A DNA stretch of 64,000 nucleotides from an uncultured Alphaproteobacteria bacterium. Lineage in GTDB: Bacteria > Pseudomonadota > Alphaproteobacteria > Rs-D84 > CACZYB01. The position numbers and the translations under genes are program-made. Location: NCBI GenBank assembly GCA_944392955.1, contig CALXYK010000004.1:69048-133047 (forward strand), read 5' to 3'. Below are positions 1 through 64,000 of the stretch, piece after piece. Each line of letters starts with the position of its first letter. Within the stretch, counting starts at the first letter, position 1. Below the pieces are notes generated by a model. It ran no database searches, was not told where the DNA came from, and saw only the letters and a list, made by a program, of their open reading frames with translations.

Positions 1-166
1 AGATGCAGAAGATGAAAATTCAGATGAAAATATTATAAGTCAAGATAATATGCCACAAAATGTTGAACCATCTTCTACACCAAACGAAGCAGCAGAAACT
101 TCTGTAAAACAAGAAGTAGAAGAAAAAGAAAATACTAAACAAGAACAAACCGATTTATTTGAATAA
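1..166 (+). CDS. 3' end of an upstream CDS with an acidic, low-complexity C-terminal tail; tatA is a weak possibility from context
   Basis: Open frame (codons from position 2) ending at TAA 164-166, translating ...DAEDENSDEN...EEKENTKQEQTDLFE*. It lies immediately upstream of tatB-tatC. No TM segment is visible in this fragment. Confidence 0.3.
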   Translation, partial: DAEDENSDENIISQDNMPQNVEPSSTPNEAAETSVKQEVEEKENTKQEQTDLFE

Positions 167-179
167 GGGGGGGGGGAAC

Positions 180-506
180 TTGTTTGGTATAAGTGGCAAC
201 GAACTTATAGTAATAATACTACTGATGGTAATATTTATAAAACCAAAGGATATTCCATCAGTAGTTAATTTTATCGCAAAAATTTGGAAATGGATAAAGG
301 ATTTTGTATCCGAAGTTCAAGAGCAAATAAACAAAGTTGCCTTAGAAATCAAAGAAACAAAGGACGAAGCCAACGAAACCTTCCATGATAAAATAGAAAA
401 ATTACGACTTGAAATAAATCAACAAACTGATTTTTTTGATATAGACGATAACAAAAAAACTCCAAAATTAAAAATAAATAAAAAGACAAAGAAAAATGTC
501 AAATAA
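180..506 (+). CDS. tatB: Sec-independent (Tat) translocase subunit TatB, or a TatA/B-family protein
   Basis: From the in-frame TTG at 180 the N-terminus reads MFGISGNELIVIILLMVIF, a TatA/B-type TM helix followed by an amphipathic helix. A G10 tract at 167-176 sits 3 nt upstream as an SD-like element. The stop overlaps the tatC start. The ORF track begins at TTG 159, but that extension (MNKGGGN) is just the poly-G tract translated. Confidence 0.6.
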   Translation: MFGISGNELIVIILLMVIFIKPKDIPSVVNFIAKIWKWIKDFVSEVQEQINKVALEIKETKDEANETFHDKIEKLRLEINQQTDFFDIDDNKKTPKLKINKKTKKNVK

Positions 507-1242
507 AGATGAAAAATTACCAGAACTAAGTCTATTAGACCACCTAAACGAACTAAGGTTAAGGTTAATACATTCCTTAATATTTTTTATAATTGCATTC
601 ATTGTATGTTATAGTTTCAAAGATGAAATCTACAACCTTATCACATACCCATTAACAAAAATTTTACATGAAAATCACCTACAACCACAAATAATCTACA
701 CAAAAATAACGGAAAACTTTACATCTACATTATCAATAGTATTTTCTTCTGCTTTGTTTATATCTATTCCATATTGGGCTATTGAAATTTGGTTATTTAT
801 AACTCCTGCCCTTTACAAAGAAGAAAAAAAATACTTTTTACCATATATTTTTCTTACACCATTTTTATTTTTATGTGGAGTAATATTTTGCTATTTTCTA
901 GTTTTACCACCAACATTTAATTTTTTTATAAACTATGGAAATAATGGTAGGAATATTCCTTTAATCTTAGAAGCCAAAATAACAGATTATATAAATCTTA
1001 CTACCTCACTTTTGAATGCATTTGGAATATGTTTTCTAACTCCAATTTTTTTAATTTTGTTAGTAAAATTTGGCATATTATCAAGACAAACCCTCAAAAA
1101 GCAAAGGAAATATGCAATAGTTTTAATATTTATAATTTCCGCTATTCTAACCCCTCCGGATGTATTATCACAGATACTATTGGCAATTCCTTTAATCTGT
1201 ATGTATGAGTTATCAATATTACTATCAAAAAACTCAAAATAA
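496..1242 (+). CDS. tatC: Twin-arginine translocase subunit TatC
   Basis: A 248-aa polytopic membrane protein. The N-terminal LxDHLNELRLRL motif matches the TatC signature (tHLxELRxRL). It has 6 predicted TM segments and its start overlaps the tatB stop. Confidence 0.85.
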   Translation: MSNKDEKLPELSLLDHLNELRLRLIHSLIFFIIAFIVCYSFKDEIYNLITYPLTKILHENHLQPQIIYTKITENFTSTLSIVFSSALFISIPYWAIEIWLFITPALYKEEKKYFLPYIFLTPFLFLCGVIFCYFLVLPPTFNFFINYGNNGRNIPLILEAKITDYINLTTSLLNAFGICFLTPIFLILLVKFGILSRQTLKKQRKYAIVLIFIISAILTPPDVLSQILLAIPLICMYELSILLSKNSK

Positions 1243-1282
1243 ATTATAGATTTTATTTTATTTTTGTAGTATCATACAAAGT

Positions 1283-2821
1283 ATGAGAGAAAAAAGTCTT
1301 AAATTTCTTACCAAACCTATTATCCTTATGCTTATAGTTTTAGGGGGATGTTCTTATGTGGACAGACGACCATCTCCGTTAACTTCTAATCAATACCCAT
1401 ATCAATATAATACCAATAATTCAATAAGTTATGAGCAACACCTAAACAATACTACCAAAACAATACCTTCCACATACGAAAATCAAAATACACAACATAT
1501 AGATGAAAAAAACACTCCGTCCACTTCTACGCCTACCCAAATACAAAACAATAATACCGAAGATGTAATACTAGAAGAAATAGTTTACATTCCATCTGCA
1601 CTTCAAACAACCCCTGTATCTGAAATTGAAATACTAAGTGAAACAAATATTCCCGAAGAAATTCCAACTTCTCAACCTAAACAGGAAACAAAAACACCTG
1701 AAATAAAAAAGGTAAAGGTTAAAGCGGGCGACACACTATATTCTATCGCAAAACAAAATGACATTAAAGTTTATGACTTGGCTGAATATAACAATATAAA
1801 ATCTCCTTTCACCGTAAAATTGGGACAAATAATAAAAATACCAACTGATACAAAAACAACGACAAAAGAAGAACCAATAATTATGGAAAACTTGTCAAAT
1901 GAAAAAACATTTATAGAGGAACCTAAAAACGACTTCCATATTGTTAAAAAGGGAGATACCGTTTACTCTATTGCAAAGAAAAATAATGTCCCTTTAAAAG
2001 ATTTGATTTTAAGAAATAATTTAAAGGCTCCTTATAAACTAGCAATAGGTGATAAAATATACATACCTAATACTGCATTCCATATAGTAAATGCCAAAGA
2101 TACCGCATACAGCATTTCACGAAAATATAATGTAAACTTAAATTCTTTGGTAAAATTAAATAAATTATCCGCTCCGTATACCTTAACAATAGGTCAAAAA
2201 TTATTACTTCCTGCAACCAATGTTGACATACAACAAAAACAAATAAATTATATAGTAAAAGATACAGATACTTCTAAAATAGTAAAACCTTCATCAAAGG
2301 AAAGTTCAAAGGAATTAACTCAGGCCAAAGTTGTTAAAAAGGAAAAGGTAAAAATAAAACAAACTACCTCTACACAACAAACTGAAAAACAAAAACAACA
2401 ACAAGAAAAAATACAACAAATAATATCAAAACCTGCCCCATTAACATCAAAAACATTCAAATGGCCAGTAAAAGGAAAAGTCATCTCAAAATACGGCATC
2501 AAAAACAATGGTAAACGAAATGATGGAATAAACATCTCTGCGAAATTGGGAACAAATGTAGTAGCCGCAGAAAACGGAATCATTGCTTACGCAGGAAACG
2601 AATTAAAAGGACTTGGAAACCTTATAATAATAAAACATGACAAGGATTATATGACCGTATATGCTCATAATGACACCATAACCGTTAAAAAGGGACAATC
2701 TGTAAAACGAGGGGATAAAATCGCAACCGTCGGAAAAACAGGACGAGTAACAACCCCACAACTTCACTTTGAGGTAAGAAAGAAAACTCAATCCATAGAC
2801 CCTTCTGATATCTTAGAATAG
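1283..2821 (+). CDS. NlpD-like lipoprotein with three LysM domains and a C-terminal M23 (LytM) peptidase domain
   Basis: Lipobox LGGC at residues 20-23. Three LysM repeats (VKAGDTLYSIAKQN..., VKKGDTVYSIAKKN..., VNAKDTAYSISRKYN...). The C-terminus GxxVxxGxxIAxVGxTG...HFEV is typical of M23 peptidases. Confidence 0.8.
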   Translation: MREKSLKFLTKPIILMLIVLGGCSYVDRRPSPLTSNQYPYQYNTNNSISYEQHLNNTTKTIPSTYENQNTQHIDEKNTPSTSTPTQIQNNNTEDVILEEIVYIPSALQTTPVSEIEILSETNIPEEIPTSQPKQETKTPEIKKVKVKAGDTLYSIAKQNDIKVYDLAEYNNIKSPFTVKLGQIIKIPTDTKTTTKEEPIIMENLSNEKTFIEEPKNDFHIVKKGDTVYSIAKKNNVPLKDLILRNNLKAPYKLAIGDKIYIPNTAFHIVNAKDTAYSISRKYNVNLNSLVKLNKLSAPYTLTIGQKLLLPATNVDIQQKQINYIVKDTDTSKIVKPSSKESSKELTQAKVVKKEKVKIKQTTSTQQTEKQKQQQEKIQQIISKPAPLTSKTFKWPVKGKVISKYGIKNNGKRNDGINISAKLGTNVVAAENGIIAYAGNELKGLGNLIIIKHDKDYMTVYAHNDTITVKKGQSVKRGDKIATVGKTGRVTTPQLHFEVRKKTQSIDPSDILE

Positions 2822-2889
2822 GAAAGAATTTAAACCTATACACATTTTTCTCTTTATAAAATACAATATAAGTATAAAAGGAGAGGAAA

Positions 2890-3051
2890 ATGTTAAAACA
2901 TAAAAAACTTGTTCAAATATTTATTTGCATATCCTTAATAACAATAGGAATAGTAATCATCACATCTGCCGATGCAAACACTACAATAAAAAAGAAGAAA
3001 TCAATAGAAATAAAAACTCAAACAAAACAAAATACAAAAAGTGCAAATTAA
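2890..3051 (+). CDS. Small (53 aa) single-TM membrane protein, hypothetical
   Basis: ATG at 2890 lies 6 nt after a strong SD (AAAAGGAGAGG). It translates as MLKHKKLVQIFICISLITIGIVIITSADANTTIKKKKSIEIKTQTKQNTKSAN*. It is not in the ORF track because it is under 60 aa. Confidence 0.35.
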   Translation: MLKHKKLVQIFICISLITIGIVIITSADANTTIKKKKSIEIKTQTKQNTKSAN

Positions 3052-4148
3052 ATGTGTTTAGGAGGAATCCTAAATTTAATAATTCCTCCTAAAATCCAAA
3101 ATGTTTTTCCACCGGCAATATCTATCTTTTTACGGAAACAAAAGCGTTTAATTGCATTCAACAAACCAATTTTGGAAATTTTTAAATGTAATTCTCTATC
3201 TTTATTAGAAATAAAATTCAAATGGAAAACTTGTTCAAAAGGTGTATATTTTGAAAACAACCACCACTCCTCACACATAGGTTTATCCGAATATTTCCAA
3301 GGTTTTGATAAAGTATAATGTAAAATATATGGATTTAAAATTGCCTCTTTGAAATCAGATTCTATAACAAATCCTTTTTTGACTAAATCAAAATAACAGC
3401 CATAACGACTATCCCCTTTTATTATATCAGGCATAACATTGTATTTAAGTGGTAAATAAAAAATACTAGATTTACAAACAAAATTTATTATATCTTGATC
3501 ATGATATGGGAATTGATATTTTGATAAAGAAATAAATTTATTACATATATCTAATTTTCGCATCAGTGCAAGGTTCATCAATAAAACCCCTGAATTTATA
3601 TACTTCCCCCTTAGTTTATTAAAATCAAAAGATTTCCATGTGCCAGAAGATAATAATTTATTAAAAATTTTATCATTGTTTATAATATCTTTAACTCCCG
3701 CTACTAAATTATCACCTATATCCATAGAAAAAAGTTCTAATAAATCATTTTTGATTAAAATATCCACATCCATATAAACTACTTTATCAATATCACTCAA
3801 TAACAAAGGTAATAACAACCTTGCATATGCCATTTTATTTATTGCCCCACTGGTATAAGCATCATCAAAATCACTAGGCATATTTATAAACTTTATATTA
3901 GAAGGCACATCAAAACTATTAAGTATATTTCTAAGTTGATTCTTATTAAAATCATTTACATCATCTGAAACAACACAAAAAATATTATAAAAAGTATTTT
4001 CCCCTTTATGATATAACAAACTAGCAAGACAAACTCCAACTTGCATCCAAAGGTTTCTGTCAAAACAAAAGGCAATATTAACAATATTCATAAAAATCCT
4101 CATCAAACAATACAATACCTTTATAAACAAGATAAAAAAATAATTCAC
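3048..4148 (-). CDS. Glycosyltransferase family 8 (LPS/LOS alpha-1,3-galactosyl/glucosyltransferase-like)
   Basis: A 366-aa protein with a DxD motif (YMDVDILI) and GT8-like blocks (AYARLLLPLLL, GVLLMNL). The neighbourhood also carries galE, pgm and a GT1-like gene. Confidence 0.65.
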   Translation of the reverse strand: MNYFFILFIKVLYCLMRIFMNIVNIAFCFDRNLWMQVGVCLASLLYHKGENTFYNIFCVVSDDVNDFNKNQLRNILNSFDVPSNIKFINMPSDFDDAYTSGAINKMAYARLLLPLLLSDIDKVVYMDVDILIKNDLLELFSMDIGDNLVAGVKDIINNDKIFNKLLSSGTWKSFDFNKLRGKYINSGVLLMNLALMRKLDICNKFISLSKYQFPYHDQDIINFVCKSSIFYLPLKYNVMPDIIKGDSRYGCYFDLVKKGFVIESDFKEAILNPYILHYTLSKPWKYSDKPMCEEWWLFSKYTPFEQVFHLNFISNKDRELHLKISKIGLLNAIKRFCFRKKIDIAGGKTFWILGGIIKFRIPPKHI

Positions 4149-4204
4149 TAGGAATAAATTTCTAAACGCCCAAAGACAAAATTATTATTTAGATAACAAA
4201 AACC

Positions 4205-4233
4205 TTGAAATTTAAAATAAAAAAGATTATAAT
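4205..4233 (+). promoter_or_regulatory. Sigma70-like promoter for tRNA-Lys (TTGAAA-N17-TATAAT)
   Basis: TTGAAA at 4205-4210, a 17-nt spacer, and TATAAT at 4228-4233, about 20 nt upstream of the tRNA 5' end. Confidence 0.4.
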
Positions 4234-4252
4234 CTGCAAATATTAAAAAAAA

Positions 4253-4328
4253 GGGTGATTAGCTCAGTTGGTAGAGCAACTGACTCTTAATCAGTGGGTC
4301 GGGGGTTCGAATCCCCCATCACCCACCA
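4253..4328 (+). tRNA. tRNA-Lys (anticodon CTT)
   Basis: A 76-nt cloverleaf. The acceptor stem pairs GGGTGAT with ATCACCC. The T-arm is GGGGG-TTCGAAT-CCCCC. The anticodon stem ACTGA/TCAGT carries loop CTCTTAA (anticodon CTT). A genomically encoded CCA is present. Confidence 0.9.
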
Positions 4329-4382
4329 AAATTTTCAGCACAAAGCATTCTTTATAAATATAGGCAAACAGGCGAAATTCGC

Positions 4383-4411
4383 TTGACATAAGTCTTTTTT
4401 AAACTTATCAT
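4383..4411 (+). promoter_or_regulatory. Near-consensus sigma70 promoter (TTGACA-N17-TATCAT) for the downstream secreted-protein gene
   Basis: TTGACA at 4383-4388, a 17-nt spacer, and TATCAT at 4406-4411, about 45 nt upstream of the TTG start at 4459. Confidence 0.45.
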
Positions 4412-4458
4412 ACTTCAAAGTTAACTATTTAAAATAACTTAAATTTTGGGGAAAAATC

Positions 4459-5544
4459 TTGAATCGTAAATTTTTATATTTTTTCATAAGTTTATTCTTA
4501 CAAATCTCTTTACTCGGAGGTAATACTTTCGCTAGTGTTTCAAAAAATTTTTATATAGTAAAGGGGATTCCTGTTCATTCTTCCTCTTTCTCATCTAGTC
4601 AGGCAAAAAAACTATCCTTAGAAAAGGCAAGAACCGAAGCATTCAACAATGTCCTTTCCCGTCTTCTACTTTCCGAAGATTTACAAAATGTCATCATTCC
4701 AGATGCATACAATATGGAAAAGTTCGTAAAAAGTTTAAAACTTACCAACGAAAAAACCACATCTACTTCTTATAGTGCAAATGTTGATATAGAATTAAAT
4801 AAAAATCTGATTGAAAGTTATTTGGATAATCAAGGATTCGAATTTTTAAAGGATTTACCACCATCAACCCTTATCATAATAAGGGATATTTACGGAGTTC
4901 AAACTGGAATCCATAGTGCTATAAAACAATACGATGACAAATCAAATGTTGTAAAATTTACTATCGCAAATGAAAATGACACTATACCTTCATTTTCAGG
5001 ACAAAGTCAAAAAAAATTATCTCAATTAACTGAATTAAGTGATAGTGATTTTGACTATCTTCGCTCAAAATACAATGTTGAAAATGTTATATTAGTTGAC
5101 TTCCCAACATACTATACAAACTATGATGTTGCATTTTTTGATAAATTATTAGGAATAAAAAAAGAAGTAATTTTCAACAATACATCCGAAGAAAGTGAAG
5201 AAGAAAATGAAGAAGAATCCGAAAATACTTGTTCTAGTGAATGTATGGTAAAAAACTTTTTCAATGCTTTAAATGATGCATATAAGGAAAAAATGTTTGA
5301 AACTGATATATCTCAAAACATTTCGTTAATAGTTCCTATATATTCTTTGGCTGATTGGCTTGACTTACAAAAGAAGTTTTCTACATTATCCGTATTCAAA
5401 GATATGACTGTTCAGGCATTAAAACATAATAAGGCTCAGTTAAAAATAAAATATAATTATGACTTAAATTCTGTTATTGCCTCTCTTTCATCATTGGGAT
5501 TCGGAATAGAAGAAAAGGATGGATACTTACTTATCAAGAGGTAA
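4459..5544 (+). CDS. Hypothetical secreted protein (361 aa) with an acidic Glu/Ser tract
   Basis: TTG start. The N-terminal signal peptide is LFLQISLLGGNTFASV. An acidic run SEESEEENEEESEN is present. No recognisable catalytic motif. It sits immediately upstream of hdaA. Confidence 0.55.
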   Translation: MNRKFLYFFISLFLQISLLGGNTFASVSKNFYIVKGIPVHSSSFSSSQAKKLSLEKARTEAFNNVLSRLLLSEDLQNVIIPDAYNMEKFVKSLKLTNEKTTSTSYSANVDIELNKNLIESYLDNQGFEFLKDLPPSTLIIIRDIYGVQTGIHSAIKQYDDKSNVVKFTIANENDTIPSFSGQSQKKLSQLTELSDSDFDYLRSKYNVENVILVDFPTYYTNYDVAFFDKLLGIKKEVIFNNTSEESEEENEEESENTCSSECMVKNFFNALNDAYKEKMFETDISQNISLIVPIYSLADWLDLQKKFSTLSVFKDMTVQALKHNKAQLKIKYNYDLNSVIASLSSLGFGIEEKDGYLLIKR

Positions 5545-5546
5545 AA

Positions 5547-6227
5547 ATGCAACAACTCCCACTTCTTTTGGAACATAGACGTTTACTTGGTCGTGAAGAT
5601 TTTCTCGTTTCCCCTTGTAATTTAGAAGCCGTAGAATGGATAGACTCTTACCCTGACTGGAACAATATATTTGCCATAGTTGTTTTAGGAAACAAATCAT
5701 CTGGGAAAACACATATTTCATGGTTATTCAGCGAAAAAACAGGTGCAAAAATATATAATTTCAACGAAATAACCGAGGAATTATTTTCAGATATAGTCCC
5801 CATAAATTCAGCATTAGTAATAGAAAATATTGATAACTTAATAGGAAACGAACAGAAAGAAGAAAGCCTATTTCACATAATAAATTATGCTATGGAATGT
5901 AATACAAAACTATTACTCACTTCTTCAACACAACTTTCCACATTAAACTTTTGTTTAATTGATTTAAAAACACGATTACTATCATTTCCTGTTGCAAACA
6001 TATATCCACCTGATGATGAGTTTTTAAAAGCTTTACTTGTAAAACAATTTTTAGAAAAAGATATAATAGTTACCCCAGATATAATAGAATATATAATAAA
6101 ACATATACCAAGAAATGCATCATCAGTCAAATACCTAGTAGAACAAGCAGATTTACTATCATTTGAACAAAAACATAAAATTACTATTCCATTTATAAAA
6201 AAGATTATGGAACAATTTGAAGACTAA
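5547..6227 (+). CDS. hdaA: DnaA-related regulatory inactivator HdaA (truncated DnaA-like AAA+ protein)
   Basis: A 226-aa protein. The N-terminus QQLPLLL...LLGREDFLVSPCNLEAVEWI matches the HdaA/Hda clamp-binding and N-terminal region. It carries Walker-A-like GNKSSGKTH. Confidence 0.7.
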   Translation: MQQLPLLLEHRRLLGREDFLVSPCNLEAVEWIDSYPDWNNIFAIVVLGNKSSGKTHISWLFSEKTGAKIYNFNEITEELFSDIVPINSALVIENIDNLIGNEQKEESLFHIINYAMECNTKLLLTSSTQLSTLNFCLIDLKTRLLSFPVANIYPPDDEFLKALLVKQFLEKDIIVTPDIIEYIIKHIPRNASSVKYLVEQADLLSFEQKHKITIPFIKKIMEQFED

Positions 6228-6831
6228 GCAAATACTTCTGTATTTGTGAAAAACTTATTCCACCTTCACGAATATAATTAACATTAGAACCCGTAATATC
6301 AATTATAGTAGAAGATTTTCCCGATATTTTCATATTAGTATCAAGTATTAAAATGTTTTTACCAAAAATTTTCTCTGCCTCAACAGCACTAATACACGGA
6401 GATTTGCCACTAATATTACAACTTGTGGAAACAAGAGGGATTTTAACTTTTGTTAAAATTTCCAGTAAAACTTTATTATTAGGAATCCTTATACCAACTT
6501 TATCATTTTTAATTACATAAGGGGATAAATTAGTCTTTCCCTTAACATTCAAAATCACACTTAACTCCCCTGGCATAAATTTTTTTATTAAACTCTCAGA
6601 TAACTTATTCAATTTCACATATTTTTTTAATGTAGTTATATTTGCAACATTAAGCAATAACGATTTATTTTCCTCACGATTTTTAAGTTTGTATATCTTC
6701 TGTATAGCTTTATCATCAATAGCAAGACAACCTATACCAAAAACCGTATCCGTAGGAAAAATTACGACTTGTCCTTCCAATAATTTTGAAACAATAAAAT
6801 TTATATTTTCCTTAGTCGGTTGAAGTATCAT
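6205..6831 (-). CDS. tsaC: L-threonylcarbamoyladenylate synthase (TsaC/YrdC family)
   Basis: YrdC fold motifs are present (VVIFPTDTVFGIGC, SVILNVKG, RIPNNKVLLEIL). The start is set at the internal Met (MILQPTKEN) because the first 30 codons of ORF 6205..6921 run into the divergent neighbouring gene, giving about 208 aa. Confidence 0.75.
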   Translation of the reverse strand: MILQPTKENINFIVSKLLEGQVVIFPTDTVFGIGCLAIDDKAIQKIYKLKNREENKSLLLNVANITTLKKYVKLNKLSESLIKKFMPGELSVILNVKGKTNLSPYVIKNDKVGIRIPNNKVLLEILTKVKIPLVSTSCNISGKSPCISAVEAEKIFGKNILILDTNMKISGKSSTIIDITGSNVNYIREGGISFSQIQKYLLSLQIVP

Positions 6832-6904
6832 TTTTAATCCTTGATTACTGAACTTTTTTAAGGTATTATATATCAGTGTAAATAAAAATAAAAGGGTTTT
6901 AAAT

Positions 6905-7966
6905 ATGAAAATTCTACACATAATTGATAATACATATTTTGAAACTCACCGAAAAACAATTTCTGAACTAATATTATCTCTATCCACCGAAGGAATAGAA
7001 CAAAAAATATACACCAATCCAAATACATCTTTGGGATGGTTGGAAAAAATTTGCGAAGTAATCAGATGGAAAATTTCCAAAAAGGGAAAAATAAAATCAC
7101 TATCAAATAAAATAAAAACATGGTTTGTATTTTCTGCCTTCCACCCTGATATTGTAATAAAATGGGGAAAACAAGCCCGGGAAATCGCCTATGGTGCGGG
7201 TGGTATACAAATATCATTTATAAATGAAAAGGAACCTTTGAAATCATTTGAAAATACAGATTATATAATGACTAATATAGATGAAGTTTTATCCTACTTA
7301 AAATCTCATGGATACAGTGGTATGCGATCATTTTTACTTCCTCCATTTATCTATGAATATAAAAAGGTTCCAACACTAAATAAAAAGGATTACTTCATCC
7401 CTGAAAAGGCAAAAATTATATATATTGCAGGAACACTAATTAAAAATATTGGATACGAAAGGGCTTTTGAGGCATTATCTATCATTTCCGACACATACTT
7501 TTTTGTTATAGGAAATGGACCTGACGAAGAATATGTAAAAGACCAAGCTCTAAAAGTTAACCTAAAAGCAAGATCTCGTTTCATTCCTGAAATAGAAAAA
7601 AGTTTTAATGCATTAGATTTAGTAGAGTTTTCATTTTTGCCATTTGAAGATCCTGAACTGCCTAAATATATTTTAGAATCTATGATACAAAAAAAGATTG
7701 TAATTACAATAAAAACTCCTCAATCCGAGGAATTTATCACCGAAGGCAAAACTGGTTTTTTCATTCCAAAGCAAGATATGTATTTAATAAAAAAGAAAAT
7801 AAAAGAAGTAATGAACCTATCCGAAGATGAAAAGCAAAATATTATAAATAATGCTTATGAACAGGCAAAAGAATACACTTCATCAAAAAAAATAAAAGGC
7901 TATGTCCAAATGTTTGATGAACTGATAAAAAAATACAACGAACGAAAAAACTTACTTAATAATTAA
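6905..7966 (+). CDS. Glycosyltransferase, GT-B/group 1-like (putative)
   Basis: A 353-aa protein. The C-terminal block EFITEGKTGFF resembles the GT1 E-x7-E region, and the spacing is Rossmann-like. The assignment is weak and based on motifs only. Confidence 0.45.
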   Translation: MKILHIIDNTYFETHRKTISELILSLSTEGIEQKIYTNPNTSLGWLEKICEVIRWKISKKGKIKSLSNKIKTWFVFSAFHPDIVIKWGKQAREIAYGAGGIQISFINEKEPLKSFENTDYIMTNIDEVLSYLKSHGYSGMRSFLLPPFIYEYKKVPTLNKKDYFIPEKAKIIYIAGTLIKNIGYERAFEALSIISDTYFFVIGNGPDEEYVKDQALKVNLKARSRFIPEIEKSFNALDLVEFSFLPFEDPELPKYILESMIQKKIVITIKTPQSEEFITEGKTGFFIPKQDMYLIKKKIKEVMNLSEDEKQNIINNAYEQAKEYTSSKKIKGYVQMFDELIKKYNERKNLLNN

Positions 7967-8574
7967 GAATTTTTCATATAATCAAATGCCTTTACCATAT
8001 ATTGCTTACCAGTCCAAATAGTTAAAATACTAGCAATCAATAACAAACATAAACCAACAACATAAATATTAAACAATGTATAATCCCAAAAAGAATTATA
8101 ATATCTATTAAGATAAGGTCTTCCAAATATTAAAAAGGAAATAGCAAATAATTGAGCCGTAGTCTTCCACTTTGCTAACCTTGAAACCGGCATTTTAACA
8201 TGGAAATTTCCCAAATATTCACGAAGTCCAGATACAAAAATTTCACGGCATATAATAACCGAAGCCAAAATAGTTTCAAATTTTCCAATAAATTTATTCT
8301 GAACCAAAACTATTAAAACCGTAGCGACCAATAATTTATCGGCAATCGGATCTAAAAAACGGCCTATTTCCGAAGTCAACTTCATCTTTCTTGATAAATA
8401 CCCATCAAGATAATCTGTAATACTTGCAAATACAAACAAAGCACAAGAAATATAATTCGCCCACATTATATCCTTACTATATAACATACAAAATATAGTA
8501 GGTATAATAAGAATTCTTATATATGTAAGTATATTAGGTAAAGACCAAACTAAATTTTTTGCTTTTTGTTTCAT
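7963..8574 (-). CDS. pgsA: CDP-diacylglycerol--glycerol-3-phosphate 3-phosphatidyltransferase
   Basis: It carries the CDP-alcohol phosphotransferase signature D-x2-D-G-x2-S/AR...G-x3-D-x3-D (DYLDGYLSRKMK...GRFLDPIADKL). It is a 203-aa polytopic membrane protein. Confidence 0.8.
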   Translation of the reverse strand: MKQKAKNLVWSLPNILTYIRILIIPTIFCMLYSKDIMWANYISCALFVFASITDYLDGYLSRKMKLTSEIGRFLDPIADKLLVATVLIVLVQNKFIGKFETILASVIICREIFVSGLREYLGNFHVKMPVSRLAKWKTTAQLFAISFLIFGRPYLNRYYNSFWDYTLFNIYVVGLCLLLIASILTIWTGKQYMVKAFDYMKNS

Positions 8575-8647
8575 TTTTTATCCTTTTTTTTCCTTTATTT
8601 CCTAGAATCATATATTAACAATTATAAAAATTTATTCAATTACAATT

Positions 8648-10459
8648 TTAATGAAAAGTTTTATAAATTTTTTCCGCTAAATTTTTGTTAATTCCAGACA
8701 CTTTCATAAGCTCCGAAATATTTGCATTTACTATATTTTTAACACTTCCAAAATAATTCAGCAATTCCTTTTTCTTTACCATACCAATACCTTCTATCTC
8801 ATCAAGGGCGGATTTAAAATGAGATTTTTCTCTTTTTTTCCTATGAGTTGTAATAGCAAATCTATGAGCCTCATCACGAATCCTTTGCAAAAAAAATAAC
8901 ACCGGATTATTTTTAGGCAAATTTATAGGTTTCTTACCCTTTTGATATAAGGTTTCTTCCCCTGCATTTCTATCTTCACCCTTTGCAATTCCCACAATTG
9001 GAATATCTAAATCAAGATTTCGTATGATATTGTATGCAATATCTAATTGCCCTTTTCCACCATCAACTATTATTAAATCAGGCAAGGTATGCTCTTTTTT
9101 TGCATGCATATATCTGCGATTAAGCACTTCGTCCATCATTTTATAATCATCACCCACAATATCAGATTTTATATTATACTTTCTATAATTATCTTTTTGA
9201 AAACCTTTTGGACCAACAACTATCATGGCACCAACTTTATCCGTTCCAAAAATATGAGAATTATCAAAAACATCTATCCTGTTAGGTGGGGATTTTAATT
9301 CAAATAAATTTTTCAAATCTTCCATATATTGTTTATTATTGCTATTTTCTATGAATTTTCTCTCCAAATGTAATTTAGCATTCTGCACAACCGTATCAAT
9401 GATTTTTCTTTTTGCTCCTTTTTTAGGAGTTTCCAACACAACTTTTTCCCCTTTAATAACAAACAAGCCTTCCTCAATATCTTCTATATCAAAAAGATCT
9501 ATATTAGTTAATATTTTTTGAGGAATTTCATGAGCAGCATAAAATTGCTCAATAAAAGAAGTCAAAACCTCTTGATCAATAGCATCTTTTGTATGTTCTG
9601 GGAAAAAGGAATATTGAGCACATATAATAGAATTTTTTGACACCAACACCTCTATTTCAAAGACATTTTCCTTTTCAAGGATAGTTATAATATCGGTATT
9701 ACCATCCAATTCTGACAATGTACTTTTTTTCAATATTTGATTTATATAAAAGATTTTATCCCTGTAAACTATTGCTTTTTCGTAATCTTTGTTATCACTG
9801 GCTTCCCTCATTTTTTTGGAAAGATTATCTATAATCTCTTTGTTATCACCTTTTAAAAAGGAGATTGCATTATCCACCTGTCTACGATATTCTGACAAAG
9901 ATATTTTTCCACAACAAACACCTGAACATTTTTTTATCTGATATAATAAACAAGGCATTTGCCTATTTCTTAGCATAGAGTCCTTACAAGTCCTTAACCC
10001 AAAAACAGATTGTATAAGTTTTATAGTTTCATTAACCGCCAATGACGAAGGAAAGGGACCAAAAAAATAACTAGATGAATTTTTATCCCCCCTAAATTTT
10101 CCCAATTTGGGAATTTCCTCCTTTGATATAGTCAAATAAGGATAGGATTTATCATCTTTCAAAAGGATGTTATACTTTGGATTTAATTGTTTGATTAAAT
10201 CTTGCTCTAATAACAAAGCCTCATTTTCAGTATTAGTTTTTATTATTTCCATAGAAGCCGTTTCCGAAATCATTTTTTTTATTCTTTCGGACAAGCCATC
10301 AAAATCCGTATAGTTTTTGATTCTTTTATGTAAATTTTTGGCTTTTCCTACATAAAGAACCTTTCCATCCTCCGCAAACATTCTATAAACACCAGGCGAA
10401 GTCGGAGTGTTTTTATGAAAATTTCTTATAAATTCTATACCTTTTAGTTTTTTTTGCAT
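8648..10459 (-). CDS. uvrC: Excinuclease ABC subunit C
   Basis: A 603-aa protein. The N-terminal GIY-YIG region (PGVYRMFAEDGKVLYVGKAKNL) and C-terminal RNaseH-like/HhH regions are present. Length and order are typical of UvrC. Confidence 0.9.
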   Translation of the reverse strand: MQKKLKGIEFIRNFHKNTPTSPGVYRMFAEDGKVLYVGKAKNLHKRIKNYTDFDGLSERIKKMISETASMEIIKTNTENEALLLEQDLIKQLNPKYNILLKDDKSYPYLTISKEEIPKLGKFRGDKNSSSYFFGPFPSSLAVNETIKLIQSVFGLRTCKDSMLRNRQMPCLLYQIKKCSGVCCGKISLSEYRRQVDNAISFLKGDNKEIIDNLSKKMREASDNKDYEKAIVYRDKIFYINQILKKSTLSELDGNTDIITILEKENVFEIEVLVSKNSIICAQYSFFPEHTKDAIDQEVLTSFIEQFYAAHEIPQKILTNIDLFDIEDIEEGLFVIKGEKVVLETPKKGAKRKIIDTVVQNAKLHLERKFIENSNNKQYMEDLKNLFELKSPPNRIDVFDNSHIFGTDKVGAMIVVGPKGFQKDNYRKYNIKSDIVGDDYKMMDEVLNRRYMHAKKEHTLPDLIIVDGGKGQLDIAYNIIRNLDLDIPIVGIAKGEDRNAGEETLYQKGKKPINLPKNNPVLFFLQRIRDEAHRFAITTHRKKREKSHFKSALDEIEGIGMVKKKELLNYFGSVKNIVNANISELMKVSGINKNLAEKIYKTFH

Positions 10460-10465
10460 TTTTAT

Positions 10466-10494
10466 TTGATTATCATCTTTTTTTATGATATACT
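10466..10494 (+). promoter_or_regulatory. Sigma70-like promoter (TTGATT-N17-TATACT) upstream of the pilin-like gene
   Basis: TTGATT at 10466-10471, a 17-nt spacer, and TATACT at 10489-10494. An SD (AAAGGAGA) lies 8 nt before the ATG at 10551. Confidence 0.35.
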
Positions 10495-10550
10495 AACAGT
10501 AGTTAAGAAAATTATACAAGAAAATAAAAAAAATACAAAGGAGAATAATT

Positions 10551-11078
10551 ATGATATTAAGAAAAAATGATTCTGGTCGTTCCATTGTGGAAATGCTTGG
10601 AGTTTTGGCGATTATGGGTGTTATAACCGTTATGGGTATACAAGGATATTCACAGGCTATTGGAAAAATTAACCGAAATAACCTTGTAGAAGATATTACA
10701 AGAATCGCCCAAGAGGTAAGGGGACTATATGCTGGTCGTTCATCTTATAATGAAAAAGATGGCGCCGATGGTTCCGCAGGATATAATATTGGAACAAACT
10801 TACTTGCAAAAATGAATTATAAACTATCATCACCTTATGGTGGAGATTATAAAATTGAATCATTTGGAACAACAGGTAAGAACCCTGGTTTCTCTGTCAG
10901 TGTTGAAAATGTACCAGTAGAAGATTGCCTATACTTTACAACTATGGCATGGGCTGATGTTATGGAAACAACAACAGGTGTTCCTGGATCCAGTGCTTTC
11001 GCAGGAGATTCTGCACCTGCTACCGGAACAACTTGTCCTGAATCTGATACTGCTGTTATAACTCTTTATTTCAGATAG
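10551..11078 (+). CDS. Type IV pilin-like / pseudopilin protein (class III prepilin signal)
   Basis: The N-terminus carries the prepilin peptidase motif G|RSIVEMLGVLAIMGVITVMGIQGY, which has the pattern of G|FTLIELMIVVAIIG. A C-terminal Cys pair (C...C) resembles the pilin D-region loop. Local GC is noticeably higher than the surrounding sequence. Confidence 0.6.
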   Translation: MILRKNDSGRSIVEMLGVLAIMGVITVMGIQGYSQAIGKINRNNLVEDITRIAQEVRGLYAGRSSYNEKDGADGSAGYNIGTNLLAKMNYKLSSPYGGDYKIESFGTTGKNPGFSVSVENVPVEDCLYFTTMAWADVMETTTGVPGSSAFAGDSAPATGTTCPESDTAVITLYFR

Positions 11079-11092
11079 TATAAAAGGTGTAA

Positions 11093-11131
11093 AAAAATAA
11101 AATCCACTCTGTTCTGAGTGGATTTTTTTAT
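11093..11131. terminator. Bidirectional rho-independent terminator between the pilin-like gene (+) and galE (-)
   Basis: The sequence is an A-run, then AATCCACTC-tgttct-GAGTGGATT, then a T-run. It works as a hairpin on both strands. Confidence 0.65.
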
Positions 11132-11146
11132 TCTTATAAGTTCTTA

Positions 11147-12109
11147 CTAATATTTCTTATTTAATTCCCAATCCCAAGCTGTTTTTATAATAGTTTCCAT
11201 ATTCAACTTAGGTTTCCACCCTAATACATCTAATGCTTTTTGATTTGATGTATATAAAATACCAGGATCCCCAGGACGTCTTCCCTCTAATACAACGGGA
11301 CACTTTTTCCCTGTAATATCTTCGGAAATTTTAACTATTTCCCTAACACTTGTCCCTTTATTGGTTCCAAGATTTATAACACCACTAAAATCAGCAATTT
11401 TTTCAATTGCCAACCTGTGTGCTTCGGCTAAATCTTCTACATGAATAAAATCCCTAATACAGGTACCATCAGGAGTATCATAATCTGTTCCAAAAATCTT
11501 TATACTATCATTTTCACCCTTAATAGCCTTCAAAACAAGAGGGATTAAATGGGTCTCTGGATTATGAGATTCCCCTAAACTACCATCTAATGAACAACCT
11601 GAGGCATTAAAATATCGCAAAGCAATATAATTTAAACCATATGCATTTCTATAATCCTTAAATATCTTTTCAATCATCAATTTTGATTGTCCATAAGGAT
11701 TTATTGGATTTGTATTATGATTTTCATCAATCGGAGTATATTCTGGATTTCCAAATACTGCTGCCGTAGAAGAAAATACTATATTTTTTACATTATTATC
11801 CAACATAACATTCAAAAGGTTCAAAGTTCCAACAACATTATTATTATAATATTTAGATGGATTTTTAACACTTTCCGCCACAGATGCAAATGCAGCAAAA
11901 TGAATAACTGAATCAATTTTATACTTTTTGAATATTTTATCCAAGGAATCCTTATCCATCAAATCAGCCAATTCAAAATCAGCTGTTAAAACCGCCTCTT
12001 TATGTCCTGTTGATAAATTATCTGCAACAACAACATCATAACCATTCGCAATCATATTTTTCACAGTATGAGAGCCAATATACCCTGCTCCACCAACAAC
12101 TAATATCAT
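11147..12109 (-). CDS. galE: UDP-glucose 4-epimerase
   Basis: N-terminal NAD-binding motif GGAGYIGSH, catalytic YxxxK (YGQSK), 320 aa. Confidence 0.85.
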   Translation of the reverse strand: MILVVGGAGYIGSHTVKNMIANGYDVVVADNLSTGHKEAVLTADFELADLMDKDSLDKIFKKYKIDSVIHFAAFASVAESVKNPSKYYNNNVVGTLNLLNVMLDNNVKNIVFSSTAAVFGNPEYTPIDENHNTNPINPYGQSKLMIEKIFKDYRNAYGLNYIALRYFNASGCSLDGSLGESHNPETHLIPLVLKAIKGENDSIKIFGTDYDTPDGTCIRDFIHVEDLAEAHRLAIEKIADFSGVINLGTNKGTSVREIVKISEDITGKKCPVVLEGRRPGDPGILYTSNQKALDVLGWKPKLNMETIIKTAWDWELNKKY

Positions 12110-12179
12110 TTTATCTCCTTTTTCTTAATCAAATAAAATATATCAAGGCAAAGTCTATATTATTTTTCTTTCAATTTCA

Positions 12180-12794
12180 ATGAAATTTATATATACTATA
12201 ACTATGATAATTAAACGTTTTATTTCTGGCCCATTAGAGAATAATAATTACCTCGTTATTGATGAAAGTACAAACGAAGGTGTTTTAATAGATTGCAGTG
12301 AAATATCAAACAAAATAGATTCATACATAAGTAATAATAAAATCAATTTAAAATATATATTACTAACTCATGCACATTTTGATCATATATTAGGTGTGGA
12401 TTTTTTCAGACAAAAATACAAACCTTCTGTCTTCCTTCATAAAGATGATAAAGATTTATTAAATATGCTTAACACTTTCATTCCTAAGGCAAAAATTCCA
12501 ACTATTGATACATTTTTTGATGAAAATTTACACTTACAAATTGGAAATATAGATATAAAGATAATACACACGCCTGGACATAGTAATGGTAGTTGTTGTT
12601 TTTTAATAAAAGACAATCTTTTTTCAGGGGACACCCTATTTTACAAAGGATACGGAAGAACAGATCTTCCATTTGGAAATGAAAATAATTTATTCAAAAG
12701 TTTAACCAAACTTTTTTTACTTCCAAACGAAACAAAGGTATTTCCCGGTCATGGCTTTGAAACCAGTATAAAACAGGAAAAGTCTATTTACTAA
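12180..12794 (+). CDS. MBL-fold metallo-hydrolase (glyoxalase II / beta-lactamase-like)
   Basis: The HxHxDH motif (THAHFDHILG) plus downstream His and Asp ligands (HTPGHS, GDTLF) are present. Confidence 0.7.
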   Translation: MKFIYTITMIIKRFISGPLENNNYLVIDESTNEGVLIDCSEISNKIDSYISNNKINLKYILLTHAHFDHILGVDFFRQKYKPSVFLHKDDKDLLNMLNTFIPKAKIPTIDTFFDENLHLQIGNIDIKIIHTPGHSNGSCCFLIKDNLFSGDTLFYKGYGRTDLPFGNENNLFKSLTKLFLLPNETKVFPGHGFETSIKQEKSIY

Positions 12795-15700
12795 AATAAA
12801 TAATTAATCCCTAACATAAATTGATTATTTTTATATTCTTCTTTGAAATCTGAAAAATATTTGAAATAAACATTAAAAGATGAATAAAAATCTAAATTAA
12901 GGTTTAATCCAACTGAATATTTATTTTTATAAATAGGCAAAGATTCAGAAATAAAGTCCAGATTCGTATTTTCAAAAGAGGCATTTAGTTTTACATTGTT
13001 ATCCGAAATCAACCTAGCATAAGAAATAAATAATTCTGGCCTCAAAGCAAAAGTCTCAAAATATTTTACAAAACTTACATTAAACGACACTGGAAGCTGA
13101 GCAATAAAAAAATCATCACTATCTATACATCTATTTAATCCCCCTGCTTGTGTCTCGCAAAAATCATCTGCTCTTACATATGAAATATCCGTTCCAATAC
13201 TAGGATACAAATTAAACTCATTCCAACTAAATAAATATCCCAAAGAAAAATAAGTATTTACTAAATTATTTGTAAAATTGGATTTTGCCACTAAATTAGA
13301 AGGCAATCTTGAAAAATCATACTCTGCACTACTAATAAAACTTGCAAATCCGAAACCATAATTTACAAATATTTTATCAAATTTTTTTGCTCCATACAAG
13401 GTCATATTATAAACATCTGTATCTACATCTAATATATTATCATTTGTTAAAAACGAAGAATTTCCTATAACAAAAGAAACTCCTAAAATATTATCATCAA
13501 ACATTTTATCAATACCAAAACTTACACCATTAAAATCATTTTTAAACCCATCAAAATCTCGAATATCATTTTGTGTAACATTAGAAAAAATAGGATAAAT
13601 CCAAAATCCGTTTTTATTTTCTCTTACATTTTCTAAAAAATTTGTCCTTGTTTTAGCAGGATTCAGTAAAAAATAATTCAATTCAGGAACAAATGATGAG
13701 AAAGTAGCATATTTTTCAACAGATAAATCATCTAAAACATATTTAAGTTGCCCAACAGAATCTACACCTGTATAGATAAAATTTATTGCATCATTTAATT
13801 CCATTTCTAAATTAAAATCATCATATAAATCATCTATTAAATTTGCAACTTGATACTCATTATAATTTAAACCTGCCACATCATTTATTTTCAGCAACGA
13901 AGGATTAACTATTATATACAAAACATGTTTTCCTGCATATTCTCCTTCTGTTTCCAATACCCACTGAGCAGTGTAATTTGTAAATAAACTATTTGTCAAA
14001 TCTAAGTGCTGAGATATACTAAGCGGATTATTGGTATCTTCTGAATCCGCAACTAAAATTGGGAATTTATTGCTTACTCCATCAATAATACGAGCATCAG
14101 AAACAGCCGCTATATAAGAATTTTCATTAAAACTAACTTTGCCACTAACAATAATTTTAGATTCAGCAGATGGCGAAAATGTCGTAGTCTGAGGGGATAT
14201 AATCGCTAAATAGCTTCCACCATTTTGTAAACTAAGATTTCCATCAATATTCAATATACTATTTATATTAGATGTTATATATCCACCATTACTAACATTA
14301 ACAGAATTTCCATTTAAGTTTATATTTCCATTTCCAAATAATAGTCCATTAACCATAATATCATTATCTGTATCTACAATAGCATTATCATATAACCCTA
14401 AAAAAGATCCTTCTAAAACATTTAATGTATTGGCATACAAAGAAGTATTTTGAACTTCAAGATTTCCTTTTGAACTTTTATCAAATATAGTTTGAGCAAA
14501 ACTATTTCCAACATTCAAAGTTCCCTCCACACTAAACGGCTGACTAAGTATCAATTTTGCATCATCAACAATATTAAACGAACCATTACCTGATAAATAA
14601 ATGCTTTCTTGTGGTTGCATATTCGCTCTTAAAAAAATACTTCCATTGTTCACAATGTTCTGAGCTAAAAAATTCCTCCACATAGAATTATCCTCAGACA
14701 TTATGTCCACAACAGCACCATTTGAAATAGATATATCCCCAATATCATACGAAATCCCAGGTATAGTATTCAACCCATAATAGAAGAAATAAGTTTGATC
14801 AGTAATATTTGTTCCAATATTATAAACAGAATTTGGGGCAAAAGTTAACCTTCCCCCATCATTAATATATACTTGCCCTGCATTATTAAATACAGAACCA
14901 ATATATAACCAACCTCCATCATTTATATTCAAGTTTGCATTATAAAAAGAAAATACGACATCATCTGATGAAGATAAAATAGAAAACATAGCACCATCTT
15001 CTATGGTTAAATTTTGATTTCTAAAATCCATCAAAACACTACCTGACAAAGAATTTACGACAAATTGTTTAAACGAAGCACTATTGCCAACTTCATAAGA
15101 ACTATTTCCAATCATATTTAAATCAGAAACGCCATAAGGATTTAAAAATAAAATTCTACTTAATTGACTACTACCATCATTTTCAATAATAATATTTGAT
15201 AATAAATTTTGCATAAAATTACTTGAAGATAAATTAAGTATATCTGAATATTGATTCAAAAAGATTTTACCAGTTTCAGAAGAAACATAAGAAGAAGCAT
15301 CTTCAAAAATTAAATAAGATCTATCATAAGGATAACTACTACCGCCAGTCAAAGATATACTACCATAATTTTCTAACAATGCTGTATCAAAATTTTCTAT
15401 CGCAGATGGATATGTATCATTGTAAACATCAGAAGCAGAAGATACAACATTTATATTTCCATATACATTATTTCTTAATAAAGAATAGGAATATAAATGA
15501 GAGTCTATCAAATTTAAATAAGAATTCCCGATGCCTCCATTTTCGTTTCCTATTATAAAACTTGTATCAGAGCCTAAAAAAATTTGCCCTATATTCCTAC
15601 TGGATAATTTATTACCATTCATATTCAAAACTGCCTGATTTCCAATTGACGAATATAAAAACACTTTTCCAAAATTAGATAAAGAAATTAATCCCCCCGG

Positions 15701-15931
15701 AACAACATTTAAATAAGTATTCAAACTACTATCTATCTTATCTTGAAATAGCAAAGTCCCATCATTTGTAATAATAAGTCCATTACTAGAAGGCATCTCT
15801 CCAACGCCACTTCCATCATTACTAATATAAGTAAGTGAACTATTAATAACAGAAGGCAATTGTGTATCTGCACGACAAATTTCTGAAAATGCTACCAATG
15901 CCAACAATAAAATGTACCTTAAATATTTCAT
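12791..15931 (-). CDS. Autotransporter (type Va) outer-membrane protein with a large Asn/Gly/Ser-rich beta-helical passenger
   Basis: A 1046-aa protein. The signal peptide is MKYLRYILLLALVAFSEICRA. The passenger region is repetitive (NxGxI/L-type beta-helix). The C-terminal ~280 aa has alternating hydrophobic beta-strands and ends in ...GINYLF, a terminal aromatic typical of beta-barrels. Confidence 0.7.
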   Translation of the reverse strand: MKYLRYILLLALVAFSEICRADTQLPSVINSSLTYISNDGSGVGEMPSSNGLIITNDGTLLFQDKIDSSLNTYLNVVPGGLISLSNFGKVFLYSSIGNQAVLNMNGNKLSSRNIGQIFLGSDTSFIIGNENGGIGNSYLNLIDSHLYSYSLLRNNVYGNINVVSSASDVYNDTYPSAIENFDTALLENYGSISLTGGSSYPYDRSYLIFEDASSYVSSETGKIFLNQYSDILNLSSSNFMQNLLSNIIIENDGSSQLSRILFLNPYGVSDLNMIGNSSYEVGNSASFKQFVVNSLSGSVLMDFRNQNLTIEDGAMFSILSSSDDVVFSFYNANLNINDGGWLYIGSVFNNAGQVYINDGGRLTFAPNSVYNIGTNITDQTYFFYYGLNTIPGISYDIGDISISNGAVVDIMSEDNSMWRNFLAQNIVNNGSIFLRANMQPQESIYLSGNGSFNIVDDAKLILSQPFSVEGTLNVGNSFAQTIFDKSSKGNLEVQNTSLYANTLNVLEGSFLGLYDNAIVDTDNDIMVNGLLFGNGNINLNGNSVNVSNGGYITSNINSILNIDGNLSLQNGGSYLAIISPQTTTFSPSAESKIIVSGKVSFNENSYIAAVSDARIIDGVSNKFPILVADSEDTNNPLSISQHLDLTNSLFTNYTAQWVLETEGEYAGKHVLYIIVNPSLLKINDVAGLNYNEYQVANLIDDLYDDFNLEMELNDAINFIYTGVDSVGQLKYVLDDLSVEKYATFSSFVPELNYFLLNPAKTRTNFLENVRENKNGFWIYPIFSNVTQNDIRDFDGFKNDFNGVSFGIDKMFDDNILGVSFVIGNSSFLTNDNILDVDTDVYNMTLYGAKKFDKIFVNYGFGFASFISSAEYDFSRLPSNLVAKSNFTNNLVNTYFSLGYLFSWNEFNLYPSIGTDISYVRADDFCETQAGGLNRCIDSDDFFIAQLPVSFNVSFVKYFETFALRPELFISYARLISDNNVKLNASFENTNLDFISESLPIYKNKYSVGLNLNLDFYSSFNVYFKYFSDFKEEYKNNQFMLGINYLF

Positions 15932-16153
15932 TCTTCCTCCCTAAAAAAATTATAAGAAAAGAAGAACAAAATACAACAATACAAAATTCCTATTGTAAAA
16001 AGCTTTTATTTCACCAAATTTTATTCAAAAATAATTAAAATTTTTAACTTAGGTTTAATTTAACTTACATCAGCATTTAAATTAACATTTATATATTACA
16101 AAAAAATCGCAAAACATCTGATTTTAACGTTTTATATTGTAATACAATTAAAA

Positions 16154-17572
16154 TTAAATATCTAATAACAACTTGTCGCTTATAATTTTATAAAAAGATA
16201 TTGACAACATAACTTTCTTGTGAATAAGACTACTGTAGGTTTCAAGACCCCCAGATTTGTTGCTGGAAGGTGTTTTCTTGGAACCTATTTCTTTTTGATT
16301 ATAAGACATTGGAATTAAATGTCTAGTAGCAACCTTATCAAGGAAGAAGTGAGCCATTTCGTGAGGTAGTGTTCCAAAGTTAAAGTTAGAACCTAGTACT
16401 ATTGCTTTTAATTCAGAATCAAAGAAGCCGTTTGCATTTTGATTTAGAATAGTGTCTTCTAAATTATTGTTGACATTAGTGTCTTGTGCTTTTGATAATT
16501 CTTTTATCCTATTTTTAATAGAATCACCAATTTTTAAATTAATTGTATTGACTTCTGTTTCTTTTGATTGTATATTAAAGTTATCAGCCCCTGATAAAGT
16601 GTCTTTGACGCGTTCGGGGGTTGTTTTAACTCTTACATTATATAAATCCAAGATGTTTTTATCTTGTCCTTTTACTTGTTCTGTTGCAAGTTCTACATCA
16701 TAATTTTTACCATTTATAATTATTGGACTTTTAAAATATATATATTTATCTATATTTGCTTTATGTTCTAAAGTTTCTTTTCTTGTATTATGTGATAAAT
16801 CTACATTTTCTTCATTTGTTTTAGTTGCATTATTTATTATTTTTTCAATACTATTAAGTGATGTTTGATGTCGTCTTTTTTGCCTATTATTTAATTTAAC
16901 ATTAGAGCGAATAACGTGTGCTTTATTTCCATCTGTAATTTGTATTTGTAAAGGTGGAGTAGATGTATCAAGAGGTTTTCCTATAAGTTCGTTGATATAC
17001 TTTTCAATATCTTTTTCTGTAATATTACCATCTTTAATATTTTTAAATTCTTCAGAAAGGTCTACTACATTACTACTTACTTCTCCTACTTCTTCTTGAA
17101 ACAGTATCTTTTCTACTGTATTGTCTACATCATTAGTATTCATAAAGACTGACTTAAGGTCCTTATCTGTAATTACTCCATCTTTGATTAAGCCGTCTGT
17201 TATAGAACTTTCTTGTAGAGTTTGAAGTGCTATATCTCTTTTTGTAAAAGAAATATTTTTTTTATTTTCTTTACGGCTCAATTTATCAACATAATTTTCT
17301 AAAAATTCTTGAGTTTGAACATCAGAACCGAATGTAAAAGCATAAAGTAAAGCATTAACATTTGTATCATTACCTACAACCATTGAAAAGTTTTCTTTGT
17401 TTGTATTTGGTAGTTTTGTTAAAACTTGTTGGAGTTCTTTGTTTAAATCTGTCTTTTTACCAATACTTACAATATCAGGAATGTTTGCTATGATATTTCT
17501 TTTTGCTACCGGTATTCTGTCTTCAAGTACTAAACTTTGATATAATGTTTTATTTTTAAGGATATTCGCCAT
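16154..17572 (-). CDS. Signal-less 472-aa protein with a C-terminal HExxH zinc-metallopeptidase-like motif (HEMAHFF); candidate secreted effector or toxin
   Basis: There is no signal peptide. The middle is long and charged. The C-terminal block GTLPHEMAHFFLDKVATRHLIP carries HExxH. Two DNA segments of this gene (16308-16334 and 16425-16485) recur in the upstream intergenic region (see pseudogene). It lies between an autotransporter and tRNA-Leu. Confidence 0.55.
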   Translation of the reverse strand: MANILKNKTLYQSLVLEDRIPVAKRNIIANIPDIVSIGKKTDLNKELQQVLTKLPNTNKENFSMVVGNDTNVNALLYAFTFGSDVQTQEFLENYVDKLSRKENKKNISFTKRDIALQTLQESSITDGLIKDGVITDKDLKSVFMNTNDVDNTVEKILFQEEVGEVSSNVVDLSEEFKNIKDGNITEKDIEKYINELIGKPLDTSTPPLQIQITDGNKAHVIRSNVKLNNRQKRRHQTSLNSIEKIINNATKTNEENVDLSHNTRKETLEHKANIDKYIYFKSPIIINGKNYDVELATEQVKGQDKNILDLYNVRVKTTPERVKDTLSGADNFNIQSKETEVNTINLKIGDSIKNRIKELSKAQDTNVNNNLEDTILNQNANGFFDSELKAIVLGSNFNFGTLPHEMAHFFLDKVATRHLIPMSYNQKEIGSKKTPSSNKSGGLETYSSLIHKKVMLSISFYKIISDKLLLDI

Positions 17573-17599
17573 AACTGCATTTGTTCTTCTAGTTATTGC

Positions 17600-17968
17600 A
17601 GTTGCCGTTTGCGTTTTGATTTAGAATAGTGTCTTCTATATTATTGTTGACATTAGTTTTTAATTCATTTATTATGAAATTAAGACCAGAGAGGGTGTCA
17701 GTGGTATCATTTGATACTGAGCCAAAATTACTAGAATCTGACGCAGGCACTCTGGCTTTTTCTATTTTAAAAGCACTAGTTATTTTATTTTGACCACCAC
17801 TTTGAGTTATTATAAATCTGTATGATGTATCATTGTGTATTGTTTCTAAAACAATATTTTTATCTCCATAATAGTTTTTTCTATTTGTAATTTCTCCATA
17901 AACAATATTATCTAAACTATTTATAGCATTTTATTATAACATATTGGAATTAAATGTCTAGTAGCAAC
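17600..17968 (-). pseudogene. Decayed, rearranged paralog fragment of the adjacent HExxH-protein gene
   Basis: Segment 17607-17660 is nearly identical to 16425-16485 (gccgtttgcNttttgatttagaatagtgtcttctaNattattgttgacattagt). Segment 17944-17968 matches 16310-16334 (ggaattaaatgtctagtagcaac, encoding VATRHLIP). On the minus strand the ~100-aa open frame ...TDTLSGLNFIINELKTNVNNNIEDTILNQNANGNCNN* parallels the gene's DTLSG...TNVNNNLEDTILNQNANG but has no start codon. The two matching segments sit in inverted order compared with the intact gene. Confidence 0.5.
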
Positions 17969-18084
17969 ACATAATTTTCAAACAAAATAAACACTATCAA
18001 TTATCCCTTATAACACAATCCCGAAACACAAAATTTATTATATAAACTAATAGAAATAAAATCGAAAAATCAGAGATTTTGAAA

Positions 18085-18175
18085 TGGTGCAGATGGCCGG
18101 AATCGAACCGGCACGGGCGTTTGAATGCCCGAGGGATTTTAAGTCCCTTGCGTCTACCTGTTCCGCCACATCTGC
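18085..18175 (-). tRNA. tRNA-Leu (anticodon TAA), long variable arm
   Basis: The reverse complement reads GCAGATG-TG-GCGGAACAGGTAGACGC-A-AGGGA-CTTAAAA-TCCCT-(long V-arm CGGGCATTCAAACGCCCGTG)-CCGGTTCGATTCCGG-CCATCTGC-A-CCA. The anticodon loop CTTAAAA gives anticodon TAA. Confidence 0.85.
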
Positions 18176-18238
18176 ATAGGTAGATAAACAAAACACTCAC
18201 ATTATATATAAAATTTTCTATTTTTCAAGAAAAATTTA

Positions 18239-19621
18239 CTAAAATTTTAAATCTCCTAAATCCGGCATATTCGCAAATTCCCCACTATCCTTCATTTGCT
18301 TTGCCATTTGCATCAATCCCTTTAAACCGCCCATATTATTCATCTGTTCCATCATAGACTTAGTTTTTTGATAATGCTTAATCAACTTTTCAACATCGGA
18401 CAAGGAAACTCCCGCCCCCTTTGCAATACGTTTTTTTCTTCCCAAAAGTAGTATATCAGGATTTCTCCTTTCCTTTAATGTCATAGAAAGTATTATAGCC
18501 TCCTGTTTTTTCATCATATCATCATTCATTCCAGCGGATTGTAGTTTATCAGCAATACCAGAAATTCCCGGAATAAATTTCATAATTCCGCCAATACTAC
18601 CTAATTTTTTTACTTGTTTAAATTGTGAAAGCATATCTTCAAAATTGAATTGCCCCGACATCAAACGATCGGTAAGTTTTTTTGCCTCATCCTCGTCAAT
18701 TTTTTCTTGTGCCTTTTCTACTAAGGAAACTATATCACCCATACCCAAAATACGGCTAGCAATTCTATCAGGGAAAAATAGTTCCAAATCATCCTCTTTT
18801 TCTCCACTACCTAAAAATTTAACAGGCACTCCAATAGAAGCCTTCATAGATAACGCGGAACCACCTCTTGCATCACCATCAACCCTAGTCATAATAATAC
18901 CAGTTAAGCCCAAGGCATCATTAAACGATTTTGCGACATTAACTCCATCTTGCCCCATCAAAGCATCTACACAAAGGAAAATATCATCAGGACAAAGCAT
19001 CTTTTTTATCTCTGAGATTTCCTTCATCATATCGGAATCAATACTAACCCTACCCGCAGTATCAACTAAAACAACATCAAAATCGGCAAAGGATTTTTTC
19101 GCTCTTTTGATAATATCTAAGGCTTTCTCACCTTCCACAATAGGCAAAGTTGCAACACCTATTTTTTCACCCCAAATTTTAAGTTGTTCCCTTGCCTGAG
19201 GTCTATATACATCAGTTGAAAGCATTAAGACACTTTTTCCATACTTTTTCTGTATAAACTTTGCAAGTTTAGCAGTGGTAGTAGTTTTTCCACTTCCATT
19301 CAAACCGGACATCAATATTATATAAGGTTTCTTATCCAACACCAAACCATCATTTTTTTCACCCAGCATTGAAACCAGTTCATCATTAACTATTTTCACC
19401 ACTTGATTAGCAGGGCTAACATCCTTTATAATTTGTTGACCTATTGCTTTTTCTTCTATTTTTTGCAATAAATTTTTTACAACAGGCAAAGAAACATCTG
19501 CTTCTAACAAAGCAATTTTTATTTCTCGCAATGCATCTTTTACATCTGTTTCAGAAAGTTTATTTTTACCTCTGATAGCATCAAAAGTTCTTAATAATTT
19601 TTTTGATAATGATTCAAACAT
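18239..19621 (-). CDS. ffh: Signal recognition particle protein Ffh
   Basis: A 460-aa protein. The NG domain has GTPase motifs (GLNGSGKTTT, DTAGR, TRVDGD). The C-terminus is Met-rich (M domain). Confidence 0.9.
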   Translation of the reverse strand: MFESLSKKLLRTFDAIRGKNKLSETDVKDALREIKIALLEADVSLPVVKNLLQKIEEKAIGQQIIKDVSPANQVVKIVNDELVSMLGEKNDGLVLDKKPYIILMSGLNGSGKTTTTAKLAKFIQKKYGKSVLMLSTDVYRPQAREQLKIWGEKIGVATLPIVEGEKALDIIKRAKKSFADFDVVLVDTAGRVSIDSDMMKEISEIKKMLCPDDIFLCVDALMGQDGVNVAKSFNDALGLTGIIMTRVDGDARGGSALSMKASIGVPVKFLGSGEKEDDLELFFPDRIASRILGMGDIVSLVEKAQEKIDEDEAKKLTDRLMSGQFNFEDMLSQFKQVKKLGSIGGIMKFIPGISGIADKLQSAGMNDDMMKKQEAIILSMTLKERRNPDILLLGRKKRIAKGAGVSLSDVEKLIKHYQKTKSMMEQMNNMGGLKGLMQMAKQMKDSGEFANMPDLGDLKF

Positions 19622-19636
19622 ACTAAAATACCTTCT

Positions 19637-21247
19637 TTAATTTACTGCACTAGGTTCAATAGGTCCAAATGTTTCGGAAATTCCTAAAATTTCATCAACT
19701 AAAACATAGACATCTTTTAAATAATCCTTTGCAGATAAGTTAAACTTTTCTGGATTATCTTCATACTTTTCTATATAAAGTCGCATAGTCGCACCAACAG
19801 TTCCTGTACCTGACAATCTGAAAAATATCCTTATACCATCAGTTGTAAAGATTTGAACACCTTGAGCCTTAGATACCTCAGAGGTAACAGGATCTTTGTA
19901 ATCAAAGACTTCTTTTGATGCAATTTCAAATTTTCCATACATTTTTCCATCAATAGAAATGGTTTTCATTTTTTCCCAAATGGCTTCTGCTTTTTCTTTA
20001 TCAACACCTTCATAACTATATTGAGAATAGAAAATTCTACCATTTTCACTCCAAATTTCTTTTACAATTTCTGCAACACTTTTTCCAGTTTTTGCAAGGA
20101 TATTCAACCAAAACAATATTGCAAAGATTCCATCTTTTTCACGAATATAATCGCCCCCCTGCCCAAAACTTTCTTCACCACAAAGATTTATTTTTTTTGC
20201 ATCTAATAATGTCGCAAAAAATTTCCAACCAGTCGGAGTATTATATACATTTATACCCATTTTATCTGCAACTTTGTCTACTGCACTTGATGTAGGAATA
20301 GAACGAGCCACACCTAACAACCCATCCTTATAATAAGGGATAAGTTTATGATACTTTGTCATAACAGCCAAACAATCCGAAGGTATCACATAAAACCCCT
20401 TTCCCAGTATCATATTTCTATCACCATCACCATCACATGCACAACCAAAATCGGCCACCCCTTCCATCATAGCATCATAAATTTCACTAGCATAAGTAGG
20501 ATTAGGTTCCGGATGCACACCACCGAAATCAGGCATAGGTTTTGCATTTAAAATCCAATCATATTTAGCCTCTAACCTATTCACAAATATTTCTATCGCA
20601 GTAGGTCCCGTAGACGCATTCATCGCATCAAATCTAAACGTATGCCCACTTCTGAACCAATCACGAATAGCAGGAAAATCAAACATAGACTCCATTAAAT
20701 CAGCATAATCTTTTATAGGATCTAAAAATTCAACTTCATCCAAAGAAAGTGCTTCCTCATCTGATATATCCAAAGAAAGATAGGTCTGTATTTTTTTTGT
20801 TTCCTCAAAAATAGCATTGGTAATAGATTCAGGAGCTCCACCACCATTGGACATTTCAACCTTTATACCAAAATCACCATTTTCTCCACCAGGATTATGA
20901 GATGCCGAAAGGATAAAACCACCATCTGCATTATACTTTCTTATTATATTAGAAATAGCAGGAGTCGGAGCCACCAACTCTTTACCTACTACAAAAATTT
21001 TTTTTACACCATTTGCAACAAGTAATTTTATTATCTTAGGTAAAAATTGTATTCCTGGATAACGACCATCACCACCTATAACCCATGTATCAATCTTATC
21101 CCCATTATTTTTTCTAACAGAAATAGAAGATTGTATGAAATTTTCCAAAAAATTCTTCTGCATAAAAATTTTAGTTTGTTTTCTTAAACCACCTGTTCCT
21201 GGTTTTTGATTATCAAATGGCTTTGTATCAATTTTTAAAATATCCAT
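19637..21247 (-). CDS. pgm: Phosphoglucomutase (alpha-D-glucose phosphate-specific)
   Basis: A 536-aa protein with the active-site Ser loop SASHNPGG, the metal-binding motif DGDGDR and the sugar-binding motif GEESFG. Confidence 0.85.
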   Translation of the reverse strand: MDILKIDTKPFDNQKPGTGGLRKQTKIFMQKNFLENFIQSSISVRKNNGDKIDTWVIGGDGRYPGIQFLPKIIKLLVANGVKKIFVVGKELVAPTPAISNIIRKYNADGGFILSASHNPGGENGDFGIKVEMSNGGGAPESITNAIFEETKKIQTYLSLDISDEEALSLDEVEFLDPIKDYADLMESMFDFPAIRDWFRSGHTFRFDAMNASTGPTAIEIFVNRLEAKYDWILNAKPMPDFGGVHPEPNPTYASEIYDAMMEGVADFGCACDGDGDRNMILGKGFYVIPSDCLAVMTKYHKLIPYYKDGLLGVARSIPTSSAVDKVADKMGINVYNTPTGWKFFATLLDAKKINLCGEESFGQGGDYIREKDGIFAILFWLNILAKTGKSVAEIVKEIWSENGRIFYSQYSYEGVDKEKAEAIWEKMKTISIDGKMYGKFEIASKEVFDYKDPVTSEVSKAQGVQIFTTDGIRIFFRLSGTGTVGATMRLYIEKYEDNPEKFNLSAKDYLKDVYVLVDEILGISETFGPIEPSAVN

Positions 21248-21321
21248 AATATAATTCTCCTTTTTAAAATAAAGTCAGGAAATACAATAACACTATTACA
21301 ACAGATAAGCAAGAAAGTTTT

Positions 21322-22158
21322 TTACTTTAACACATAACACCAATCATTATTTTTTTTCATATCTTTACAAAGCATCTCTAACTCTTTTCTATCACCTACA
21401 AGATATAGTCTATAATACCAACCCTTTCCATCAACATTTTCATATCTAACAAAAGGTTCAAATATATTAAATTGTGGGTATTTATTCTCCAATATTTTCA
21501 AACCATCATATGCATTTTTTTCATTCAAATACGATGCAATATGAGCCATCGCAGTCCCTTGTTCTGTTTGTTCTATAAAATATCCATCTTGCATATTTTC
21601 TGTTAAAATAGATTTCGGAGCACTACCTTCAACAAGATTGTTTTGAGTAGTATTACTATCATTTAATAAGTCATTTTTCATTGTATCATCATATTCTTTT
21701 AAAACAAAATTGGCAAAATCGTTATTTTCTAAATCACTTTTTTCCAAAGTATCATCCACAACAGATTTTTCATTTTCTTTCGTTTTTTCAAGATGTATTG
21801 GTTTTAATTTCACCGGTGGCAAGTCATTGTTTTTTTGACTCTGTTCTGTCTCTATCCCACCTACAACTATCGTTTGAAAATCATCTTTATCTTTATCTTT
21901 ATTTTTATCATTTGTATTTTCATTCATATTTTCTACAACAGAAGTTTGCACATCATCTGTTTTTATCACAGATGATGATTCCTTGTTATCTTCCTCAACA
22001 GATTTTGGCATCAAACTATGCCTTAAATCAAACGAAGATATTTGATTTTTAATTTCGGGAAAAGGTTTATCATAATCTACCCCCTCTGCCAAAACAACAG
22101 GTGGGAAAGCAACTAAAAATAACAAAACATAAAAACAAGAAAACATTTTTCCCTCCAC
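21322..22158 (-). CDS. Secreted acidic hypothetical protein (278 aa); the C-terminal ~35 aa may be a SPOR-like fold
   Basis: The signal peptide is FYVLLFLVAFPPVVLAEG. The middle is Asp/Glu/Asn-rich. The C-terminus is GKGWYYRLYLVGDRKELEMLCKDMKK. It is divergent from the 22.2-kb coiled-coil gene. Confidence 0.5.
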   Translation of the reverse strand: MEGKMFSCFYVLLFLVAFPPVVLAEGVDYDKPFPEIKNQISSFDLRHSLMPKSVEEDNKESSSVIKTDDVQTSVVENMNENTNDKNKDKDKDDFQTIVVGGIETEQSQKNNDLPPVKLKPIHLEKTKENEKSVVDDTLEKSDLENNDFANFVLKEYDDTMKNDLLNDSNTTQNNLVEGSAPKSILTENMQDGYFIEQTEQGTAMAHIASYLNEKNAYDGLKILENKYPQFNIFEPFVRYENVDGKGWYYRLYLVGDRKELEMLCKDMKKNNDWCYVLK

Positions 22159-22225
22159 AACAACAAAATCTTGTCTTAATCATAAAATTATGATACAATA
22201 TATAAATCACAGGGGCAATAAAAAA

Positions 22226-24955
22226 ATGAGTGAATTTAAACTATCAACAGAAAACGATAAAAAAATAGATGAATTTAAAAATTTAAAATCTAAATATGAT
22301 GATTTTAATAAAGTATATGGTTTCAGAAAAATAAACCCTGTATACATATATATCACTGCTATTGTGTTAAGTTTGGTATGGATTGGACTTTTAATATATT
22401 ATGCAAGCAATAGTGTTTATAACTGGTCCTCATTGTTTAAAATGCTTCCTCATGAATTTGGTGGTTTTTTAGCAGGAACTATCGTTCCCATCGGCTTTAT
22501 ATGGATGGTCGCCCTTTACATAGATAAAAATATCAATTCCAATTATGAACATGAGGTAATTTACCCATTTTTACAAAGTATAATTGATCCACATGGGGAT
22601 ACATCTGTTATAACAAAGGTAATCACAAAAAAAATAGAAACAGAAACAACTGAATTAAAAAATACTATTAACAAATTTGTAGAATATTCTGAAAAATTAA
22701 GCAACATTCACAATGCTATATCTGAAAAGGTAAACAATACTATCCTATCTATAAAGGAACATGAAACTCATCTAAAATCTATTACAAATAATCTAAACAC
22801 CTCAACCGAGTCAATAGATGGTAAAGTCAGAAACATTTTAGAAATTATTTCAGAAAATATCGGATTATTAGTTGACACAACAAACAGCGCCGAAGAAAAA
22901 ACAAATTCTATAACAAAAAATTTATTATCAGAAACTGAAAAATTGGAAACCACCATTGAAAAAACCGCTAATATAGTAGAGGTAATCTCCCAAACAATAG
23001 ATACTAACTCTCTAAATATAGAAAGTTCCACAAAAAATGCTATCCAAAAGGCAAAGGAGATAGAAGAAACCTTTGATACAATTGGCAATAGAATTGTATC
23101 TTCTACCGAAGTAAGTGAAATACGTGCTAATCAATTATTAAACAACATTGAAGATAAAACAAATAACATCATTCAAAAAACAAATTTATCAGCAACAAAA
23201 ATAAACTATATGTATGAAACTATTTCATCGCTAATTGACACAATGGAAAAAATATCAAACGAACATAAAAAAGTATCAGAAAACAATTTACAAACTATCA
23301 ACACCCAATCAACTAATATAATAAAGGAATTAAAAGAACAAACCGAAAAATTTGAATATAATACAGGTTCTATCTTAGAAACTATCAATAACATAGAGGA
23401 AAAATTCAGCAATATAAACAACGGAATCGAAGGTATATCAAACAATATAATTCAACATTTCAAAGACATTGCCCTTGAAATAAAGGAGCAAAAAGATCAA
23501 CTTTACTCAACTTCTAACGAGGTAAGTCAAAATATAGATAGTGTATCTGAAAAATTTTTATTAGAAAAAAATCTATTTATTTCCTCAATATCAGATATAA
23601 AAGAAATTGCTACACAAACATCTGAAAATATGAAATCATCAGCAAACGATATAATTTTTACATCAAACAATATAAAAGGTACTGCACAAGAAATAAACGA
23701 ACTTATTACAAATTCCAGTAAAAATCTCAGTGCTCAAGCCGAAATAACATCAAAAGTTGCACACGATATAAAAACAACACTAACAAATGAAATAAATAAT
23801 TTAGAAGAGCTTGCAAACACCGTCGCAACTCAAAATAGATTGAGTGAAATGTCAATAGAAGAAGAAGGCAAAAAACTATCAAATATTACCGAAGAATTGT
23901 TAATTAAAATAGGCACCATGAACAGCAAGATATCTTCCACAATAAACAATATTTTAAACCTAAGTGGACAACTTGATAACAAATTCAATTCTATAAACGA
24001 AAACATTTTACAAAAATCTACACAGGCAGCAAAAATCATAAATGATAGCGTGGAAAGAAGTGTAAACTCATCAAATAATTTCAGGGAAATATCTTCTCAA
24101 TTTATTGAAAATTCAACAAAAACCAACTCTGACATAAACAAACTTATCTCCGAACTTAAAAAAGAAACAATGGTATTAGATGGCACTACAAAATCAGCCA
24201 AGGAATTAGTCGGAAGCATTTCTGCAGAAATTATAAAGGCTGCACAAAATATACCTGAACTAAATTCTAATATTCATAATATAAATAATAACTTAAAAAC
24301 TACCAACCAAAACATAGACCAAAGTATTTTAAATACAACTAAAAAAACAAATGAACTTATTCAAAATTTAAATCAAATAGAAAACAAATTTTCAAGGTTT
24401 GTAAACGAAAAATCATCCGAAATGGATTTAATTACAAATTCATCTACCCAAGCAATAACAAAAATTGCAAATTACACAAATAAATTAAATCAAGAAACAA
24501 AACAAACATTAGAAGATTTAAAAACACAATACGAAACTATACAAAATATATCTGGTTTAAACAAATCAAACTCAAATATAAAAACAACTAACACAAGTAA
24601 TTTTTTAAATGAAGCAGGTTTCATAATAGAAAAACTAAACTCTATTTCAATAGATATTTCATCAATACTATCCCCTGAAATAAATCAAGAACTATGGAAC
24701 AAATATAATGCCGGACACAAAAGTGTATTTTCTAGATACCTATCAAAAACCTTAGATAAGAGACAAATAAATAGTCTACATGAACTGATACACACTAATT
24801 CCGAATTTGCACAATATGTAAAATCATTTATAAAGGAATTTAATAATATCATAGCCAAGGCATCAACAACCGATAAAAGCGAGATTTTAGTAGAAACATT
24901 AACATCAACAGATATAGGCAAAATATACATGTTATTAAGGGAAATTGTACAATAA
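22226..24955 (+). CDS. Membrane-anchored giant coiled-coil protein (about 909 aa from the internal ATG), hypothetical
   Basis: The ATG at 22226 (MSEFKLS) follows an AGGGG SD; the ORF track begins earlier, at 22190. There are two N-terminal TM helices (IYITAIVLSLVWIGLLIYYA; FGGFLAGTIVPIGFIWMVALYI). After them comes ~800 aa of uninterrupted low-complexity helical sequence rich in N/I/S/T/E/K with heptad-like periodicity. A sigma70-like promoter TTGTCT-N17-TACAAT lies at about 22168-22196. Confidence 0.55.
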   Translation: MSEFKLSTENDKKIDEFKNLKSKYDDFNKVYGFRKINPVYIYITAIVLSLVWIGLLIYYASNSVYNWSSLFKMLPHEFGGFLAGTIVPIGFIWMVALYIDKNINSNYEHEVIYPFLQSIIDPHGDTSVITKVITKKIETETTELKNTINKFVEYSEKLSNIHNAISEKVNNTILSIKEHETHLKSITNNLNTSTESIDGKVRNILEIISENIGLLVDTTNSAEEKTNSITKNLLSETEKLETTIEKTANIVEVISQTIDTNSLNIESSTKNAIQKAKEIEETFDTIGNRIVSSTEVSEIRANQLLNNIEDKTNNIIQKTNLSATKINYMYETISSLIDTMEKISNEHKKVSENNLQTINTQSTNIIKELKEQTEKFEYNTGSILETINNIEEKFSNINNGIEGISNNIIQHFKDIALEIKEQKDQLYSTSNEVSQNIDSVSEKFLLEKNLFISSISDIKEIATQTSENMKSSANDIIFTSNNIKGTAQEINELITNSSKNLSAQAEITSKVAHDIKTTLTNEINNLEELANTVATQNRLSEMSIEEEGKKLSNITEELLIKIGTMNSKISSTINNILNLSGQLDNKFNSINENILQKSTQAAKIINDSVERSVNSSNNFREISSQFIENSTKTNSDINKLISELKKETMVLDGTTKSAKELVGSISAEIIKAAQNIPELNSNIHNINNNLKTTNQNIDQSILNTTKKTNELIQNLNQIENKFSRFVNEKSSEMDLITNSSTQAITKIANYTNKLNQETKQTLEDLKTQYETIQNISGLNKSNSNIKTTNTSNFLNEAGFIIEKLNSISIDISSILSPEINQELWNKYNAGHKSVFSRYLSKTLDKRQINSLHELIHTNSEFAQYVKSFIKEFNNIIAKASTTDKSEILVETLTSTDIGKIYMLLREIVQ

Positions 24956-24956
24956 A

Positions 24957-25400
24957 CTATTCGTTAAAATCCATTCCCAAAAAACCAAAATTTAAATCTG
25001 AAAATTCCATTTGAAATTTTGCATCTTCAGACATTTTTGATAAATCCCATACAGGATACCAAACAACTTTAACAACTACCACACCTACACCTTCTAAACT
25101 TGCAATACTTTCAGCAACCCAAATAGGTATTTCATCTGCCATAGGACAAGTTGGCGAAGTCAAACTCATCACAATATTTACATTACCATCTTTTTGTAAA
25201 TCTATATCATAAATCAAACCTAAATTATAAACATCTATATTTATTTCAGGATCAAAAACTAATTTTAATGCATCAATAATAACACTTTTTTTCTTTAAAG
25301 GTTTTTGTTTTTTTGACAGAGGATTTCCCCGTTCAACAATAACATCTTTAAGTTCTTTTACATTATCCTCTATTACTAAACTTTCCTTAGTCTCCGACAT
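24957..25400 (-). CDS. sufT: Fe-S cluster assembly protein SufT (DUF59/MIP18 family)
   Basis: A 147-aa protein with the conserved motifs LTSPTCPMADEI and DPEINIDVYNLGLIY. It lies immediately downstream of sufS. Confidence 0.7.
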   Translation of the reverse strand: MSETKESLVIEDNVKELKDVIVERGNPLSKKQKPLKKKSVIIDALKLVFDPEINIDVYNLGLIYDIDLQKDGNVNIVMSLTSPTCPMADEIPIWVAESIASLEGVGVVVVKVVWYPVWDLSKMSEDAKFQMEFSDLNFGFLGMDFNE

Positions 25401-25408
25401 AATACACC

Positions 25409-26602
25409 CTACCTTAACATAACCAATACTTTTTTTAAGGTTTCTATAAATTTATCAATATCTTCCTTATCATTATAAATACCTAATGAAACACGAATAG
25501 AAGAATCTATCCCAAACCTAGTATGCAAAGGCTCTGCGCAATGTTTTCCAACTCTTACACAAATATTATTTTTCCCTAATAAAAAGCCTATATCAAAGGA
25601 AGAAACCTTATCAATTACAAACGAAACAATAGAATTTGAATCCATACTACTAATAAACTTTACCCCACTAATTTCTGAAAGCTTTGCAATAAGATAAGTT
25701 GTTAACCCTGATAAATACTTACTGATTTTATCCATACCAATACTTTCAATGAAATCTATCGCAGCCCCAAACCCTACTACCTCAACAACAGGAGGAGTCC
25801 CTGCCTCAAATTTAGAAGGAGGTTCCTTAAAAACAACTTTATCCAAGGACACACTTTCAACCATATCTCCACCAAATTGATATGGTAGAAGCAAATCAAG
25901 TAAAGATTTCTTACCATATAAAATACCAAGTCCTGTTGGCCCATAAATTTTATGAGACGAAAACACATAGAAATCAATATCCAACACAGACACATTAACC
26001 TTGTCATGAGCAGTTAATTGTGCACCATCCACACAAACCTTTGCCCCATAATTATGAGAAATTTTGACAATCTTACCAATATCGTTTTTAAGTCCTATTA
26101 CATTTGATTGTGCGGTCACACATACCAATTTAACTTTATCTGAAATATTTTTTTCAAACCAATCATAATCAAAAGAACCATCTTCTAAAATTGGCAAATA
26201 CTTTATTTTTATATTTTTTTGCAGTTCTAAATCTTTCCAAGGAAGGAAATTGGAATGATGCTCTGCCTCCGAAACAATTATTTCATCCCCATCAATTAAC
26301 AAAGAACGATAAGACGAAGCCAACAAATTAAATGCTTCGGTAGAACCCTTTGTAAAAACTATCTCCGACATATCCGATGCACCAATAAATTTAGCCACCT
26401 TTGCCCTAACATCATCATAAAGCATACTTGCATTTTCAGACCAATTATACAATCCTCTGTGTATATTGGCATAAGAATTACAATAAAAATCATTCATTGC
26501 ATCTATGACAGATTGTGGTTTTTGTGCCGAAGCAGCACTATCCAAATATACAACATCTGGATTAGAAGTAAATATCGGAAAATTCTTTTTTATTTCATCC
26601 AT
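25409..26602 (-). CDS. sufS: Cysteine desulfurase SufS (class II aminotransferase)
   Basis: PLP-Lys region SSHKIYGPTGLGILYG, the catalytic Cys loop (GKHCAEPL) and YLDSAASAQKP near the N-terminus are present. The start is set at the internal ATG 26602 (MDEIKKNF) because the first 29 codons of the ORF overlap the divergent trxA start. Confidence 0.85.
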   Translation of the reverse strand: MDEIKKNFPIFTSNPDVVYLDSAASAQKPQSVIDAMNDFYCNSYANIHRGLYNWSENASMLYDDVRAKVAKFIGASDMSEIVFTKGSTEAFNLLASSYRSLLIDGDEIIVSEAEHHSNFLPWKDLELQKNIKIKYLPILEDGSFDYDWFEKNISDKVKLVCVTAQSNVIGLKNDIGKIVKISHNYGAKVCVDGAQLTAHDKVNVSVLDIDFYVFSSHKIYGPTGLGILYGKKSLLDLLLPYQFGGDMVESVSLDKVVFKEPPSKFEAGTPPVVEVVGFGAAIDFIESIGMDKISKYLSGLTTYLIAKLSEISGVKFISSMDSNSIVSFVIDKVSSFDIGFLLGKNNICVRVGKHCAEPLHTRFGIDSSIRVSLGIYNDKEDIDKFIETLKKVLVMLR

Positions 26603-26682
26603 CAAAATATACCTATTGCTTTTTTTATAAAATATACTATATAATATAATGTAATTTAATAAATTTAACAAGGAGAAAAAAT

Positions 26683-27003
26683 ATGGCATTTATACCTGTA
26701 AACGATGCAAATTTTGAAACAGAAGTTTTAAAATCAGATAAAATAGTATTAGTTGATTTTTGGGCTCAATGGTGTGGTCCATGTAGACAATTTTTACCAA
26801 TAGTAGAAGAAGTTTCAAACGAAATGTCTGATAAGGTTAAATTTTGTAAATTAAATGTTGATGAAGGAAGGGAAACTCCGGCAAAATACGGAATTACAGG
26901 AATCCCAACAATAATATTATTCCGAAATGGTGAAATCGTAGCAAGTAATAGCGGATCTATGTCTAAAAAGGCATTAACAGATTTCATAAATGCAAATATA
27001 TAG
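26683..27003 (+). CDS. trxA: Thioredoxin
   Basis: A 106-aa protein with the active site WCGPC and the thioredoxin fold motifs VDFWAQWCGPCRQ...GIPTIILF. An SD (AAGGAG) lies 9 nt upstream. Confidence 0.85.
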   Translation: MAFIPVNDANFETEVLKSDKIVLVDFWAQWCGPCRQFLPIVEEVSNEMSDKVKFCKLNVDEGRETPAKYGITGIPTIILFRNGEIVASNSGSMSKKALTDFINANI

Positions 27004-27059
27004 GTAAAAAACCAAATAAAATTTAATTAATAATAAATAAAAAATAAAAGGAGATAAAT

Positions 27060-27512
27060 ATGGCCAACGAAAAGAATAAAATCCTAGATGAAATAGTTCT
27101 ACCAGAAGGATACAAGCCATCAGAATCAGAAGAATATATGAATCCTATGCAACTTGCATATTTCAAAAAAAAGTTGCTAGATTGGAAAAAATCTCTTTTA
27201 GAAGGAAGTCAAAACACAATTAAAACATTAGTAGAGGAAACATCCGACACTTATAGTGCCGCAGGTGACGATATAGATCGTGCAAATGATGAGGCTTTAA
27301 AACAACTAGAATTAAGGGCACGCGACCGCGAAAGAAAAGTCATCGCAAAAATTGATGCCGCCCTAAAAAGAATTGAAGATGGGACTTTTGGTTATTGCGA
27401 AATAACAGATGAACCAATAGGATTAAAACGTTTGGAGGCTCGCCCTATCGCAACCATGACCGTCGAAGCCCAAGAAGAACACGAAGCAAAAGAAAAGATG
27501 TATAACAATTAA
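27060..27512 (+). CDS. dksA: RNA polymerase-binding transcription factor DksA (variant lacking the full C4 zinc finger)
   Basis: A 150-aa protein. The coiled-coil N-domain carries DxxDxA (DDIDRANDE). In the C-terminus, FGYCEITDEPIGLKRLEARP shows only one Cys where the canonical protein has a C4 finger, as in some alpha/pseudomonad DksA variants. Confidence 0.75.
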   Translation: MANEKNKILDEIVLPEGYKPSESEEYMNPMQLAYFKKKLLDWKKSLLEGSQNTIKTLVEETSDTYSAAGDDIDRANDEALKQLELRARDRERKVIAKIDAALKRIEDGTFGYCEITDEPIGLKRLEARPIATMTVEAQEEHEAKEKMYNN

Positions 27513-27520
27513 AAAAATAA

Positions 27521-27552
27521 AAAATCCCTCTTTTATGAGGGATTATTTTTCT
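27521..27552. terminator. Bidirectional rho-independent terminator (dksA on + / convergent gene on -)
   Basis: AAAAATCCCTC-tttta-TGAGGGATTATTTTT: a 7-bp GC-containing stem flanked by an A-run and a T-run. Confidence 0.65.
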
Positions 27553-27564
27553 TTTAAAAGCCTA

Positions 27565-28056
27565 TTATCTAGATTTTGAATACTTTGCTTCAAAAATCTG
27601 AGCCCTTTTCAAATCATTTACTTCTGCTAAAACTTCTTTAAATTCTGCTTCACAACGAAGTTGGTTTTCAATATCAATTTTCCTATTCAAATATTGTGAT
27701 AATAAAACCTTATCATGATCTTTTACATCAACTATATAGTTTTTCATTTTATTAGAAAGTTTTCCAAAAAACAAAGGATTTTTAATAGCCCCATCAATAG
27801 TTATTTCACTTTTTTGAAAACAAAAAGCAATCATATCTTCTGAGTATGTTAAATTTTCCAATCTTTGTTCTTCTTTTTTAAACTTAGCGAAATTTTCTTC
27901 TACTATATAATCAGTTAAAATTTTATTATTGAATTCTTGCATTTTACGAATTTCTTCGTCCTTACTTTTATTAGAAGCAATTCCAGCAACTAACAAAGTT
28001 CCTAATAAAATAATACCTGATACTTTTAAAAGTTTTTTTTGTAATTCTTTTTTCAT
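27565..28056 (-). CDS. Hypothetical membrane-anchored or periplasmic protein (163 aa)
   Basis: The N-terminal signal/anchor is LLKVSGIILLGTLLVAGIASN, followed by charged helical sequence. There are no motifs. Confidence 0.45.
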   Translation of the reverse strand: MKKELQKKLLKVSGIILLGTLLVAGIASNKSKDEEIRKMQEFNNKILTDYIVEENFAKFKKEEQRLENLTYSEDMIAFCFQKSEITIDGAIKNPLFFGKLSNKMKNYIVDVKDHDKVLLSQYLNRKIDIENQLRCEAEFKEVLAEVNDLKRAQIFEAKYSKSR

Positions 28057-28140
28057 AATACACCCCTCGGTTTTTGTTTAACTAAAAACAATATAGCCAA
28101 TATATTTTATTTTGTCAATAAAATTATTTAAAATAAATTT

Positions 28141-29688
28141 TTACTTATTTTTCTTATTAAAATCAAATACTTGATAAAAATTAAACACAAAAAAGAACCC
28201 ACAAAAACAAAATATCAAAAACAACAAATTACCAGTTTTTGAAAACAAAGTCCTCTCGATTCGCAAAGGCAACACAAAATCTTTAACAATTCCTGTCATA
28301 TCATCTTTCCCAACAACAATTTTCCCATTTTCTATATATCCTAAGGCGGATATGACACTAGGCCCTAAATCTTTGTATCCAAAATTTGCAACCCTTATAA
28401 TAGGAACTCCCTCTTCAACTGCCCTAAACTTCGCTATTTCTAAATGTTGACTTTTCCCTAAATCCCCAAACCAAGCATCATTAGATATATTAACAATGAC
28501 ATCAACATCTTCTGGTACACTTAATTCTGAAAAGATTATTTCATAACAAATCAAAGGAAGTAATTTCAATGAAAAATGATTTATTGATTTTTTTTCACTT
28601 CCCTCGGAAAAATCCTTGGTCCCCTCTGTAAATTTCTTAAAAGGTAATAATTTTTTAAAAGGAATATACTCACCAAACGGAACAAGATGATGCTTATCAT
28701 ATACATGTTTTATACCATTTTTATCCAATATAGCCAACGAATTATACACATCATAATTTTGCCCAAATTCATCAAAATTATCATATCTATTGAAACCAAC
28801 AATAAGCGAAGATTTTTCGTTATTTATATTAGAATATAACATTTCATAATAACCATTATTTGTTAAATCAAAAGGCGAAGAAGTTTCCGAAAAAACAAAT
28901 AAATCAACATCTTGCCAACCATCTCTATGAGCAAGATTTATATATTTATCAACCATATTTTTATTATTTATAAGATATTGTGGAACCTGAGGATCAATTA
29001 ACCTAACCTTAAAATCGGAATATTTGGATTCTTGATATTTATTTATTCTAACCAATCCAAATATCAGCATAAATACAAAAGTAATAATAACAAAAACCCC
29101 CGTCTTACTTTTCCATGATTTCTTATAAATTAAATAAGGAAAAGATAAAACAAAAATAGTTAAAAAAGTTAAACCAAAAGAACCTACTAAACTAAGTGTT
29201 TGCATAAAAACTGGAATCCCAGACCATACCAAAGAAAACTGGTTCCACGGAAGTCCTGTAAAAATCCAACTTCTTACCCATTCAAAAAATGTCAACGACA
29301 ATGCAAATGTAAAATATCTTTTTCCCTCTGATACCTTAAAAGTGATAATTCCCGAAAATTCAATAAATAATGTCAACAAAGCAGTCAAAAGAAACAAACC
29401 TATCGGTGCAACCAAAAGAATAATTATCAAATTTTCTGGTAAGAAAAAAAATGGCTTCATAATCCAACTAAACGATATTAAATAGGAAATTTCAGTCAGC
29501 CAAAACATTCTCCAAAATGCAGTTTTTGCAGATTTTGAAACATCTATCAAATATAACATATATGATAAAAATAATGACAAACACACAACAGAAAATACTG
29601 GGAAATATAAATTAAACGGAGGATAGGCAAAACCTCCTAAAATACCAACAATAAAAAATTTTAATTTTTTATTCATATGGATTTTCAA
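28141..29688 (-). CDS. lnt: Apolipoprotein N-acyltransferase
   Basis: A 515-aa protein. The N-terminal half is polytopic. The C-terminal CN-hydrolase domain has the catalytic E/K/C triad context (FSETS..., ICYEIIF). It shows the conserved ybeY-lnt adjacency. Confidence 0.8.
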   Translation of the reverse strand: MKIHMNKKLKFFIVGILGGFAYPPFNLYFPVFSVVCLSLFLSYMLYLIDVSKSAKTAFWRMFWLTEISYLISFSWIMKPFFFLPENLIIILLVAPIGLFLLTALLTLFIEFSGIITFKVSEGKRYFTFALSLTFFEWVRSWIFTGLPWNQFSLVWSGIPVFMQTLSLVGSFGLTFLTIFVLSFPYLIYKKSWKSKTGVFVIITFVFMLIFGLVRINKYQESKYSDFKVRLIDPQVPQYLINNKNMVDKYINLAHRDGWQDVDLFVFSETSSPFDLTNNGYYEMLYSNINNEKSSLIVGFNRYDNFDEFGQNYDVYNSLAILDKNGIKHVYDKHHLVPFGEYIPFKKLLPFKKFTEGTKDFSEGSEKKSINHFSLKLLPLICYEIIFSELSVPEDVDVIVNISNDAWFGDLGKSQHLEIAKFRAVEEGVPIIRVANFGYKDLGPSVISALGYIENGKIVVGKDDMTGIVKDFVLPLRIERTLFSKTGNLLFLIFCFCGFFFVFNFYQVFDFNKKNK

Positions 29689-30139
29689 TTTTAAACCTCT
29701 TTAAAATTTTAATTTCCATTCCTTCCATAATATCTGCCTGCTCATCAGTAATATGATCAAAACCAAGCAAATGCAACACACCATGACATAAAAGATGGAT
29801 AAAATGATTTTGTAAAGGAATATTTTGCTCTGTCGCTTCTTTCAACAAAGTATCAAGAGAAATAACAATATCACCCAACAAAAACTTATCCCCCGTTTCA
29901 AATGATAAAACATTAGTTGCCTTATCCTTTTTTCTATATTTAGAATTTAAAATTTTTATTTCTTCATCATTTGTTAACACAAGACAAATTTCACTTCCTT
30001 TTAAAATAGGGAATTTTAAAACTTTAAAACATTTATAAACAACAGAATCAGCCAAAGATTGAATATCTTTAAAATAAGAATTCCACCTTTCATCATTAAT
30101 TATTAAAGATAATTTTACCTTTTTTTTACAGAAGAACAT
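29669..30139 (-). CDS. ybeY: Endoribonuclease YbeY (rRNA maturation factor)
   Basis: A 156-aa protein with the zinc-binding motif HGVLHLLGFDH (H-x3-H-x5-H). Confidence 0.8.
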   Translation of the reverse strand: MFFCKKKVKLSLIINDERWNSYFKDIQSLADSVVYKCFKVLKFPILKGSEICLVLTNDEEIKILNSKYRKKDKATNVLSFETGDKFLLGDIVISLDTLLKEATEQNIPLQNHFIHLLCHGVLHLLGFDHITDEQADIMEGMEIKILKRFKIENPYE

Positions 30140-30621
30140 TCGGTATTTTCCTCACTTGAATTTTTAAATTGCTCAACTCCTATTTCTATCATTTCCGTAA
30201 TATTAACAGAGTCCTGAGAATACTCAAACTCATCATTATTTTCCATATAATCCAAACTTCCACCAGGAAGTATTGCAATATACTTATCCCCTATTAAACC
30301 ATCAGTATATATTGCAACAGAACTATCATCAGGAATAAATATACCATTGTTTATTTGCATAAATACCTGCACAGAAAAGTCCGGCATCAATTTTAATTCT
30401 GACACACTTCCAACATCAACACCTGACAATCTAACAAAGGCCCCTTGTTTTAATTCATCTGTCTTTTTAATATTTGCTACCAATGTATAAAAATGACTTT
30501 TGCTTAAATTTTTGAAATAATCATAAACTTTAATAGATACGAACAAAACCAAAGCATAAACTAATACAGAAGCAATAAATTTTTTTATTTTTTGTTTCAG
30601 TTTTTTTCTATTCATTTCCAC
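30115..30621 (-). CDS. mlaD: MlaD/MCE-domain protein (outer-membrane lipid asymmetry, periplasmic component)
   Basis: An N-terminal TM anchor is followed by an MCE domain (FVRLSGVDVGSVSELKL...VAIYTDGLIGDKYIAILPGG). Confidence 0.6.
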   Translation of the reverse strand: MEMNRKKLKQKIKKFIASVLVYALVLFVSIKVYDYFKNLSKSHFYTLVANIKKTDELKQGAFVRLSGVDVGSVSELKLMPDFSVQVFMQINNGIFIPDDSSVAIYTDGLIGDKYIAILPGGSLDYMENNDEFEYSQDSVNITEMIEIGVEQFKNSSEENTECSSVKKR

Positions 30622-30634
30622 CTCCTAAAAACAT

Positions 30635-32008
30635 TTACACATATTTAAAGAAATTAGAAACATAATTCAAAAGTTCACTAACAGGAAGTCGTATCTGACT
30701 CATGGTATCTCTATCACGAATAGTAACAGTTTCTGGATTTTTTTCCAAAGTTTCAAAATCAATAGTAATACATAAAGGTGTTCCTATTTCATCATGTTTA
30801 CGATATGCCTTTCCAACATTTCCCGAAGTTTCCAAAACAACCTTACCAATACCTAACATCATAATCCTTGATTTAATATCTTCTGCTTTTTGCATAAGTT
30901 GTTCATTGTTTTTAGCCAACGGAATAACTGCCAATTTAACAGGAGCAAGATGAGGCTTTAACTTTAAAAATATTCTTTTATCCCCATTTTCTAGTATTTC
31001 CTCTGTATATGCATCATTCAAAATAGCAAGCATTCCTCTATCAACTCCGGCAGAAGGTTCTATAACAAAAGGAACAAAAGTTTCCTTTGTATAAGGATCG
31101 GTATAGGAAAGTTTTGCATTTGAATCTTTATTTTCTAAGACTTTTGCCTTAACCCCTAACTGTTGAGCATCTTTTGTATGGGAGCCTAAGTCAAAATCTG
31201 TTCTATTAGCAATTCCTTCTAACTCCTCCAAACCATGAGGAAATTGGTAAACTATATCGGTACAAGCCTTTGCATAATGAGCCAAATCCTCCTTTTTATG
31301 TTTTTCAAGTTGGATATTTTCTTCCGAAAGACCTTGCTTAATCCACCATTTTTTGCGTTCTTCTATCCAATATTCATGCCATTTTTCATCTTCCCCAGGC
31401 TTAACAAAGAACTCCACCTCCATCTGTTCAAATTCGCGAACACGAAATATAAAGTTTCTAGGGGTAATTTCATTTCTAAATGATTTTCCAATTTGTGCGA
31501 TTCCAAAAGGCACCTTTTTAGAAGTTGCATCCAAAACATTTTTAAAATTTACAAAAATCCCCTGTGCAGTTTCTGGTCTAAGATAGGCATAGGAATTTTC
31601 ATCAACAACAGGACCAATATTAACCTTCATCATAAGGTTAAAATCTCTTGGCTCTGTAAGATCTGTGGAACCACAAAAATCACATTTTCCCGGTTCTTTT
31701 AATTTATCAGCACGCATCCTCTGTTTACATTTTTTACAATCAACCAACGGATCTGTAAATGTTGTTTCATGACCAGAATGCCTAAAAATCAAAGGATTAG
31801 ATAAAACAGAACTATCCAAACCTTCTATATCATCTCTATCATATACAAACGATTTCCACCAGGCATTTTTCAAATTTTTCTTCAATTCTACACCAAGTGG
31901 ACCATAGTCATAAGTTCCCTTTAATCCACCATAAATTTCACCACTTTGAAAAACGAAACCACGCCTTTTGCAAAGAGAAACTAAATCATCCATACTTTTA
32001 GCAACCAT
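30635..32008 (-). CDS. glyQS: Glycine--tRNA ligase, homodimeric alpha2 (GlyQS) type
   Basis: A 457-aa protein. The N-terminus [31 protein letters not shown], class II motifs 2 and 3, and the C-terminal anticodon-binding domain are present. No separate glyQ/glyS-like genes lie adjacent. Confidence 0.85.
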
Positions 32009-32168
32009 AACAAAACTCCAAATTATAATTAACTGCTATAAAATACACCATAACTAAGCAAGTTTCAAGGTTTATTTTATCTAATAAAAAAAAGTAAAAA
32101 TTTGCATAAAACAACCTTTACAAATCAAAGTTTTTAGCATATTATAAAATAGTGTAAGGAAATAAAAA

Positions 32169-34343
32169 TTGAGAACAAAAGAAGAGTTAATATCAGCAAT
32201 AAAAAAATATAATCCGGATCTTCCTAACTCTGAAAAGGCAAGAATAGAATTAGCCTATACTTTTGCTCAGGAAAAACATGCTGGACAAAAAAGAGCTAGT
32301 GGCGAAGAATATTTCTCTCATCCTTTGGAAGTTGCATTCATAGCAGCAGAAGAATACGAATTAGATACCGACTCAATAATATCTGCTTTACTTCATGATG
32401 TCGTAGAAGACACAAAAACATCAATAAAAACAATAAAAAATTTATTCGGAGAAAGTGTTGCCGAACTTGTAACTGGATTAACAAAACTCCGTTCAATAAA
32501 AATAACTTCCCCTAAAATATTAAAGGCTGAAAATTATCGAAATTTTGTTCTATCTGTATCAAAGGATATTCGTGTCCTTATAATAAAATTGATAGATAGA
32601 TACCACAACATAACTACATTACAATATCACAAATCAACTGAAAAAAAACAACGTATCGCACTTGAAACGTTAACAATATATATACCTTTGGCTGAACGTA
32701 TGGGTATGGAAAAATTAAAAACTCAAATGGAAAACATTTGTTTTAAAGAACTATATCCACAGGAGTTTCATTTTATAGAAGAAAAACTTGAAACCCTAAG
32801 GAAATCTGGAACAAATTTAATTGAACCAATTGTTGATGAATTAAGTGATTTAACAACAAGACATAAAATCAAGGCCCAAATTTATGGTAGGGAAAAAAGC
32901 CCTTATTCCATATGGCGAAAAATGAATAATAAAAACATCACATTTGATGAAATATTTGATATAATTGCTTTCCGTTTTATTGTAGAAGATGTAGAAGACT
33001 GCTATAAAATCTTAGGTATGATTCACTCAACATATAAAATGATTCCTAATAGATTCAAAGATTACATTTCTACACCAAAACCAAACAAATACCAATCCTT
33101 ACACACCAGTGTTATCGGTCCATTAAACAAAAGAATAGAAATACAAATAAGAACTCGTGAAATGGATAAGGTTGCACAATACGGATATGCAGCACACTGG
33201 TTATACAAAGAAGGTAAAACAGATTTAACTTCCAAAGATTTTGACTGGTTAAGGAATATGGTTGATGCAATAAAACATGTATCCTCTCCTGATGAGATAG
33301 TAGAAAACACAAAATTATCTCCATTTATAGATTCGATTTTTTGTTTTACCCCTAACGGCGATTTAATAGATTTACCAATAGGTGCAACAGCCCTTGATTT
33401 TGCATATGAAATTCATTCTAACATAGGAAATCATTGTGTCGGTGCCAAAATTAACAAGGTAATTAAAAATATTAGAACTCCTCTTAAAACCGGAGATATG
33501 GTTGAAATCCTTACATCAAAAATACAAAATCCATCACCAGAATGGGAACGTTTTGTTGTAACATTAAAGGCAAAAAATGCGATCAAACATTACTTAAAAC
33601 AACAACGTAAACAACAAACTATATTATACGGGAAACAATTACTTCAAACATCATTTGAAAATTACAAACAACCTTTCAGTGAAAAAAAGCTAAACACTAT
33701 TTTAAATAAATATGGTGCTTCAACACTGGACGACTTATATCTTCTCATAGGGTCAAAGGAATACACTCCTGACCATATATTATTTTCCTTATACCCAGAT
33801 TTAAAAAATAAGGAACAAAAAAATAATTTCAATATAGATAGTTTCTTTAATTCCATTGCCAAAAACACCTTTGAAAAGGCAAAGGAAAAAGAAAAAATTT
33901 CTGATGGTGTTTTAGCAAATATTCCCGTTCATTTTGCAAAATGCTGCTATCCTGTTCCTGGTGATGAAATAATAGGTATAATCCATACGGGAAAGGGAAT
34001 TACCATTCACAAAAAAACATGTAATACATTAGAAAGATATAAAAACACCCCTGAAAAATTATTCAATTTAAATTGGGATGATTATAGTTCATTTAAAAAC
34101 TCTACTTTCCAAACAAAAATTGCAATACTTGCAAAAAACACACCTGGTGCATTAAACGAAATTACATCTATTTTAGCAAAGGAAAATGCAAACATAGATT
34201 ATATAAAAATTATTAGTAAAACCGAAGAATACACCGACATACTTTTTACAATAAATGTTAAAAACATTGAACATTTAAACAATATAATTTCAAATTTAAA
34301 AAATGCAAAAATGATAAATACTGTCATAAAATACAATAATTAA
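32169..34343 (+). CDS. spoT: Bifunctional (p)ppGpp synthetase/hydrolase RelA/SpoT family protein
   Basis: A 724-aa protein. The HD domain (HPLEVAFIAAE...LLHDVVEDT), the synthetase domain (RxKxxYSIW: GREKSPYSIWRKM), TGS and the C-terminal ACT region are present. The ORF track gives a TTG start. Confidence 0.85.
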   Translation: MRTKEELISAIKKYNPDLPNSEKARIELAYTFAQEKHAGQKRASGEEYFSHPLEVAFIAAEEYELDTDSIISALLHDVVEDTKTSIKTIKNLFGESVAELVTGLTKLRSIKITSPKILKAENYRNFVLSVSKDIRVLIIKLIDRYHNITTLQYHKSTEKKQRIALETLTIYIPLAERMGMEKLKTQMENICFKELYPQEFHFIEEKLETLRKSGTNLIEPIVDELSDLTTRHKIKAQIYGREKSPYSIWRKMNNKNITFDEIFDIIAFRFIVEDVEDCYKILGMIHSTYKMIPNRFKDYISTPKPNKYQSLHTSVIGPLNKRIEIQIRTREMDKVAQYGYAAHWLYKEGKTDLTSKDFDWLRNMVDAIKHVSSPDEIVENTKLSPFIDSIFCFTPNGDLIDLPIGATALDFAYEIHSNIGNHCVGAKINKVIKNIRTPLKTGDMVEILTSKIQNPSPEWERFVVTLKAKNAIKHYLKQQRKQQTILYGKQLLQTSFENYKQPFSEKKLNTILNKYGASTLDDLYLLIGSKEYTPDHILFSLYPDLKNKEQKNNFNIDSFFNSIAKNTFEKAKEKEKISDGVLANIPVHFAKCCYPVPGDEIIGIIHTGKGITIHKKTCNTLERYKNTPEKLFNLNWDDYSSFKNSTFQTKIAILAKNTPGALNEITSILAKENANIDYIKIISKTEEYTDILFTINVKNIEHLNNIISNLKNAKMINTVIKYNN

Positions 34344-34351
34344 GGTAAAAA

Positions 34352-36058
34352 ATGTTAACAAATTTATTTATTAAGAATTTCATTTTAATAGAAAGCTTAC
34401 AACTTTCTTTTGGACATAAACTAACCGTTTTAACTGGTGAAACCGGTGCTGGAAAATCAATTTTATTAGATGCCGTATCTTTTGCATTAGGTTCCCGAAG
34501 TGATACCTCACAAATAAAAATGGGATGTGATACTATGTCTGTAACTGCTAGTTTTTCAGTAGAAAAAAAACATCCCGCAATAAAATTACTAAAAGACCAA
34601 GATCTTATTTCCGAATCAGAATTAAAAGATACAAACGAAATAATTTTAAGAAGAACTTTAAACAAAGACGGAAAAAACAAGGCTTTTATAAACGATACTC
34701 CTGTAAGTTTAAGCACTCTCAAATTGATAGGTGACACTCTTATAGAAATTCACGGACAATTTGATAACCAAAGTTTATTAAACCCAGCAACACATATAAA
34801 TATTCTGGATTCATTCGGACATCTAGATAACTTAAAAAATCTATGCAAAGATGCTTATATAAATTGGCAAAACAAAAAACGCGAATTTTTAAAAATGTCC
34901 GAAGAATTTGAAAAAGCTAAACAGGACGAAGAGTACCTTAAACACAATCTTTCTGAACTTTTACAACTAAATCCACAAAAGGGTGAAGAAGAAGAACTAA
35001 ATAACAAACGACATATTTTAATGAATTCAGAAAAGATAATAACATCAATAAAAGATTCTTTTGAATACTTATCAAAATATGGTGATGAACCCGAAAAATT
35101 CATATCTAATTCTTTATATGCATTAGAACGAATTCCACAAGATGCCCAAAACGAAAAAATTCAAAATATAATAGAAGAATTAAACACATCAATATCAACA
35201 TTGTCTGATGCTTACGAAAATTTAAAACAAATTTTAAACGACAATGACAATGATACGACAACTCTTGAACAGACAGAAGAACGTCTTTTTACCATTCGTG
35301 AATTATCACGAAAACATAAGGTTTCTCCTGATGAATTACCCGCATTTACTGAACAATTAAAGGAAATAGTCAACAACATAAACAATTCTGATACAGTATT
35401 AAAAGAAAAACAAAAAGAAGAGGAAAATGCAAAACAAACTTACCTAAAAATTGCAAATGAATTATCCGAAAAACGAAGCGAAGCAGGAAAAATTTTAAGT
35501 AGTAAAGTGATGGATGAACTTCCCCCTTTAAAATTAGAAAAGGCAACATTTGAAGTAGTAATCAAACAGGAAAACGATGAAAATAAATTTTCTTCAAATG
35601 GTATAGATTCTGTATACTTTATGGGAACAACCAATTTTGGAATACCTAAAAATTACATTCATAAAATTGCCTCTGGTGGAGAATTGGCAAGATTCACACT
35701 TGCAATCAAAGTTGTTATTTCTGATTCAAATGTTATTTCTTCTATGATTTTTGATGAAATTGACACGGGAATTTCTGGTGCAACAGCAAGTGCTGTCGGC
35801 GAACGTCTTGCAAGATTAAGTAAATCTATTCAAACTTTGGTTATAACTCATTCTCCTCAGGTTGCCTCTTTTTCAAACCATCATTTCAAAGTTGAAAAAT
35901 ATTATGATGATGAAAAACAAGCAACCATCACAACCGTATCACAACTTTCTGAAAAACAACGCATATACGAAATTGCACGAATTATATCAGGTGATAAAAT
36001 CACAGATGAAGCATTAAGTGCAGCCGAAAAACTATTTATAACTTCAATAAAAGCATAA
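34352..36058 (+). CDS. recN: DNA repair protein RecN
   Basis: A 568-aa SMC-like protein. N-terminal Walker A GETGAGKS, a long coiled-coil, the C-terminal signature LSGGE... (ASGGELARFTLA) and Walker B IFDEIDTG are present. Confidence 0.85.
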   Translation: MLTNLFIKNFILIESLQLSFGHKLTVLTGETGAGKSILLDAVSFALGSRSDTSQIKMGCDTMSVTASFSVEKKHPAIKLLKDQDLISESELKDTNEIILRRTLNKDGKNKAFINDTPVSLSTLKLIGDTLIEIHGQFDNQSLLNPATHINILDSFGHLDNLKNLCKDAYINWQNKKREFLKMSEEFEKAKQDEEYLKHNLSELLQLNPQKGEEEELNNKRHILMNSEKIITSIKDSFEYLSKYGDEPEKFISNSLYALERIPQDAQNEKIQNIIEELNTSISTLSDAYENLKQILNDNDNDTTTLEQTEERLFTIRELSRKHKVSPDELPAFTEQLKEIVNNINNSDTVLKEKQKEEENAKQTYLKIANELSEKRSEAGKILSSKVMDELPPLKLEKATFEVVIKQENDENKFSSNGIDSVYFMGTTNFGIPKNYIHKIASGGELARFTLAIKVVISDSNVISSMIFDEIDTGISGATASAVGERLARLSKSIQTLVITHSPQVASFSNHHFKVEKYYDDEKQATITTVSQLSEKQRIYEIARIISGDKITDEALSAAEKLFITSIKA

Positions 36059-36071
36059 TAAGGAGTCCTAA

Positions 36072-37532
36072 ATGAATATAAAATTTACATCTGAAATAAA
36101 CAAAGATTACGATTTAACAATCATAGGTATATATAAGAAAAATAAATTTTCTAATATTGCAAATAAAACAGATAAAAAATTAAATGGCATTATCTCAAAA
36201 TCAATTAAAAATTCAACTTTCAACGGGGAAATAGGAGATTTAGTACACATACACTCTGAAAAACTTCTTATTGTTGGATTAGGTGAAGAAAAAGATTTAA
36301 CCGAAATAAATTTACAAAAAATTGGTGGAAAAATAGGCCTTATATTACAAAAGGAAAAAGTTAAAAATTCATTTATATTCTTAGATAATTTCTCAGATGA
36401 AAATAATTTTAAAATCATATATGGACTAATTTTAAAAACATATACTTTCACAAAATATAAAACTGAAAATACAGATGATAAAACAAATCAAAGCATATTT
36501 GTATATTCTCAAAATCCACAAAAATCAGAAAACGACTTCTTAAAAACAAAGGCAATAATTGATGGTATCACAACAACTCGAAACCTTGCAAATGAACCAT
36601 CAAATGTATTAACAACAACAGAATTTGTAAAAGAAGTTAAAAATTTATCAAAACTAGGTATTAAAATAGAAATCATAGATGAAAAACAATTAAAAAAAAT
36701 GGGGGCTAATCTGATTTTATCCGTTGCAAAAGGATCCGAATACCCACCGTACATAGTTTCAATGAGTTATACCGGAAACAAAAAATCCAAAAACACAATT
36801 GGAATTATAGGAAAAGGTTTATGCTTTGATAGTGGTGGTATTTCAATAAAACCATCAAAGGGAATGGATGAAATGAAAAGCGATATGACAGGTGCCGCAA
36901 CGGTAGTTGGAATTATGGAAAGTCTAGCAAAACGAAAGGCAAAAGTAAATGTCGTAGGTGTAATAGGATTGGCCGAAAATATGCCTGATGGTAATTCTTA
37001 TAAACCAGGTGATGTAATAAAGTCATTAAGTGGGAAAACTGTTGAAGTTTTAAATACCGATGCCGAAGGACGCCTTGTCTTAGGTGATTGCATAACATAC
37101 ACAATAAAAAATTTTAAACCTAACCTAATAATTGACTTTGCTACATTAACCGGTGCAATCATAATTGCATTAGGTGAAGAAATAACAGGACTATTTTCTA
37201 ACAATAAAGAATTGGCAAAAAAACTTATAACATCAGGTTTAAAAACAGGTGAAGAATTATGGCAAATGCCTATGGGAACAAAGTTCAAAAATATGATAAA
37301 ATCTAATATCGCAGATATGAACAACCTCGGAAAACCTGAACGAACCGCAAGTTCCATAACCGCAGCAGAATTCTTAGAAAATTTTGTAGAAAACGACACT
37401 CCGTGGGCTCATTTAGACATAGCAGGAACCGCATGGACTTCATCTGGTAACGATATTTCACCAAAAGGATTAACCGGTGTTGGTGTAAATCTGATAAATG
37501 AATTTATAAGTAATTATTACGAGGAAAAATAG
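36072..37532 (+). CDS. pepA: Leucyl aminopeptidase (M17)
   Basis: A 486-aa protein. The M17 signature NTDAEGRL and metal ligands (GKGLCFDSGG, ...DFATLTGA) are present. Confidence 0.85.
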   Translation: MNIKFTSEINKDYDLTIIGIYKKNKFSNIANKTDKKLNGIISKSIKNSTFNGEIGDLVHIHSEKLLIVGLGEEKDLTEINLQKIGGKIGLILQKEKVKNSFIFLDNFSDENNFKIIYGLILKTYTFTKYKTENTDDKTNQSIFVYSQNPQKSENDFLKTKAIIDGITTTRNLANEPSNVLTTTEFVKEVKNLSKLGIKIEIIDEKQLKKMGANLILSVAKGSEYPPYIVSMSYTGNKKSKNTIGIIGKGLCFDSGGISIKPSKGMDEMKSDMTGAATVVGIMESLAKRKAKVNVVGVIGLAENMPDGNSYKPGDVIKSLSGKTVEVLNTDAEGRLVLGDCITYTIKNFKPNLIIDFATLTGAIIIALGEEITGLFSNNKELAKKLITSGLKTGEELWQMPMGTKFKNMIKSNIADMNNLGKPERTASSITAAEFLENFVENDTPWAHLDIAGTAWTSSGNDISPKGLTGVGVNLINEFISNYYEEK

Positions 37533-37537
37533 AAAAT

Positions 37538-37573
37538 AAAAAAAGCACTTTTGAGATTAAAAGTGCTTTTTTA
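37538..37573. terminator. Bidirectional rho-independent terminator between pepA (+) and fabF (-)
   Basis: AAAAAAAGCACTTTT-gagatt-AAAAGTGCTTTTTTA: a palindromic stem flanked by A and T runs. Confidence 0.65.
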
Positions 37574-37587
37574 TAGTAAAATGTAAA

Positions 37588-38844
37588 TTATATCTTCTTA
37601 ATAATTACACATGCATTAGTTCCACCAAAACCAAAAGAATTAGAAAGTGCAATATCAACCTTCCTCTTTTTAGGAGTAAAAGGAACTAAATCAATACAAT
37701 CTGTGCCCTCTTCTGGATTATCAAGGTTAAGTGTAGGAGGCACAATCTGATCACGAATAGCAAGTGTACAGAAAATTGCTTCCACTGCACCTGCTGCACC
37801 TAAAAGATGACCTGTCGCAGACTTAGTAGAAGACATACAAATCTTATCCAACGCCGAAGCAAATACTTCCTTAACTGCATTGAACTCTATCATATCTCCC
37901 ATAGTAGAAGTTCCATGAGCATTTATATAATCAACATCTTCTGCTTTTATATTCGCTGATTTCAAAGCAGCTTCCATAGCACGTTTTGCACCATTTCCAT
38001 CACTAGCCGGAGCAGTCATATGATAGGCATCACCACTCATACCATAACCAATAACTTCAGCATAAATATGAGCACCTCTTGCCTTTGCGTGTTCATACTC
38101 TTCTAAAACCAAAATACCAGAACCTTCACTCATAACAAAACCATCACGGTCTTTATCCCATGGTCTACTTGCTTTTGTAGGTTCATCGTTGTGTTGAGAC
38201 AAAGCCTTTGTTGCACTGAAACCTGCAACACCCATAGGATTCACAGCCGCTTCTGCACCACCTGCAATCATAACATCTGCATCACCTAACATAATCAATC
38301 TAGTTGCATCACCTATTGCATGAGTTCCAGTTGCACAAGCTGTCACAACAGAATGATTTGGTCCTTTAAACCCATATTTAATAGAAACATGTCCCGAAGC
38401 TAAATTTATCAACGAAGCAGGAATAAAGAAAGGTGATACCTTTGCAGTATCTTTTTCAACCATTCCTTTTGCAGTTTCATAAATAGTTCCCAAACCACCG
38501 ATACCAGAACCTATCATAACACCAGTTCTACACCTATCTTCATCAGATTCCGGTTTCCAATTTGCATCTGTAACAGCATCTTCCGCAGCCACCATAGCAT
38601 ATTGAATAAACTTATCCATCTTCTTTATATCTTTAAATGGAATAACTGTTTCAGGATTGAAATCGTTTTCACCTGTTCCAACAGAAATCTCTCCTGCTAT
38701 TTTTGTAGAAAATTTTTCGGTATCAAAACCTTCTATTTTTTTTATTGCAGATTTAGATTGCAAAAGTCCATCTTCCCAATTTGCCTTTATTCCACGACCA
38801 AATGGACTAACTATTCCGATACCTGTAATAACAACACGTCTCAT
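37588..38844 (-). CDS. fabF: 3-oxoacyl-ACP synthase II
   Basis: The KAS active-site Cys context (HSVVTACATG), the His/His motifs (HGTST, ...TGHLLGAAG) and the C-terminal GFGGTNACVI are present. The start is set at the internal ATG (MRRVVITGIGIVSP), giving about 418 aa. Confidence 0.85.
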   Translation of the reverse strand: MRRVVITGIGIVSPFGRGIKANWEDGLLQSKSAIKKIEGFDTEKFSTKIAGEISVGTGENDFNPETVIPFKDIKKMDKFIQYAMVAAEDAVTDANWKPESDEDRCRTGVMIGSGIGGLGTIYETAKGMVEKDTAKVSPFFIPASLINLASGHVSIKYGFKGPNHSVVTACATGTHAIGDATRLIMLGDADVMIAGGAEAAVNPMGVAGFSATKALSQHNDEPTKASRPWDKDRDGFVMSEGSGILVLEEYEHAKARGAHIYAEVIGYGMSGDAYHMTAPASDGNGAKRAMEAALKSANIKAEDVDYINAHGTSTMGDMIEFNAVKEVFASALDKICMSSTKSATGHLLGAAGAVEAIFCTLAIRDQIVPPTLNLDNPEEGTDCIDLVPFTPKKRKVDIALSNSFGFGGTNACVIIKKI

Positions 38845-38945
38845 AAAAAACTCCTTTTTTTTATTTGAATTCAGGAAAAATATACAACGATTAGTTATAT
38901 TTTTCAAGAAGAATTAAAAAAAGTTAAGACAAATTTCCTAAAAAA

Positions 38946-38981
38946 TAAAATAACAAAAATCCCTCTATAAATAGAGGGATA
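38946..38981 (-). terminator. Rho-independent terminator downstream of rpoD
   Basis: On the minus strand the sequence reads ATCCCTCTAT-tta-TAGAGGGATTTTTGTTATTTT. Confidence 0.6.
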
Positions 38982-38985
38982 AAAA

Positions 38986-41124
38986 CTATTCTATAAAAGT
39001 TTTCAATTTTTTAGCCCTAGTTGGGTGTTTAAGTTTTCTAAGTGCTTTTGCCTCTATCTGTCTGATTCTTTCACGAGTAACAGAGAATTGTTTACCAACT
39101 TCCTCCAATGTATGATCGCTGTTCATACCTATACCAAACCTCATACGAAGAACTCTTTCTTCACGAGGAGTCAAAGTAGATAAAACCTGAGAAGTAATTT
39201 CCCTTAAATTACTATTAACAACAGCATCCAGCGGTTTAACAACATTTTTATCTTCAAGAAAATCTCTAAATGAACTATCCTCATCATCACCAACCGGAGT
39301 TTCCAAAGAAATAGGTGATTTCGCAATCCTAAGGACTTTTCTAACTCTATCAATAGGCATGCCTATTTTCTTAGCCAATTCTTCGGGTGTTGGTTCACGA
39401 CCTAAATCTTGCATCATAACCCTAGAAGTTTTCTTTAATTTTGTAATAGTTTCAATCATATGAACCGGAATACGTATAGTCCTTGCCTGATCAGCAATAG
39501 AACGAGTAATAGCCTGTCTTATCCACCATGTAGCATAGGTAGAGAATTTATAACCACGACGATATTCAAACTTATCTACTGCTTTCATAAGACCTATATT
39601 TCCTTCTTGAACTAAATCAAGGAATTGCAAACCTCTGTTTGTGTATTTTTTAGCAATAGAAATCACCAAACGAAGATTCGCCTCAATCATTTCTTTTTTT
39701 GCAGTTGATTCGAATTTTTCACCCTTTCTAACAACTTCAACAACATTTTTGTATTCTTTCAAAGGAAGCCCTGTCTCTGCTTCAACAGCCTGCATCTCAT
39801 TTTTGATTCTGTTAATTTCATCTATATGAACCGTTGTAAACCTTTTCCAATCTTTTGATGAAATTTTAGAAACTTTTTTAATCCATGCATCGGTTAAACC
39901 TGTCTCTTTATACCTTTCAAGGAAATCTTCACGTTTAATCCTTGAATTTTCAGCCAACCTTAATAAACGTCCCTCCAAAGATAATAATTTTCTATTTTTT
40001 TCAGTCATTTCATCAAGCAACTCTGTAATTCTTAAATCATTTAATTTAATAGTTGCCATATAAGAAACTAACTCAAAATAAAGTTTAGCATGCTTTGCCT
40101 TAAAAGAAGCAAGATCCATTTTATTTTTGGCATCTATTTTCTTATCTTCAAGCCTATTTATTTTAGCATAAACCTTCTTAATATTTTCAAAAGTTTCTAA
40201 AACCGTAGGACGAAGAGATTCTTCCATCGCATTAACTGGAATCTGAGAACTATCTTCATACAAATCTGCTTCATCAAGATTTTCATCATCTAAATCATCT
40301 ATATCGGTATCATCTTCATTTAAATCTTCTTCAGAAACATCCTTATCCATATAGACATCACCATACATTAAATCAAGATTTATTATATCGCGAAGTTGTA
40401 TTTCTTCTTTCAAAAGACTATCATACCAACCAAGTATTTTTTTAACAGTCATAGGACTATCACAAAGTCCTTCTATCATTAATTTTCTTCCTGCTTCAAT
40501 CCTTTTGGCAATGGCGATTTCACCAACTCTTGAAAATAATTCAATAGTTCCCATAGCCCTAAGATAATTTCTAACAGGATCGCTACTTCTACTTTCAATA
40601 AATTTAGCTTCATCACTATCATCTTGATGTGATGAAAGAAATTCTTTTAAGGCAACATTATTTTCTATTTTTGCCCTACTAACACCATACACTTCATCAG
40701 ATTCAGAAGAATTTGCTTCCTCTTCACTTTCATCATCTTCGTCATCATAGGCAGAAGAAACAGATTCCTCGGCAAAATCAGACCCCAAAGATAATTCTTC
40801 CCCTTCATCATATTCTTCCTTAACATTGATACCAATTTCAGAAATTCTGATTAAGGCATCTTCCGTTTCTTCCATTGACAAACCATCTAGACCGGAAGCA
40901 TATTCAATCATAGACCTAGAAACCACACCTTTTTTTTGTGCTCTTTTTATAAGTTTTTTCAGATTTTCAGACAAGCCAGAAATCAAAAACTCCGTAGCAA
41001 TTTCTTCCGGAGTCAATTTACTATTCAACATACTTTCTGTCTTCAAAGCATCAGAATTTTCAACACTTTTTTGTTGATTTGAATTTTCAATAGATTTTTT
41101 CTTAAAAAACACCATAAACACCAC
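38986..41124 (-). CDS. rpoD: RNA polymerase sigma factor RpoD (sigma70)
   Basis: A 712-aa protein. The acidic region 1.1 and non-conserved region (long D/E tracts), region 2 ([15 protein letters not shown]), region 3, and region 4 with the HTH ([30 protein letters not shown]) are all present. Confidence 0.9.
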
Positions 41125-41209
41125 AACTTAAAGTTAAAAGGAAACACACTAACAAAGACTCTTTCTAATACTTTTTATGACAAAAGTCAATTTATTTTAG
41201 AAAAAAGCC

Positions 41210-41821
41210 TTATTTTTCTTCATCACTCTCAGTTTTTTTAGCTTTTTTTTCAGCTTTTCTAGCCAAAGTTTCAGCTTTTTTAAGTTCTCTTTCTGCCTTT
41301 GCATCAGCATCCAATATTGCTTTAGTCAAATCAAATTCTGAACAAATACCCAACAAAACAGGATTTCTAGGTTGTATTTCAGAAATACTTTTGTGTGTTC
41401 TTTCACGAATAGCATTTATAGTAGATTTAGTAGTCCTAACTAACTTACAAATTTGAGCATCTGAAATATTTGGATGATTTTTAATAAGCCACATAATAGC
41501 ATCAGGTCTATTCTGTCTATGAGCCATAGGTGTGTATCTAGATTTAACTTCATGACTTTTTCTAATAAATTCTTCTGAGTTTTTATTAAGGACAAGTCTT
41601 AAATCTGGATTTTTTTCACATTTTTCAATATCTTCCTTTGAAAGCATACCATTTAAAATAGGACTTGTTCCTACTATATAATCAGTTTGTTCCCTATCTG
41701 CCAAAGCCTGAACTTCCAAAACATGCATACCACAAAAATCTGCAATTTGTTCAAAAGTCAAAGCAGTATTATCAATCAACCAAACAGCCGTAGCCTTAGG
41801 CATTAAAATTTTTCCAACCAT
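41210..41821 (-). CDS. Conserved alphaproteobacterial DUF1013-like protein (203 aa), putative regulator
   Basis: I recognise the N-terminus LMPKATAVWLIDNTALTFEQIADFCGMHVLEVQ as the DUF1013 family found in Caulobacterales, Rhizobiales and Rickettsiales. The C-terminal tail is Lys/Glu-rich. Not verified by a search. Confidence 0.45.
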   Translation of the reverse strand: MVGKILMPKATAVWLIDNTALTFEQIADFCGMHVLEVQALADREQTDYIVGTSPILNGMLSKEDIEKCEKNPDLRLVLNKNSEEFIRKSHEVKSRYTPMAHRQNRPDAIMWLIKNHPNISDAQICKLVRTTKSTINAIRERTHKSISEIQPRNPVLLGICSEFDLTKAILDADAKAERELKKAETLARKAEKKAKKTESDEEK

Positions 41822-41935
41822 AATAAACTCCTATAAAGTTCAAGGGATAAGATTATCCAATTATTAAAAACACTAATGTTTTATACTCATTTTTCAAAAT
41901 TTTCAAGTAATTATTAAAAAGAAAGAATTATTTTA

Positions 41936-41964
41936 TTGATTAGAAGTAAAAAAAATGCTATAAT
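41936..41964 (+). promoter_or_regulatory. Sigma70-like promoter (TTGATT-N17-TATAAT) for paralog A
   Basis: TTGATT at 41936-41941, a 17-nt spacer, and TATAAT at 41959-41964. The ORF-track TTG start at 41936 is actually the -35 element. The real ATG is at 41987. Confidence 0.45.
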
Positions 41965-41986
41965 AAATAGTATAAAAAGGGATAAA

Positions 41987-43447
41987 ATGAGGAAAACAAA
42001 AGGATTCATAACATGTTTACTTTTTGTATCAATATATCTTATTGATACTCCTTTTGTTAAGGCACAACGCAATTCTCGTCGTCAAACCAAAACAACAACC
42101 GCTTCAAACTATGCTTCATCATCTGGATTACGAACTAATACAACATTAAGATGTGATAAACCTGGTGATCCTGGATGTATCGGAAGTCAGGGAAGTGCTT
42201 TTCTATCCTGTGGTAAAAATGCTCAAAAAAATAGTTCTCAAACCGCATGTGAATGTATAGATCCACTAAATTATGTAATAAATCCTGCAAATCCAAATGA
42301 ATGTATTGCTAAAACAGATTCTTTTGCAATCGCAGGTAAAAAGGCATGTGGTAATGCCTTAATAAATGCAATAGAAATTGAATGTGAAAATTCTTTCTAT
42401 AACAACGGAATGAATGAGGATAACACAATAAAATGTTATGATGCAAACGACTTATTCTTAAAATTTGACACCTCATCAATAGTTGTTTTTATAGAAGGCA
42501 TTCAATACAAATATGACGATGCATGCTATGCATATACCGAGGAATTAACAAAAAGCATTGCCGAAGATTATAATTTAACAGGTGCAAATTCACCAAATTG
42601 TAAATTAAAACGAACCATTGCCGAGGCATCAAACGAATGTTTTCAGGCAGTATTATCAACAGGAAAGGCAATGGGAGCAACCAATGCAATAGAAACCAAA
42701 CTTGAAAGTCTTTGTGGTATACAGGGGTTAAGGACAAAATGGACTAAATTATTCGGGGAAGAGGAGTTAAAGGGAATAATATTCCCAACAAATATTCCTC
42801 AACTATATATCAATGCTGGTAAGTTAAACCCTGCTGATGGTTTAGAATTAGTTGGAAATGTTCTTGATGGGAAATTCACCGACAAAAGTAATACTTGGGA
42901 AAGGGATATAACTATGATATTAAATTCCCACCTAAACGAAGTTGCCAGTGCCTGTGGACAGGAATATGCCACACAAATGCACAATACCGACATACAGATA
43001 TCAGATGAAAAATCATCTCTTCAAAGAGCTATTGACGAACAAGGTAGCATAAAGGGTGCACAAACATGGATAATGCAACAAGCATCTACTATAATAGGTG
43101 AAAACAAGGCAAATAAACTTGTCCGCGAAGGAACAATTGGCGGCATTAAGGATGAAGATATAGGAAACAACTCTTCAACAACAATATTAGAGTTAAGCCA
43201 AATCACCGAAGAAGAATTAGCACAACAAAACAACTTAACTTCTGGAATATATCTATTAACTTCTGGGAATAAGTATAGAATTGTTGAAATAAGGAAAACT
43301 GGAACAGGTACAACTGCAACAATTGAATATAAAACCATTCCATATTCAAACGATTTACAACTTTCCACTGATGCTTTAAAAGCAATAATTGGAAAAGAGG
43401 AAGATACAACATTAAACCAAAATGATTATATATCATTAGATAATTAA
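41987..43447 (+). CDS. Secreted protein, paralog family member A (Arg-rich mature N-terminus, conserved Cys blocks)
   Basis: ATG at 41987 (MRKTKGF...). The signal peptide is ...IDTPFVKA|QRNSRRQTKTTTAS. The shared block ITMILNSHLNEVASACGQEYATQMHNTDIQISDEKSSLQRAIDEQGSIKG aligns with members B and C. Confidence 0.65.
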   Translation: MRKTKGFITCLLFVSIYLIDTPFVKAQRNSRRQTKTTTASNYASSSGLRTNTTLRCDKPGDPGCIGSQGSAFLSCGKNAQKNSSQTACECIDPLNYVINPANPNECIAKTDSFAIAGKKACGNALINAIEIECENSFYNNGMNEDNTIKCYDANDLFLKFDTSSIVVFIEGIQYKYDDACYAYTEELTKSIAEDYNLTGANSPNCKLKRTIAEASNECFQAVLSTGKAMGATNAIETKLESLCGIQGLRTKWTKLFGEEELKGIIFPTNIPQLYINAGKLNPADGLELVGNVLDGKFTDKSNTWERDITMILNSHLNEVASACGQEYATQMHNTDIQISDEKSSLQRAIDEQGSIKGAQTWIMQQASTIIGENKANKLVREGTIGGIKDEDIGNNSSTTILELSQITEEELAQQNNLTSGIYLLTSGNKYRIVEIRKTGTGTTATIEYKTIPYSNDLQLSTDALKAIIGKEEDTTLNQNDYISLDN

Positions 43448-43457
43448 GGAGAAAAAT

Positions 43458-44819
43458 ATGACTAAAAAATTAATTGCATTGATAGGACTTTCACTATTAT
43501 TTTCACCTCAATCCAATGCGGCAAGGAATACACGTAGAGCAAGCAGTAATACACGATCTGCCTCTCAAAATGTTAGGGTAACAGGACGCACCGTAAACAT
43601 AAATGCGAATGTTTCTGATACTACATATACAGAAACAGATTACTCTAAAATAGCACCCGCAACAGATCCTATTGCAAAAAGGAAATGTACCGAACTTGTA
43701 GTAGAAGCCCTAACCGAATATTGTGGCACTGATGAAGAAAACAAGGAATGTAATAATACGACAGAAGGTTCAAATGAATCTTGTGGCACTGTTAAAAAAT
43801 GTAAAAATGCAACAGAAGCCTATGCAAAAATAAAAATAGAAGATAATCCAAACGGACCTAACGAAATTTATTGTGCTAATTTCATAGAAGAGGCAGTAAA
43901 CAACCTATGGGATTCATTCGATACTTACAAGGCAACAAATGAAAAAAATTGTAATATTGCTTTGGCACGATCCCTTGCTGCCGAAGAATGTTATAGATAT
44001 GCATTAACACAAAAAAATGTTAGATTCTCCATAAACTCCTTTGAAACATTCAAAGAAGAAGAACTCTCAATGTGTAATAAAGCAGCCGTTGTAAAAATAT
44101 ATAAAACAATATCAAACGGAGATACTATAACAGAAGATGAAGCTGGTGACAATATTGCAAGTTATTTTTCCAAGGTTGGTGCAAGTGGCTGGACAAATCT
44201 AGCAGTATACACAAGATTGCTTGACGCAAACGTTGATCTTACAACAACTGAATTCCCACGTGATTTAATCTTATTGGTAAATAGTTTGAAATCCCAAGGA
44301 AATATGATGTGTGGTCAGGATCATTATACCGAACTTGTTGATGCAAATATCCAATTGATTGATAAGACTGGATCTTGGGAAAAACAAATCAAAGAAAAAG
44401 GAGCAATTGCTGGTACCGCAGATTATATTGCAGATACAACAGAATCTATCGTAAATCTAAGGACTTTATTGTCTAATACAATAAAATCAGACAAAGCTGA
44501 AAAAACAGCTCAAAATGCAGAAAAAGCAACTGAAAAACTAGCAGAAATAGATAATGACATTACAATCATAACTGCAAATATTTCAAGATTATCAGATGAG
44601 AACAAAAACAAAAAAGATACAGATAATAACGAAGATTTATCTTTATCAGAACACTTAAATAAAATTTCTGATTTACGAAATAATCTTCCTGAACAAACTG
44701 CAAATGACTACTCTGATAAAATAAAAGAGCTAGAAAAGGAAATCAAAAACACAAAAACTAAATTTAAAAAAGTAAAAGGTAATGAAATAGACTATAATAT
44801 CAACTACCGAAATTCATAA
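43458..44819 (+). CDS. Secreted protein, paralog family member B
   Basis: An SD (AAGGAG) precedes the ATG at 43458. The signal peptide is ...LLFSPQSNA|ARNTRRASSNTRSAS. It shares blocks with C: KRKCTELVVEALTEYCG, NNLWDSFDTYKATNEKNCNIALARSLAAEECYRYALTQKN, and FPRDLILLVNSLKSQGNMMCGQDHY...WEKQIKEKGAIAG. Confidence 0.7.
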   Translation: MTKKLIALIGLSLLFSPQSNAARNTRRASSNTRSASQNVRVTGRTVNINANVSDTTYTETDYSKIAPATDPIAKRKCTELVVEALTEYCGTDEENKECNNTTEGSNESCGTVKKCKNATEAYAKIKIEDNPNGPNEIYCANFIEEAVNNLWDSFDTYKATNEKNCNIALARSLAAEECYRYALTQKNVRFSINSFETFKEEELSMCNKAAVVKIYKTISNGDTITEDEAGDNIASYFSKVGASGWTNLAVYTRLLDANVDLTTTEFPRDLILLVNSLKSQGNMMCGQDHYTELVDANIQLIDKTGSWEKQIKEKGAIAGTADYIADTTESIVNLRTLLSNTIKSDKAEKTAQNAEKATEKLAEIDNDITIITANISRLSDENKNKKDTDNNEDLSLSEHLNKISDLRNNLPEQTANDYSDKIKELEKEIKNTKTKFKKVKGNEIDYNINYRNS

Positions 44820-44837
44820 CTTTTTTAAAAACAACCT

Positions 44838-44870
44838 AAAAAAACTCCTATCAAATAGGAGTTTTTTTTA
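44838..44870 (+). terminator. Rho-independent terminator after paralog B
   Basis: AAAAAACTCCTAT-caa-ATAGGAGTTTTTTTTA. Confidence 0.65.
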
Positions 44871-44914
44871 AATAATCCTTGCCCTACTTTCAAAACAATG
44901 ATATAATGAATGGT

Positions 44915-47362
44915 ATGAAAAAATTTTTATTTGCATTATTTTTATTTTTCACAATTCCTGTTTTTGCAAACGATGGAACCGATAATTCTGTAAAAAAACA
45001 ATTAAACATAAAATTTGAACAAAACACTCCAAATAATTTAAAAAAGGCAGCATCAAAATTTATTGAAATAAAGGATCTATATTGTCAAAATAACAACAAT
45101 GCCTTATGTTCAAAATCATATCAATATTCAAATATTTTATCTCAAATAAACACCGCAACCTTTGAACCTACTACTGAAAATTTTCAACTTATTGCAAATT
45201 TTTATAAGGAATTACAGGAATTTTCCAACGAACAAAACAGAATTGAAACCGCCAATAAAAATGACCTTATCGCTCAAATACAAACTAAAAAAACTTTGTT
45301 AAAAACTAACCTAAATAATTTAATAGACTTATTAAATAAGGAAAATTCATTACTTCCAAACCCATTACCACAGGATAAACAATTATCAAAGAATCTAACC
45401 AAACTTTCAAAGGATGATTTAAATAAAAACGACACAAATTTAAAAACACGACAAACCCAACTTACAAATTTAAAATTGCATAATGCACAAAAGGAAATAA
45501 CTTCTGATATACAAATACCTGAAAATATACAAAATTTATCAGAACAAGAATTGAAAAATATTTTACAAACAATAAGTGAGCAGGAAACTGCTATCAACAA
45601 CCAAATTCAACTTACAAATAACAATATAACTATTTTAGAAACAGAAAATGCATCTAAGGAAGCAGAATACAAAAATCTTTTACAAGAATTAACAAAGGCA
45701 AAACAAAAACAGGCTGAACTTTTAAATAAAAAAGATCTTGTCCCAGATAATAAAGGTAATGATAAAAATACCAACGACAAATTATTCAACGAACTTAAAA
45801 ATACAATTACTGATGAAAATAAAAATAATATTAAACAATACAATATCGTTGCAGAATCTTATTCTACAAACGAAGACATTGAAAAGATAAAACAAGAAAT
45901 AGAAAATGTAAATAATAACACAAAACTTCTTGAAAACTTCTTAAATAATCAAAAAAATGAATTGGAAAAATGTGAAAAGGAATTATCATCTATAATAACA
46001 AATATTGATGAATTAAAACCTATGACACTTGAACAATGTCAAAAGGAACTTAAAAAAGCACAAGATGAAAAAATAGAAAAAGAATGTATCGCAGAAAGAT
46101 TAAAGGAATGTTCCGATGAAATAGGAAACCTAAAATCTTTATTCAAATCATCTGTTCAAAATGGAACACCTGACGGATACAAATACCTATACGAAAGTAG
46201 AACTTCATATTGTGCCGATGAAAACAATCCTGTATATGGTGTTGAATGGGTTGGCAATGTTGCTAAAAAAGTAGATACTTTGAAATGGATGTTAAAACCA
46301 ACAAAAAATGTGGAAAATAATCAATGTAGATACAATAATTCCCTACACACAATTACAATATTATCTTTATCCGATGCAAAGGAAAAACTTAAAACTTGTG
46401 TCCGTGATTTAAGACTATTGCAAGAAATAGAAAAGGAATGTAGCGGACTAACTCCTTTACCTGACATATCTGAGATAAAGGGAAGTTCCAATGTTGAAAA
46501 TTATATAAACATAAAGGAAAGCGATTTTAATCAATGTCAAAATAGCATAACTTTATACAAAGGTGTACCTAATACAGCTACTATCGGAAACAACAAGGCA
46601 ATAAAATATTGTAGGAATGCTATTGCATCCGAAGCTTGCAACACCTATCTTGCTGGTGCAATATTGAAATACAAACAAAAAGGATATAATTATTCTTTAA
46701 CCATTCCTGATAACAAATTATCTACCTGTAAATCATACATAGAAGAAAGTTTATGTAATAAATACAGGACAGAAAATAGTATAACTGAAAAACCAACTAC
46801 ACAAAGTGGACAGGAAAGTTATGCCTATACAACTCAGTGTCTAGAATTAGATAATGCTTATGCAAAGATAAAGGAAAATCTAAATTCTATTTCCAGCAGT
46901 GAAATAACATCTTTGGGACAAATAATAAAAAATCAATATGGAAATTTATCTTGTGGATATGGTTGTAGTGCAAGTAGTTTGTTAAAGCGTTCTGATGCAA
47001 ATGATGGTAAGTATCAATCATCTTATGACAGCCAAATAAAATCTTTTGCTGAAAAATATAATGCATTATGTAAATACAATGATAAAACAAGTGCAATACA
47101 AAAAGTTGGAAAAGAAAAAAATAATAATCAATCAAAATACAAAGATGGTTCAATAGATAGCGAAATAGAAAATATTGAAGACATAATGTTTTTAAGGTTA
47201 AAGGAGTTAAATGTCCTAAACAAAAGTCAATTCAATGGAACATCATTAGATTTTCAAAAGAAAAGTTTTGCAAAATTCTTGTTCCATATATACATATACC
47301 ACCATAACTTAAACGCATCTGGATCAATATGTGATCAGGCAAAGGTAATAAGCGAACACTAA
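44915..47362 (+). CDS. Large secreted coiled-coil protein with a Cys-rich C-terminal third (about 815 aa)
   Basis: ATG at 44915 (MKKFLFALFLFFTIPVFA|NDG signal peptide). Residues ~100-430 are Asn/Lys/Glu/Leu-rich coiled-coil. The C-terminal ~350 aa carry at least 20 Cys in spaced pairs. A short motif NAYAKIKEN echoes member B (EAYAKIKIEDN). Confidence 0.6.
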   Translation: MKKFLFALFLFFTIPVFANDGTDNSVKKQLNIKFEQNTPNNLKKAASKFIEIKDLYCQNNNNALCSKSYQYSNILSQINTATFEPTTENFQLIANFYKELQEFSNEQNRIETANKNDLIAQIQTKKTLLKTNLNNLIDLLNKENSLLPNPLPQDKQLSKNLTKLSKDDLNKNDTNLKTRQTQLTNLKLHNAQKEITSDIQIPENIQNLSEQELKNILQTISEQETAINNQIQLTNNNITILETENASKEAEYKNLLQELTKAKQKQAELLNKKDLVPDNKGNDKNTNDKLFNELKNTITDENKNNIKQYNIVAESYSTNEDIEKIKQEIENVNNNTKLLENFLNNQKNELEKCEKELSSIITNIDELKPMTLEQCQKELKKAQDEKIEKECIAERLKECSDEIGNLKSLFKSSVQNGTPDGYKYLYESRTSYCADENNPVYGVEWVGNVAKKVDTLKWMLKPTKNVENNQCRYNNSLHTITILSLSDAKEKLKTCVRDLRLLQEIEKECSGLTPLPDISEIKGSSNVENYINIKESDFNQCQNSITLYKGVPNTATIGNNKAIKYCRNAIASEACNTYLAGAILKYKQKGYNYSLTIPDNKLSTCKSYIEESLCNKYRTENSITEKPTTQSGQESYAYTTQCLELDNAYAKIKENLNSISSSEITSLGQIIKNQYGNLSCGYGCSASSLLKRSDANDGKYQSSYDSQIKSFAEKYNALCKYNDKTSAIQKVGKEKNNNQSKYKDGSIDSEIENIEDIMFLRLKELNVLNKSQFNGTSLDFQKKSFAKFLFHIYIYHHNLNASGSICDQAKVISEH

Positions 47363-47363
47363 A

Positions 47364-47966
47364 ATGATTTCAAAACTAAAAGGCATAATAGACACAATAA
47401 CTGATAACCAAATAATAGTAGATGTAAATGGTGTCGGATATGGTGTCTTTGTATCACTATCAACGATATCAAAAATAACACTAAACTCACCTATATCTTT
47501 GTGGATAGAAACCATAGTAAGAGAAGATAGCATCACTCTTTACGGATTTTTATCACAAAATGAACATGATTATTTTAATTTATTAATAACCGTTCAAGGC
47601 ATCGGGCCAAAGGCAGGATTATCAATACTATCCGCATTATCTCCCGAACAAATATCTTCTGCTATTATTTCAAACGATATTTCTGCATTTACATCTGCAA
47701 ATGGCATTGGTAAGAAAACCGCCGAACGAATAATAACAGAATTAAAAGATAAAATAACAAAAACAAATATCAACTTGGAATTATCAAATATTTCAACTGA
47801 GATAAAAACAAATACAAAAACCGAAGATGCAATTTCTGCACTTCAAAACCTTGGATACACACGATCTCAAAGTTTTGAAATAGTTGTAAAAATAATAAAC
47901 AACACCCCTGATATATCATTAAATGATTTAATAAAATTATCATTAAAAGAAATAAATAATTTCTAA
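47364..47966 (+). CDS. ruvA: Holliday junction DNA helicase subunit RuvA
   Basis: A 200-aa protein. N-terminal OB-fold (MISKLKGIIDTI...VDVNGVGYGV), two HhH motifs (GIGPKAG, GIGKKTAERI) and C-terminal domain III are present. There is no ruvB downstream. Confidence 0.85.
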   Translation: MISKLKGIIDTITDNQIIVDVNGVGYGVFVSLSTISKITLNSPISLWIETIVREDSITLYGFLSQNEHDYFNLLITVQGIGPKAGLSILSALSPEQISSAIISNDISAFTSANGIGKKTAERIITELKDKITKTNINLELSNISTEIKTNTKTEDAISALQNLGYTRSQSFEIVVKIINNTPDISLNDLIKLSLKEINNF

Positions 47967-48009
47967 AAAAACCTTTAAAAAATATAAAAATTATAGTATA
48001 ATACAAAAC

Positions 48010-49668
48010 ATGAAAAAAAGATTTTATATATTATTTTTTATATCTGTTGGTTTTTTAATAAATTCCAATGTTTTTTCAGCACCAAATCGCTCACAACGAT
48101 CCCGTTCTGCATCAACTTCTATCAATACTATTCGCGGGAATTACAATACTTCAACAAATACTTATACCGGAACTAAAACAACTACAACCACACAAACCAG
48201 TAATGATACTTTACAATGTGGTATTGCACCTGATGCGACAAACAATCTTGCAAAACGACAATGTGCAATTGCTATGGCCGAAGCGTTAAAGTTATATTGT
48301 GCTTCATATCCATGCAACAGCAAAATAAAGGTTGAACTATCTTTTAATTTTGCACTACCAAGTTTAGAAAAAATATCCTCTACAATAAATGGTGAAAGTT
48401 GTTCGGGTGCAAATCTTGATAAATTTTGTGCACCATTCCAAAGTTCTTTGATAAATAATCTTTGGGATTTATATTCTGAACAATCTATAAGAGATAGAAA
48501 AAACTGCGATATGGCAAAGGCAAAATATTCCGCAGCCCAAGATTGCTTTGCATATATACAATCTGCTAAAAACAATTCTGTCGGCAACAGATTTAGTAAA
48601 AGTAAAATCACCGAACTTGATAAAGAAATAGATAAACGATGCGGTAAAGAAGCAATCATAAATAAATATAAATCTATCAGTATTGATGATTGGACCGAAG
48701 AAGATGAAAATACATTCTTTAAAAACATAAGTTTCACTTCAAATGCAACAGGCGAACTTATAGACTCTTATCAAGGAGAAAAGCAATTATCTTCCACTGT
48801 TGCAAGTTTATTTGCAAATACAGGGGACAATACATGGAATTATGCCGGACAAATTGGAAGACTTTTTGATCTTAATTTCAGCACTAAATCTTCTACATAT
48901 CCAAGGGAGTTAGTCGTAATAGCAAACACATTTGTAACAGAAGGAGAAGCTGCTTGTGGTAAAGATTTTAAAGTTGATATGGAAACAACATCATTTGAAA
49001 TAAGTGATTCTCGCTCTGCACTTGAAAAACAAATTGCAAAGAAAGGTATATTAAAAGGATTGTTTGATTTTGGTATAGATAATACCGTTGGTGCAATAAG
49101 CGAGGATAAGGCTCAAAGTTGGAAAGAAAAAGGTATCCTCGGCAAAGTTTCAGAAAGCAAAGATAAAAAAACGGCAGAACAACTTGATAAAATTTTATCA
49201 AAATTACAAATTCTTTCAACAAATTGTAATACATCTGCTGGTAATTTTGAACAAATAACAACAGAAATAAAATTTATATTAAACGAATTAAAAACAATAA
49301 TAGGAAACACAGATAGATTTGAAGCAAACAAAGAAAAAATAAGAGAAGTTTTAGATACTATATTAACATTCAAAAGGGATCCTAACGAAGAAATAACAAT
49401 AACTTCTAATACCCAGGCTGAATTTAACTTAACAATATTAAAGTTAGAAACTTTAAGATTTACATGTCCAAATGGCGACTTTAATACAACTGAACAAGAA
49501 ACTATCCAGTATGAATTTAGTTATGATACTTCTGCTCCTAATGTAATAAATACCATACTAAATTCTTTAAAGGAAAGTGTAATATTTACAGGAACATTGA
49601 TATATTCTGATTATGAAAATGGTGAAGAAATCAAACAAATATTAGCACCACTAAATGATATAAAATAA
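48010..49668 (+). CDS. Secreted protein, paralog family member C
   Basis: The signal peptide is ...INSNVFSA|PNRSQRSRSASTSINTIRGN. The blocks KRQCAIAMAEALKLYCAS, NNLWDLYSEQSIRDRKNCDMAKAKYSAAQDCFAYIQSAKN and YPRELVVIANTFVTEGEAACGKDF...LEKQIAKKGILKG align with A and B. Confidence 0.7.
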   Translation: MKKRFYILFFISVGFLINSNVFSAPNRSQRSRSASTSINTIRGNYNTSTNTYTGTKTTTTTQTSNDTLQCGIAPDATNNLAKRQCAIAMAEALKLYCASYPCNSKIKVELSFNFALPSLEKISSTINGESCSGANLDKFCAPFQSSLINNLWDLYSEQSIRDRKNCDMAKAKYSAAQDCFAYIQSAKNNSVGNRFSKSKITELDKEIDKRCGKEAIINKYKSISIDDWTEEDENTFFKNISFTSNATGELIDSYQGEKQLSSTVASLFANTGDNTWNYAGQIGRLFDLNFSTKSSTYPRELVVIANTFVTEGEAACGKDFKVDMETTSFEISDSRSALEKQIAKKGILKGLFDFGIDNTVGAISEDKAQSWKEKGILGKVSESKDKKTAEQLDKILSKLQILSTNCNTSAGNFEQITTEIKFILNELKTIIGNTDRFEANKEKIREVLDTILTFKRDPNEEITITSNTQAEFNLTILKLETLRFTCPNGDFNTTEQETIQYEFSYDTSAPNVINTILNSLKESVIFTGTLIYSDYENGEEIKQILAPLNDIK

Positions 49669-49727
49669 TGTTTGCAAAAAAGGAAATTTAACATATAATT
49701 ACTAAAAATAAATACAAGGAATAGTAA

Positions 49728-50978
49728 ATGAACGAAGATTCAAAAAATATAAAATATTGTTCTTTTTGTGGTAAATCACAACACGAAGCAAAAAAATTAA
49801 TTGCCGGTCCAAATGTTTTTATTTGCGATTCGTGTATAAATCTTTGTATGAATATAATAAAAGAGGAAAATAAAAAAACTATTTCTGAAAGTGCATCTAA
49901 TAACCCTACACCATTGGAAATGCTTGAACATCTTGATGATTATGTAATAGGTCAGCGAAAGGCAAAAAAGGTTTTATCTGTTGCCGTTTACAATCATTAC
50001 AAACGCCTTTACAATAGCGAAGTTAAAAACGATGTTGAAATACAAAAATCAAACATATTACTAATAGGTCCAACAGGAAGCGGAAAAACCTTACTTGCAA
50101 GTACTTTGGCAAAGGTTTTAGATGTTCCTTTTACTATCGCAGATGCAACAACATTAACCGAGGCAGGTTATGTAGGTGAAGATGTTGAAAATATTCTAGT
50201 TCGTCTTCTTCAAGCAACAAACTATGATATAGAAAAAGCACAAAAGGGTATCGTTTACATAGATGAAATTGATAAAATTTCACGAAAATCTGATAACCCT
50301 TCTTTAACAAGGGATGTAAGTGGTGAAGGTGTTCAACAGGCTCTTTTAAAACTAATAGAAGGTGCCGTTATATCAGTTCCTCCACAAGGTGGAAGAAAAC
50401 ACCCACAACAGGAGTTTATACAATTTGATACATCAAATGTTCTATTTATTTGTGGTGGTGCATTTGAAGGAATTGATAAAATAATAGAACGAAGAACAGA
50501 AAAAACTTCTATGGGATTCGGTGCTACAATTGCATCTAAACAGGAAAGAAATGTTTCTGCCCTACTTTCAAAAATAGAACCCGAAGACATAATAAAATTC
50601 GGAATAATACCTGAAATGATGGGACGAATGCCTATAATAGTAACATTGGACGAATTAAATCAAGAAGCATTATGCTCCATATTAACAGAACCTAAAAATG
50701 CACTTGTAAAACAATATAAGGCATTGTTTGCAATGGAAAATGTTGAACTTGAATTCACAGATGATAGTTTAGAAGCCATCGCTCAAAAGGCAATAAAACG
50801 AAAAACCGGAGCCAGGGGCCTTCGCTCAATAATAGAAGAGTTGCTATTAGATACTATGTTTGAACTTCCAAACAATAAAAACATAGAAAAGGTAGTAGTT
50901 AATAAAGAAATTGTTGAAAAAGAAAAAAATCCTATTATAATCCTCCAAGATAAAAAAAAGGAGAAAAAAATAATTTAA
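49728..50978 (+). CDS. clpX: ATP-dependent Clp protease ATP-binding subunit ClpX
   Basis: An N-terminal C4 zinc finger (CSFCGKS...CDSC), Walker A GPTGSGKT, Walker [10 protein letters not shown] and the pore loop GYVG are present. Confidence 0.9.
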
Positions 50979-50987
50979 AAATTTTTT

Positions 50988-51017
50988 AAACCTACATTTT
51001 ATGTAGGTATTTTTTTG
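50988..51017 (+). terminator. Rho-independent terminator after clpX
   Basis: AAACCTACAT-ttt-ATGTAGGTATTTTTTTG. Confidence 0.6.
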
Positions 51018-51036
51018 AAATAAAAAAGGAAAGAAA

Positions 51037-51726
51037 ATGTCAAATAAAAATATAATAGCTATAGATGGACCAGCCGGTGCTGGCAAGGGAACCCTAACAA
51101 AAAAACTTTGTGATTATTATGGTTTTACAGGACTAGATACTGGCAGTTTATACAGGGCTATCACATTATATATGATAGAAAAAAATTATGACATGGATTC
51201 ATTGGATATAACTAAGGCAATAAATGCAACAAAATTTATCTCTGATAATCATGAAATATTGGAATATGCTAAAAATCCAAAGATTCGTTCTCAATTAACA
51301 AACAAATATGTTGCCTCTGTCGCAAAGATTCCAGAAATTCGCCAAATAATGAAACAATATCAAATAGAATTCGGCAACAACCCACCTAATCTTCCTGATG
51401 GGTCAAAGGCCAAAGGTGCAATAATAGAAGGAAGAGATATAGGAACGGTTATTTGCCCAAATGCTCCTGTTAAATTTTTCATAACTGCAAAACCTGAAAC
51501 TCGTGCCAGTCGTAGATTAAAGGAATACTTGGATCAAGGAGAAAGTGCAAGTTATCAGGAAGTTTTAGCATCAATTATTGCAAGGGACGAAGCCGATAGA
51601 ACCAGAGCAACCAGCCCTATGAAACAGGCCGAAGATGCAATACTAATAGATACCTCAGAAAATAACAAAGAGGCAACCTTTGAAATAGCAAAAAAAATTA
51701 TTGATGAAAGACTAACAATAATATAA
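51037..51726 (+). CDS. cmk: Cytidylate kinase
   Basis: P-loop IAIDGPAGAGKGT. The NMP-binding and lid regions (GRDIGTV) are present. It shows the canonical cmk-rpsA adjacency. Confidence 0.85.
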   Translation: MSNKNIIAIDGPAGAGKGTLTKKLCDYYGFTGLDTGSLYRAITLYMIEKNYDMDSLDITKAINATKFISDNHEILEYAKNPKIRSQLTNKYVASVAKIPEIRQIMKQYQIEFGNNPPNLPDGSKAKGAIIEGRDIGTVICPNAPVKFFITAKPETRASRRLKEYLDQGESASYQEVLASIIARDEADRTRATSPMKQAEDAILIDTSENNKEATFEIAKKIIDERLTII

Positions 51727-51888
51727 TTGCTATAATAAAATAAACTTGACATACAGTAAGATTTATACTAAAATTCCCATACTTTTTACAAAGGCAATAT
51801 ACATAAGGGTATGCTGTGTATATTGTTATTATTAACCATACAAGTCCGAAACTTTCACAAAAGTTAAGGCCAACATCTAAAAAAAATC

Positions 51889-53598
51889 ATGATAAAAAAA
51901 ACAATTTTTGATACAGATGCAGAATTATACTCAACTGGCGAAAATTTCGCTGAATTATTTAACTCTATGTATAACAATTCTTCTAAGTTAGAAGGTTACG
52001 TTACAAAAGGAACAATCGTAGACATTAAAAAGGATTTCGTAATAGTAAACGTTGGACTAAAATCCGAAGGTCATATAGACATAAGGGAATTTAGAAACGA
52101 CGAAATCAAAGTCGGTGATATAGTCGATGTTTATGTAGAACGCTACGAAGGCAAAGATGGTCTTCTTATCGCATCAAGAGAAAAAGCAAGAAAAGAAGAA
52201 ACATGGAAAGAAATTGAAAAGCAAGTAGCCGAAAACAAAATAGTAACCGGACAAATAACAGACAGAGTCCGTGGCGGTTTCACCGTAGATTTAAACGGCA
52301 TACCTGCATTTATGCCATCTTCTCAACTAGATATAAATCCAATCAAAGATATTTCATCACTTATGAATAAACCAATGGAATTCAAAATTATTAAAATGGA
52401 TAAACTAAGATCTAATTTAATAGTTTCTCATAGGGCTATTTTAGAAGGTGATAGAGCAGAAAAAAGAGACGAAATAATAAAGAATATAAAGATAGGCGAC
52501 ACAATGGAAGGTATTATAAAAAATATAACCGATTACGGTGTATTTATAGACCTTGGCGGTGTAGACGGCCTTCTTCATATAACAGATATTTCATGGAAAC
52601 GAGTATCAAATCCAAATGAATTATTCCAAATCGGTCAAAAAATAACTGTAAAAGTTATCAACTTTGATAAAGATTCAGGCAGAGTTTCACTTGGAATGAA
52701 ACAACTTGAAAACGATCCATGGGAAAACATTGATAAATTTGAAGTAAACAAAATCTATAAGGGAACCGTTACAAACCTAACCGATTATGGTGCATTTATA
52801 GATTTAGAAGATGGTATAGAAGGACTTGTCCACGTATCAGAAATCAGTTGGACAAAGAAAAATATCCACCCATCAAAAGTAATTTCCACAGGTGATGTTG
52901 TTGATGTAATGGTTTTGGAAATAGACAGGGAAAAACGTCGTATTTCACTTGGCATAAAACAATGTACACCAAATCCATGGAAGGAATTCGCAGAAACCCA
53001 CAAGGTAGGTGATACAATAGAAGGCGAAATCAAAAACATTACCGAATTTGGTATTTTTGTAAGCCTTGGCAACGATCTTGACGGCATGGTTCACCTATCT
53101 GATATAGATTGGGATAAAAATCCAGAAGAAGCCGTAAAGGATTATTCAAAAGGCATGATGGTAAAGGCAAAAATCCTTGAAATAGATGCCGATAAGGAAA
53201 GAATTTCCCTTGGAATCAAACAATTAAAAGAAGACAGAGTTGCTTCTTCCCTTGACAAAGTTAAAAAGGGAGAAATTGTTACATGTGTTGTAAAGGAAAT
53301 AAAAGAAGATGGAATTTCTGTTGATGTAAATGGATTGACTGGCTTCATTAAAACAAACGATCTTTCAAAAATTAAATCAGAACAAAAACCAGAAAGATTC
53401 GCAGTTGATGAAAAGGTTGATGCAAAAATTACAAACATTGATACAAAAACAATGCAACTTACATTATCTATAAAGGCTTACGAAGTAGAAGAAGAAAAAA
53501 AGATAATGAAAGAATATGGCTCAACTGACACCGGTGCTCTACTTGGTGACATCTTGGGCGCAAGTATCAAAGAAGCAGAAAAAAAATCAAAAAAATAA
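51889..53598 (+). CDS. rpsA: 30S ribosomal protein S1
   Basis: A 569-aa protein with six S1/OB repeats carrying the recurrent G-x-V/I-x-x-I/V-x-x-F/Y-G-x-F-V motif (e.g. GTVTNLTDYGAFIDL, GEIKNITEFGIFVSL). Confidence 0.9.
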   Translation: MIKKTIFDTDAELYSTGENFAELFNSMYNNSSKLEGYVTKGTIVDIKKDFVIVNVGLKSEGHIDIREFRNDEIKVGDIVDVYVERYEGKDGLLIASREKARKEETWKEIEKQVAENKIVTGQITDRVRGGFTVDLNGIPAFMPSSQLDINPIKDISSLMNKPMEFKIIKMDKLRSNLIVSHRAILEGDRAEKRDEIIKNIKIGDTMEGIIKNITDYGVFIDLGGVDGLLHITDISWKRVSNPNELFQIGQKITVKVINFDKDSGRVSLGMKQLENDPWENIDKFEVNKIYKGTVTNLTDYGAFIDLEDGIEGLVHVSEISWTKKNIHPSKVISTGDVVDVMVLEIDREKRRISLGIKQCTPNPWKEFAETHKVGDTIEGEIKNITEFGIFVSLGNDLDGMVHLSDIDWDKNPEEAVKDYSKGMMVKAKILEIDADKERISLGIKQLKEDRVASSLDKVKKGEIVTCVVKEIKEDGISVDVNGLTGFIKTNDLSKIKSEQKPERFAVDEKVDAKITNIDTKTMQLTLSIKAYEVEEEKKIMKEYGSTDTGALLGDILGASIKEAEKKSKK

Positions 53599-53613
53599 AC
53601 TCTGCAATATAAC

Positions 53614-53648
53614 AAAAAAAGACTCCGTTTAATACGGAGTTTTTTTAT
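53614..53648 (+). terminator. Rho-independent terminator after rpsA
   Basis: AAAAAAAGACTCCGT-ttaat-ACGGAGTTTTTTTATT. Confidence 0.7.
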
Positions 53649-54023
53649 TGCTTGATTTATAAAAAATAATATCTTAATATAAAAACAAGACATAAATATT
53701 TTATGTTTAGTACCAGAGATGGTGCGGGCCGTGACAAGCCTTTTGAAAACGAACGGTGTTGAATAGTAGCATCGTAAGTTGCTATTTTTTTATACCCAAA
53801 CGAACGGTATAATTATAAGGCAACGATTTATTCCTCAACTTTGTGGTTGGGGAGCCATAGTGATACAACAGGAATAATTTCTTTTATTCTAAAAACTATG
53901 GGATCATCAGTTCGTTTTATGATTTGTCAACTCGCCCAACCTTACTCTCAAATCTAAATATAAAATCATATGTCCGTTAATACGGGTAAGTATTACGCAT
54001 ATGCTTACCCACCCCAATAAACA

Positions 54024-54109
54024 AAAGGGTGAAGGTTTTCATGGCTTCTTCACCCTCCCGAAACAAAGGGGTGAAGGTTTTCATGGCTTCTTCACCCTCC
54101 CAAACAAAG
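54024..54109 (+). repeat. Tandem direct repeat (2 x ~42 bp), each unit containing an 8-bp-stem hairpin (GGGTGAAG-N10-CTTCACCC)
   Basis: AAAGGGTGAAGGTTTTCATGGCTTCTTCACCCTCCCGAAACA is followed by a near-identical copy. The pair lies immediately upstream of the SD/ATG of the first Cys-rich gene at 54132. Confidence 0.6.
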
Positions 54110-54131
54110 GGGAATAACAGGAGAGAAAATT

Positions 54132-54521
54132 ATGAAAAAAACACTACTTTTACTTTTAATAATAACATATGCAACCCCATCATATGCACTAACACTACAA
54201 ACATTAAAAGATACTCTTGAAAAATATTGTGTTCCTAATACCGCCACTTGCTTAGATCCGAAATTACAGGCGGATTATACAAACGGCAAATGTGTATGTA
54301 AAGAAGATGGTCGCTATTGGAACAAAGAAGACAGAGCCTGCGAAGAATGCACCGGACCAACAATAGTAAATGAAGAAGGTGACGGCTGTAAACCAATCAA
54401 ATGCCCTGATGGTTATGCAATAATTTTAATAACAGATGGAAATTGCCCTTCTGGATATTATCTAGCACAAATACAAAACGGAAATTGTCCTGCGGGCTAT
54501 GAACTTTGGAGTTATAAATAA
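54132..54521 (+). CDS. Small secreted Cys-rich protein (129 aa) with CPxGY-type repeats
   Basis: An SD (AACAGGAGAG) precedes the ATG. The signal peptide is LLLLLIITYATPSYA|LTLQ. There are 12 Cys, including KCPDGYAIILITDGNCPSGYYLAQIQNGNCPAGYELW. Confidence 0.6.
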   Translation: MKKTLLLLLIITYATPSYALTLQTLKDTLEKYCVPNTATCLDPKLQADYTNGKCVCKEDGRYWNKEDRACEECTGPTIVNEEGDGCKPIKCPDGYAIILITDGNCPSGYYLAQIQNGNCPAGYELWSYK

Positions 54522-54540
54522 AAAAGAAAGAGAGGAAAAC

Positions 54541-55419
54541 ATGAAACTAAAACATTCACTTTTGATATGTATAAGCGGTGGAATTGCCATCACATCACAA
54601 ACACTTAATGCACAAACATTTTACCAATGTATCCAATGCAAAAGCGGAACCTATGCCACAAGCACAGGTTGCGAACCTTGTCCAAAGGGATATTATTGCA
54701 CAGACGGAATAAAAACTGCCTGCCCTGAATTTCAGACCACTTCTAGCACAGGAAATTCAAGTAGTAGTGCTTGCCATATTCAAGAAGTAAAAATTTATGG
54801 TAAAAGTGTAACATCTGGGGTAATATCAACTCAATATGAGACTATTCCTGTAAACCATAGTGCATTCACTTGTGACAAAAACAGTTTTCCTAAATTATTT
54901 GGAACTGGTGGACTTACTCCAAGTATAAGTGGATGTGTGGTAAGTATTTTAGGACATTATACATATGATATAGGTAAATATGGCAATGGACAATATTACA
55001 ACATAGTTTGTGATGGAATACCATGTAATGAATATCATGTAGAAAAAGTAAATACCTGCTCAGCTGGATACTATATACCTTCTGGCTCAACATCGTGTCA
55101 ACCATGTGGTTATGGATACTATTGCTCTGGCGGAAAAAGAACCGGTTGTCCTGTTAATAAAACAACAACTACTACAACAGCATCAAGTTCAAGTGCTTGC
55201 ATAGATCAATATTGGGGTTTCAGATACAAAACTAGTTCTGGAACTTCAACATTAAAATATAAAATTGAACAAGTAGGTTATTGCCCTATACAAAGTGGTT
55301 GTACCTTCATTGATGCAACAGGGGCAATAGGAGGAGGAGCTGGAGGAACTTACATGGGATTATGTTCAACTAGTGGACCTTGTTCTCACCCTACTATAAT
55401 CAAATACACACCACAGTAA
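54541..55419 (+). CDS. Secreted Cys-rich repeat protein (about 292 aa) with eukaryote-like C-x-P-C-x-x-G-Y-Y-C repeats
   Basis: The ATG at 54541 follows the SD AAAGAGAGGAAAAC. The ORF-track start at 54499 overlaps the upstream gene. The signal peptide is ...ITSQTLNA|QTF. Repeats include CIQCKSGTYATSTGCEPCPKGYYCTDGIKTACPEF and CSAGYYIPSGSTSCQPCGYGYYCSGGKRTGCPVNKTT. Poly-Thr/Ser linkers (TTTTTTASSSSAC) are present. Confidence 0.6.
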   Translation: MKLKHSLLICISGGIAITSQTLNAQTFYQCIQCKSGTYATSTGCEPCPKGYYCTDGIKTACPEFQTTSSTGNSSSSACHIQEVKIYGKSVTSGVISTQYETIPVNHSAFTCDKNSFPKLFGTGGLTPSISGCVVSILGHYTYDIGKYGNGQYYNIVCDGIPCNEYHVEKVNTCSAGYYIPSGSTSCQPCGYGYYCSGGKRTGCPVNKTTTTTTASSSSACIDQYWGFRYKTSSGTSTLKYKIEQVGYCPIQSGCTFIDATGAIGGGAGGTYMGLCSTSGPCSHPTIIKYTPQ

Positions 55420-55472
55420 AAATAAAAATACCCCCAGAAGGTTATCTGGGGGTAAAAATTTCACAAAATTTA

Positions 55473-55715
55473 TTAAACATTCAATGCAGCACGATAACGT
55501 TCTGTCATTTCATCAAGTTCTGTTCTATCTGCTTCGTCCAATTTCTTTAATCTTAACACAACTTTCATAATTTTTGGATCATAACCGAAATCCTTTGCCT
55601 CTGCATATATTTCGCGAATATCACTACGGATATTTGCCATTTCTTCTTCTAATCTTTCGATTCTATCCATAAAACTTGTTAATTGTTCTGCTTGAATTCC
55701 ATCTGTCTTTGGCAT
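55473..55715 (-). CDS. gapR: GapR-like nucleoid-associated protein (DUF2312)
   Basis: An 80-aa protein. The core [48 protein letters not shown] matches the conserved alphaproteobacterial GapR core (…[32 protein letters not shown]…). Confidence 0.7.
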   Translation of the reverse strand: [80 protein letters not shown]

Positions 55716-55851
55716 TTGATTCTCCTTTTTTAAAAAGTTAATAAAAATAAGTTGTAAAACTTAAAATATAATGTATTATATTAGCCATAAAATTACTTAA
55801 CTACAAGTAAAAAAATAAAAAAAATAATAACATAAATGAAAAGGAAAAAAA

Positions 55852-57306
55852 ATGGACTTAAAAAATCTAGATAATAATTACAGATTTACTAAAATCGTCG
55901 CAACTATCGGTCCTTCTACCGAAGAATACGAAAATCTTAAAGCCGTTATAGAAGCTGGTGTTAATGTTTGTCGTTTGAACTTTTCTCATGGCACACACGA
56001 AGATCACAAAAAAAGATTTGATAACATCAAAAGAATTGAAAAGGAATTAGGACGAAAAATCGGTATCCTTGCTGATATGCAGGGACCAAAACTTCGTGTT
56101 GGTAAATTCAAAAATGAAAAGGAAATGCTTGTTGACGGACAGGAATTTACTTTTGATAATAAGGAAGAACTTGGCGACAATACCAGAGTACAACTTCCAA
56201 ATGTTGCAATACTTGATGCATTAAAAGTTGGTGATTATGTTCTTATCAACGACGGAAAAATCAAAGTTCAAGTTATTGAAAAAACATCTGGTGCTGTTAA
56301 AACAAAAGTTATTGTTGGCGGTATGATTTCTGATAGAAAAGGTTTCAACCTTCCAAATACTATTGTTGATCTTCCTGTATTCACAGAAAAGGATTTATCT
56401 GATTTGGAATTTGCACTTTCTCTTGGTGTTGATTGGATTGCTGCATCTTTTGTTCAAACACCTGATGATGTAAGATATGCAAAAAAGATGATAAACGGCC
56501 GTGCAGCACTTATTTGTAAAATTGAAAAGCCAACTGCTGCTCTTGATTATCTAGAAGAAATTGTTGAACTTTCCGATGGTATAATGGTTGCTCGTGGTGA
56601 TTTGGGTGTAGAAGTTGAACCTCAAATGGTTCCTTTATTACAAAAAAGAATGATTAAAATGTGCCGTGAAAAAAGAAAACCTGTCGTAGTTGCAACACAC
56701 ATGTTGGAATCTATGATTGATAATACTTTCCCAACACGTGCCGAAGCATCTGACGTTGCAAATGCAGTTTACGAATGCACAGATTGTGTTATGTTATCCG
56801 CAGAAACTGCACAAGGTAAATATCCAGTTGATGCTGTTAAAATGATGGCTTCTATCATTAAACAAGTAGAAGCAGATCCAGAATACAGAAAATATGTAAA
56901 TACATTTACCAGTGAATTAAAAGAAAGAACTCTTGGTGATGTTATGACATCGGCTGCTGCTGATATTACTAAGAAAACAGACGCAAAAGCTGTATTCGCA
57001 TATACAACAAGTGGTACAACCGCAATCAACCTTTCAAAACACAAACCAAATGCACCTATTGTTGCAGTAACAACCGAAGACAAAGTTGCAGGTCGTGTTG
57101 CTCTTTGCTGGGGTGTAACACCTAAACTTGTTGAAACAATAACAGATTCTGATAAAATTGATGATTTATCAAGATCTATTGCAAAAGAGTTGAAGCTTGC
57201 TTCTGATGGGGACGAACTTGTTCTTACATTTGGAAAAAGCACTACTGCATCAAAAACAATATTTACCGAAGGTGCAACAACTCTTGTAAGTGTGATAAAG
57301 GTTTAA
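55852..57306 (+). CDS. pyk: Pyruvate kinase
   Basis: A 484-aa protein with FTKIVATIGPS, NFSHG, the K+/Mg2+-site MVARGDLGVE and the C-terminal regulatory domain. Confidence 0.9.
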   Translation: MDLKNLDNNYRFTKIVATIGPSTEEYENLKAVIEAGVNVCRLNFSHGTHEDHKKRFDNIKRIEKELGRKIGILADMQGPKLRVGKFKNEKEMLVDGQEFTFDNKEELGDNTRVQLPNVAILDALKVGDYVLINDGKIKVQVIEKTSGAVKTKVIVGGMISDRKGFNLPNTIVDLPVFTEKDLSDLEFALSLGVDWIAASFVQTPDDVRYAKKMINGRAALICKIEKPTAALDYLEEIVELSDGIMVARGDLGVEVEPQMVPLLQKRMIKMCREKRKPVVVATHMLESMIDNTFPTRAEASDVANAVYECTDCVMLSAETAQGKYPVDAVKMMASIIKQVEADPEYRKYVNTFTSELKERTLGDVMTSAAADITKKTDAKAVFAYTTSGTTAINLSKHKPNAPIVAVTTEDKVAGRVALCWGVTPKLVETITDSDKIDDLSRSIAKELKLASDGDELVLTFGKSTTASKTIFTEGATTLVSVIKV

Positions 57307-57324
57307 CCTTTCACAAATCCAACA

Positions 57325-57356
57325 AAACACCGCATTTTCGCGGTGTTTTTTTTATT
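57325..57356 (+). terminator. Rho-independent terminator after pyk
   Basis: AACACCGC-atttt-CGCGGTGTTTTTTTTATTTT. Confidence 0.7.
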
Positions 57357-57418
57357 TTAAATTCTTCTTCTATTTTAATTTTTATATGATATAATACCCA
57401 ATTATAACGGAGGTATTA

Positions 57419-58438
57419 ATGCAAAAACTAAGAATAGGTGTGGTAGGCTGTGGCCGAATTTCCGATTGTCATTTCAATGCAATAAAAAACAATAATAATA
57501 CTATGGAAATCGCTGCTATATGTGATTTGAATCCTACAAATTTACAAAGGGCACAGGAAAAAACCGGTGCAAATCCTTATACCAGTATTGATGATATGAT
57601 AAAATTTGAAAAACTTGATTGTATCAGTATTTGCACACCAAACGGCTATCACTATGAAAATGCTAAAAAAGTTTTAAAGGCAGGTATCAATGTCATAGTT
57701 GAAAAACCTTTAACCCTTAACTATTCCGAAGGTAAAAAATTATTTAATCTTGCAAACAAGAAAAATAAACAGGTATTTTTAATACATCAAAATCGTTTCA
57801 ATCCTACAATTCAATGTGTAAAAAATGCCCTTGATTCCGGTGCATTTGGAAAAATATACATGATAACTTCTAATATATTTTGGTATCGCGATGACGATTA
57901 TTACAAAAATCCATCGTGGCACGGCTCAAAAAAAATAGATGGTGGTGCATTTATTACCCAGGCCTCTCACTATACAGATATTATGAACTGGTTTGCTAAA
58001 AGTGAACTTAAATCTATATATGCAATAGGGAAAACTCGCGAACGGAAAATAGAAACCGAAGATTGTGGTTCCGCTATAATAGAATGGAAAAATCATATAA
58101 TAGGTAATGTTAATTTATCAGTTCTAACCTACAACGAAAATTACGAAGGAAGTATTACAATCATAGGGGAAAAAGGATTCGCAAAAATTGGTGGTATTGC
58201 AATGAACAAAATACTTGATTGGAAATTTGAGGCTCCGACTAAGGAATTTTGTAATATTTCTTATGATGTAGAATCTGTTTACGGATTCGGGCATACCCCA
58301 TATTACGAAAGCATTGCAAAAACTTTATTAAATAAGGAACCTTTCCTAATATCCAAAAAGGATGCCTTAAACTCCCTTAAACTTCTTTGCGGAATAGTCG
58401 ATTCTATGAATAAAAAGAAAATAATAAAATTCAAATAA
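57419..58438 (+). CDS. Gfo/Idh/MocA-family NAD(P)-dependent oxidoreductase
   Basis: The N-terminal Rossmann motif is RIGVVGCGRISDCHF. The EKPL motif (VIVEKPLTLN) is typical of the family. 339 aa. Confidence 0.8.
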   Translation: MQKLRIGVVGCGRISDCHFNAIKNNNNTMEIAAICDLNPTNLQRAQEKTGANPYTSIDDMIKFEKLDCISICTPNGYHYENAKKVLKAGINVIVEKPLTLNYSEGKKLFNLANKKNKQVFLIHQNRFNPTIQCVKNALDSGAFGKIYMITSNIFWYRDDDYYKNPSWHGSKKIDGGAFITQASHYTDIMNWFAKSELKSIYAIGKTRERKIETEDCGSAIIEWKNHIIGNVNLSVLTYNENYEGSITIIGEKGFAKIGGIAMNKILDWKFEAPTKEFCNISYDVESVYGFGHTPYYESIAKTLLNKEPFLISKKDALNSLKLLCGIVDSMNKKKIIKFK

Positions 58439-58472
58439 AAAAGGTAGTTTTTACTACCTTTCTTTTTTTTGT
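58439..58472. terminator. Bidirectional terminator between the oxidoreductase gene (+) and the small-gene operon (-)
   Basis: AAGGTAGT-tttt-ACTACCTTTCTTTTTTTT. The minus-strand gene's stop codon lies within the stem. Confidence 0.6.
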
Positions 58473-58702
58473 GATACAACCACACTCCATTTCAAAAGAG
58501 CCTTCCCATCCGAAGCCCTAGGAGCCTTATCCAACTTTTTTATACGCTTTTTTAAACCTGCAATAACATTACGATAATAAGAAATTTGAAGTTCATCATT
58601 TGATGCAGAAGTCTCAATAAACATCTCATAATGTTTTATACATTCTTCCAAAACTTTTTTTTCCAAATCTACATCAACTTTGTGAAATACTGTATGAACC
58701 AC
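58454..58702 (-). CDS. Small hypothetical protein (82 aa), third gene of a 3-gene micro-operon
   Basis: GTG start preceded by the SD AAGGAGAG at -8. It starts 1 nt after the upstream gene's stop. It is charged, has no TM or signal, and shows no recognisable motif. Confidence 0.45.
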   Translation of the reverse strand: MVHTVFHKVDVDLEKKVLEECIKHYEMFIETSASNDELQISYYRNVIAGLKKRIKKLDKAPRASDGKALLKWSVVVSQKKER

Positions 58703-58703
58703 T

Positions 58704-58925
58704 TTATCTCTCCTTATCTGTCAAAAATTCATCTACTAAACCTTCTCTTAATTCAGGTTTATCCAAAATAGATGCCTTAATCTGTTCTAATTGTTTTAAT
58801 TCCTTAGTCAAATAAGAAAACATAAAACTTTCTTCTGAAAGCTTACTTAAATCAGCTTTGCATCTTTCAATAGACTTTTCAACTAATACAAGTTGTTCTC
58901 TATAACTAACAGGTTTTTTAACCAT
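58704..58925 (-). CDS. Small hypothetical protein (73 aa), second gene of the micro-operon
   Basis: ATG start preceded by the perfect SD TAGGAGG at -9. The product is predicted helical and charged (…LSKLSEESFMFSYLTKELKQLEQIKASILDKPELREGL…). Confidence 0.5.
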   Translation of the reverse strand: MVKKPVSYREQLVLVEKSIERCKADLSKLSEESFMFSYLTKELKQLEQIKASILDKPELREGLVDEFLTDKER

Positions 58926-58937
58926 TATATATACCTC

Positions 58938-59321
58938 CTACCTATTATTTTCAGATTCTTTAAGTGCTTTTTGAATCTTTGCATTATGTTCTTTTATCAT
59001 TTTTGCAAATTGTCTTTTATCAAAAGATTTTTTGGCACTTTCTATTTCTTCTGGTGAAAATTTATTTTGCATTCTTTTTACTAACTTTTTAAGGTATTGC
59101 TCAGAATTTCTAGCAATAATTTCATCCTTATATTCACCTGTACTACGAGCATTTTTAATATTTTTTCCTACCCTATCAATTTCAAATATAAAAAATTCAA
59201 GAGTTTCCCTTTCATCTTTTTCTCTAATTCTTCTTTCATTTGACATAAATTCAGTTCTTTCAGCCGCAGTTTTCCAGCTTTCAGTTTCTAAGTATTTACG
59301 CATTTTATTAAAGTATCCCAT
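58938..59321 (-). CDS. Small hypothetical protein (127 aa), first gene of the micro-operon downstream of tolB
   Basis: ATG start with the SD AAAGGTGA. The product is Lys/Glu/Arg-rich and lacks a signal peptide or lipobox, so it is not Pal. It lies 12 nt upstream of the next gene. Confidence 0.5.
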   Translation of the reverse strand: MGYFNKMRKYLETESWKTAAERTEFMSNERRIREKDERETLEFFIFEIDRVGKNIKNARSTGEYKDEIIARNSEQYLKKLVKRMQNKFSPEEIESAKKSFDKRQFAKMIKEHNAKIQKALKESENNR

Positions 59322-59397
59322 TGTTATTTTTTCACCTTTCTTTTTTTATTAAACAGAATCTAGTTTAGACTAAATATTTTGTTAAGTCAATAAAAAT

Positions 59398-60717
59398 TTA
59401 AGGTAACACAGGTGACCATGCAGGATCCGAAGCCCCAGTAGGCAATTTCATCACCTCATGATTATGTCCAGTAATATCCACACTTTGAATTGTCAATTTA
59501 TCATTTCCATCTTTTGTAGGAGTCTGTTCATAGAAGATGATTCTCCTACCATTAGGGGACCAAGTAGGCGATTCCACCATATACCCATCAGCAATTAAAC
59601 GTTCTCCTGTTCCATCTTCAAACATCAAACCTATATAAAATTTATTATTTTTAATTTTAACAAAGGCAAGGTAATCCCCCCTTGGTGACCAAGCAACATC
59701 ACCATATTGTCCACCACCGAAACTGATTCGTTCAACATTACTACCATCTCTATTCATAGTATAAATTTGAGGTTTTCCACTTCTATCAGAAACAAATGCA
59801 ATTTTCTTTCCATCCGGTGAATAAGTAGGTGCAGTTTCAATCGCAGGATGCGAAGTCAATTTTTTCAAAGCCTTAGTCTGCAAATTCATTTCATAAATAT
59901 CTGAATTTCCATCCTGTGCAATACTCATAACAACAAACTTATCATCTGGCGAAAATCTTGGAGCAAAGGACATTCCTGGGAAATTACCTAATAAAGTTTG
60001 CTCTCCTGTTTCTATATCAAAAATATACACCCTAGGCACTTGCTTAAAATAAGTAACATAAGCAATTTTCTGGGAATTATTAGAAAATACAGGCGTTGTA
60101 ACAGGAATTTTTCCATCTGTTAAATATTTAAGATTCGCACCATCTTGATCTACAATCGCTAATCTTTTTACCCTATTAAGTTTAGAACCTGTTTCTGCAA
60201 CATAAACAACCCTAGTATCAAAATACCCATTATCTCCTGTCATTCTTTTGTATATATAATCTGCAATTATATGAGCGATTCGCCTCCAATTAGAAGATTC
60301 TGTAATTAAGGCTTGCCCCTCTATTCTTTGTTGTGCAGGAATATCCCACAAATGAAATTCTACCCTAAGTTTTCCATTTTCCTGAGGCGAAACATCACCA
60401 TATACCAAAGCCTGAGCATTTATAACATTCCAATTTTCAAACTTAGGTAGATCATCTATATTTTGAGATTTATCAACAAATGCATCGTGATCAATAGGAC
60501 TAAATAAACCTGTTCTTTTTAAATCATTAGAAATAACCTTTGTAATATTTTTACCAATTTCTTTTTCTTTTCCTGTTTTTCCAGAAAAATCCATAACCGC
60601 AATGGAAATAGGTTCTATATTACCACCATCAATATCCACATATATTTCTGACTTTGCTGAATTACTTCCTATAAAAATAAAAAATAGTAAAAACAATATA
60701 TTCGTAAAACTTCTCAT
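59398..60717 (-). CDS. tolB: Tol-Pal system periplasmic beta-propeller protein TolB
   Basis: The internal ATG (MRSFTNILFLLFFIFIGSNSA signal) is used as start. The N-terminal TolB domain (IAVMDFSG...) and the C-terminal propeller repeats SPxxSPDG/WSPxG (FSPDDKF, YSPDGKK, WSPRGDY, WSPNGRR) are present. Confidence 0.8.
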   Translation of the reverse strand: MRSFTNILFLLFFIFIGSNSAKSEIYVDIDGGNIEPISIAVMDFSGKTGKEKEIGKNITKVISNDLKRTGLFSPIDHDAFVDKSQNIDDLPKFENWNVINAQALVYGDVSPQENGKLRVEFHLWDIPAQQRIEGQALITESSNWRRIAHIIADYIYKRMTGDNGYFDTRVVYVAETGSKLNRVKRLAIVDQDGANLKYLTDGKIPVTTPVFSNNSQKIAYVTYFKQVPRVYIFDIETGEQTLLGNFPGMSFAPRFSPDDKFVVMSIAQDGNSDIYEMNLQTKALKKLTSHPAIETAPTYSPDGKKIAFVSDRSGKPQIYTMNRDGSNVERISFGGGQYGDVAWSPRGDYLAFVKIKNNKFYIGLMFEDGTGERLIADGYMVESPTWSPNGRRIIFYEQTPTKDGNDKLTIQSVDITGHNHEVMKLPTGASDPAWSPVLP

Positions 60718-60810
60718 ATTAAAAATCTCCCTTGAAATATAATTTACTTGAAAAAATAAGTTTTGCAATAGATACTTTTAATCAAAGTAAAATTTGTTAT
60801 AACAATATAG

Positions 60811-60840
60811 TTGACAAACTTAAATTTTATTGTCTATAAT
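60811..60840 (+). promoter_or_regulatory. Consensus sigma70 promoter (TTGACA-N18-TATAAT) upstream of the ACP-like gene
   Basis: TTGACA at 60811-60816, an 18-nt spacer, and TATAAT at 60835-60840, about 24 nt before the ATG at 60864. Confidence 0.45.
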
Positions 60841-60863
60841 AAAAACAAAAAAAGAAACTAAAA

Positions 60864-61142
60864 ATGTATAATAAAAGAAAACTTTACGATAAGGAAATTC
60901 AAAAATCACTATCCACATTATCTATTAATGTAGATGGTAATAATTTTGATTCTATAAAAAAAATAAATTACACTCATATAGGTATTGATTATTGGTCATG
61001 GATTGATCTTATTGCCCATCTAGAAACAACATTTTCAAAGGATCTTGCTGAGACAACTGATAAATTTAAGATAGAAACAATTGATGAAGTAATAGAAGCA
61101 TTATACAATGCTCCGGATATTAAAAATTTATATAATAACTAA
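60864..61142 (+). CDS. ACP-like small protein (92 aa) lacking the canonical DSL phosphopantetheine-attachment serine
   Basis: HIGIDYWSWIDLIAHLETTF aligns position-by-position with the acpP block [19 protein letters not shown]. Conserved residues are G, D, L, E and F. The Ser of DSL is replaced by Tyr, and the next Ser is two residues later. It lies directly upstream of the genuine acpP. Confidence 0.45.
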   Translation: MYNKRKLYDKEIQKSLSTLSINVDGNNFDSIKKINYTHIGIDYWSWIDLIAHLETTFSKDLAETTDKFKIETIDEVIEALYNAPDIKNLYNN

Positions 61143-61296
61143 GCGAAATTTTTATTCTAAAATCTAATTTAACACAAAAAAAACGCCTAAATTCAAGTAT
61201 TTTCTATTAAGGCTTGACATTTATAGGTAAAAATAGTAAATTAAAACCATTCGGTTTAAGACTGAAAATTAGTTTAACAAATAAAAAGGTGATAAA

Positions 61297-61539
61297 ATGG
61301 CTGAACAAACAAATGTTCTTGAAAAAGTAAAAAAAATCGTTGTTGAAAATCTTGGTGTAGAAGCTGATAAAGTTACTGAGAAATCAAGTTTTATTGATGA
61401 TCTTGGTGCTGATTCTCTTGACACTGTTGAACTTGTAATGGCTTTCGAAGAAGAATTCGGTTGCGAAATTCCTGATGAAGAAGCTGAAAAGATTTTAACT
61501 GTTGAAGATGCAGTTAAATACATCGAAGCTCATATCTAA
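61297..61539 (+). CDS. acpP: Acyl carrier protein
   Basis: An 80-aa protein with the canonical motif [22 protein letters not shown]. Confidence 0.9.
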
Positions 61540-61558
61540 TAATAAAAAATTAGATGTA

Positions 61559-61594
61559 AAAAAACAACCTCCTTTAAAGGAGGTTTTTTTTAAG
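61559..61594. terminator. Bidirectional rho-independent terminator after acpP (+) / ruvX (-)
   Basis: AAAAAACAACCTCCTT-taa-AGGAGGTTTTTTTTAAG. Confidence 0.7.
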
Positions 61595-62051
61595 AATCTA
61601 AAACTCTTTGTAATATCTCTGCGGCAGCTACCTTATCCAATATATTTTTTCTTTTTTTTCTACTTAAATCAAAATCACGAATTAACATTTTTTCAACCAT
61701 CACAGACGACATTCTTTCATCAGCAAAAACTACTTCTATGTATGGCAAAGATTTTTTCAAATATTCTGCAAAATCCCTAATTTTAAAGGCAGTTTTACCT
61801 TCACTTCCATCCATTTGTAAAGGCATTCCAATAACAATAACCGCAACATCCATTTCCACAACTATTTTCGCTATTTCAGACACAAGATTCTTATAACCTT
61901 TATTTTTAAGCATAACATAAGGCGATGCAATCTGTCTTCCTACATCAGATATAGCAATTCCAACATTGATTTCACCATAATCAATACCTAAAAATCGCTT
62001 TTCAGTATTAAAATATTTTTTCTTTAATCTATTGAAAATATTATCAATCAA
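61590..62051 (-). CDS. ruvX: Putative pre-16S rRNA nuclease / Holliday junction resolvase-like protein RuvX (YqgF)
   Basis: The RNaseH-like N-terminus is KRFLGIDYGEINVGIAISD. The in-frame TTG at 62051 is preceded by the SD AAGGAG at -8. The ORF-track extension to 62267 is hydrophobic junk that overlaps the divergent gene. Confidence 0.7.
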   Translation of the reverse strand: MIDNIFNRLKKKYFNTEKRFLGIDYGEINVGIAISDVGRQIASPYVMLKNKGYKNLVSEIAKIVVEMDVAVIVIGMPLQMDGSEGKTAFKIRDFAEYLKKSLPYIEVVFADERMSSVMVEKMLIRDFDLSRKKRKNILDKVAAAEILQRVLDS

Positions 62052-62130
62052 TGTTATACTCCTTAACAGATTACCTTTAATATAAAATAGAAAATAAAGG
62101 AAGTCAAACAACAAAAAAGGAGAAAATATT

Positions 62131-62508
62131 ATGGTAGCAAAAAAAACAAACACAAAAAAAACTGCTAGTAAAGCAAAAAAAGTTACAAAACCTGCAGTAA
62201 AGGCTGAAATGACAAACGCACAAACTTGCTCATGTGGTCCTACTTGCTCATGTGGTCCTGATTGCAAATGTCACTGTCACTGCTGTAACAAAGCAAAAGC
62301 TCTTATCGTATTGCTTTTAGTGGTAATTGCAACAGTAATAGTAACTTTGGTTGTAACAAAATCCCCATGTGGCCGTAGAAGAGCCCCAATGGGACCATGT
62401 CCATACGAAAGAAAAGCAGAAATGGGACCAAACAGAAGAATGAAAAACAGAATGCCTCCTGCACCAAAGGAAGCACCTGCACCTGCTCCTGTTGCTGCAA
62501 AGGACTAA
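62131..62508 (+). CDS. Metallothionein-like membrane protein: Lys-rich N-terminus, Cys/His cluster (CSCGPTCSCGPDCKCHCHCC), single TM helix, Pro/Arg-rich tail
   Basis: A strong SD (AAAAGGAGAAAA) precedes the ATG. The sequence is MVAKKTNTKKTASKAKKVTKPAVKAEMTNAQTCSCGPTCSCGPDCKCHCHCCNKAKALIVLLLVVIATVIVTLVVTK.... A terminator follows the stop. Local GC is clearly elevated. Confidence 0.55.
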   Translation: MVAKKTNTKKTASKAKKVTKPAVKAEMTNAQTCSCGPTCSCGPDCKCHCHCCNKAKALIVLLLVVIATVIVTLVVTKSPCGRRRAPMGPCPYERKAEMGPNRRMKNRMPPAPKEAPAPAPVAAKD

Positions 62509-62524
62509 ACTAGAAACTATTAAC

Positions 62525-62557
62525 AAAAAGGACATTTTAAAATGTCCTTTTTTCTTT
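62525..62557 (+). terminator. Rho-independent terminator after the metallothionein-like gene
   Basis: AAAAAGGACATTTT-AAAATGTCCTTTTTTCTTTT. Confidence 0.65.
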
Positions 62558-62625
62558 TAATCAATACTTGACTAAGAAAATCTAATAATGCTAAAATCCA
62601 GTAAAACAAAAGAAAGGGATTCTGA

Positions 62626-62919
62626 ATGTATTTTACAAAAGAAAAAATTAAAAGAAATGCTAAATTAGTTAGGATAGGCATGGATGATACTCTTGCCGAA
62701 AAAATGATTCCTGAATTGGAAAGTGTTATAAATTGGATAGCTGAACTTGACGATGTTAATGTGGAAGGTGCCGAACCTTTAATCTCAGTATGCGAACATT
62801 CTCTTCCTAAAAGAACTGACACAATAAAAATGTCAAATACAAAGGAAGAAATTTTAAAGAATGCTCCATGTCCCGATGACAATAACGATTTCTTTACTGT
62901 TCCAAAAATAATAGAATAA
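62626..62919 (+). CDS. gatC: Asp-tRNA(Asn)/Glu-tRNA(Gln) amidotransferase subunit C
   Basis: A 97-aa protein. The N-terminus ...TKEKIKRNAKLVRIGMDD resembles GatC (…ITKEEVKHVAHLARLEL…). It has the conserved acidic middle and the C-terminal FxVPK motif (FFTVPKIIE). Confidence 0.75.
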   Translation: MYFTKEKIKRNAKLVRIGMDDTLAEKMIPELESVINWIAELDDVNVEGAEPLISVCEHSLPKRTDTIKMSNTKEEILKNAPCPDDNNDFFTVPKIIE

Positions 62920-62932
62920 CCCCGAGGATAAA

Positions 62933-63826
62933 ATGTTTAAATTAATAAAATTGATACCAGTAGAAACTCACTTTGACGCAATGAAATACAGAAAAATTTT
63001 TATCACAATTACTTCTATATTACTTTTATTTTCTATATATTTACTTGCAACAAAATCTTTGAATTATGGCATTGACTTTTCTGGTGGAATTTTAATGGAA
63101 ATAAAAACGCCACAACCTGCAAATATAGAAGAAATACGTAGCAAACTGAAAGCATTTTCCCCTGAAATTCAAAGTCAAAATACAACAGGTGATATTTTAT
63201 CAATCCATCTACCTCAAGGACACAAAAACGAAGCTCAAATAACAGAAATGCTAAATGAAGTAAAAACTATATTAGGTGAAAATGTAGAATACAGAAACAC
63301 TCAAATAGTTGGACCAAAGGTAGGCGCAGATTTAGTTAGAAATGGAACATTTGCGGTTCTTCTTTCTATTTTAGTAATATCAATATATGTATGGATTCGT
63401 TTTGAATTGCCTTTTGCAGTTGGAACTGGATTATCTCTTCTTCACGATGTGCTTTTGGCATTGGGTATGCTTGCATTCACAGGATTAGAGTTTAATCTAA
63501 CAACATTGGCCTCACTCTTAACATTGGCAGGTTATTCAATAAATGACACCGTTGTTATTTATGATAGGATAAGGGAAAACATAAAAAAATATAGAACAAA
63601 AAGTTTAAAAGATATAATCAATTTATCAATAAATGAAACTTTTTCACGAACACTTTTAACTGGATTTACAACTTTGTTTGCAGTCCTTGCAATATTTATA
63701 TTCGGCGGTGATACATTAAGAAGTTTTTCCGCGGTTATGTTATTCGGAATATTAGTAGGAACTTATTCTTCTGTTCTTATATCCACTTCATCATTATTAC
63801 TATTTTCTAAAAAAGAAATAAAATAA
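62933..63826 (+). CDS. secF: Protein translocase subunit SecF
   Basis: A 297-aa protein with 6 TM helices. SecF motifs are YGIDFSGG, a periplasmic loop, and the GYSINDTVVIYDRIREN sterol-sensing-like segment. There is no adjacent secD. Confidence 0.8.
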   Translation: MFKLIKLIPVETHFDAMKYRKIFITITSILLLFSIYLLATKSLNYGIDFSGGILMEIKTPQPANIEEIRSKLKAFSPEIQSQNTTGDILSIHLPQGHKNEAQITEMLNEVKTILGENVEYRNTQIVGPKVGADLVRNGTFAVLLSILVISIYVWIRFELPFAVGTGLSLLHDVLLALGMLAFTGLEFNLTTLASLLTLAGYSINDTVVIYDRIRENIKKYRTKSLKDIINLSINETFSRTLLTGFTTLFAVLAIFIFGGDTLRSFSAVMLFGILVGTYSSVLISTSSLLLFSKKEIK

Positions 63827-63847
63827 TAAAAGATAAAGGGGGGAAAA

Positions 63848-64000
63848 TTGAAATATAGAAATTTATTACTGGGTCTATTAACACTTCTTTCCAATAATTT
63901 ATTGGCAAGCACTGCCCCAAAACAAATTCAAATTTCCGAAGTAGAAATTCTCCCTATTTCACAAACTGAACTTGAAAAATACAACTATAAGGCAAACGAG
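63848..64000 (+). CDS. 5' end of a secreted/periplasmic protein gene (partial), TTG start behind a G6 SD tract
   Basis: AAAGGGGGGAAAA is followed by TTG at 63848. It translates MKYRNLLLGLLTLLSNNLLASTAPKQ..., a clear signal peptide. It continues beyond the window end. Confidence 0.4.
   Translation, partial: MKYRNLLLGLLTLLSNNLLASTAPKQIQISEVEILPISQTELEKYNYKANE

What the first reader, a model, noticed from the sequence alone, without database searches (positions are those of the whole stretch)
62131..62508. GC-rich gene for a metallothionein-like Cys/His cluster fused to a Lys-rich head, a TM helix and a Pro/Arg tail
A 125-aa ORF with a strong SD and its own terminator encodes four parts. First is a histone H1-like Lys/Ala/Thr-rich N-terminus (KKTNTKKTASKAKKVTKPAVKA). 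Second is a dense metal-binding-type cluster, C-S-C-G-P-T-C-S-C-G-P-D-C-K-C-H-C-H-C-C (9 Cys and 2 His in 20 residues, with a duplicated TCSCGP unit). Third is a single hydrophobic TM helix. Fourth is a C-terminal Pro/Arg/Met-rich tail (…GPCPYERKAEMGPNRRMKNRMPPAPKEAPAPAPVAAKD). The DNA here is markedly more GC-rich than its surroundings, suggesting foreign origin or strong compositional constraint. The architecture (cytosolic metal cluster plus membrane anchor) does not match classical SmtA-type bacterial metallothioneins.
Basis: seen in the sequence. Interest (0 to 1): 0.6.

Follow-up and report, generated by a model that had tools for sequence, protein, structure and literature searches.

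The report
Membrane-anchored metallothionein-like small protein family
The ORF is a real, native gene for a small single-pass membrane protein carrying a metallothionein-like cysteine cluster; it belongs to an undescribed family from uncultured, probably alphaproteobacterial, bacteria, and its metal-binding role is inferred, not shown.

Summary
ORF 62131-62508 (+) encodes 125 aa with a Lys-rich head, 9 Cys and 2 His in 20 residues, one strongly hydrophobic helix and a Pro/Arg/Met-rich tail. It has an AAGGAG Shine-Dalgarno site, a promoter-like site and a hairpin terminator. It is not a chance ORF: about 50 protein clusters share the architecture, dN/dS is 0.23-0.44, and its closer relatives always sit divergently next to ruvX. 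It is not foreign. Its 41% GC is exactly what its amino-acid composition predicts under the genome's own codon usage, and GC3 and codon adaptation are typical. No Pfam, NCBIfam or PDB family matches. The Cys spacing, CxC-x3-CxC-x3-CxC, is that of plant metallothioneins. The cluster length varies between near-identical alleles through an 18-bp tandem unit. A sister clade has the same head, cluster and helix followed by an EF-hand-like loop and two invariant Cys. Its charge distribution puts the head and cluster in the cytoplasm and the tail outside. Best reading: a bitopic inner-membrane protein holding a cytoplasmic metal-thiolate cluster at the membrane, confidence about 0.4. Function is untested. 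It is a new variant of a known kind, of moderate interest.

The parts
62032..62060 (+). Promoter-like site, TTGAAA-17 nt-TATACT with TG before the -10. It overlaps the first codons and the Shine-Dalgarno site of the divergent ruvX.
   Evidence: The stretch is conserved in relatives, but it also encodes the ruvX start, so that conservation is not independent evidence.
62117..62122 (+). Shine-Dalgarno AAGGAG, 8 nt upstream of the ATG
   Evidence: All homologous loci have AAGGAG(G) at the same place.
62131..62508 (+). Coding sequence, 125 aa plus stop
   Evidence: Homologs. dN/dS 0.23-0.44.
62131..62208 (+). Lys-rich disordered head (aa 1-26, MVAKKTNTKKTASKAKKVTKPAVKAE). It is conserved at the protein level and contains two A8 runs, at 62139-62146 and 62154-62161.
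   Evidence: MVAKKT is invariant or nearly invariant in the narrow clade. Codons differ synonymously between loci. pLDDT is below 50.
62227..62286 (+). Cys/His cluster (aa 33-52), CSCGPTCSCGPDCKCHCHCC, pattern CxC-x3-CxC-x3-CxC-H-C-H-CC
   Evidence: The Cys columns are the conserved ones. 14 of 15 narrow-clade and 16 of 16 broad-clade members carry C.C.{2,4}C.C. The same spacing is listed for plant metallothioneins in PMC8836122.
62224..62259 (+). Perfect 18-bp tandem duplication (ACTTGCTCATGTGGTCCT x2) encoding TCSCGP twice
   Evidence: The otherwise ~96% identical allele P0002 (91% by BLASTP, 96% over aligned columns) lacks 8 residues of the cluster, equivalent to one TCSCGP unit plus one His-Cys pair.
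62299..62358 (+). Single transmembrane helix (aa 57-76, ALIVLLLVVIATVIVTLVVT), preceded by NKAK
   Evidence: Mean Kyte-Doolittle hydropathy 3.37 over 19 residues. It is the only confident element of the AlphaFold2 model, helix 52-76, block pLDDT 87. hhalign aligns the cluster plus helix to the sister clade with probability 98.3%.
62365..62403 (+). Post-helix Cys-Pro motif (aa 79-91, PCGRRRAPMGPCP): C80 is nearly invariant and the PCP[FY/H] element is conserved
   Evidence: It corresponds to KCPK(M/L) in the sister clade.
62404..62505 (+). Pro/Arg/Met-rich tail ending in APAPAPVAAKD. The Pro/Ala C-terminus is shared with both clades.
62525..62552 (+). Intrinsic terminator hairpin (12 pairs, loop of 4) followed by a T-run. 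gatC downstream has its own promoter-like site at 62568-62597.
61590..62051 (-). Divergent neighbour ruvX (yqgF, PF03652), TTG start. This is the only neighbour conserved across the narrow clade. It is context, not a demonstrated functional partner.

Best explanation
This is a genuine, vertically inherited chromosomal gene encoding a small bitopic inner-membrane protein. It belongs to a family not present in Pfam or NCBIfam. In the proposed arrangement, the polycationic, disordered N-terminal head and the CxC-rich Cys/His cluster lie in the reducing cytoplasm, directly against the inner face of the membrane. One helix spans the membrane. The C-terminal tail faces the periplasm. In a sister clade that tail is an EF-hand-like loop with two invariant Cys. 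In this clade it is reduced to a Cys-Pro, Met/Arg-rich, Pro/Ala-ended stretch. The cluster most likely binds soft metal ions (Zn2+, Cu+ or Cd2+) as a metallothionein-type thiolate cluster. This cluster may be assembled between chains of an oligomer held together by the Thr/Ala face of the helix. The protein would then act as a membrane-proximal metal buffer, hand-off point or sensor. What is shown: the ORF, its expression signals, its conservation under purifying selection, its native composition, the architecture, and the Cys pattern with its indel variability. What is inferred: the topology, the metal binding and the physiological role.
For: The gene is real. Homologs at 97%, 91% and 39% identity appeared in the first search. 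The exhaustive profile search listed 15 proteins, 13 of them new. 51 clusters matched the family profile. dN/dS is 0.23-0.44. All loci have a strong Shine-Dalgarno site, with synonymous codon differences in the conserved head. The position next to ruvX is kept while downstream genes change. The gene is native: GC3, codon adaptation and expected-versus-observed GC all fit the genome. The cluster is metallothionein-like. Its spacing CXCXXXCXCXXXCXC is identical to that given for plant metallothioneins. Cys columns are conserved while the residues between them vary. The Cys count in the head ranges from 5 to 10 across narrow-clade members. The cluster expands and contracts through an 18-bp tandem unit between near-identical alleles. 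There is no predicted fold. Relatives give sub-threshold Pfam hits to Metallothio_2 and Metallothio_5. Topology: in the sister clade the head has net charge +7 to +20 and the tail -9 to +6, and the N flank is more positive than the C flank in 13 of 16 members, with one tie and two reversed. The sister-clade tail has an EF-hand loop and two invariant Cys that could form a disulfide. Homology between the clades: hhalign probability 98.3%, E 1.7e-14 over the cluster plus helix, plus the shared Pro/Ala C-terminus. Pooled narrow-clade tails are enriched in Cys (6.6% against 1.1%), Met (4.6% against 2.0%) and His (2.9% against 1.2%).
Against: There is no experimental or expression data. No metal-related gene lies next to any family member examined except a chromate transporter beside one distant member. 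No recognisable metal-responsive operator was seen by eye in the 79-bp intergenic region; its conservation is explained by ruvX's own start signals. For the window protein itself the positive-inside rule is ambiguous: the N flank is +2, the C flank is +4, and RRR follows the helix directly. Excised clusters hit no metallothionein model. The hhalign score rests on a low-complexity Cys stretch plus a hydrophobic helix, which can inflate similarity. A Cys-rich cluster could equally hold an Fe-S centre, act as a redox switch or be purely structural.
Confidence: 0.4

Rival explanations
1. Fe-S or thiol-redox element. The Cys/His cluster holds an iron-sulfur centre or acts as a redox switch. The protein would serve as a small accessory or sensor subunit for a membrane transporter or complex, by analogy with FeoC and the FeoB-associated Cys-rich membrane peptides.
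For: Small membrane-anchored Cys clusters of this kind exist (PF12669). They are discussed as FeoC-like, and E. coli FeoC binds a [4Fe-4S] cluster (PMC8749426). One family member hits PF12669 weakly, E 0.16. The four invariant Cys of the core CxCGxxCxCG would be enough for one Fe-S centre shared between chains.
Against: No feoB or other transporter gene is adjacent in any locus examined. The window protein has no PF12669 hit. The order of the parts is reversed: here the cluster precedes the helix. CxC-x3-CxC spacing and a copy number that varies by tandem units are typical of metallothionein-type clusters, not of defined Fe-S sites.
Confidence: 0.15
2. Membrane-tethered polycation. The Lys-rich head binds DNA, RNA or anionic lipids. 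This would make the protein a nucleoid or ribosome tether, or a minimal ToxR-like membrane-bound regulator. The Cys cluster would be a structural Zn site and the outer tail the sensor (Ca2+ via the EF-hand in the sister clade).
For: The head is the most sequence-conserved part in the narrow clade, with MVAKKT invariant or nearly invariant. Longer heads of the sister clade hit Pfam HC2 (histone H1-like), below threshold. HU/IHF-type genes lie within 1-4 kb in several loci. The sister-clade tail has a sensor-like EF-hand.
Against: The HC2 similarity is compositional and below the gathering score, and the window protein does not hit HC2 at all. The window head is only 26 residues long. There is no DNA-binding fold. 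HU proximity is loose and sits in housekeeping regions.
Confidence: 0.15
3. A horizontally acquired metallothionein gene, as the first reader suggested from the high GC.
For: GC is 0.413 against 0.304, higher than any long ORF in the window. The gene is monocistronic with its own promoter-like site and terminator.
Against: GC3 is 0.23, within the genes' range. The GC predicted from the amino-acid composition with host codon usage equals the observed value, 0.416. Codon adaptation is typical. Synteny with ruvX is conserved across relatives down to 39% identity. No mobile-element genes flank it.
Confidence: 0.03
4. A chance ORF, or a Cys-rich precursor of a ribosomally made modified peptide (SCIFF- or sactipeptide-like).
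For: Cys-dense open frames do arise by chance in this AT-rich DNA. One member gives a weak NCBIfam hit to streptosactin, E 0.24.
Against: The ORF is conserved in length and architecture over about 50 clusters with dN/dS below 0.5. There is no radical-SAM or other maturase gene nearby. A central transmembrane helix and a 49-aa tail do not fit a precursor peptide.
Confidence: 0.02

Closest known systems
Plant-type metallothioneins (Pfam Metallothio_2; type 1/3 CXCXXXCXCXXXCXC domains) and insect Metallothio_5
   Same: The Cys spacing CxC-x3-CxC-x3-CxC is identical, with Gly, Ser, Asp and Lys between the Cys. There is no stable fold without metal. The cluster length varies. Relatives give sub-threshold profile hits.
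   Different: Those proteins are soluble and have no transmembrane helix (PMC8836122). Here the cluster is one module of a bitopic membrane protein with a polycationic head and an outer tail. There is no significant profile match. The resemblance is most likely convergent.
Bacterial metallothioneins of the SmtA/BmtA type
   Same: Bacterial origin, and a small protein with Cys plus His as likely ligands.
   Different: No sequence match to any Pfam model, which from my knowledge include the SmtA-type model Metallothio_Pro, PF02069. None of the solved chains in the PDB sequence library matches either. From established knowledge, SmtA is a soluble protein of about 56 aa with a zinc-finger-like fold. 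This one is membrane-anchored and its cluster region is modelled without any fold.
[quoted passage not shown]
   Same: A small bacterial peptide that joins one transmembrane helix to a juxtamembrane Cys cluster. Its function is also untested (PMC8749426).
   Different: The order of parts is opposite. From my knowledge, not checked here, PF12669 peptides have the helix first and the cluster after it. Its Cys spacing is different, Cx3-5Cx2-3Cx6-8C. It is linked to feoB and found in Firmicutes and Bacteroidetes. The window protein gives no hit and one relative gives E 0.16. No feoB lies nearby.
Eukaryotic CYSTM (cysteine-rich transmembrane module) proteins
   Same: Small membrane proteins that combine Cys clusters with a hydrophobic segment, linked to metal and stress tolerance (PMC2804304 and PMC10217909). 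The relatives P0003, P0017 and P0018 even carry CC pairs inside the helix.
   Different: CYSTM proteins are eukaryotic and tail-anchored, with the Cys inside a C-terminal hydrophobic segment that is palmitoylated in yeast (PMC10840359). Here the helix is central and, in the window protein, free of Cys. There is no profile match.

Membership tests
SmtA/BmtA bacterial metallothionein (Pfam Metallothio_Pro) | Significant match to the family profile | tested here: not met
   No metallothionein model hit the whole protein at E up to 10. Ten excised clusters gave no hit at all. There was no NCBIfam hit and no PDB sequence hit with the family profile.
SmtA/BmtA bacterial metallothionein (Pfam Metallothio_Pro) | Small soluble protein without a membrane segment | tested here: not met
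   A 19-residue segment has mean hydropathy 3.37, and AlphaFold2 models helix 52-76.
Metallothionein in the operational sense (Cys-rich, CxC/CxxC motifs, metal-thiolate clusters) | High Cys content arranged in CxC motifs | tested here: met
   9 Cys in 20 residues, with spacing CXCXXXCXCXXXCXC as in plant metallothioneins. The motif is present in 30 of 31 family members tested.
Metallothionein in the operational sense (Cys-rich, CxC/CxxC motifs, metal-thiolate clusters) | Demonstrated binding of several d10 metal ions per chain | not testable with these tools
   Needs purified protein and ICP-MS or native MS.
Plant metallothionein (Pfam Metallothio_2, PF01439) | Profile match above the gathering score | tested here: not met
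   The window protein gave no hit. The best relatives reached E 0.0095 and 0.041, the latter at 15.2 bits against a cut-off of 23.
[quoted passage not shown] | Profile match | tested here: not met
   The window protein gave no hit. One of 16 members reached E 0.16.
[quoted passage not shown] | Location downstream of, or fused to, feoB | tested here: not met
   The neighbours are ruvX, gatC and secF. No Feo gene appears in any locus examined.
CYSTM (eukaryotic cysteine-rich TM module) | Tail-anchored, with the Cys cluster inside a C-terminal hydrophobic segment | tested here: not met
   The helix is central (aa 57-76 of 125) and Cys-free in the window protein. There is no Pfam hit.
EF-hand calcium-binding proteins | DxDxDG-type 12-residue loop between two helices | tested here: not met
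   The window tail has no acidic loop. The sister clade has DxDxDGCITxEEF, with EF-hand_1 hits at E 3.6e-5 to 5e-3, below the cut-off. The sister-clade model shows helix-loop-helix, and the top Foldseek matches are calmodulin-like but not significant, E about 2.5.
Histone H1-like / Hc2 proteins (PF07382) | Profile match | tested here: not met
   The window protein gave no hit. Longer-headed relatives scored 18.7-31.6 bits against a cut-off of 40. The similarity is compositional only.
The undescribed family defined here (Lys head, CxC cluster, helix, Cys-Pro tail) | Lys-rich N-terminal head starting MVAKKT / MxxK(K)T | tested here: met
The undescribed family defined here (Lys head, CxC cluster, helix, Cys-Pro tail) | Core CxCGxxCxCG immediately before a basic pair and one transmembrane helix | tested here: met
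   hhalign between the clades gives probability 98.3%.
The undescribed family defined here (Lys head, CxC cluster, helix, Cys-Pro tail) | Post-helix Cys followed by a C-P motif, and in many members of both clades a Pro/Ala C-terminus | tested here: met
   C80 and PCP at 89-91, ending APAPAPVAAKD

The most novel reading that the evidence does not exclude
The family is a new class of minimal bitopic signal or relay protein. A periplasmic ion-binding tail would be mechanically or redox-coupled through an oligomerising helix to a cytoplasmic metal-thiolate cluster and an H1-like polycationic head that contacts DNA or RNA. The tail is an EF-hand for Ca2+ in the sister clade and a Cys-Pro/Met-rich stretch for soft metals here. 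This would be a membrane-tethered, metal-gated nucleoid contact or regulator with no folded DNA-binding domain.
Probability: 0.08. Interest if true: 0.75.

Novelty: new variant of a known kind. Interest (0 to 1): 0.45.

Why it matters
From general knowledge, the bacterial metallothioneins characterised so far are few, soluble and confined to a few lineages. A conserved family that fixes a metallothionein-type thiolate cluster to the cytoplasmic face of the membrane would be a different way of handling soft metals: buffering them or handing them over right where importers and exporters work. In one clade the cluster is paired with an external EF-hand. The family is absent from Pfam and NCBIfam and is so far seen only in uncultured bacteria; one member sits in a MAG that NCBI labels Alphaproteobacteria. 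Defining it therefore gives annotators a handle on it. It also gives metallobiologists a short, easily synthesised test object: 56 residues for the head plus cluster.

Tried and rejected
- **Pfam and NCBIfam scans.** I scanned the protein, all 16 aligned members and ten excised Cys clusters. Nothing reached any family cut-off.
- **PDB sequence search.** The family profile found no hit at E up to 10.
- **AlphaFold2 of the window protein.** Only the transmembrane helix is modelled, so a fold search on it would be meaningless and was not run.
- **Foreign origin.** Rejected by the GC3, codon adaptation and expected-GC tests.
- **Chance ORF.** Rejected by conservation and dN/dS.
- **Metal-responsive operator or riboswitch upstream.** No Rfam family was found in the window apart from two tRNAs. 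The conserved intergenic block is explained by ruvX's Shine-Dalgarno site, start codon and -35.
- **Nucleotide-level constraint on the conserved head.** Rejected, because synonymous differences are present.
- **Modified-peptide precursor, lipoprotein or extended signal peptide.** Rejected. There is no maturase nearby and no lipobox, and a 56-residue, +10 region before the hydrophobic segment is not a signal peptide.
- **Paralogs in the window.** None was found.
- **Genome and JGI metagenome scans.** Each gave only one further locus, L009 and L018. A scan with the broader alignment failed because no stretch was conserved enough.
- **Literature.** No paper contains the phrase 'membrane-anchored metallothionein', and none mentions SRP199465.
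- **Taxonomy of the window.** It could not be fixed. One family member is labelled Alphaproteobacteria by NCBI, while L009's contig is titled Bacteroidales.
Full report
**Observation**

The ORF is at 62131-62508 on the + strand.
- AAGGAG lies at 62117-62122, 8 nt before the ATG.
- A sigma-70-like site, TTGAAA-17-TATACT with an upstream TG, lies at 62032-62060.
- A 12-pair hairpin with a T-run lies at 62525-62552, and gatC downstream has its own promoter-like site. The gene therefore looks monocistronic.
- The cluster CSCGPTCSCGPDCKCHCHCC has 9 Cys and 2 His in 20 residues.
- The TCSCGP duplication is a perfect 18-bp tandem repeat at 62224-62259.
- Residues 57-75 average 3.37 on the Kyte-Doolittle scale.
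- AlphaFold2, run with a 15-sequence alignment, models one helix (52-76, block pLDDT 87) and leaves the rest unstructured.
- The tail is significantly enriched in Pro, Arg and Met relative to the window's own proteome.

**Is it more than chance?**

Cys-dense open frames arise by chance in this 30% GC DNA. One example is 9 Cys in 25 residues in a non-coding frame at 2418 (-). Cys density alone therefore carries no weight. Conservation does.
- The word-indexed search found proteins at 97%, 91% and 39% identity.
- The exhaustive HMMER search of 1.84 billion representatives listed 15 proteins at or below E 1e-3, 13 of them new.
- A profile search of the 5.8-billion-protein set found 51 clusters.
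- Nei-Gojobori dN/dS against five relatives, or between relatives, is 0.23-0.44. One pair has no synonymous differences at all and is uninformative.
- All loci carry AAGGAG(G) before the same ATG. The conserved head MVAKKT... is encoded with synonymous differences (GTA/GTT, GCA/GCT, ACA/ACT, AAC/AAT), so the constraint acts on the protein.

**Is it foreign?**

GC is 0.413 against 0.304 for the window, above the most GC-rich of 44 long ORFs (0.381). Three tests explain this without foreign origin.
- GC3 is 0.23, against 0.20 +/- 0.03 for the window's genes.
- A CAI-like index is 0.688, against 0.704 +/- 0.032.
- The GC expected if each residue used the genome's own codon frequencies is 0.416, exactly the observed value.

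The excess GC is therefore a consequence of Cys, Pro, Ala, Gly and Arg content. The gene also keeps its place, divergent from ruvX, in every narrow-clade locus long enough to show it. That holds even where the downstream genes differ: gatC-secF in the close relatives, other ORFs in L006, L009 and L014. The surrounding window is ordinary chromosome: ruvA, clpX, cmk, rpsA, pyk, tolB, acpP, ruvX, gatC and secF.

**The family**

Two clades share one plan.

The narrow clade is alignment A6 (15 sequences, 93-150 aa) and includes the window protein. Its parts, in order:
- an MVAKKT Lys-rich head;
- a CxCGxxCxCG... cluster with 5-10 Cys;
- a basic pair;
- a helix with a conserved IATVxxTLVV face;
- a nearly invariant Cys followed by PCP[F/Y/H];
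- a Cys/Met/His/Pro-enriched tail, often ending in PAPAPVAxAK.

The broad clade is alignment A5 (16 sequences, 128-174 aa). Its parts, in order:
- a longer Lys/Ala/Thr/Val head, with sub-threshold Pfam HC2 hits;
- HxCxCGxxCxCGCH;
- FKKF;
- a helix LIxFALGFxSAK;
- PRPxFDNGCLVxxSVKCPKM;
- an EF-hand-like loop DxDxDGCITxEEF;
- often a PAPAPxVAE end.

hhalign joins the two profiles over the cluster plus helix, with probability 98.3% and E 1.7e-14. That score may be helped by low complexity and hydrophobicity. The shared head, the C-P motif and the Pro/Ala C-terminus point the same way.

The AlphaFold2 model of a broad-clade member folds the tail confidently, with block pLDDT 81-90, into a beta-hairpin and a helix-loop-helix. 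Its best Foldseek matches in the PDB are calmodulin, centrin and calbindin over about 30 residues, but at a non-significant E of about 2.5. EF-hand_1 hits are E 3.6e-5 to 5e-3, below the cut-off.

One further protein, P0016, carries the same head and cluster fused to a DUF805 membrane domain at 75.6 bits. The head-plus-cluster module is therefore portable between membrane anchors.

One member sits in a 90% cluster that includes a protein NCBI labels '[Alphaproteobacteria bacterium]'. Source loci have 28-44% GC.

**Topology (inferred)**

In the broad clade the head has net charge +7 to +20 and the tail -9 to +6. The 15 residues before the helix are more positive than the 15 after it in 13 of 16 members, with one tie and two reversed. 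The tail also has two invariant Cys and an EF-hand, which fit an oxidising, Ca-rich periplasm. This indicates N-in, C-out.

For the window protein alone the rule is ambiguous: the N flank is +2, the C flank is +4, and RRR follows the helix directly. Its N-in orientation rests on homology, and on the implausibility of exporting a 56-residue, +10 head that has no signal peptide.

**What the cluster looks like**

The spacing CxC-x3-CxC-x3-CxC is the one tabulated for plant metallothioneins (PMC8836122). Four further features are typical of metallothionein behaviour rather than of a defined zinc finger or Fe-S site:
- the Cys columns are conserved while the residues between them vary;
- the number of Cys varies between members;
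- the otherwise ~96% identical allele P0002 (91% by BLASTP, 96% over aligned columns) lacks 8 residues of the cluster, equivalent to one TCSCGP unit plus one His-Cys pair;
- no fold is predicted without metal.

No metallothionein profile is matched, either by the whole protein or by excised clusters. Relatives give only sub-threshold hits to Metallothio_2 and Metallothio_5. The resemblance is one of pattern, most likely convergent. It is not evidence of membership.

**Mechanism proposed**

The protein would be a bitopic inner-membrane protein. Its cytoplasmic juxtamembrane Cys/His cluster binds soft metal ions as a thiolate cluster. The cluster may form between chains, since only four Cys are invariant family-wide and the helix has a conserved small/polar face at T68 and T72. 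The polycationic head may lie on anionic lipid or nucleic acid. The outer tail is an EF-hand in the sister clade. Here it is reduced to a Cys-Pro, Met/Arg-rich stretch that might still bind Cu(I)-type ions. I give this 0.4.

Several points count against it:
- no family member sits in a metal operon, and the only metal-related neighbour seen is a chromate transporter beside one distant member;
- no metal-type operator is visible upstream by eye, and the conserved intergenic block is ruvX's own Shine-Dalgarno site, start and -35;
- nothing has been measured.

**Rivals**
- An Fe-S or redox accessory peptide of the FeoC / PF12669 kind (PMC8749426). This is weakened by the lack of any Feo linkage and by the tandem-unit variability. 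Confidence 0.15.
- A membrane-tethered polycation that binds nucleoid or RNA, with the cluster as structural Zn and the tail as sensor. Confidence 0.15.
- Horizontal acquisition. Confidence 0.03.
- A chance ORF or modified-peptide precursor. Confidence 0.02.

**Comparison with known families**

The closest known things by pattern or architecture are:
- plant-type metallothioneins (same Cys spacing; soluble);
- SmtA/BmtA (bacterial; soluble; no match);
- PF12669 FeoB-associated Cys-rich membrane peptides (helix plus cluster, opposite order, feoB-linked);
- eukaryotic CYSTM proteins (PMC2804304, PMC10217909 and PMC10840359).

The protein fails the membership tests for all four. No paper in the searchable library contains the phrase 'membrane-anchored metallothionein'.

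**Verdict**

The gene is a member of a family absent from the protein-family databases and not turned up by the literature searches run here. I classify it as a new variant of a known kind, namely small Cys-rich metal-type proteins, here membrane-anchored. Interest is moderate, 0.45, because the function is unproven but cheaply testable.

Noticed in passing
window 62139-62146 and 62154-62161: There are two runs of eight A within the first 31 nt of the coding sequence (GCA AAA AAA ACA ... ACA AAA AAA ACT). Homopolymers of this length are prone to slippage. The Lys codons are kept as AAA AAA in nearly all relatives.
   Followed up: partly
window 62224-62259 and 62272-62283; P0002 / L008: Copy number in the Cys cluster differs between near-identical alleles. 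P0002 lacks 8 residues relative to the window protein, equivalent to one TCSCGP unit (the perfect 18-bp repeat) plus one His-Cys pair (window TGTCAC x2). The cluster length therefore appears to change by repeat slippage.
   Followed up: partly
window 58454-59321 (-): Three consecutive small ORFs (82, 73 and 127 aa; 82, 73 and 121 aa as called in L001) lie between the GFO/IDH/MocA oxidoreductase gene and tolB. They are Glu/Lys-rich and probably helical. None has a Pfam hit, and all are conserved in the related contig L001.
   Followed up: no
window 60864-61142 (+): A 92-aa ORF without a Pfam hit lies in the most AT-rich part of the region (GC 0.20-0.25). It is conserved upstream of acpP in L001 and L003.
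   Followed up: no
window 54499-55419 (+): A 306-aa protein has Cys-rich repeats (CIQCKSGTYATSTGCEPCPKGYYC). It gives a weak sub-threshold hit to the eukaryote-type Ephrin_rec_like repeat, E 6e-4, 20 bits against a cut-off of 23.1.
   Followed up: no
window 48010-49668 (+): A 552-aa ORF between ruvA and clpX has no Pfam match at E 1e-3.
   Followed up: no
window 62032-62107: The promoter-like sites of ruvX (- strand, 62107..62079) and of the Cys-cluster gene (+ strand, 62032..62060) are back to back and overlap each other's transcribed regions. ruvX starts with TTG at 62051.
   Followed up: partly
window 61566-61585: A perfect 8-pair palindromic hairpin (AACCTCCT TTAA AGGAGGTT) flanked by T-runs on both strands lies between the convergent acpP and ruvX. 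It looks like a bidirectional terminator.
   Followed up: no
L009 (CAZHAL010000010.1): The contig is titled 'uncultured Bacteroidales bacterium', yet its genes have strong AAGGAGG Shine-Dalgarno sites. Its family member groups with proteins from a MAG that NCBI labels Alphaproteobacteria. The bin label may be wrong.
   Followed up: partly
P0016 (no locus fetched): The same Lys-rich head and Cys cluster are fused to a DUF805 multi-pass membrane domain (PF05656, 75.6 bits). The module can therefore sit on different membrane anchors.
   Followed up: partly
L016 181-603 and 672-1726: The distant member P0010, which lacks the Lys head, lies convergent with a split chromate-transporter gene pair (PF02417). 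This is the only metal- or oxyanion-related neighbour seen in any locus.
   Followed up: no
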